Shown: positions 1 through 35,874 of the stretch, in pieces
How the letters are laid out: each line of letters opens with the position of its first letter
Numbering within the stretch: position 1 is the first letter of the stretch
IMG/VR virus record: IMGVR_UViG_2913172373_000003
Span: 1 to 35,874 of that record
DNA length: 35,874 bases
DNA from: a virus
Taxonomy: Duplodnaviria > Heunggongvirae > Uroviricota > Caudoviricetes
Direction: 5' to 3' (one strand)
Program-made: the position numbers and the translations under genes
Notes under the pieces: model-generated
What the model was told of the DNA's origin: nothing
The model's database searches: none
The model's input: only the letters and a program-made list of their open reading frames with translations

Positions 1-1542
1 TGGCAGCATGATTTCACGGTCTAGCGTCAGTGTCCGCGTCTGGCTGTTCACCGCCAGCACGCGCCCGCCGATGCTGATGCCCGCATAGTCATCATCGCAG
101 ATTTCAATGACATCGCCCGGTACATGGCGAAGCCCTTCTGCGCCCACGCTGAAGTCCACGGTCTGCGTTTCCAGCAGCTCCGTTTTAATCAGCCACAGCC
201 CGGCGCGGTGTGCCTGCCCCCGGCTGGTACAGCCAAAAGCATCCATCTTCGTGACGTTACGACCGTAACGGGCAATGGCCTGCGTGTCCTCCACAAGCTC
301 TGTCGCCGTCTCCCAGCCGTTATTCGGGTCAATCCAGTTCACCTCAACGGCATTATGGCGGTCCTTCAGGGCGCTGAAGCTGTAGCGGAACGGCGCGCCA
401 TCATCCGGCATCACCACATTACTGCGGTTATAGGTCCACACCTTATCCGACGGTCGGTCCTGCACGAACGTCAGCGTCTGTCCGTTCCATACCGGCATAC
501 AGCGCATCGCCGAGCAGAAATCGCTGAGCACATCCCACGCCTTACGCTGTGTGGTCAGGTAAGCGTTACAGGTGATGCGCGGCTCCGTGCCACCAAAGCC
601 ATCCGGCACTGACTGATCGCAATACTGGCCGATGACATACAGCGCCCATTTGTCCACATCCGCCGCACCAAGACGTTTCCCCATGCCGTAGCGCGGGTGG
701 GTCAGCATATCCCACAGACACCAGGCCATGTTGTTGCTGTATGCCGGTTTAAACGTCCCGTCCCAGATACCGCTGTATTGCCGCGTCTGCGGGTTATAGT
801 TCGACGGCACCTGCAGAATGCGCCCGCGAAGATGATAATTACGGCTCACCTGCTGGCTGCCGAACTGTTCCGAGTCCACCTGCACGCCGACCAGTGCCGT
901 GTTCGGGTAGCACTGTTTCACATCGATGATTTCGGTGTATGACGACCAGAGCGTTTTGTTCTGCAGCTGGTCTGTGGTGCTGTCCGGCGTCATCCTGCGC
1001 ATACGGATATTAAACGGGCGCGGCGGCAGGTTACCCACCACCACCGAGGCCAGATACTGCGAGGTGGTTTTGCCCTTAATGGTGATGTCTTTTTCCGTCA
1101 CCCAGCCACCGTTACGCTGTATCTGAACCAGCAGGCGGACTTCCGATGGATTCCGGTCACCCTTTGAGGTGGTTTCCACCAGAGCCTGCACACCGAAGGT
1201 AAAGCGCAGACGGTCGATGTTTGCAGACGTAATGGTGCGGGTGATCGGCGTGTCATATTTCACTTCCGTACCCAGTACCGTCTCGGAACCTGATGATTCA
1301 AATCCCTCCGGCGGAGTCTGTTCCTGCTCACCGGCACGGAACACCACCGTGACACCGGAGATGTTGGTATTCCCCTCACTGTCCAGCACCGGCGTACTGT
1401 TCAGCAGCACGCTTTTTAATCCATCCACCGGACCTTCAATCGGCCCTTCGCTGATGGCATCAATCACACTCAGCAGTTGCGTGGACTTCAGGTTGTCCTT
1501 CGCTTCGCGCGGGGTATGCCCCTTACTGCTTCCTTTGCCCAT
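1..1542 (-). CDS. J: tail tip / host specificity protein J, N-terminal 514 codons only (gene runs off the window start)
   Basis: Minus-strand frame open from ATG (complement of 1540-1542) to position 1; begins MGKGSSKGHTPREAKDNLKSTQLLSVIDAISEGPIEGP, matching lambda gpJ N-terminus as remembered; TGGAG SD upstream; lies downstream of I as in lambda. Confidence 0.85.
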   Translation of the reverse strand, partial: MGKGSSKGHTPREAKDNLKSTQLLSVIDAISEGPIEGPVDGLKSVLLNSTPVLDSEGNTNISGVTVVFRAGEQEQTPPEGFESSGSETVLGTEVKYDTPITRTITSANIDRLRFTFGVQALVETTSKGDRNPSEVRLLVQIQRNGGWVTEKDITIKGKTTSQYLASVVVGNLPPRPFNIRMRRMTPDSTTDQLQNKTLWSSYTEIIDVKQCYPNTALVGVQVDSEQFGSQQVSRNYHLRGRILQVPSNYNPQTRQYSGIWDGTFKPAYSNNMAWCLWDMLTHPRYGMGKRLGAADVDKWALYVIGQYCDQSVPDGFGGTEPRITCNAYLTTQRKAWDVLSDFCSAMRCMPVWNGQTLTFVQDRPSDKVWTYNRSNVVMPDDGAPFRYSFSALKDRHNAVEVNWIDPNNGWETATELVEDTQAIARYGRNVTKMDAFGCTSRGQAHRAGLWLIKTELLETQTVDFSVGAEGLRHVPGDVIEICDDDYAGISIGGRVLAVNSQTRTLTLDREIMLP

Positions 1543-1602
1543 TCGTCATGCTCCATAAACGACAAAACCGCCCGGAGGCGGTTTCACATGAAATATTTTG
1601 CA

Positions 1603-2250
1603 TCAGCGGCCAATCACCACAACCTGACCACCGTCCCCTTCATCTGCCGTGCTGATCTCCTGAGAAACCACACGAGACCCCACGCGCATTTCACCGTACA
1701 GAACAGGCAGAACATTGCCCTGGGCAACCATGTTATCCAGTGATGAGAAATAGGTGTTCTGCTTACCGTTATCCGTGCTGGTCGCTGTGGGCGTCCGGGC
1801 TTTCGGTGCCAGCATCTGGGCCACACCACCCAGGATCATACTGGCCCCTGCCGCATACATGCCCGATACAGCCGCGGCACCCAGCCAGCCCACAGGGTTC
1901 CACCATGCCACCGCAATCAGCGCCGCCCCCAGCACCACCTGAAACACACCGCCACTTTTAGCTCCCGCCAGACGCGGCACGATGTGGATCACGGCACCAT
2001 TTGCCAGCGGCTCATTAAGACGGGCAGATAATTCGGTTTCACCTGCATCACGCCCGGCAATGCGCACCTGATACCAGCCGTCATTCAGTTTCTGACGAAA
2101 CGCCGGGAGCTGTGTGGACAACGCCCGGATGGCTTCAGCCCCCGTTTTTACACGAAGGTCGATGCGGCGGCCAAATCGTTGTAAATCCCCGTAAAGGCAG
2201 ATGCGTGCCATGCCCGGTGACGCCAGAGGGAGTGTGTGCGTCGCTGCCAT
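1603..2250 (-). CDS. I: tail assembly protein I
   Basis: 215 aa ORF MAATHTLPLASPGMARICLYGDLQRFGRRIDLRV..., close to lambda gpI from memory, Gly/Ala-rich hydrophobic middle, conserved C-terminus ...SQEISTADEGDGGQVVVIGR; overlaps 3' end of K. Confidence 0.85.
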   Translation of the reverse strand: MAATHTLPLASPGMARICLYGDLQRFGRRIDLRVKTGAEAIRALSTQLPAFRQKLNDGWYQVRIAGRDAGETELSARLNEPLANGAVIHIVPRLAGAKSGGVFQVVLGAALIAVAWWNPVGWLGAAAVSGMYAAGASMILGGVAQMLAPKARTPTATSTDNGKQNTYFSSLDNMVAQGNVLPVLYGEMRVGSRVVSQEISTADEGDGGQVVVIGR

Positions 2251-2891
2251 TTGTCGGTATACCTCTCTCGTTTGCTCAGTTGTTCAGGAATATGGTGCAA
2301 CAGCTCACCGTCGCCGCAGTAAATGGCGGCATGATTCGGCACCGATGAACCAAAACAGCACAGCAGCACATCGCCCGGCTGCGCCGCTGACAACGGCACC
2401 TGATACAGCCCTGTGGCCTCCAGATTATCCAGATAGAGATTCTGACCGTTACACCACCAGTCATCCTCACGATGAAAGTCCGGCATCTCAATCCCCGCCA
2501 GATGATAAGCATCCCGGAACAGCGTGTAACAGTCCGTCACCCCGTGCTCAAAGCGCCGCCCGGTAAGATGCGGCACACAGCGGAATTTATGAATCTCACC
2601 CCGGCAGACCAGCCACCAAGGCAAATCGCTCTGCACCTGCAGCCGCCTGTCAGCCTCACTCAGCCAGGGCAGACCACCGGGGTGGCTGTGGACCAGTGCC
2701 ACAATCTCACCCTGCATCTCTGCCCGCAGCCAGTCCTCCGGCGACATCCGGAAATACGCCTCCGGCTCACCGGAGATATTCACGCAGGGAAAATATCTTT
2801 CCCCTTCCGGCGTTCTCACCACGAAGCCGCACGACTCCGCTGGCGCACATCGCCGGGCGTGCGCCAGAATCGCTGATTCTGTCTGTGTCAT
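2148..2891 (-). CDS. K: tail assembly protein K (JAB/MPN-like plus NlpC/P60-like)
   Basis: ORF-track frame 2148..2933 trimmed to ATG giving MTQTESAILAHARRCAPAESCGFVV... (lambda gpK-like N-terminus); HSHP metal-site motif; starts 5 nt after L stop. Confidence 0.8.
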   Translation of the reverse strand: MTQTESAILAHARRCAPAESCGFVVRTPEGERYFPCVNISGEPEAYFRMSPEDWLRAEMQGEIVALVHSHPGGLPWLSEADRRLQVQSDLPWWLVCRGEIHKFRCVPHLTGRRFEHGVTDCYTLFRDAYHLAGIEMPDFHREDDWWCNGQNLYLDNLEATGLYQVPLSAAQPGDVLLCCFGSSVPNHAAIYCGDGELLHHIPEQLSKRERYTDKWQRRTHSLWRHRAWHASAFTGIYNDLAAASTFV

Positions 2892-2895
2892 GGGA

Positions 2896-3594
2896 TTACT
2901 GCGAAAGTTTGTTAATGGAAAGGAAGCCGCCAAAGTTGCCGACGTTATTGCGAAACTTACAGCCGCTCAGGCATTTGCTGCATTTATCCTTCGTGATATC
3001 GGACGTCGGCTGGTCATATTCATCCGCGACAGCCGGACCATGATAACCGCACTCATCACCGCGATAGGTCCAGGTGCAGGTGTTGGCCAGCATGATGCGC
3101 CCCGGAAAAACAGCACCATCCGTTTCCGTCGGTGTGGAGAGCACAAAGGAGGCACTGACCGCACTCAGTTCGCTGCACTGCTCGATGCGCCAACGGCTGA
3201 TCACCTCCTGCTCCGGATCGGCGTCGCTGTTTCCGTTGACGAAGTTCACCGCATCAAGAAAACGGGCGTAAACCTTACGCCTGACCACCGTTCCGCCGAC
3301 CAGACTCTGCAGGTCTTCCGCCATCCCGGTGACCATGCCGTGCAGGTTAGAGACCGTCAGTGTCGGACGGGCAGCACTGCCCTTACCGTTCAGTTCAAAT
3401 CCCGTCCCCTGAATGGGGTATGCCTGATACTGCCGCCCCTGCCAGGTGACCGGCTCACCTTTTTCGTTCTGCTCATTACAGAAAAAATAACGTTCACCAC
3501 CGACCTCTGTCAGATCGATTTCCCAGAGCACCACCTGGGCTGACTGAGTAAGGCGTGTCGTCTCATGATGTGTTTCCTGTGGAATATCCTGCAT
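2896..3594 (-). CDS. L: minor tail protein L
   Basis: 232 aa ORF MQDIPQETHHETTRLTQSAQVVLWEIDLTEVGGERYFFCNEQNE..., nearly co-linear with lambda gpL including C-terminal Cys cluster. Confidence 0.9.
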   Translation of the reverse strand: MQDIPQETHHETTRLTQSAQVVLWEIDLTEVGGERYFFCNEQNEKGEPVTWQGRQYQAYPIQGTGFELNGKGSAARPTLTVSNLHGMVTGMAEDLQSLVGGTVVRRKVYARFLDAVNFVNGNSDADPEQEVISRWRIEQCSELSAVSASFVLSTPTETDGAVFPGRIMLANTCTWTYRGDECGYHGPAVADEYDQPTSDITKDKCSKCLSGCKFRNNVGNFGGFLSINKLSQ

Positions 3595-3603
3595 CAGAGC
3601 CTC

Positions 3604-3933
3604 CTATGCCACGACCTGTTCAAAATCTGCCGTTATGGTTACCCACAGCGCCCCTACGCTTGCCGACCATTTACGACAAACCACCCTGATCGGCTTCCAG
3701 TCATAAGGTGGCGTCCACTGAAATGCGCGGACGCCACCGTGCCGTTCCAGAAAGGCTTTTAAAGATGGGTGTTCACATTTACGAACACGTATCGTCACGC
3801 TGTAAGTCGACAACTGGTTATTCAGTCCCGCCGCACGACGCTGTTCATAACCATCGCCCAGCTTCACTGTCACCACTTTCGGCTCTGATACCACATTCAT
3901 ATCCGGGCGCACTTTCCAGTGAAACGTCTCCAT
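3604..3933 (-). CDS. M: minor tail protein M
   Basis: 109 aa ORF METFHWKVRPDMNVVSEPKVVTVKLGDGYEQRRAAG..., same length and position as lambda gpM; start overlaps tape-measure stop. Confidence 0.9.
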   Translation of the reverse strand: METFHWKVRPDMNVVSEPKVVTVKLGDGYEQRRAAGLNNQLSTYSVTIRVRKCEHPSLKAFLERHGGVRAFQWTPPYDWKPIRVVCRKWSASVGALWVTITADFEQVVA

Positions 3934-6900
3934 TACCGATATGCTCCACTTAACCGACCACCATCACGGGCCTGCTGTTGCATAAAGTCCGCTGCCGCTT
4001 TTTTCCCAAGGTCATAAACCACCTTCAGGGCAGCCGGACCTATCTGCCCGTTCGTGCCATCGTTATTGATCTCGATGTTGTACTGCGGGGCAAACATCGC
4101 CATACCTGAACCACCAATATCCGCTACAACCCCCAGCTTACCGTCAGCACCACGACGCAGTGGTAGAATGGCTTCAGGTCCAGCTTCCCCCATCACACCC
4201 GCGCCTTTTGCAAAAGCAAAAAACGTCGGACGGTTAACCACCGTGCCACTGTAGCGACTCAAATCAGCCGACTGATAAACACCGCCATCAGCATTGGCTA
4301 CAAAATCAAAAGGCAGCGCGGAAGCAATGCCTTTTACCGCTTTCATTAAAGCTATCTGAGCCATGATTCTGGACATATCTGACAGCACAGAAGAAGTAAA
4401 AGATTTGAAATTGAGTTTGCCTGTAGTACAGAATGTCGCCAGCCAGTCACTCATGCTACTGAACGCAGACGTGAACAACTGTTCCACTGTCCCGGCTGTG
4501 TTATCCGCATTCTCAGTGACATTCTGGAGTGCACGCAGGACTCCGTTTTTCCAATTACCCTGAGCAATTTCAAGCTGTTGCCAGTAACGGCGATTCTCAT
4601 TCAGTTGTCGGTTCAGGCTCTCCGTCAGCGCCTGCTCGGCCTTTCTGTAGTCATCCGTGTTATATGTCCCTTTCTGCTCACTATCCCGCCTCAACTGCTC
4701 CAGCTGTTGCTGGTATTTCTGGCGAAGACTCAGTTGTACCTGATATCGCTGCCGCTGCTGATCACCCATACCCACCGTGGCGATATCCAGGTCATGTTGC
4801 TGACGCTGAGCGCGCTCTTCTTCAGCCAGTTGACTGGTCAGCTGAATTGTTTTTTTCTTCAGCTCGTTGAGTGCCGTCTGTTTCTGAAGCTCCTGCTGTT
4901 TTACATCCAACAGCATCAGTGCCTGAATCAGTTCATCTTTACGGGCCAGCACACTCTTTTCATCTGCCGTCAGTTTTTTCCCGTCCAGGTCGCTGATGCG
5001 CTGCTGCAGAGCCAGAAGCTGTTTATGCGCTTCTGTCATCCTGTCAGTGGCAATGCCTGCTGACTGTCTGGCAGCAGCAATCTGCCCTTCCACCTGTGCC
5101 TGTTGCTGACTGTACTGCAGCAATAACCGGGTGGCCTCATCATTACGGGTTTCGCGTGTTTTTTTCTTACCGGATGCCAGGGCTTTCTCGTAACGTTCAT
5201 TTTCACGTTGTATCGCCGCATCCCTGACAGCCTGATCGGCGTACTGCATGGCATTAATACGCGCAATTTCACGCTGATGTCGTGCTGCTTCCGTTTCATT
5301 CATCCGGTTCAGTGCAGCATTTTCAGCATTACGGCGTTTCTGTTGCTCCTGATAATTCCGCTCTGCCTGCTCTTTTGCATCCTGCAAATCCTTCTGGCGT
5401 TTTTTCTCCTGAAGATCGTTAAGACGCTGCTGATCGTATTCAACCTGAGAAGATGATGCCGTCCAGGGGAGTCTTTTCGCCCGCGACACTTTCTCCTGTA
5501 AAGCGGCAATCTGTTCATCCAGCGAGTCTTCACGACCAATATTCATGGCCGCATCCCAGAAACGACTCCACAAATCAGACAGATACTTCAGCGTACTGCC
5601 CAGCGCATTGAGGTTATTATCAATATCCGCAGTACGCCGACCGGTTTCCTCTGCCAGTGCAGACATGGCTATCCGTGCAGCATCACTGGACCGTCCCTGA
5701 TCCCCAAGGACGCGTATCTGCTCAAGCTGAGTGGCAGTAAGAAAATGCAGCTCATTGTCCAGAGCCTTCGCGGCATTTACAGGATCATCCTTCAGCCGCT
5801 TAAACTGATTTATGGTATCGCTGACCGACTGGCCAACCGATCGCTCCATCTGTGCGGCAGCTCTCGCCACCATACCGATATCGTTTCCACGAAATGCACC
5901 ACTCCCCACCACCTGAGCCAGCGCACCGGCTACAGCATGTTGCGTGATACCATTCCCGGAAATAGCACGACTGAGCGTCCACAGCTGCCCGGCAGTGACT
6001 CCGGCATAATGCCCCGTCAGCGACAGCTGGCGGTTAAATTCTTCCCCCTCCTTCTGACCGTCATACCAGGCTTTACCCAGACCATAGACAGCCGCGGCAA
6101 TACCGCCAATAACCCCGCCAAGCATCATGCCTTTCGGTGACATCAGTGTGTCTATCCATCCGGCACGGTTAGCCAGCGTTATCCCGGATCCCCTCAGCGC
6201 CCCTAAATTGCCGCGGGCCAGTTCACCTATCAGAACGCCTATCTCCTGGCGGGCTGCTGCACTTTTCAGACCCAGCGAATGAGTGGCTTTTCCTGCCTGC
6301 TCCATTTTGCGGATATACACTTCTGCAGCACTGCTTACCCCCAGCTGGGCAGCCTTAGCACGAAGCAACTCAGAAGATGAAAGATTCTGGCGGGTTGCCT
6401 GCTCTTTAAGCTGACGGATAAACGCCACTTTCTGTCGGGTAGCCTCTTCCTCAGCCTGTGTAAGAACACGGGTTTTCGCCGTAACCTCAGAAATCAGCGC
6501 CAGATAATCCTGCTGACCAATCCCGCCACTGTTTCTGGCCTGTCGGATCTGCTGCTGAATACGCTGTAATTCCTGCAGACCCGCACTGGCCTGTTTCACA
6601 CTGTCAATCTGACGATAAAACGCGGCAGCCGCTTTATCCTGAGCCTCCGCCAGAGCCATGGCCTGTGCCTGTTCCTCGCGCATTTTCTGGCTCAGCGCCT
6701 CCATGCGCTGGCGGGTTTGCTCCACCTCGCGGGCCATGCGTTCATGAGCCTGTGCACTCTTCTCCACCGTCTGCGCATGGACGGATGCGGCGGTTGCAGC
6801 CGAAGAAGCCGCCTGCGTTGTCTGCCGGGCGGCCTGAGTCTGACGCTCCATAAAACGCTGCATACGGGCAGAAGACCGTTCTGCATCGCTGGCTGCACCA

Positions 6901-6989
6901 TTCAGAAGGTTTTTGATACGGGGAATTTCATTTTTAAACTCTGCCGCATCAATCCCCAAATCAATGACCAGGTTGGCTATCTGGTCCAT
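3933..6989 (-). CDS. H: tail tape measure protein
   Basis: Long coiled-coil-rich ORF; start set to ATG (MDQIANLVIDLGIDAAEF, like lambda gpH MAEPVGDLVVDLSLDAARF) preceded by GGAGGTG SD; C-terminus ...INNDGTNGQIGPAALKVVYDLGKKAAADFMQQQARDGG resembles lambda gpH end; ORF-track start 7019 looks like an over-extension. Confidence 0.9.
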   Translation of the reverse strand: MDQIANLVIDLGIDAAEFKNEIPRIKNLLNGAASDAERSSARMQRFMERQTQAARQTTQAASSAATAASVHAQTVEKSAQAHERMAREVEQTRQRMEALSQKMREEQAQAMALAEAQDKAAAAFYRQIDSVKQASAGLQELQRIQQQIRQARNSGGIGQQDYLALISEVTAKTRVLTQAEEEATRQKVAFIRQLKEQATRQNLSSSELLRAKAAQLGVSSAAEVYIRKMEQAGKATHSLGLKSAAARQEIGVLIGELARGNLGALRGSGITLANRAGWIDTLMSPKGMMLGGVIGGIAAAVYGLGKAWYDGQKEGEEFNRQLSLTGHYAGVTAGQLWTLSRAISGNGITQHAVAGALAQVVGSGAFRGNDIGMVARAAAQMERSVGQSVSDTINQFKRLKDDPVNAAKALDNELHFLTATQLEQIRVLGDQGRSSDAARIAMSALAEETGRRTADIDNNLNALGSTLKYLSDLWSRFWDAAMNIGREDSLDEQIAALQEKVSRAKRLPWTASSSQVEYDQQRLNDLQEKKRQKDLQDAKEQAERNYQEQQKRRNAENAALNRMNETEAARHQREIARINAMQYADQAVRDAAIQRENERYEKALASGKKKTRETRNDEATRLLLQYSQQQAQVEGQIAAARQSAGIATDRMTEAHKQLLALQQRISDLDGKKLTADEKSVLARKDELIQALMLLDVKQQELQKQTALNELKKKTIQLTSQLAEEERAQRQQHDLDIATVGMGDQQRQRYQVQLSLRQKYQQQLEQLRRDSEQKGTYNTDDYRKAEQALTESLNRQLNENRRYWQQLEIAQGNWKNGVLRALQNVTENADNTAGTVEQLFTSAFSSMSDWLATFCTTGKLNFKSFTSSVLSDMSRIMAQIALMKAVKGIASALPFDFVANADGGVYQSADLSRYSGTVVNRPTFFAFAKGAGVMGEAGPEAILPLRRGADGKLGVVADIGGSGMAMFAPQYNIEINNDGTNGQIGPAALKVVYDLGKKAAADFMQQQARDGGRLSGAYR

Positions 6990-7290
6990 AACGCACACCT
7001 CCGGAAATACCTTCCCCAAGATGCATCAGTTCTTCGTCCGTTCGCTCCGGTATCCCGTTCTCTTCCGGTAAAAGGCTGAAATCAGCCACCGCAGCATCAC
7101 TGCTGCCGGACACCATTCTCACGATCAATGCCTTCAGCGAGGCAAACTGCGCATCCATCCACACATCACTGAAGCTCTGCATCCGGAAATAATCGCCCCA
7201 CTCACCAAGCTCAGTGGCCGACATTTCCGACAGCATCCGCCGCCAGTCTGCCCGCCGGAACTCCCGGGCAAGCCGCATGACAAACTGCAT
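6961..7290 (-). CDS. T: tail assembly chaperone T segment (expected to be made as a G-T fusion by -1 frameshift)
   Basis: 109 aa ORF in the -1 frame relative to G, overlapping the G 3' end, with no independent strong start context; position between G and H as in lambda. Confidence 0.7.
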   Translation of the reverse strand: MQFVMRLAREFRRADWRRMLSEMSATELGEWGDYFRMQSFSDVWMDAQFASLKALIVRMVSGSSDAAVADFSLLPEENGIPERTDEELMHLGEGISGGVRYGPDSQPGH

Positions 7291-7298
7291 TTCCCGCG

Positions 7299-7685
7299 TC
7301 AGGACTTTTCCGGCGTCAGCGCCTCATGCTCATCATCCCCGGCATTCTCAATGGCCCCCATACCGCTCAGCGAAAGAACCATCTCTGCCCCCGCACCCAA
7401 TGCATCATACGACCATGTTGTAATAACGGATGCGCAAAGCGCCTCTACATCCTTAGACTGATCCGCATTCCACAGTGAGCGGGAAACCAGCCAGGCATTG
7501 ATATCCATCCCCATCCGCAGAAAAGCAATCTGTCGTTCAGCCTCCGGCAGTTCTCCCTCTTCGGCATCAAACTTTGCCGTTCGCTGCTGAACAAACGCCA
7601 GATATTCAATTCTCTGCAGCCCGGACAGCTCACTGAGCACCACGGACTGTTTTTCATAATTAAACGTGCCCTGTTTCAGAAACAT
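7299..7685 (-). CDS. G: tail assembly chaperone G
   Basis: ORF-track frame 7299..7727 trimmed to tandem ATGs (MMFLKQGTFNYEKQ; lambda gpG starts MFLK) with GGTGGAG SD; the ORF-track upstream extension uses TTG inside a terminator hairpin. Confidence 0.8.
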   Translation of the reverse strand: MFLKQGTFNYEKQSVVLSELSGLQRIEYLAFVQQRTAKFDAEEGELPEAERQIAFLRMGMDINAWLVSRSLWNADQSKDVEALCASVITTWSYDALGAGAEMVLSLSGMGAIENAGDDEHEALTPEKS

Positions 7686-7701
7686 CATGTTCTCCACCTG
7701 C

Positions 7702-7725
7702 AAAAAAGCCCCGGATAACCGGGGC
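7702..7725 (-). terminator. intrinsic terminator-like hairpin between V and G
   Basis: Minus-strand GCCCCGG-TTAT-CCGGGGC followed by TTTTTT, 20 nt downstream of V stop. Confidence 0.6.
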
Positions 7726-7745
7726 AAATGATGAGTATCGTCCTG

Positions 7746-8489
7746 TTAACCTGCGGCGCTGACAGTCACCGCAGCCACAGCCACAAAATTCCCGTCAGCG
7801 GTCATGCCCACAATGCTGGCGCTGCCCTGCTTCACGCCTTTCACCGTGGCTACAAGCCCGTTCAGGGTCACCGTGGCAGTCTGTGGATCTGACGAATGCA
7901 CACTGATCGCTTTGTCACTGGCTCCGTCAGGTTTTACTGTAAAGGTCAGCGTGGTGGTTGCTCCCACTTTTACACTGGCAGATGCCGGTGCCACCGTCAG
8001 CCCGGTAACGCTCACTGTTTCAGTGCCTTCCTCTGCCAGATACGGACGCCCCACACCGCTGATTTTCACAGTGCGGGTCATCACGTCTTTTGAGGCAATG
8101 GTTTTACCCAGTGAACTCAGCCAGCCACGGAAAACATCAACAGTACCGTTGGGATATTTGATACGAAACGCGCAGACTTCACCGGAGTCGAACAACTGAA
8201 CCAGTTTTTTCTGCCCGCTGTCACCCGGACGCCAGGCCAGCGTCGCCGAAGTATCACCGACTGATTTCTGCCCCTGGGTTGTCGTTTTCCAGTCTGCATC
8301 TTCATCATCGAGATAAGTATCATCTTCTGCATCAGCGGTCATTTCGCCAGGTTGCAGATCCTTCACCATCGCAAGACGCAGCCAGTCAGTGTCCGACAAA
8401 GGGTTCGCAAATGCGTCGCCGTTGCCGGTATACATCCAGAACGTCGTCCCCGCACCTTTCGTCTTTGCCAGTGGATTTGGTGTGGTCAT
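7746..8489 (-). CDS. V: major tail protein V with C-terminal Ig-like (Big_2) domain
   Basis: Start trimmed to ATG (MTTPNPLAKTKGAGTTFWMYTG, lambda gpV-like) preceded by AAGGAGG SD with 5-nt spacer; C-terminal Ig-like segment ...VSVTGLTVAPASASVKVGATTTLTFTVKP... Confidence 0.9.
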   Translation of the reverse strand: MTTPNPLAKTKGAGTTFWMYTGNGDAFANPLSDTDWLRLAMVKDLQPGEMTADAEDDTYLDDEDADWKTTTQGQKSVGDTSATLAWRPGDSGQKKLVQLFDSGEVCAFRIKYPNGTVDVFRGWLSSLGKTIASKDVMTRTVKISGVGRPYLAEEGTETVSVTGLTVAPASASVKVGATTTLTFTVKPDGASDKAISVHSSDPQTATVTLNGLVATVKGVKQGSASIVGMTADGNFVAVAAVTVSAAG

Positions 8490-8499
8490 TGCCACCTCC

Positions 8500-8901
8500 T
8501 TAATTCGTGTACGTGATCTGGTACGTGATTTCCGCCATCGCCCAGGTGGCCATCTCATTATCACGTTGATAGTTAAAACCGAGTGGGATCAGGGTGTCGA
8601 TGAGTCCGGAAAGTGCCGGTACATCATTCAGGGCCGGGAAAATGGTGCTCTCCATCCACATATCCAGCTCTGAATCCGGTGCCTGTGCCCGGATGAAGAC
8701 AGCAATATGCAGAACAGCCTGCCAGTCATCTTCATCCGTCATTTTTCCGGTGTACTGAGCATCACTCAGCCACACCGCCACGGCAGGCAGTTCCTGCGCA
8801 TCAACAAATGCCGGAAGCCCGTCAAAAAACGTGGCGCTGTCTCCACACTGTTCCCGAAGGCGTGCCAGTACGACCTGGCGGATTTGTGTATGTCGGTTCA
8901 T
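8500..8901 (-). CDS. U: tail terminator protein U
   Basis: gpU-like sequence ...ATFFDGLPAFVDAQELPAVAVWLSDAQYTGK...; start chosen at ATG overlapping Z stop (ATGA); alternative ATG 12 nt upstream at 8913. Confidence 0.8.
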   Translation of the reverse strand: MNRHTQIRQVVLARLREQCGDSATFFDGLPAFVDAQELPAVAVWLSDAQYTGKMTDEDDWQAVLHIAVFIRAQAPDSELDMWMESTIFPALNDVPALSGLIDTLIPLGFNYQRDNEMATWAMAEITYQITYTN

Positions 8902-9476
8902 CGGGTCAGCCATAACCTCAGTTGTTGTTTCAGTGCATACCCCAGCTGTTTCGGCATTTCCGCAGCAATGATGCGGTCGCGGGCATCTTCAAATGCCTGT
9001 GTCAGCGGTCCGGACAGCGGGATTTTCACCACATCAATGGGGTAACGATTTTTGCCATCAATACGCCGCATCACATGCCAGCGACCATTCGCCAGTTGCT
9101 GAATAAACGCATCCCGGAAAAGATATTTACCCACCTTCAGCACACTGCCACGGTACTGCAGTTTTCCACCACGCCGGGCCAGTCTGACCCGGGCTGTCCC
9201 CAACTTAATGGCGGGCAGATTGCCCCGGTTAACGCGGATCCTGGCCGTCATTTTTCCTGACGGACTGGCTTTAAGCACCCGGACACGCTGACGTACCAGT
9301 TTCAGGGGGATCCCTTTCACCTGGTTATCTCCCGCAACGGTATTCCCGGCAACCTGCCGGGTGGCAACCGAGACCGCTTTCTGTGCCACACGGTTTATCG
9401 CCCATGCGCTGGCCTGTGGCACCATACGGGTATCAAGGCTGTTCAGATTGCGGATGGCATTCTCAAGCCCCTTCAT
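8898..9476 (-). CDS. Z: tail completion protein Z
   Basis: 192 aa, same length as lambda gpZ, located between FII-like gene and U. Confidence 0.8.
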   Translation of the reverse strand: MKGLENAIRNLNSLDTRMVPQASAWAINRVAQKAVSVATRQVAGNTVAGDNQVKGIPLKLVRQRVRVLKASPSGKMTARIRVNRGNLPAIKLGTARVRLARRGGKLQYRGSVLKVGKYLFRDAFIQQLANGRWHVMRRIDGKNRYPIDVVKIPLSGPLTQAFEDARDRIIAAEMPKQLGYALKQQLRLWLTR

Positions 9477-9487
9477 CCCACACCTCT

Positions 9488-9763
9488 TTACTCAATAAAG
9501 ATCATTGGCTTACCGTTAAAGCGTTCATGCCGTGTGACCGTCCATTGTTGTCCGTCATAAACAACGCGATCCCCGCGCCGTGGGCGGTATCCCGAAGAAA
9601 ACACCACCAGAGAGACCGCAGGTCCGGACAGCGCATTCAGCTCTGCCAGTGTTTCTCCCGGGATCACAGTCATATCGACATCATTAATCGAGGCTGTCTT
9701 TCCCATCTTTCTGACCGTGATAGCATCCATACGCGCTGCCAACCGGGAAAAGGGATCAGACAT
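9488..9763 (-). CDS. head-tail joining protein (gpFII-like)
   Basis: 91 aa ORF; ...RPRRGDRVVYDGQQWTVTRHE... resembles lambda FII ...LRRGDTLTIGEENFWV...; sits immediately upstream of Z. Confidence 0.65.
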   Translation of the reverse strand: MSDPFSRLAARMDAITVRKMGKTASINDVDMTVIPGETLAELNALSGPAVSLVVFSSGYRPRRGDRVVYDGQQWTVTRHERFNGKPMIFIE

Positions 9764-10079
9764 TGAGTTTTACCGGCACTTCTTCTGCACTGGTTCCAGC
9801 ATCTGCCCAGACAACCCCGACCAGCGGATCAGAGCCGCTGTTAGTCAGCTGAACTTTTCCGGACTTCAGATAAACCTTCTTACCCGTTTTCATGTCATCC
9901 GTTTTCAGCTTAGGCAGCATAAACACACCTTCGGTCATGCCGTCGCCTGTTTCACCCTGTGGAATATCGGTCAGCGCCACCGCAAAAACATCGCCCACCT
10001 GCACCAGATCTCCGCTGCTGATGGCTGCACTGGCAACAATCGCCACCGTTTTTCCTTCTTCTACAAAATTCTTTGCCAT
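9756..10079 (-). CDS. DUF2190-like small head protein (possible decoration/cement protein)
   Basis: Start trimmed to ATG (MAKNFVEEGKTVAIVA...) with GGAGA SD; position directly after major capsid gene; family assignment from memory only. Confidence 0.55.
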   Translation of the reverse strand: MAKNFVEEGKTVAIVASAAISSGDLVQVGDVFAVALTDIPQGETGDGMTEGVFMLPKLKTDDMKTGKKVYLKSGKVQLTNSGSDPLVGVVWADAGTSAEEVPVKLNV

Positions 10080-10122
10080 AACTGTCTCCGCACAGCCCCG
10101 TTCAGGGGCTGATTTCAGGTAC

Positions 10123-10141
10123 AAAAAAAGCCCTTACGGGC
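10123..10141 (-). terminator. weak terminator-like hairpin after capsid gene
   Basis: Minus-strand GCCC-GTAA-GGGC followed by TTTTTTT, 25 nt downstream of capsid stop; second hairpin CAGCCCC-TGAAC-GGGGCTG at 10093-10111. Confidence 0.45.
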
Positions 10142-10165
10142 CATCAGAGTTGTTGTCTGCGACGT

Positions 10166-12124
10166 TTACGCCGTACATTTCACCAGACCGCGGTGATCAA
10201 CTGGCGCGACACCGGCGTCAATACGCACTTTCGTTGTCACGCCATCCACACTGAAGCCCTCCATCTGATCAATATATGGCGTATCCACACCGTTGAGATA
10301 AGCCACTTCAATCGTATCGGAGCCTTTGGACGCAGCCAGGTAGAAAGTGGTCTGGCTGTTATCATCAAGACGAGGCTCTGCAATAACGGTCGCAAAATCT
10401 TTCACCGGGTTAATAATACCGGCGTTAATGTCAGCCCCCTTGACACTTGAGGAGCGAATGACCTGGTTAGCAACAGACTCCATCGCCGTCGGTACCAGTA
10501 CGAACGCAGGACGAATATTCAGATGACGCTCCCCCTCTTTCTGAACACGCATCAACTGGCGGGCTTTATCCAGCGATGCCACGTCCATTGCAGCGCTCTC
10601 CAGTACGTTTGCATGTTTCGCTTTATCGAACAGACTTACATTATCTGTGGAGATTTTCGGGTTAGACGTCAGAATGGCATAAACCAGATCGGCAATAGTG
10701 GATTTCGCCGCACGGCCCAGTTTCATCGGGACATCGGTCAGCATATTCAGATCATCATTGATAATGGCCTGACGGGTGATACTGAACAGCTCGCCATAGG
10801 TCGCCAGTGCAATAGTGGCCTGTTTATCTCCGGTGGTGACGTATTTATATTCCGCCCCTTCACGCACCTGACGCAGAGCACTGAAGCCCCCCATACCCAC
10901 ACGATGGGCAATTTTAAAATCAGACAACTGACCTTTCCGCGTCCACTGTTCATAGGTTTCAGGGGCATCTTCCCAGCCCTGCAGAATGGCTTTGTTCGCA
11001 ACATCCAGCAGAATATTACCGAAGTCAGACGTACTGTGTGTGAACGCCGCACCGACCATCTGCATCGGGTTATAACTGGAAACCCCAATCCCCCGTTCAG
11101 TCAGTGACATACGAGCATATTCACGCAGGGTCATCCCGTTGTAGACATTATCACGTTCGGTTTTTTCAAATCCGGCACGCGCCATCAGCGCCTGGCGGAT
11201 CCCGTCCCCCACAAAATTACCGTTACCGGCATAAATATGAGCCGGGGTATTTTTATTGGATGGCGTGGACTCGCGCCCCATCTCGTTCAACAGCTTTTCG
11301 CGGGCCTGCTCCAGCGAACATTCAGGATCGGCAAGACACTGAGCCTGCAGCGTCTGATAACGCCCGCCAAACATGGCAAACAAATCATTAATACCGTTTA
11401 CACGCGCTTTTTGCTCTGCCAGTACCTGCGCACGGATACTGTTTTCATCCACCACGGGTGCTGCTGCCTGCACTGGCGTCCGGGAGGCTACAGGTTCATT
11501 ATCCTGTACGCGTGGAGCACTGTTGCGTGGCGGAGTAATCATGTTTCGAATGGATTCCGGCATCTTTTTAAATTCCTCTGTACGTTTTGACTGAATACAT
11601 GCCATTGCCTTAACGGCTGGCGTTACCTGATCAGCAAATCCATGTGCCAGACATTCGGCACCGGACATCCAGGTCTCATCCGCCAGCATGGCAGCAATTT
11701 CATCGGTGGTTTTCCCGGTTTTCTGTGCATAAGCGGGTAACAGAACCGCCTCAACCTTATCGAGCAGGTCGGCATAGGTGCGCATGTCCTCCGCATCACC
11801 GCCCGTAAAGCCAAATGGTTTATGAATCATCATGAAGGTGTTTTCCGGCATAATGACCGGGTTTCCCACCATCGCAATGACCGACGCCATTGACGCCGCC
11901 ACACCGTCGACATAAACGGTAATGGACGCACCATGTGTTTTCAGCGCATTAAAAATGGCGATGCCTTCAAAGACATCGCCACCCGGTGAATTAATATGGA
12001 GATTAATGTGGGTGATATCGCCCAGTGCATTCAGATCACTGATAAACTGCTTCGCTGTAACACCCCAGAAACCAATCTCGTCATAAATATAAATATCCGC
12101 GTCACTCTGGTGACCAGCCTGCAT
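10166..12124 (-). CDS. fused prohead protease (ClpP/S14-like) - scaffold linker - HK97-fold major capsid protein
   Basis: Start trimmed to ATG 14 nt after portal stop (MQAGHQSDADIYIYDEIGF...); N-terminal ClpP-like region (HINSPGGDVFEG, GVAASMAS); long C-terminal capsid-like domain; ORF-track N-terminal extension overlaps portal. Confidence 0.8.
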   Translation of the reverse strand: MQAGHQSDADIYIYDEIGFWGVTAKQFISDLNALGDITHINLHINSPGGDVFEGIAIFNALKTHGASITVYVDGVAASMASVIAMVGNPVIMPENTFMMIHKPFGFTGGDAEDMRTYADLLDKVEAVLLPAYAQKTGKTTDEIAAMLADETWMSGAECLAHGFADQVTPAVKAMACIQSKRTEEFKKMPESIRNMITPPRNSAPRVQDNEPVASRTPVQAAAPVVDENSIRAQVLAEQKARVNGINDLFAMFGGRYQTLQAQCLADPECSLEQAREKLLNEMGRESTPSNKNTPAHIYAGNGNFVGDGIRQALMARAGFEKTERDNVYNGMTLREYARMSLTERGIGVSSYNPMQMVGAAFTHSTSDFGNILLDVANKAILQGWEDAPETYEQWTRKGQLSDFKIAHRVGMGGFSALRQVREGAEYKYVTTGDKQATIALATYGELFSITRQAIINDDLNMLTDVPMKLGRAAKSTIADLVYAILTSNPKISTDNVSLFDKAKHANVLESAAMDVASLDKARQLMRVQKEGERHLNIRPAFVLVPTAMESVANQVIRSSSVKGADINAGIINPVKDFATVIAEPRLDDNSQTTFYLAASKGSDTIEVAYLNGVDTPYIDQMEGFSVDGVTTKVRIDAGVAPVDHRGLVKCTA

Positions 12125-12137
12125 CCTGAACCAGGAA

Positions 12138-13646
12138 TTATTCTTCGGACTGGTCGTCGGTGTGCTGCGGCTCCTGTCGTTTCGTTGCGGCACTGCTGCC
12201 TCCTTTATCACTGGCCGGATCGGTATCAAATACCAGATCCAGCTTGCGGTTTTCATCAATTTCGGCCTTGCGCCGACGTTTGACATCATCCGGATTACGA
12301 CCACCAGCACGTACCCAGTCTGATTCTGTCGCCGCTCCACCACGAATCTGGATTTTCCAGGCCTCAGCCTCCTTAACAGGGTCAATCCACGGCATCACTG
12401 GTCCGGAATACACCGCGGTATACAGTGAAGAACGGTCAAGATCGCGGGGTAGCCTGATAACACCGGATGCCACAGCCTGTTTCAGCCAGGCACGATACAT
12501 CGGGCGGGTGACGGCACCAATAAACCAGTCCTGCAGGATCAGGTAGCCATCAGTAGACTCAACCAGTTCCTGACGCTGGGCGCTGTAAGTGCCGTTATAG
12601 TTGCGTGCCGTACTGGAAAAACTCAGACGACTGCCCGCCGCCACGGCACGCAACTGACCATTACGAAAAGTTTCAAGGTTAGGATTGGGACGATCCGACT
12701 TCACCATTCCGATTTCTTCGCCGGGTTTCAGATCGTCGTAAATAATGCCTGGCTGAATGGTAAGCTCGCGTTCATTCTCCTTGCTGCCATTACCATCCGG
12801 TTCATAGCTCTGCCCGTCGCCTTTGCGGATGTACATCCCCAGAGCAGCGGCGATCCTTGCTGCAGTCAGCTCAGAATCTTCATACTCTTTCAGGGCACTG
12901 AGGCGGATCAGCACACCGGACAACAAAGACGTCCCGCGCATCTGGTGCAGGCGGCGAACAAATTTAAGATGCAGCATTCGCTCTGCATCCACTTCTTTGG
13001 TTTCCATCTGCCGCCCGGATACGGGACGGCTTTTATACACCAGATATTTTTCGGGACGCCCCCAGTCATCAACAAACACGCCCTGATTCAGCCTGTTGCT
13101 CTCATCACTGGTCATGGGAATAAAGTCCGGCTCGAGCGCCTCCAGCCAGAAATGAACACCGGCAGAAGGCGTCAGGCTGTTTATGCGCCCGGAAACCATC
13201 TGGGCAAACACCTCACCATCGCGCAGCCAGGTACGCAGCATCAGACGTTCCAGCATCGGACGGGTAAACTGCCCGGTGACTTCCGGACTGACAGACCATT
13301 CACTCCATCGGGTGCGTATCTCCGCTGCCAGATCACGGGCAATGGCCCCATTGCGTAATACCGGATGTGGCTCGACAATAATCCCGTTTTTCCCCACCAC
13401 CCGTTCTTCCAGCTTGTCAAATACACCAATAACCAGATCGTGGTTGTTATCAAGGTAACGGGCCTGCTCACGTAACGACACGGCCCCGTACTGGCTTAAC
13501 TGGTCGGCAGTTCGGTTTTCCCGCCGGGCTTTGTGTGTCCGCGTCGTTTTTACGGCCTCATAAGCCTGGATCACCGCACGGGAACGCAGCCTTGCCGCTT
13601 TCCATCCTGGTGAAAAAACGCCAATCACATCATCAAGAATTGCCAT
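12138..13646 (-). CDS. B: portal protein (lambda gpB family)
   Basis: 502 aa from ATG overlapping W stop (TGATG); position between W and capsid genes; lambda B-like size; acidic C-terminus. Confidence 0.85.
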   Translation of the reverse strand: MAILDDVIGVFSPGWKAARLRSRAVIQAYEAVKTTRTHKARRENRTADQLSQYGAVSLREQARYLDNNHDLVIGVFDKLEERVVGKNGIIVEPHPVLRNGAIARDLAAEIRTRWSEWSVSPEVTGQFTRPMLERLMLRTWLRDGEVFAQMVSGRINSLTPSAGVHFWLEALEPDFIPMTSDESNRLNQGVFVDDWGRPEKYLVYKSRPVSGRQMETKEVDAERMLHLKFVRRLHQMRGTSLLSGVLIRLSALKEYEDSELTAARIAAALGMYIRKGDGQSYEPDGNGSKENERELTIQPGIIYDDLKPGEEIGMVKSDRPNPNLETFRNGQLRAVAAGSRLSFSSTARNYNGTYSAQRQELVESTDGYLILQDWFIGAVTRPMYRAWLKQAVASGVIRLPRDLDRSSLYTAVYSGPVMPWIDPVKEAEAWKIQIRGGAATESDWVRAGGRNPDDVKRRRKAEIDENRKLDLVFDTDPASDKGGSSAATKRQEPQHTDDQSEE

Positions 13647-13858
13647 CAGAACCTCGCCAGCCGGTACCCGGGATGCCCCCGTCGTCGTGTAATCAGAGCC
13701 GCAAGGCGGCGCTCCCACTCCTGCCGTCCCTGCCGGATCTCAGATAAGTTTTCCATGGTCATCTGCTGACCATTAAAGGTGACGGATTTTCCGTCCAGCA
13801 CCGCCATTTCAGCTTCCGTATAACGCTGAATCATGGCTTCGATATCATTCTGGTTCAT
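13646..13858 (-). CDS. W: head-tail joining protein W
   Basis: 70 aa from ATG (MNQNDIEAMIQRYTEAEMAVLDGKSV...) with GGAGG SD 6 nt upstream and ATGA overlap with terminase stop; gpW-like size and position. Confidence 0.75.
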   Translation of the reverse strand: MNQNDIEAMIQRYTEAEMAVLDGKSVTFNGQQMTMENLSEIRQGRQEWERRLAALITRRRGHPGYRLARF

Positions 13859-15957
13859 AACCATCCTCCGGAAGTCAGCCAGGGGTTAACATCGTCAGTT
13901 ACTGTTTTCTTCCGTTTTTGTTTTTTAACAGGCGTGGATACCGGTTCCGGTGAGGGTGACGGTTCGGTACTGTCCGGGACACACTCCAGCCAGGTTTCCC
14001 GGCTCGCCCACTCCGGTGCATCCGGCCAGCGGATCTTTTCGTATCCATGCAGAATGACCAGAGCCTCGGCATACACCATCAGGTCAAAAGCTTCGTTGGC
14101 ACCGCGACCCGGCTTACTCCATTTCCCGTCACTACTCCGCTCTTCATACGTCAGTTCGTCGTAAAACCAGCTCCCCAGCCAGTCAGGGAAATGCACATAG
14201 CCGGGACCTGGAGAGTCACGCCATAACGCGTTATTCACCCGGTCTTTCAGGGCATCCGTCTGAAGAAGCCAGAGCGGCACATCACCTGCGGCCTGCGCCC
14301 GTCGGCCCGTTCGTCCGGTGTTATCAGGGAATGTACGGGTGATCAGTTTTGCGCGCCGGATGCTGTCGCCCTTAAACAGGTAAATACGTTTACCAAGGCC
14401 ATCACGACGGCAACGACGCCAGAATTTATAGGCATTATCAGTGACCCCGTCTTCACCGCCGGAGTCCACCGCCATTGCCATCAGTCGCATTTGTTGAGAA
14501 GGATCGGAGGCCAGCGGCCAGCTTTTATGAAAAACATCCGTCAGCAGGACATCCCAGTCTTCCGGATAGCTGGCCGGATCAATTCGCTGGCTCTCCCCGT
14601 CGCTGTCACCGCGCAATGACTGCGTGATGTTGTAACGATCAATAATCCAGCGTTCGCCACGGCTGCCATAGCCCGTTACCTGAACCACAAAACGGCGATG
14701 ACGTCCCGCCTGCACATCAACTGTCGCCACCAGGAAATTAACGCCATCCGGCACACTGCGGGAAGGAACTGGCTCTGCCCGCTGCTCAAGCAGTTCACTT
14801 TTTCGTTGCTCCATGCTGGCACGGGGAAGATAAGGTAATCCCCAGTCGGTATTGATAACCGTCTTGAGTGTTTCTTCACTTCCGGTTGTCTCGTATTCCT
14901 GTTCTGCAGTAAGCAGCTTGTAAACGAGTTGCGAGAGTGTCTGGTAAGCAGCTGCCGGACCCTCCATCCAGAATGACGCAATACGTGAGCGTCGGGGATC
15001 ACCATAACGACTGCCATCCGCATTGATGGATTCACCATCCCGCAACCAGACCCCACGTCCGTTCAGCTCACGTTTTTGTTCAGGCATAATCCGTCCTGAA
15101 CAGGAAGGACACTGAATATAAGCCGCCTCACTTGCCAGCACGGGATCGGCAATATCACGGAAACCAGCAACCACATCGCCGCAGGGCTGAAAATACTCAC
15201 CACAGTGTGGACAGGGCCAGTACCAGCGACGGCGATCGCCACGGTTATAGAGCGACAGTATCCCCGTGGTTGGTGGAGCCTCATGCGGTGAAGTCCGTCG
15301 CCATTTCACATCCTTCACATCCCTGCCGGGGGAACTCTCCACCAGCGTCATACCACTGGACATAAATGTGGTGGTACGTTTTGAGGCAAGAGAGAAGGCA
15401 TCCCCCTCGCCATCAATATCTTCCGGAAAACGGTCATAATCCGTCAGCGCCACGCATTTATAATCTGATGAGGACATGATATTGACTGACGGCCAGCCGA
15501 TTTTCAGGTAGTTGCCAGCAAGGAATGTTCTGTCATAAACGTTGTTGTCATTTTTGTTCGGACTCAGGCGACTGACCACTTCCGGGCTGACGCGAAACGT
15601 TCTGGCAAGTCGTTTTTTGGAGTGTTCGCGGGCTTTTTCCTCCGTCATCTGAATAATCAGCATATCCGCAGGATCGCAAATCACGTTGTAAATCACCCAG
15701 CCGTCAATCAGGCCGATAGTCTTGCCAGTTCGTGCCGGGCCAACAAATATCACTGCGTCGTATTCACGCGAGGCCAGGCAGTTCATCGGCTCAATAACAT
15801 ACGGTGCCACCAGCGGATCCCACGGGACTGAGTTCCCGGCCCCCATGGGCACCCGCATATACTGAGCAACGGCATCAGCAACCAGCATTCGTCTCGGTGC
15901 GCGAAGGATATAACCTGAATCGGTTCGTGCTGCCTTTGCGGTTTCCTGATTCAGCAT
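13855..15957 (-). CDS. A: terminase large subunit (lambda gpA-like)
   Basis: 700 aa; GPARTGKT Walker-A-like motif; CPHCGE zinc motif as in lambda gpA (ACPHCGEE); start overlaps small-subunit stop. Confidence 0.9.
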   Translation of the reverse strand: MLNQETAKAARTDSGYILRAPRRMLVADAVAQYMRVPMGAGNSVPWDPLVAPYVIEPMNCLASREYDAVIFVGPARTGKTIGLIDGWVIYNVICDPADMLIIQMTEEKAREHSKKRLARTFRVSPEVVSRLSPNKNDNNVYDRTFLAGNYLKIGWPSVNIMSSSDYKCVALTDYDRFPEDIDGEGDAFSLASKRTTTFMSSGMTLVESSPGRDVKDVKWRRTSPHEAPPTTGILSLYNRGDRRRWYWPCPHCGEYFQPCGDVVAGFRDIADPVLASEAAYIQCPSCSGRIMPEQKRELNGRGVWLRDGESINADGSRYGDPRRSRIASFWMEGPAAAYQTLSQLVYKLLTAEQEYETTGSEETLKTVINTDWGLPYLPRASMEQRKSELLEQRAEPVPSRSVPDGVNFLVATVDVQAGRHRRFVVQVTGYGSRGERWIIDRYNITQSLRGDSDGESQRIDPASYPEDWDVLLTDVFHKSWPLASDPSQQMRLMAMAVDSGGEDGVTDNAYKFWRRCRRDGLGKRIYLFKGDSIRRAKLITRTFPDNTGRTGRRAQAAGDVPLWLLQTDALKDRVNNALWRDSPGPGYVHFPDWLGSWFYDELTYEERSSDGKWSKPGRGANEAFDLMVYAEALVILHGYEKIRWPDAPEWASRETWLECVPDSTEPSPSPEPVSTPVKKQKRKKTVTDDVNPWLTSGGWL

Positions 15958-16448
15958 TACTCCTCCTGCTGTAATTCCTCCTCATCATCCGCACCTGCTT
16001 CGGTCACCCGCAGGGCTATCTGATCGCGCAGATCATCAATAATGGACTGAACACGGCTCACAGCGGCAGGCTGCAGGCCGCAGTCACGTTCCAGAATATC
16101 CGGTAATGTCTCCAGCACCTGCACGACCGCTTTTGCCCAGATGGCAAACTCCCGTCTGACATCACTGGCCGGAATGAGTTGTGCCGTTTCCTGTTCGAAC
16201 TTAAGACGCTCACGTTCAGACTGATACCAGGCTTTGCGTTCATGTGGATCCATTTCGCCCTCAGCAACCGGCGGTGGTAACCCCATAAATTCAGTCAGAA
16301 TATCGGTCAACCGGTATAGCTTGAGTTTGTCATGTCCACCAGCGGGACGAATGTTTTTCAGTCTTGCCACGACAGTCTGGCGGTGCAGACCAGATAAAGC
16401 CGCCAGTTGATTAATATTCAGCACCAGGTTTTTCAACTCATGATCCAT
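15957..16448 (-). CDS. Nu1: terminase small subunit (Nu1-like)
   Basis: 163 aa; N-terminal HTH (LNINQLAALSGLHRQTVVARLKN), acidic C-terminus; first gene downstream of the cos-like region. Confidence 0.8.
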   Translation of the reverse strand: MDHELKNLVLNINQLAALSGLHRQTVVARLKNIRPAGGHDKLKLYRLTDILTEFMGLPPPVAEGEMDPHERKAWYQSERERLKFEQETAQLIPASDVRREFAIWAKAVVQVLETLPDILERDCGLQPAAVSRVQSIIDDLRDQIALRVTEAGADDEEELQQEE

Positions 16449-16501
16449 ATTTCCTCCGGAGAGCTTTAAACATGCATCGTGCGAACAACTTTAAGAAAAC
16501 G

Positions 16502-16536
16502 CGTTCGATGTCGAACAAAAAACACTCAATTCGACA
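16502..16536. promoter_or_regulatory. cosB-like inverted repeats (candidate terminase small-subunit binding sites)
   Basis: GTTCGA-TG-TCGAAC palindrome and 8-bp inverted repeat ATGTCGAA...TTCGACAT between cosN candidate and the Nu1 start. Confidence 0.45.
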
Positions 16537-16617
16537 TACAAAAAACAAATAACCATTAATAATCAATAAGATGCAAAGATGATGGTGGCCGATAAAAATG
16601 CAAAAACTAGCCTTTTT

Positions 16618-16635
16618 CCGCGACGCTCCCGCCCC
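16618..16635. other. candidate cosN cohesive-end site
   Basis: Minus-strand GGGGCGGGAGCGTCGCGG resembles lambda cosN GGGCGGCGACCTCGCGGG; about 170 bp upstream of the Nu1 start, as in lambda. Confidence 0.55.
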
Positions 16636-17042
16636 GTGGCAGGCCACCCCACCGGGAGGACCCGTCAGCCTGACAGCCATGACGAACGTCTGATACAGCC
16701 CTTGCATGAATGGCATCGGGATAATCCAGAAAGGAATAGCATCGACCCACAAGAATCTGTGTGAGTGTCCTGTTTCTTCCACCCCCGCACAGGACTGGCG
16801 AGCATGAGGGACAAACCCGCGAATCATTAGCGCGGTAAAAACCCGGTGTGCATCGTTTTTGATTATTCCCGCACACTCGCGCAGAAGGAGTTCCCCGTCG
16901 GGCTACGGTCATGGTTAATGCAGGAATACGGCGACGATACAGCGCATAATGTGTCAGGCTTGAATACCTTTATCGAATCCCGGTAACGAATTCTCCTGAC
17001 GTTCCAGTCAGGTGATGATATGCATGGTGAGATTCAGATATG

Positions 17043-17066
17043 AAAAAGCCCCGCTAAAAGCGAGGC
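17043..17066 (-). terminator. intrinsic terminator after the last late-operon gene
   Basis: Minus-strand GCCTCGC-TTTTA-GCGGGGC (one G-U pair) followed by TTTTT. Confidence 0.55.
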
Positions 17067-17084
17067 CATAAATCACTTAATATC

Positions 17085-17459
17085 TTATTGAGGACGCTGG
17101 AGTAATCCGTGCTGAGCGAGAGTTAGAGCAATGTCATAAGACCCTTGCCTGTCTTTATAGCAAGTTTTATCAACTAGCTCAGCTTTGCTAATTCCGGGTA
17201 AATCAAGAATCAGATTCGCAACTTCAATTGCCCTTTGGTACAACTTACCGATCTTTTTCTCCCCATGATGTGGTTTTACATTCTTCAGATAACCGCTATC
17301 CGCCAGAGCGAGAAACGTTGCCCTTGGGCATCCCTTCTTTCTTGCCGATTCGCTTTCTGTAACCTCAGCGACAGCAGCATCCCATGCATCACGAGGGGAT
17401 ATAGAATTATCAGAAACCAAATAATAAGCAATTAAAGCGGCGCGCGCGTATTGAGACAT
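17085..17459 (-). CDS. hypothetical protein downstream of Rz
   Basis: ORF-track frame 17085..17510; first ATG gives MSQYARAALIAYYLVSDNSISPRDAWDAAV...; moderately AT-rich; no family recognised. Confidence 0.45.
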   Translation of the reverse strand: MSQYARAALIAYYLVSDNSISPRDAWDAAVAEVTESESARKKGCPRATFLALADSGYLKNVKPHHGEKKIGKLYQRAIEVANLILDLPGISKAELVDKTCYKDRQGSYDIALTLAQHGLLQRPQ

Positions 17460-17497
17460 AATGCATCCATATACAAAAATCTTATGATAAGACTTTT

Positions 17498-17941
17498 CTA
17501 ATATGAACACTGTGATCTCACATACTCTTGCAGGCCATTCAATTGGTTAGTTATGGTTTCGATGCGCTCTCTGAGAACGAAATAATCCCGTTGAGCGGTG
17601 TCAGTAAGTCTGGGGCTGGCGCCATCATCCACGCCGGAGGCGGCGGTGGTTTTATGCATGTCCGGACAGACTGCTTTGACGTGCAGCCACTTACGACCAG
17701 CAGAAACATCAGCACGAAGACTTTCGATAGTCGCGTTAGCATCAGCAAGCTCCTTTGTGTATCTGGCGTCGAGTTCTGCTACATCACGTTGACGCTTCTG
17801 CATGTCAGCGATAATAGATGCGGCTTTATCACGCTGCTCTTTGTAGGCGATGGCGTTATCACGATAATGATTGACCGCCCATGACAGGCTGACGATGATG
17901 CAGATAACCAGAGCATAAATAATCGCGGCAACTCTGCTCAC
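17498..17941 (-). CDS. Rz: i-spanin Rz
   Basis: GTG start overlapping endolysin stop (GTGA) with GGGGGA SD; [34 protein letters not shown] closely matches lambda Rz. Confidence 0.85.
17551..17742 (-). CDS. Rz1: o-spanin Rz1 (lipoprotein, embedded in Rz in +1 frame)
   Basis: [26 protein letters not shown]...KPPPPPAW...TPLNGIIS matches lambda Rz1 lipobox and Pro-rich core. Confidence 0.8.
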
Positions 17942-18471
17942 TGATCTATCCCCCAACAGGCTAATGCGCTTTCCTGGTCACGACGAATAACCTGTCCGTA
18001 GCAGTTATTTGAACGTATGCGGCAATCACGCCCACCGTCCCTAATCCACCAGCGAATCGCCTCACAGGCACCTTTACGATCACCGGCATTAAGCCGCTTA
18101 TAAAACGTCGACGGGAAACACTTACCGGGACCAATGTTATAGGGACAAAATGACGCTATACCCGCTTTCTGTGGTTCGGTCAGTGGTACTTTAATATTGC
18201 GCTCCACCCATGCCAGCGCCTTATCACGTTCAATGGCGTTAACCTGGTCGCATTTTTCCTTCGACAGTTTCATACCGGAAAAAACGGGTTTTCCATCCAC
18301 CATCGTGGCACCCCTACAGATGGTCCAGATGCCGGAACCATCGCTGTATGCCGTTGTGTGGTTACCTTCTTTTTCATCCAGAAACTGGTCGAGAATATCA
18401 GGCGCAGGCGCACCGACGGCAATCAGTGCCAGAACGGCAGCCGACAGGCCGTATCTGATTTTTACGTTCAT
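17938..18471 (-). CDS. R: endolysin, T4-lysozyme-like with N-terminal SAR/signal segment
   Basis: 177 aa; hydrophobic Gly/Ala-rich N-terminus [18 protein letters not shown]; E-x8-D-x5-T catalytic spacing ([16 protein letters not shown]); paired with an S21-like pinholin. Confidence 0.85.
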
Positions 18472-18597
18472 GGATATTTATCAGGATTTATCGGTTTCTG
18501 AACCCTGGATATGTTAAGCATTCAGCCCGTCAGTGGTAGGACACTGGCGTAAACTCAACAAGGCGAGATGGCTGCCTCGCAAAGATAAGGAACAGAT

Positions 18598-18873
18598 ATG
18601 AGTGAAGAAAATAGCAAAGAATATACAGCGCTTTTTGACAGAATTTTTACTCTTGAGTTACAGGTCGGTTTTCTTCTCCCAAAGATAATCAAAGCCATGG
18701 ACGCACTAGGTAAGAATAACGCCGTGTCAAATTACCTGATCGCCGAAATGGAACATCTAATTAAAGAGATACCAAAGACCGATGCTCGTAATGATAAAAG
18801 AGTCCTCAAGGCTGCTGAAAATGCTCTTTCAACCGTGAAGCGCAGCTTAGACGCACCGCGCGATCAAGAATAG
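18598..18873 (+). CDS. hypothetical small protein, antisense within the lysis cassette
   Basis: 91 aa ATG ORF with AAGGA SD 6 nt upstream; terminator-like hairpin downstream; AT-rich; 3' end overlaps the convergent 161-aa ORF. Confidence 0.4.
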   Translation: MSEENSKEYTALFDRIFTLELQVGFLLPKIIKAMDALGKNNAVSNYLIAEMEHLIKEIPKTDARNDKRVLKAAENALSTVKRSLDAPRDQE

Positions 18874-19291
18874 TTTCTTTCATTTCGTCTAATGCAAGCA
18901 CCTCATCTTTTGTTGGGGTGCTTTTTTTCAATTCAGAGATATAGCACTCCAGTTGTTCAATACGTGATTCAATATCATCCTTTACAGACAGTATCGTATT
19001 ATCTGAACTGTTAATTTTTATGGTATACCGCGGCTCAAAACAGGGGCGCTTTTCATGCAACGCCCTCCCTTCACATAACTTGGCTGCAACATCCCGGAAC
19101 AATGCCTTTGCCTGTTTTATTGCCTCTTCCTCGTAAAATTCAAGAGCTGCTCCACCCTGTCGCTCAAGGTTGATGTTCAGATCAAAAATTTCACCGGCAA
19201 AATGTTCTTTGTCCTGTAAAGTTAAGATTACCGTAACTTTATTCTCAAAATTGCGGGTCCCTTTCACAATCAGTTCATAGTTTTGGGTCAT
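18806..19291 (-). CDS. hypothetical protein inserted between holin and endolysin
   Basis: 161 aa ATG ORF (MTQNYELIVKGTRNFENKV...) with GAGGGGAG SD lying in the holin 3' end; AT-rich codon usage unlike flanking lysis genes; no TM segments. Confidence 0.5.
   Translation of the reverse strand: MTQNYELIVKGTRNFENKVTVILTLQDKEHFAGEIFDLNINLERQGGAALEFYEEEAIKQAKALFRDVAAKLCEGRALHEKRPCFEPRYTIKINSSDNTILSVKDDIESRIEQLECYISELKKSTPTKDEVLALDEMKETILDRAVRLSCASRLKEHFQQP
18897..18928 (+). terminator. terminator-like hairpin for the plus-strand small ORF
   Basis: AGCACC-13 nt loop-GGTGCT followed by TTTTTT. Confidence 0.4.
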
Positions 19292-19295
19292 TATA

Positions 19296-35874: not shown

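Follow-up and report, generated by a model that had tools for sequence, protein, structure and literature searches.

The spacer between the pinholin gene (S) and the SAR-type lysozyme gene (R) in the 35,874-nt stretch of tailed-phage DNA analysed here (the window) is, at somewhat better than even probability, a composite of two layers. One layer is a YdfR-family gene (ORF161) on the late-operon strand, the other is a portable moron cassette carrying ORF91 in the reverse orientation, and the two are proposed to work in opposite phases. The spacer is an unusual variant of known things and not a new kind of system.

Layout of the spacer and its YdfR-family gene

The features of the locus, with positions in the window, are:
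17938..18471, minus strand: SAR-type lysozyme R, the downstream neighbour of the spacer (PF00959, E 1.1e-23)
18479..18515, plus strand: 5' end of the cassette shell, a TCAGG...CCTGG element with a -10-like box, conserved across genera and three cargo genes
18523..18580, plus strand: structured 5' leader of ORF91, from cross-lineage alignments
18523-18527, plus strand: leader segment CAGCC, invariant in ORF91-type leaders
18528-18549, plus strand: leader hairpin 1, 97% paired
18563-18580, plus strand: leader hairpin 2, with GGCTG (18570-18574) in its loop
18587..18592, plus strand: Shine-Dalgarno site of ORF91, AAGGAA, read from the sequence
18598-18873, plus strand: ORF91, 91 aa
18896..18930, plus strand: intrinsic terminator of ORF91 from a terminator scan, a 10-bp stem followed by seven T
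18806-19291, minus strand: ORF161, 161 aa
18806..19009, minus strand: ORF161 residues 95-161, linker and C-terminal helical hairpin, delimited by tblastn with ORF extraction and by alignment
19010..19291, minus strand: ORF161 residues 1-94, DUF1327/YdfR core (PF07041, E 8.3e-29)
19299..19306, minus strand: Shine-Dalgarno site of ORF161, GAGGGGAG, read from the sequence
19296..19511, minus strand: phage-21-type class II holin (pinholin), 71 aa, dual-start motif MKSM (PF04971, E 3.6e-35)

An earlier note on this DNA had described two open reading frames with their Shine-Dalgarno (SD) sites, a 3' overlap, and a hairpin with a T-tract in AT-rich DNA, and all of these were found at the positions it gave. 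The two frames overlap 3' end to 3' end by 68 nt (18806-18873). The AT-richness is genuine and modest in size, with a G+C content of 0.38-0.46 over 18500-19300 versus about 0.47-0.52 in the flanking lysis genes.

On the late-operon strand, ORF161 directly follows the class II holin and precedes the lysozyme. The holin, which also matches phrog_9876/phrog_20 (holin) and is named essD in the annotation of an identical locus in E. coli M21816, ends with the stop codon TAA at 19296-19298. The SD site of ORF161 lies within the last codons of the holin, 7 nt ahead of the ATG at 19291, and the gap of 4 nt between holin and ORF161 equals the essQ-ydfR spacing in the K-12 Qin prophage, where the gene order is essQ-ydfR-rrrQ. 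The kinship with the Qin gene ydfR, which had been offered as a guess, was borne out by the Pfam profile search: residues 1-94 of ORF161 scored 100.1 bits against PF07041, for which the gathering cut-off is 25 bits, and the protein is 51% identical to K-12 YdfR. Further matches of ORF161 were phrog_2735 and phrog_2091. In the AF2 model the core consists of three strands (residues 3-14, 18-26 and 36-43) and a helix (50-74) at moderate confidence, while the model of the whole protein has low confidence (pLDDT 57). [quoted passage not shown] These are the only activities reported for the YdfR family, and RNase E binding is known solely for the 103-aa K-12 protein (PMC13232886).

DNA resembling the ydfR core was detected in 4331 of 5426 complete E. 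coli genomes, and a ydfR-type gene behind the holin is the normal arrangement, the usual resident of the slot between S and R. The premise of the earlier note that S and R are adjacent in cassettes of this type thus holds for phage 21, but not for most E. coli prophage cassettes of the type, in which ydfR stands between them. The interpretation of the spacer as a single two-gene insert also had to be given up: the ydfR part is the ordinary resident, and the rare addition is the ORF91 cassette together with the last third of ORF161. ORF91 was found in 56 and the C-terminal extension of ORF161 in 50 of the same 5426 genomes, and because the distributions of the two halves differ so strongly, one AT-rich two-gene island was ruled out.

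ORF161 departs from the short, single-domain form of YdfR, which has about 103-116 aa and a stop codon that overlaps or abuts the start of R. Long-form genes of this kind are often missed by PGAP or labelled as pseudogenes; these were flagged as annotation errors.

The reverse-oriented ORF91 cassette

ORF91 belongs to phrog_18136 (E 2e-50) and has homologues of 55-68% identity in other genera. Its pN/pS ratios of 0.07-0.35, at pS of 0.6-0.8, indicate strong purifying selection, and judging by this substitution pattern ORF91 is a real gene. Its SD site is placed 5 nt ahead of the ATG at 18598. The AF2 model is all-helical (pLDDT 80), and a cytoplasmic helical-bundle protein is predicted. The family is very small, with 9 hits among 1.84 billion representative proteins in an HMM search; two scans of genome contigs with the ORF91 profile confirmed no loci, and a metagenome scan for the family added no further lineages. 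Fold and sequence searches gave no functional clue for ORF91, and sequence-profile searches of the PDB found nothing. Similarly, nothing significant was obtained from PADLOC, Pfam and NCBIfam for ORF91, the small partner ORFs described below or the alternative cargo protein ORF86.

The cassette is bounded by a conserved shell, the 5' end of which begins about 8 nt from the ATG of the endolysin. Its -10-like box (TATGTT at 18510-18515 in the window) occurs in the variants TATGTT, TAAGGT, TATGGT and TATGAT and is found 8-9 nt ahead of the leader in all lineages. Because a sigma-70 consensus scan of 18300-19500 found no promoter, and none for ORF91, we only infer promoter activity for ORF91, and the 5' element of the shell is considered a candidate promoter.

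In the leader, two pairs of hairpin 1 show compensatory changes, and its covariation score was above those of all 500 shuffles. CAGCC and GGCTG are both invariant in ORF91-type leaders and both missing from the leaders of the ORF86 and ORF83 types. Since GGCTG in the loop of hairpin 2 is complementary to CAGCC, a pseudoknot is possible in the ORF91 leader. Rfam held no family for the leader (18472-18597) or for the terminator; over 18300-19400 it returned four weak matches outside the leader, with E values of 0.32-3.4 and scores far under the gathering scores.

The terminator hairpin (18896-18923) sits inside the coding sequence of ORF161 and has a folding z-score of -4.05 against shuffled sequences. 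In Citrobacter, Enterobacter and the lineage L082 the stem differs in sequence but still pairs, owing to compensatory and G-U changes. The terminator is expected to be unidirectional, because the late (minus) strand has no U-tract after the hairpin.

The two ends of the shell are common to three unrelated cargo genes, namely ORF91, ORF86 (86 aa) and ORF83 (83 aa), and the cargo gene of the cassette is by this comparison swappable. A comparison by hhalign revealed no relationship between ORF86 and the ORF91 family. The label DUF1823 that ORF86 carries in phage records is unsupported, the match (E 0.023) being below the cut-off.

The cassette is mobile. It is absent from Qin and from loci with short-form ydfR, and genes of the ORF91 family occur at varying sites of prophage late regions, without exception in backward orientation. 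For example, the homologue in Salmonella lies backwards between tail genes, that in Enterobacter backwards upstream of HNH and terminase genes, and that in Citrobacter backwards upstream of the holin. The homologue in phage CharmingMan is found at the end of the genome, and distant family members occupy the region between Q and holin or between lysis and terminase genes. At least six different insertion contexts were distinguished.

The proposal of the earlier note that ORF91 is a moron therefore stands, on account of its own SD site and terminator, its lower G+C content of 0.38-0.44 as against about 0.50 in the flanks, its absence from Qin and its backward placement elsewhere in other prophages. 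The concept of morons comes from HK97/HK022 comparisons of lambdoid phages, and lambda bor is a moron that adjoins the lysis genes in reverse orientation. The ORF91 cassette resembles these in that it adds a gene, of lower G+C content and furnished with a terminator, between genes that are adjacent in relatives, and in that this gene opposes the late operon and is located in or beside the lysis cassette. It differs from Bor, in that ORF91 has no signal peptide or lipobox, and from lambdoid morons in general, in that its promoter is only a candidate, its shell is reused with alternative cargo, and protein is also encoded opposite its terminator. The mechanism that the sequence makes most likely for ORF91 is that of a moron that drives its own transcription and is expressed out of phase with the late operon.

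The late-strand partner and its fusion to YdfR

The region encoding residues 95-161 of ORF161 is antisense to the ORF91 terminator and to the last 22 codons of ORF91, and a breakpoint of DNA similarity lies inside the ORF161 gene at about 18984-18990. The C-terminal third is homologous to a small ORF that elsewhere stands by itself on the late strand of the moron cassette and encodes a helical peptide. In E. coli this peptide has been fused in frame to the YdfR core, through a linker that is modelled at low confidence. Free-standing homologues of 51-59 aa with a GGAG-type SD and an ATG were found in Salmonella, Citrobacter, Enterobacter, phage CharmingMan and the lineage L073; overall the free-standing partner ORFs have 51-63 aa, and in five lineages the SD stands 5-8 nt ahead of the ATG. 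For each such frame, the chance of remaining open was 0.05-0.29.

A related late-strand partner accompanies the ORF91 gene in 8 of the 9 family lineages examined, which bears out the convergent overlapping pair as a conserved arrangement. In the ninth, L071, the most distant member of the family, the convergent partner (61 aa) is unrelated. The partner in L078 is a full-length homologue of ORF161 containing both core and C-terminus (hhalign probability 87%, E 4e-6), and since this distant protein shares both parts, the idea that the C-terminal extension is an insertion accident specific to E. coli was dropped. The L076 partner matched the DUF1327 long forms only weakly and by its C-terminal motif alone (hhalign, E 0.04). 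The conserved motif LNWAARL lies mostly outside the cargo coding region in L076, so constraint on the cargo gene does not account for its conservation.

The pN/pS ratios of the partner ORFs and the C-terminal extension (0.35-0.97) are indistinguishable from those of other reading frames. Furthermore, the tryptophan of the LDWA motif, which is otherwise conserved, is missing from the E. coli alleles, so that in this species the C-terminal extension may be subject to drift.

Proposed working, alternatives and meaning

According to the two-layer reading, ribosomes would translate the YdfR-family gene immediately after the pinholin on the Q-dependent late mRNA, and the moron cassette would have replaced the 3' end of ydfR and the junction between ydfR and R. 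ORF91 would be transcribed from the cassette itself, most likely in the lysogen, and its transcript would end at the hairpin that lies within ORF161. Once the prophage is induced, antiterminated transcription of the late genes would come from the opposite direction and yield ORF161 together with RNA antisense to ORF91. As late transcription opposes ORF91, the two proteins would be made in opposite phases. They may also bind each other, and homology with K-12 YdfR makes it probable that the YdfR core of ORF161 binds RNase E, RNA or both. ORF161 shares with Qin YdfR the homologous N-terminal domain, the late strand and the position 4 nt downstream of a class II holin, but it has 161 aa instead of 103 aa because a linker has been added, together with a C-terminal helical hairpin of other origin. 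Its stop codon no longer overlaps the start of R, and a reverse gene separates the two.

This altered junction bears on lysis. In Qin the stop codon of ydfR overlaps the start of rrrQ (ATGA), whereas in the window the stop of ORF161 is about 330-334 nt from the start codon of R, which has no visible SD, with ORF91 between. By this comparison the insertion would remove the translational coupling of ydfR and R and leave the endolysin uncoupled from the upstream gene, which in the two-layer reading would be a side effect. It was very doubtful that the insert had been selected as a modulator of lysis timing, a role raised in the earlier note, in which convergent transcription and the lost coupling would lower or delay endolysin relative to holin. 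Both the loss of the ATGA overlap and the 330 nt of antisense-transcribed DNA ahead of an SD-less start codon agree with such an effect. However, the same cassette is also found between tail genes, by terminase genes and upstream of holins, which makes a selected function in lysis timing unlikely. In addition, the host entries in the records of phages that have the ORF86 version in this position indicate that they were isolated by plaque formation on E. coli C and K-12.

A less improbable, though still unlikely, alternative is that ORF91 is a self-contained moron whose product needs no partner and targets, for instance, superinfecting phages or the physiology of the host, while the last third of ORF161 and the small partner ORFs are non-functional read-through, conserved merely through the constraints imposed by the terminator and the 3' end of ORF91. 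It would account for the pN/pS ratios described above, for E. coli alleles that show variation at nearly every DNA difference and no longer have the conserved tryptophan, for the gaps in the annotation of the long form, and for the location of LKKSxPxKxE, a stretch of the conserved peptide that is encoded opposite the terminator stem. It does not readily explain why SD, ATG and open frame are kept in five lineages despite non-homologous N-termini, why the in-frame fusion is retained on two alleles of the YdfR core and linker as well as in the distant L078 protein, or why the LNWAARL motif of L076 lies outside the cargo ORF. Moreover, the synonymous divergence of ORF91, 0.60-0.83, falls to 0.38-0.49 inside the overlap. 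The pair could instead be antagonists, like a toxin-antitoxin (TA), abortive-infection or exclusion system, in which ORF91 of the lysogen and the late helical hairpin protein neutralise each other under antisense control by the convergent overlapping transcripts; this seems improbable, although the convergent 3' overlap and the co-inheritance are kept across lineages and insertion sites. The type I TA loci txpA/RatA and bsrG/SR4 of Bacillus prophages form convergent RNAs overlapping at their 3' ends, and the present locus resembles them in its convergent units overlapping by tens of nucleotides in prophage DNA; it differs in that both partners are conserved ORFs for hydrophilic helical proteins, with no small hydrophobic toxin. 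A precedent exists in Pseudomonas phage Fc02, a temperate phage in which the lysogen-strand and lytic-strand genes olg1 and gene 10 overlap in antisense and have both been shown to give superinfection exclusion; their sequences are unrelated to those described here, and they lie in the immunity region and not in the late region (PMC9936078). Against the suggestion of a TA or exclusion function in the earlier note, PADLOC gave no match to ORF161 or ORF91 at E values up to 1, the Pfam and NCBIfam searches likewise provided no match, neither protein is hydrophobic or like a known toxin, and the two genes are not arranged as an operon in one direction. The unrelated partner in L071 also argues against it, as does the change of the partner C-terminus with the cargo (ORF86 with modB, ORF83 with another tail), which overlap-driven co-variation would explain as well as a specific interaction.

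The two-layer reading could also be taken further. In this extended form, which we consider doubtful, enterobacterial lambdoid prophages would contain an undescribed portable shell (box, stem-loop and dual-coding terminator) with alternative backward cargo, the late-strand peptide encoded across the terminator would act as a partner of the cargo and in E. coli would have been captured as a C-terminal domain by an RNase E-binding YdfR, and the ORF91 leader would be a new pseudoknotted cis-regulatory RNA. If true, a lysogen-expressed accessory protein would be linked to the control of RNA decay in late infection.

In the lysis cassette as known from textbooks, what looks like a split of S from R is for the most part the widespread, uncharacterised ydfR gene. 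No link to virulence or defence has been shown. Proteins of the ydfR family gain a second, separable module beside the reported RNase E binding of K-12 YdfR. The reusable moron shell is a compact model of how phage late operons can take up accessory genes and stay intact, and also of how an antisense overlap may tie a gene of the lysogen phase to a gene of the lytic phase.

Layout of the late region and the YdfR core of ORF161

The window contains the late genes of a lambdoid E. coli prophage, which lie on the minus strand. In order, the region encodes a Q-type antiterminator, a DNA methyltransferase, a pinholin, ORF161, ORF91, a SAR-type lysozyme, and Rz with embedded Rz1:

17938-18471, minus strand, SAR-type lysozyme (endolysin R)
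18598-18873, plus strand, ORF91 (91 aa)
18806-19291, minus strand, ORF161 (161 aa)
19296-19511, minus strand, phage-21-type pinholin (S)
19579-20631, minus strand, DNA methyltransferase of the N6/N4 type, 350 aa (PF01555, E 1.7e-42)

All features listed in the earlier note were recovered. ORF161 and ORF91 share a 68-nt overlap, the ORF161 SD (GAGGGGAG) falls within the 3' end of the holin gene, ORF91 has its own SD (AAGGAA) and a hairpin downstream of it (10-bp stem, T7 tail; 18896-18930), and the G+C content is 0.38-0.46 in the spacer against about 0.50 in the flanks. Compared with shuffled sequence, the hairpin has a far better fold (z -4.05). The methyltransferase gene lies within the late transcription unit, with the Q region on one side and the holin on the other. 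An ORF of 141 aa matching DUF6979 (17085-17510, minus strand; E 3.4e-29) closes the lysis cassette, directly following Rz and overlapping its end; this further uncharacterised accessory gene is missing from the otherwise near-identical locus of strain M21816.

Residues 1-94 of ORF161 matched Pfam DUF1327 with 100 bits (cut-off 25), and residues 1-98 were 51% identical to K-12 YdfR, which bears out the earlier guess of kinship with ydfR of Qin. ORF161 agrees with the DUF1327 family in profile and position but not in architecture. In the AF2 model, of low confidence (pLDDT 57), three strands and a helix form the core, and a disordered linker (71-105) leads to a helical hairpin (103-157). In K-12 Qin the order is essQ, a 4-nt gap, ydfR (103 aa) and rrrQ, with the ydfR stop and rrrQ start overlapping as ATGA, and ORF161-core-like DNA was found in 4331 of 5426 complete E. 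coli genomes, in up to eight copies per genome. It is thus normal for this cassette type to have a gene between S and R; the adjacency of S and R in phage 21, taken earlier as the norm, is atypical. The exact 1-kb arrangement occurred in a single complete genome, that of M21816. Long-form YdfR is unannotated in RefSeq or labelled a pseudogene 'missing C-terminus' despite an open 176-aa frame (e.g. 3095-3436 of L002, a related locus in E. coli G1/2, and many other genomes), probably an annotation artefact of a short-form family model.

ORF91 and its conserved shell

ORF91 matched phrog_18136, which has no functional annotation (E 2e-50), and nothing in Pfam, NCBIfam or PADLOC profile searches; the earlier idea of a toxin-antitoxin or defence function found no support in any known family. 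Homologues of conserved length and 55-68% identity occur in Citrobacter, Enterobacter and Salmonella. Outside the overlap with ORF161, pN/pS was 0.07-0.35 at a synonymous divergence of 0.6-0.8, against 0.2-5 for the antisense frames; the ORF91 frame is clearly under purifying selection. Since a search with a profile gave only 9 matches among 1.84 billion representative proteins, the family is very small. ORF91 was found in 56 of 5426 E. coli genomes (29 full length, plus some 5'-truncated remnants). Family members always run against the surrounding late genes, in the following contexts:

Salmonella: between tail genes L and M, or beside the tape-measure gene
Enterobacter: upstream of HNH and terminase genes
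Citrobacter: upstream of the holin
Phage CharmingMan: adjoining a glycosyltransferase gene
Distant members: in the interval between methylase and Q-side genes, or between lysis and terminase genes

Given these varied contexts, ORF91 behaves like a moron rather than a lysis gene. The earlier moron proposal therefore holds for ORF91, which has the expected properties apart from a verified promoter, but not for the ydfR core, the usual resident between S and R. The main component of the spacer is ordinary, and one layer of it is rare.

In cross-genus alignments (A4 and A10), homology starts about 120 nt before the ORF91 start codon, at a point that in the window is only about 8 nt away from the ATG of the endolysin gene, and it includes three conserved elements:

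TCAGG...CCTGG
A -10-like box (TATGTT, TAAGGT, TATGGT or TATGAT)
18528-18549, plus strand, stem-loop (hairpin 1)

Hairpin 1 was 97% paired across ten lineages, with both sides changed at two pairs and one position occurring as U-G, C-G and U-A, consistent with pairing in the plus-strand RNA; its covariation score was above that of every one of the 500 shuffles and of every slid control. A second hairpin just before the SD is invariant in ORF91-type leaders, and its GGCTG loop is complementary to an invariant CAGCC on the 5' side of hairpin 1. Because the two motifs are complementary and co-occur in all ORF91-type leaders, being missing in the other two cargo types, the leader may form a candidate pseudoknot. 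The leader (18523-18580, plus strand), which runs from CAGCC through hairpin 1 and a spacer to GAGGGATGGCTG(A)TTACCTC, the sequence of hairpin 2, after which comes the SD, is better conserved than the protein behind it and also precedes homologues at the related loci L011, L008, L004, L038, L073, L076 and L071. It is a candidate new cis-regulatory RNA, and an Rfam search returned no matching family. The terminator stem is preserved through compensatory and G-U changes that work on the cargo strand only. As a consensus scan found no sigma-70 promoter, we infer independent transcription of ORF91 from the architecture.

Exchangeable cargo and the late-strand peptide

The same 5' module precedes two further cargo genes with no detectable kinship to ORF91, one of 86 aa in PhiR5_1-type phages and 183-aa-YdfR loci (L003, phage PhiR5_1, 2684-2944, plus strand) and one of 83 aa in Citrobacter freundii. 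Further coordinates for these two reverse genes are 640-900 of L069 and 2679-2930 (minus strand) of L082. Both cargo types share the promoter-like box, hairpin 1 and the terminator/small-ORF shell with ORF91; the 86-aa gene occupies the same S-R slot in E. coli, and the 83-aa gene lies upstream of the holin in C. freundii. The 'DUF1823' label of the 86-aa protein in phage records was unsupported (E 0.023). In the Salmonella locus L079 (2690-2900) a decayed shell retains the small ORF and leader hairpin, the cargo being deleted. Immediately upstream, this Q-to-holin interval also carries hicAB, a toxin-antitoxin pair (1-1310 of L079-L081), which suggests that the interval is an accessory-gene hotspot.

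The unusual part of ORF161 is its C-extension (residues ~100-161). DNA for it was present in 50 of 5426 genomes, and tblastn found it beside ORF91 homologues with no DUF1327 core nearby. Judged by sequence, the last third of ORF161 is derived from the cassette. Salmonella, Citrobacter, Enterobacter, phage CharmingMan and lineage L073 have its counterpart as a separate small ORF (51-59 aa) on the strand opposite the terminator and the 3' end of the cargo gene (e.g. MTLEQRVEILERSVSGLKKSVPGKDETLALDELRETILDWASCLSCASPL...), always with a GGAG-type SD 5-8 nt upstream of ATG. The E. coli version has no start codon; it is joined in frame to either of two YdfR core/linker alleles, which yields 161-aa, 176-aa and 211-aa forms. 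The small ORFs were called by several gene-calling pipelines; the chance of their non-overlapping part staying open was 0.05-0.29 for each lineage, and pN/pS of the small ORF/C-extension (0.35-0.97) was no better than that of other frames. Three observations argue for selection on the peptide itself: the conserved LNWAARL motif of L076 lies mostly past the cargo stop codon, the 144-aa partner in the distant lineage L078 aligns with the core and C-terminus of ORF161 (hhalign probability 87%, E 4e-6), and the synonymous divergence of ORF91 falls within the overlap. The L078 homology also means that E. coli is not the only setting in which an ORF91-family gene converges with a YdfR-like core followed by a helical hairpin. 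The C-extension may be drifting in E. coli, where the tryptophan of the LDWA motif is lost and differences between alleles are mostly amino-acid-changing. At the C-terminus, the tail shared by the 63-aa small ORFs (…KITGSLRAPVKL; proteins P0171-P0175) resembles the …GRITGSLKTPP linker of the 116-aa and 176-aa YdfR forms (alignment A1, columns 88-112), a likeness that points to additional module exchange between ydfR genes and the small ORFs of the cassette.

Lysis, parallels and a possible mode of expression

The start codon of endolysin R has no recognisable SD (18472-18485), and the ATGA overlap coupling ydfR to R in Qin is lost in the window, where the nearest upstream late-strand stop is 334 nt away. 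For these reasons insertion of the cassette may lower endolysin synthesis; however, phages with the ORF86 version in the same S-R site have E. coli C and K-12 as record hosts. Lysis timing, as proposed earlier, is unlikely to be the selected function, because the cassette is also found in many places away from lysis genes.

Lambda bor, a reverse accessory gene adjoining the lysis genes, is among the closest functional parallels of the ORF91 cassette, and some type I toxin-antitoxin loci, whose RNAs overlap at their 3' ends, are a looser one. The exclusion genes of Pseudomonas phage Fc02, which overlap in antisense (PMC9936078), also belong to the closest parallels. In the literature searched, where DUF1327 came up in a single paper, we found no description of a reusable shell with swappable cargo, of dual-strand coding across a terminator, of YdfR capture of a late-strand peptide or of the conserved ORF91 leader.

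The only functional data on the DUF1327 family come from K-12 YdfR, which is reported to bind the N-terminal, catalytic half of RNase E in two-hybrid and pull-down assays (residues 1-72 being enough), to co-purify with RNA and to alter few transcripts when overexpressed (PMC13232886). By homology, the YdfR core of ORF161 may target RNase E or RNA. Their co-inheritance suggests that ORF91 and the helical hairpin may be in physical contact. From the anatomy and the Qin parallel, late mRNA would yield ORF161 straight behind the holin. ORF91 would be a transcription unit of its own that stops at a one-directional terminator within ORF161, the terminator being supported by evidence and the promoter presumed. 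Since the late strand has no U-tract, Q-modified polymerase would run past the hairpin and produce RNA antisense to ORF91, which would place ORF91 and ORF161 in opposite phases of the life cycle.
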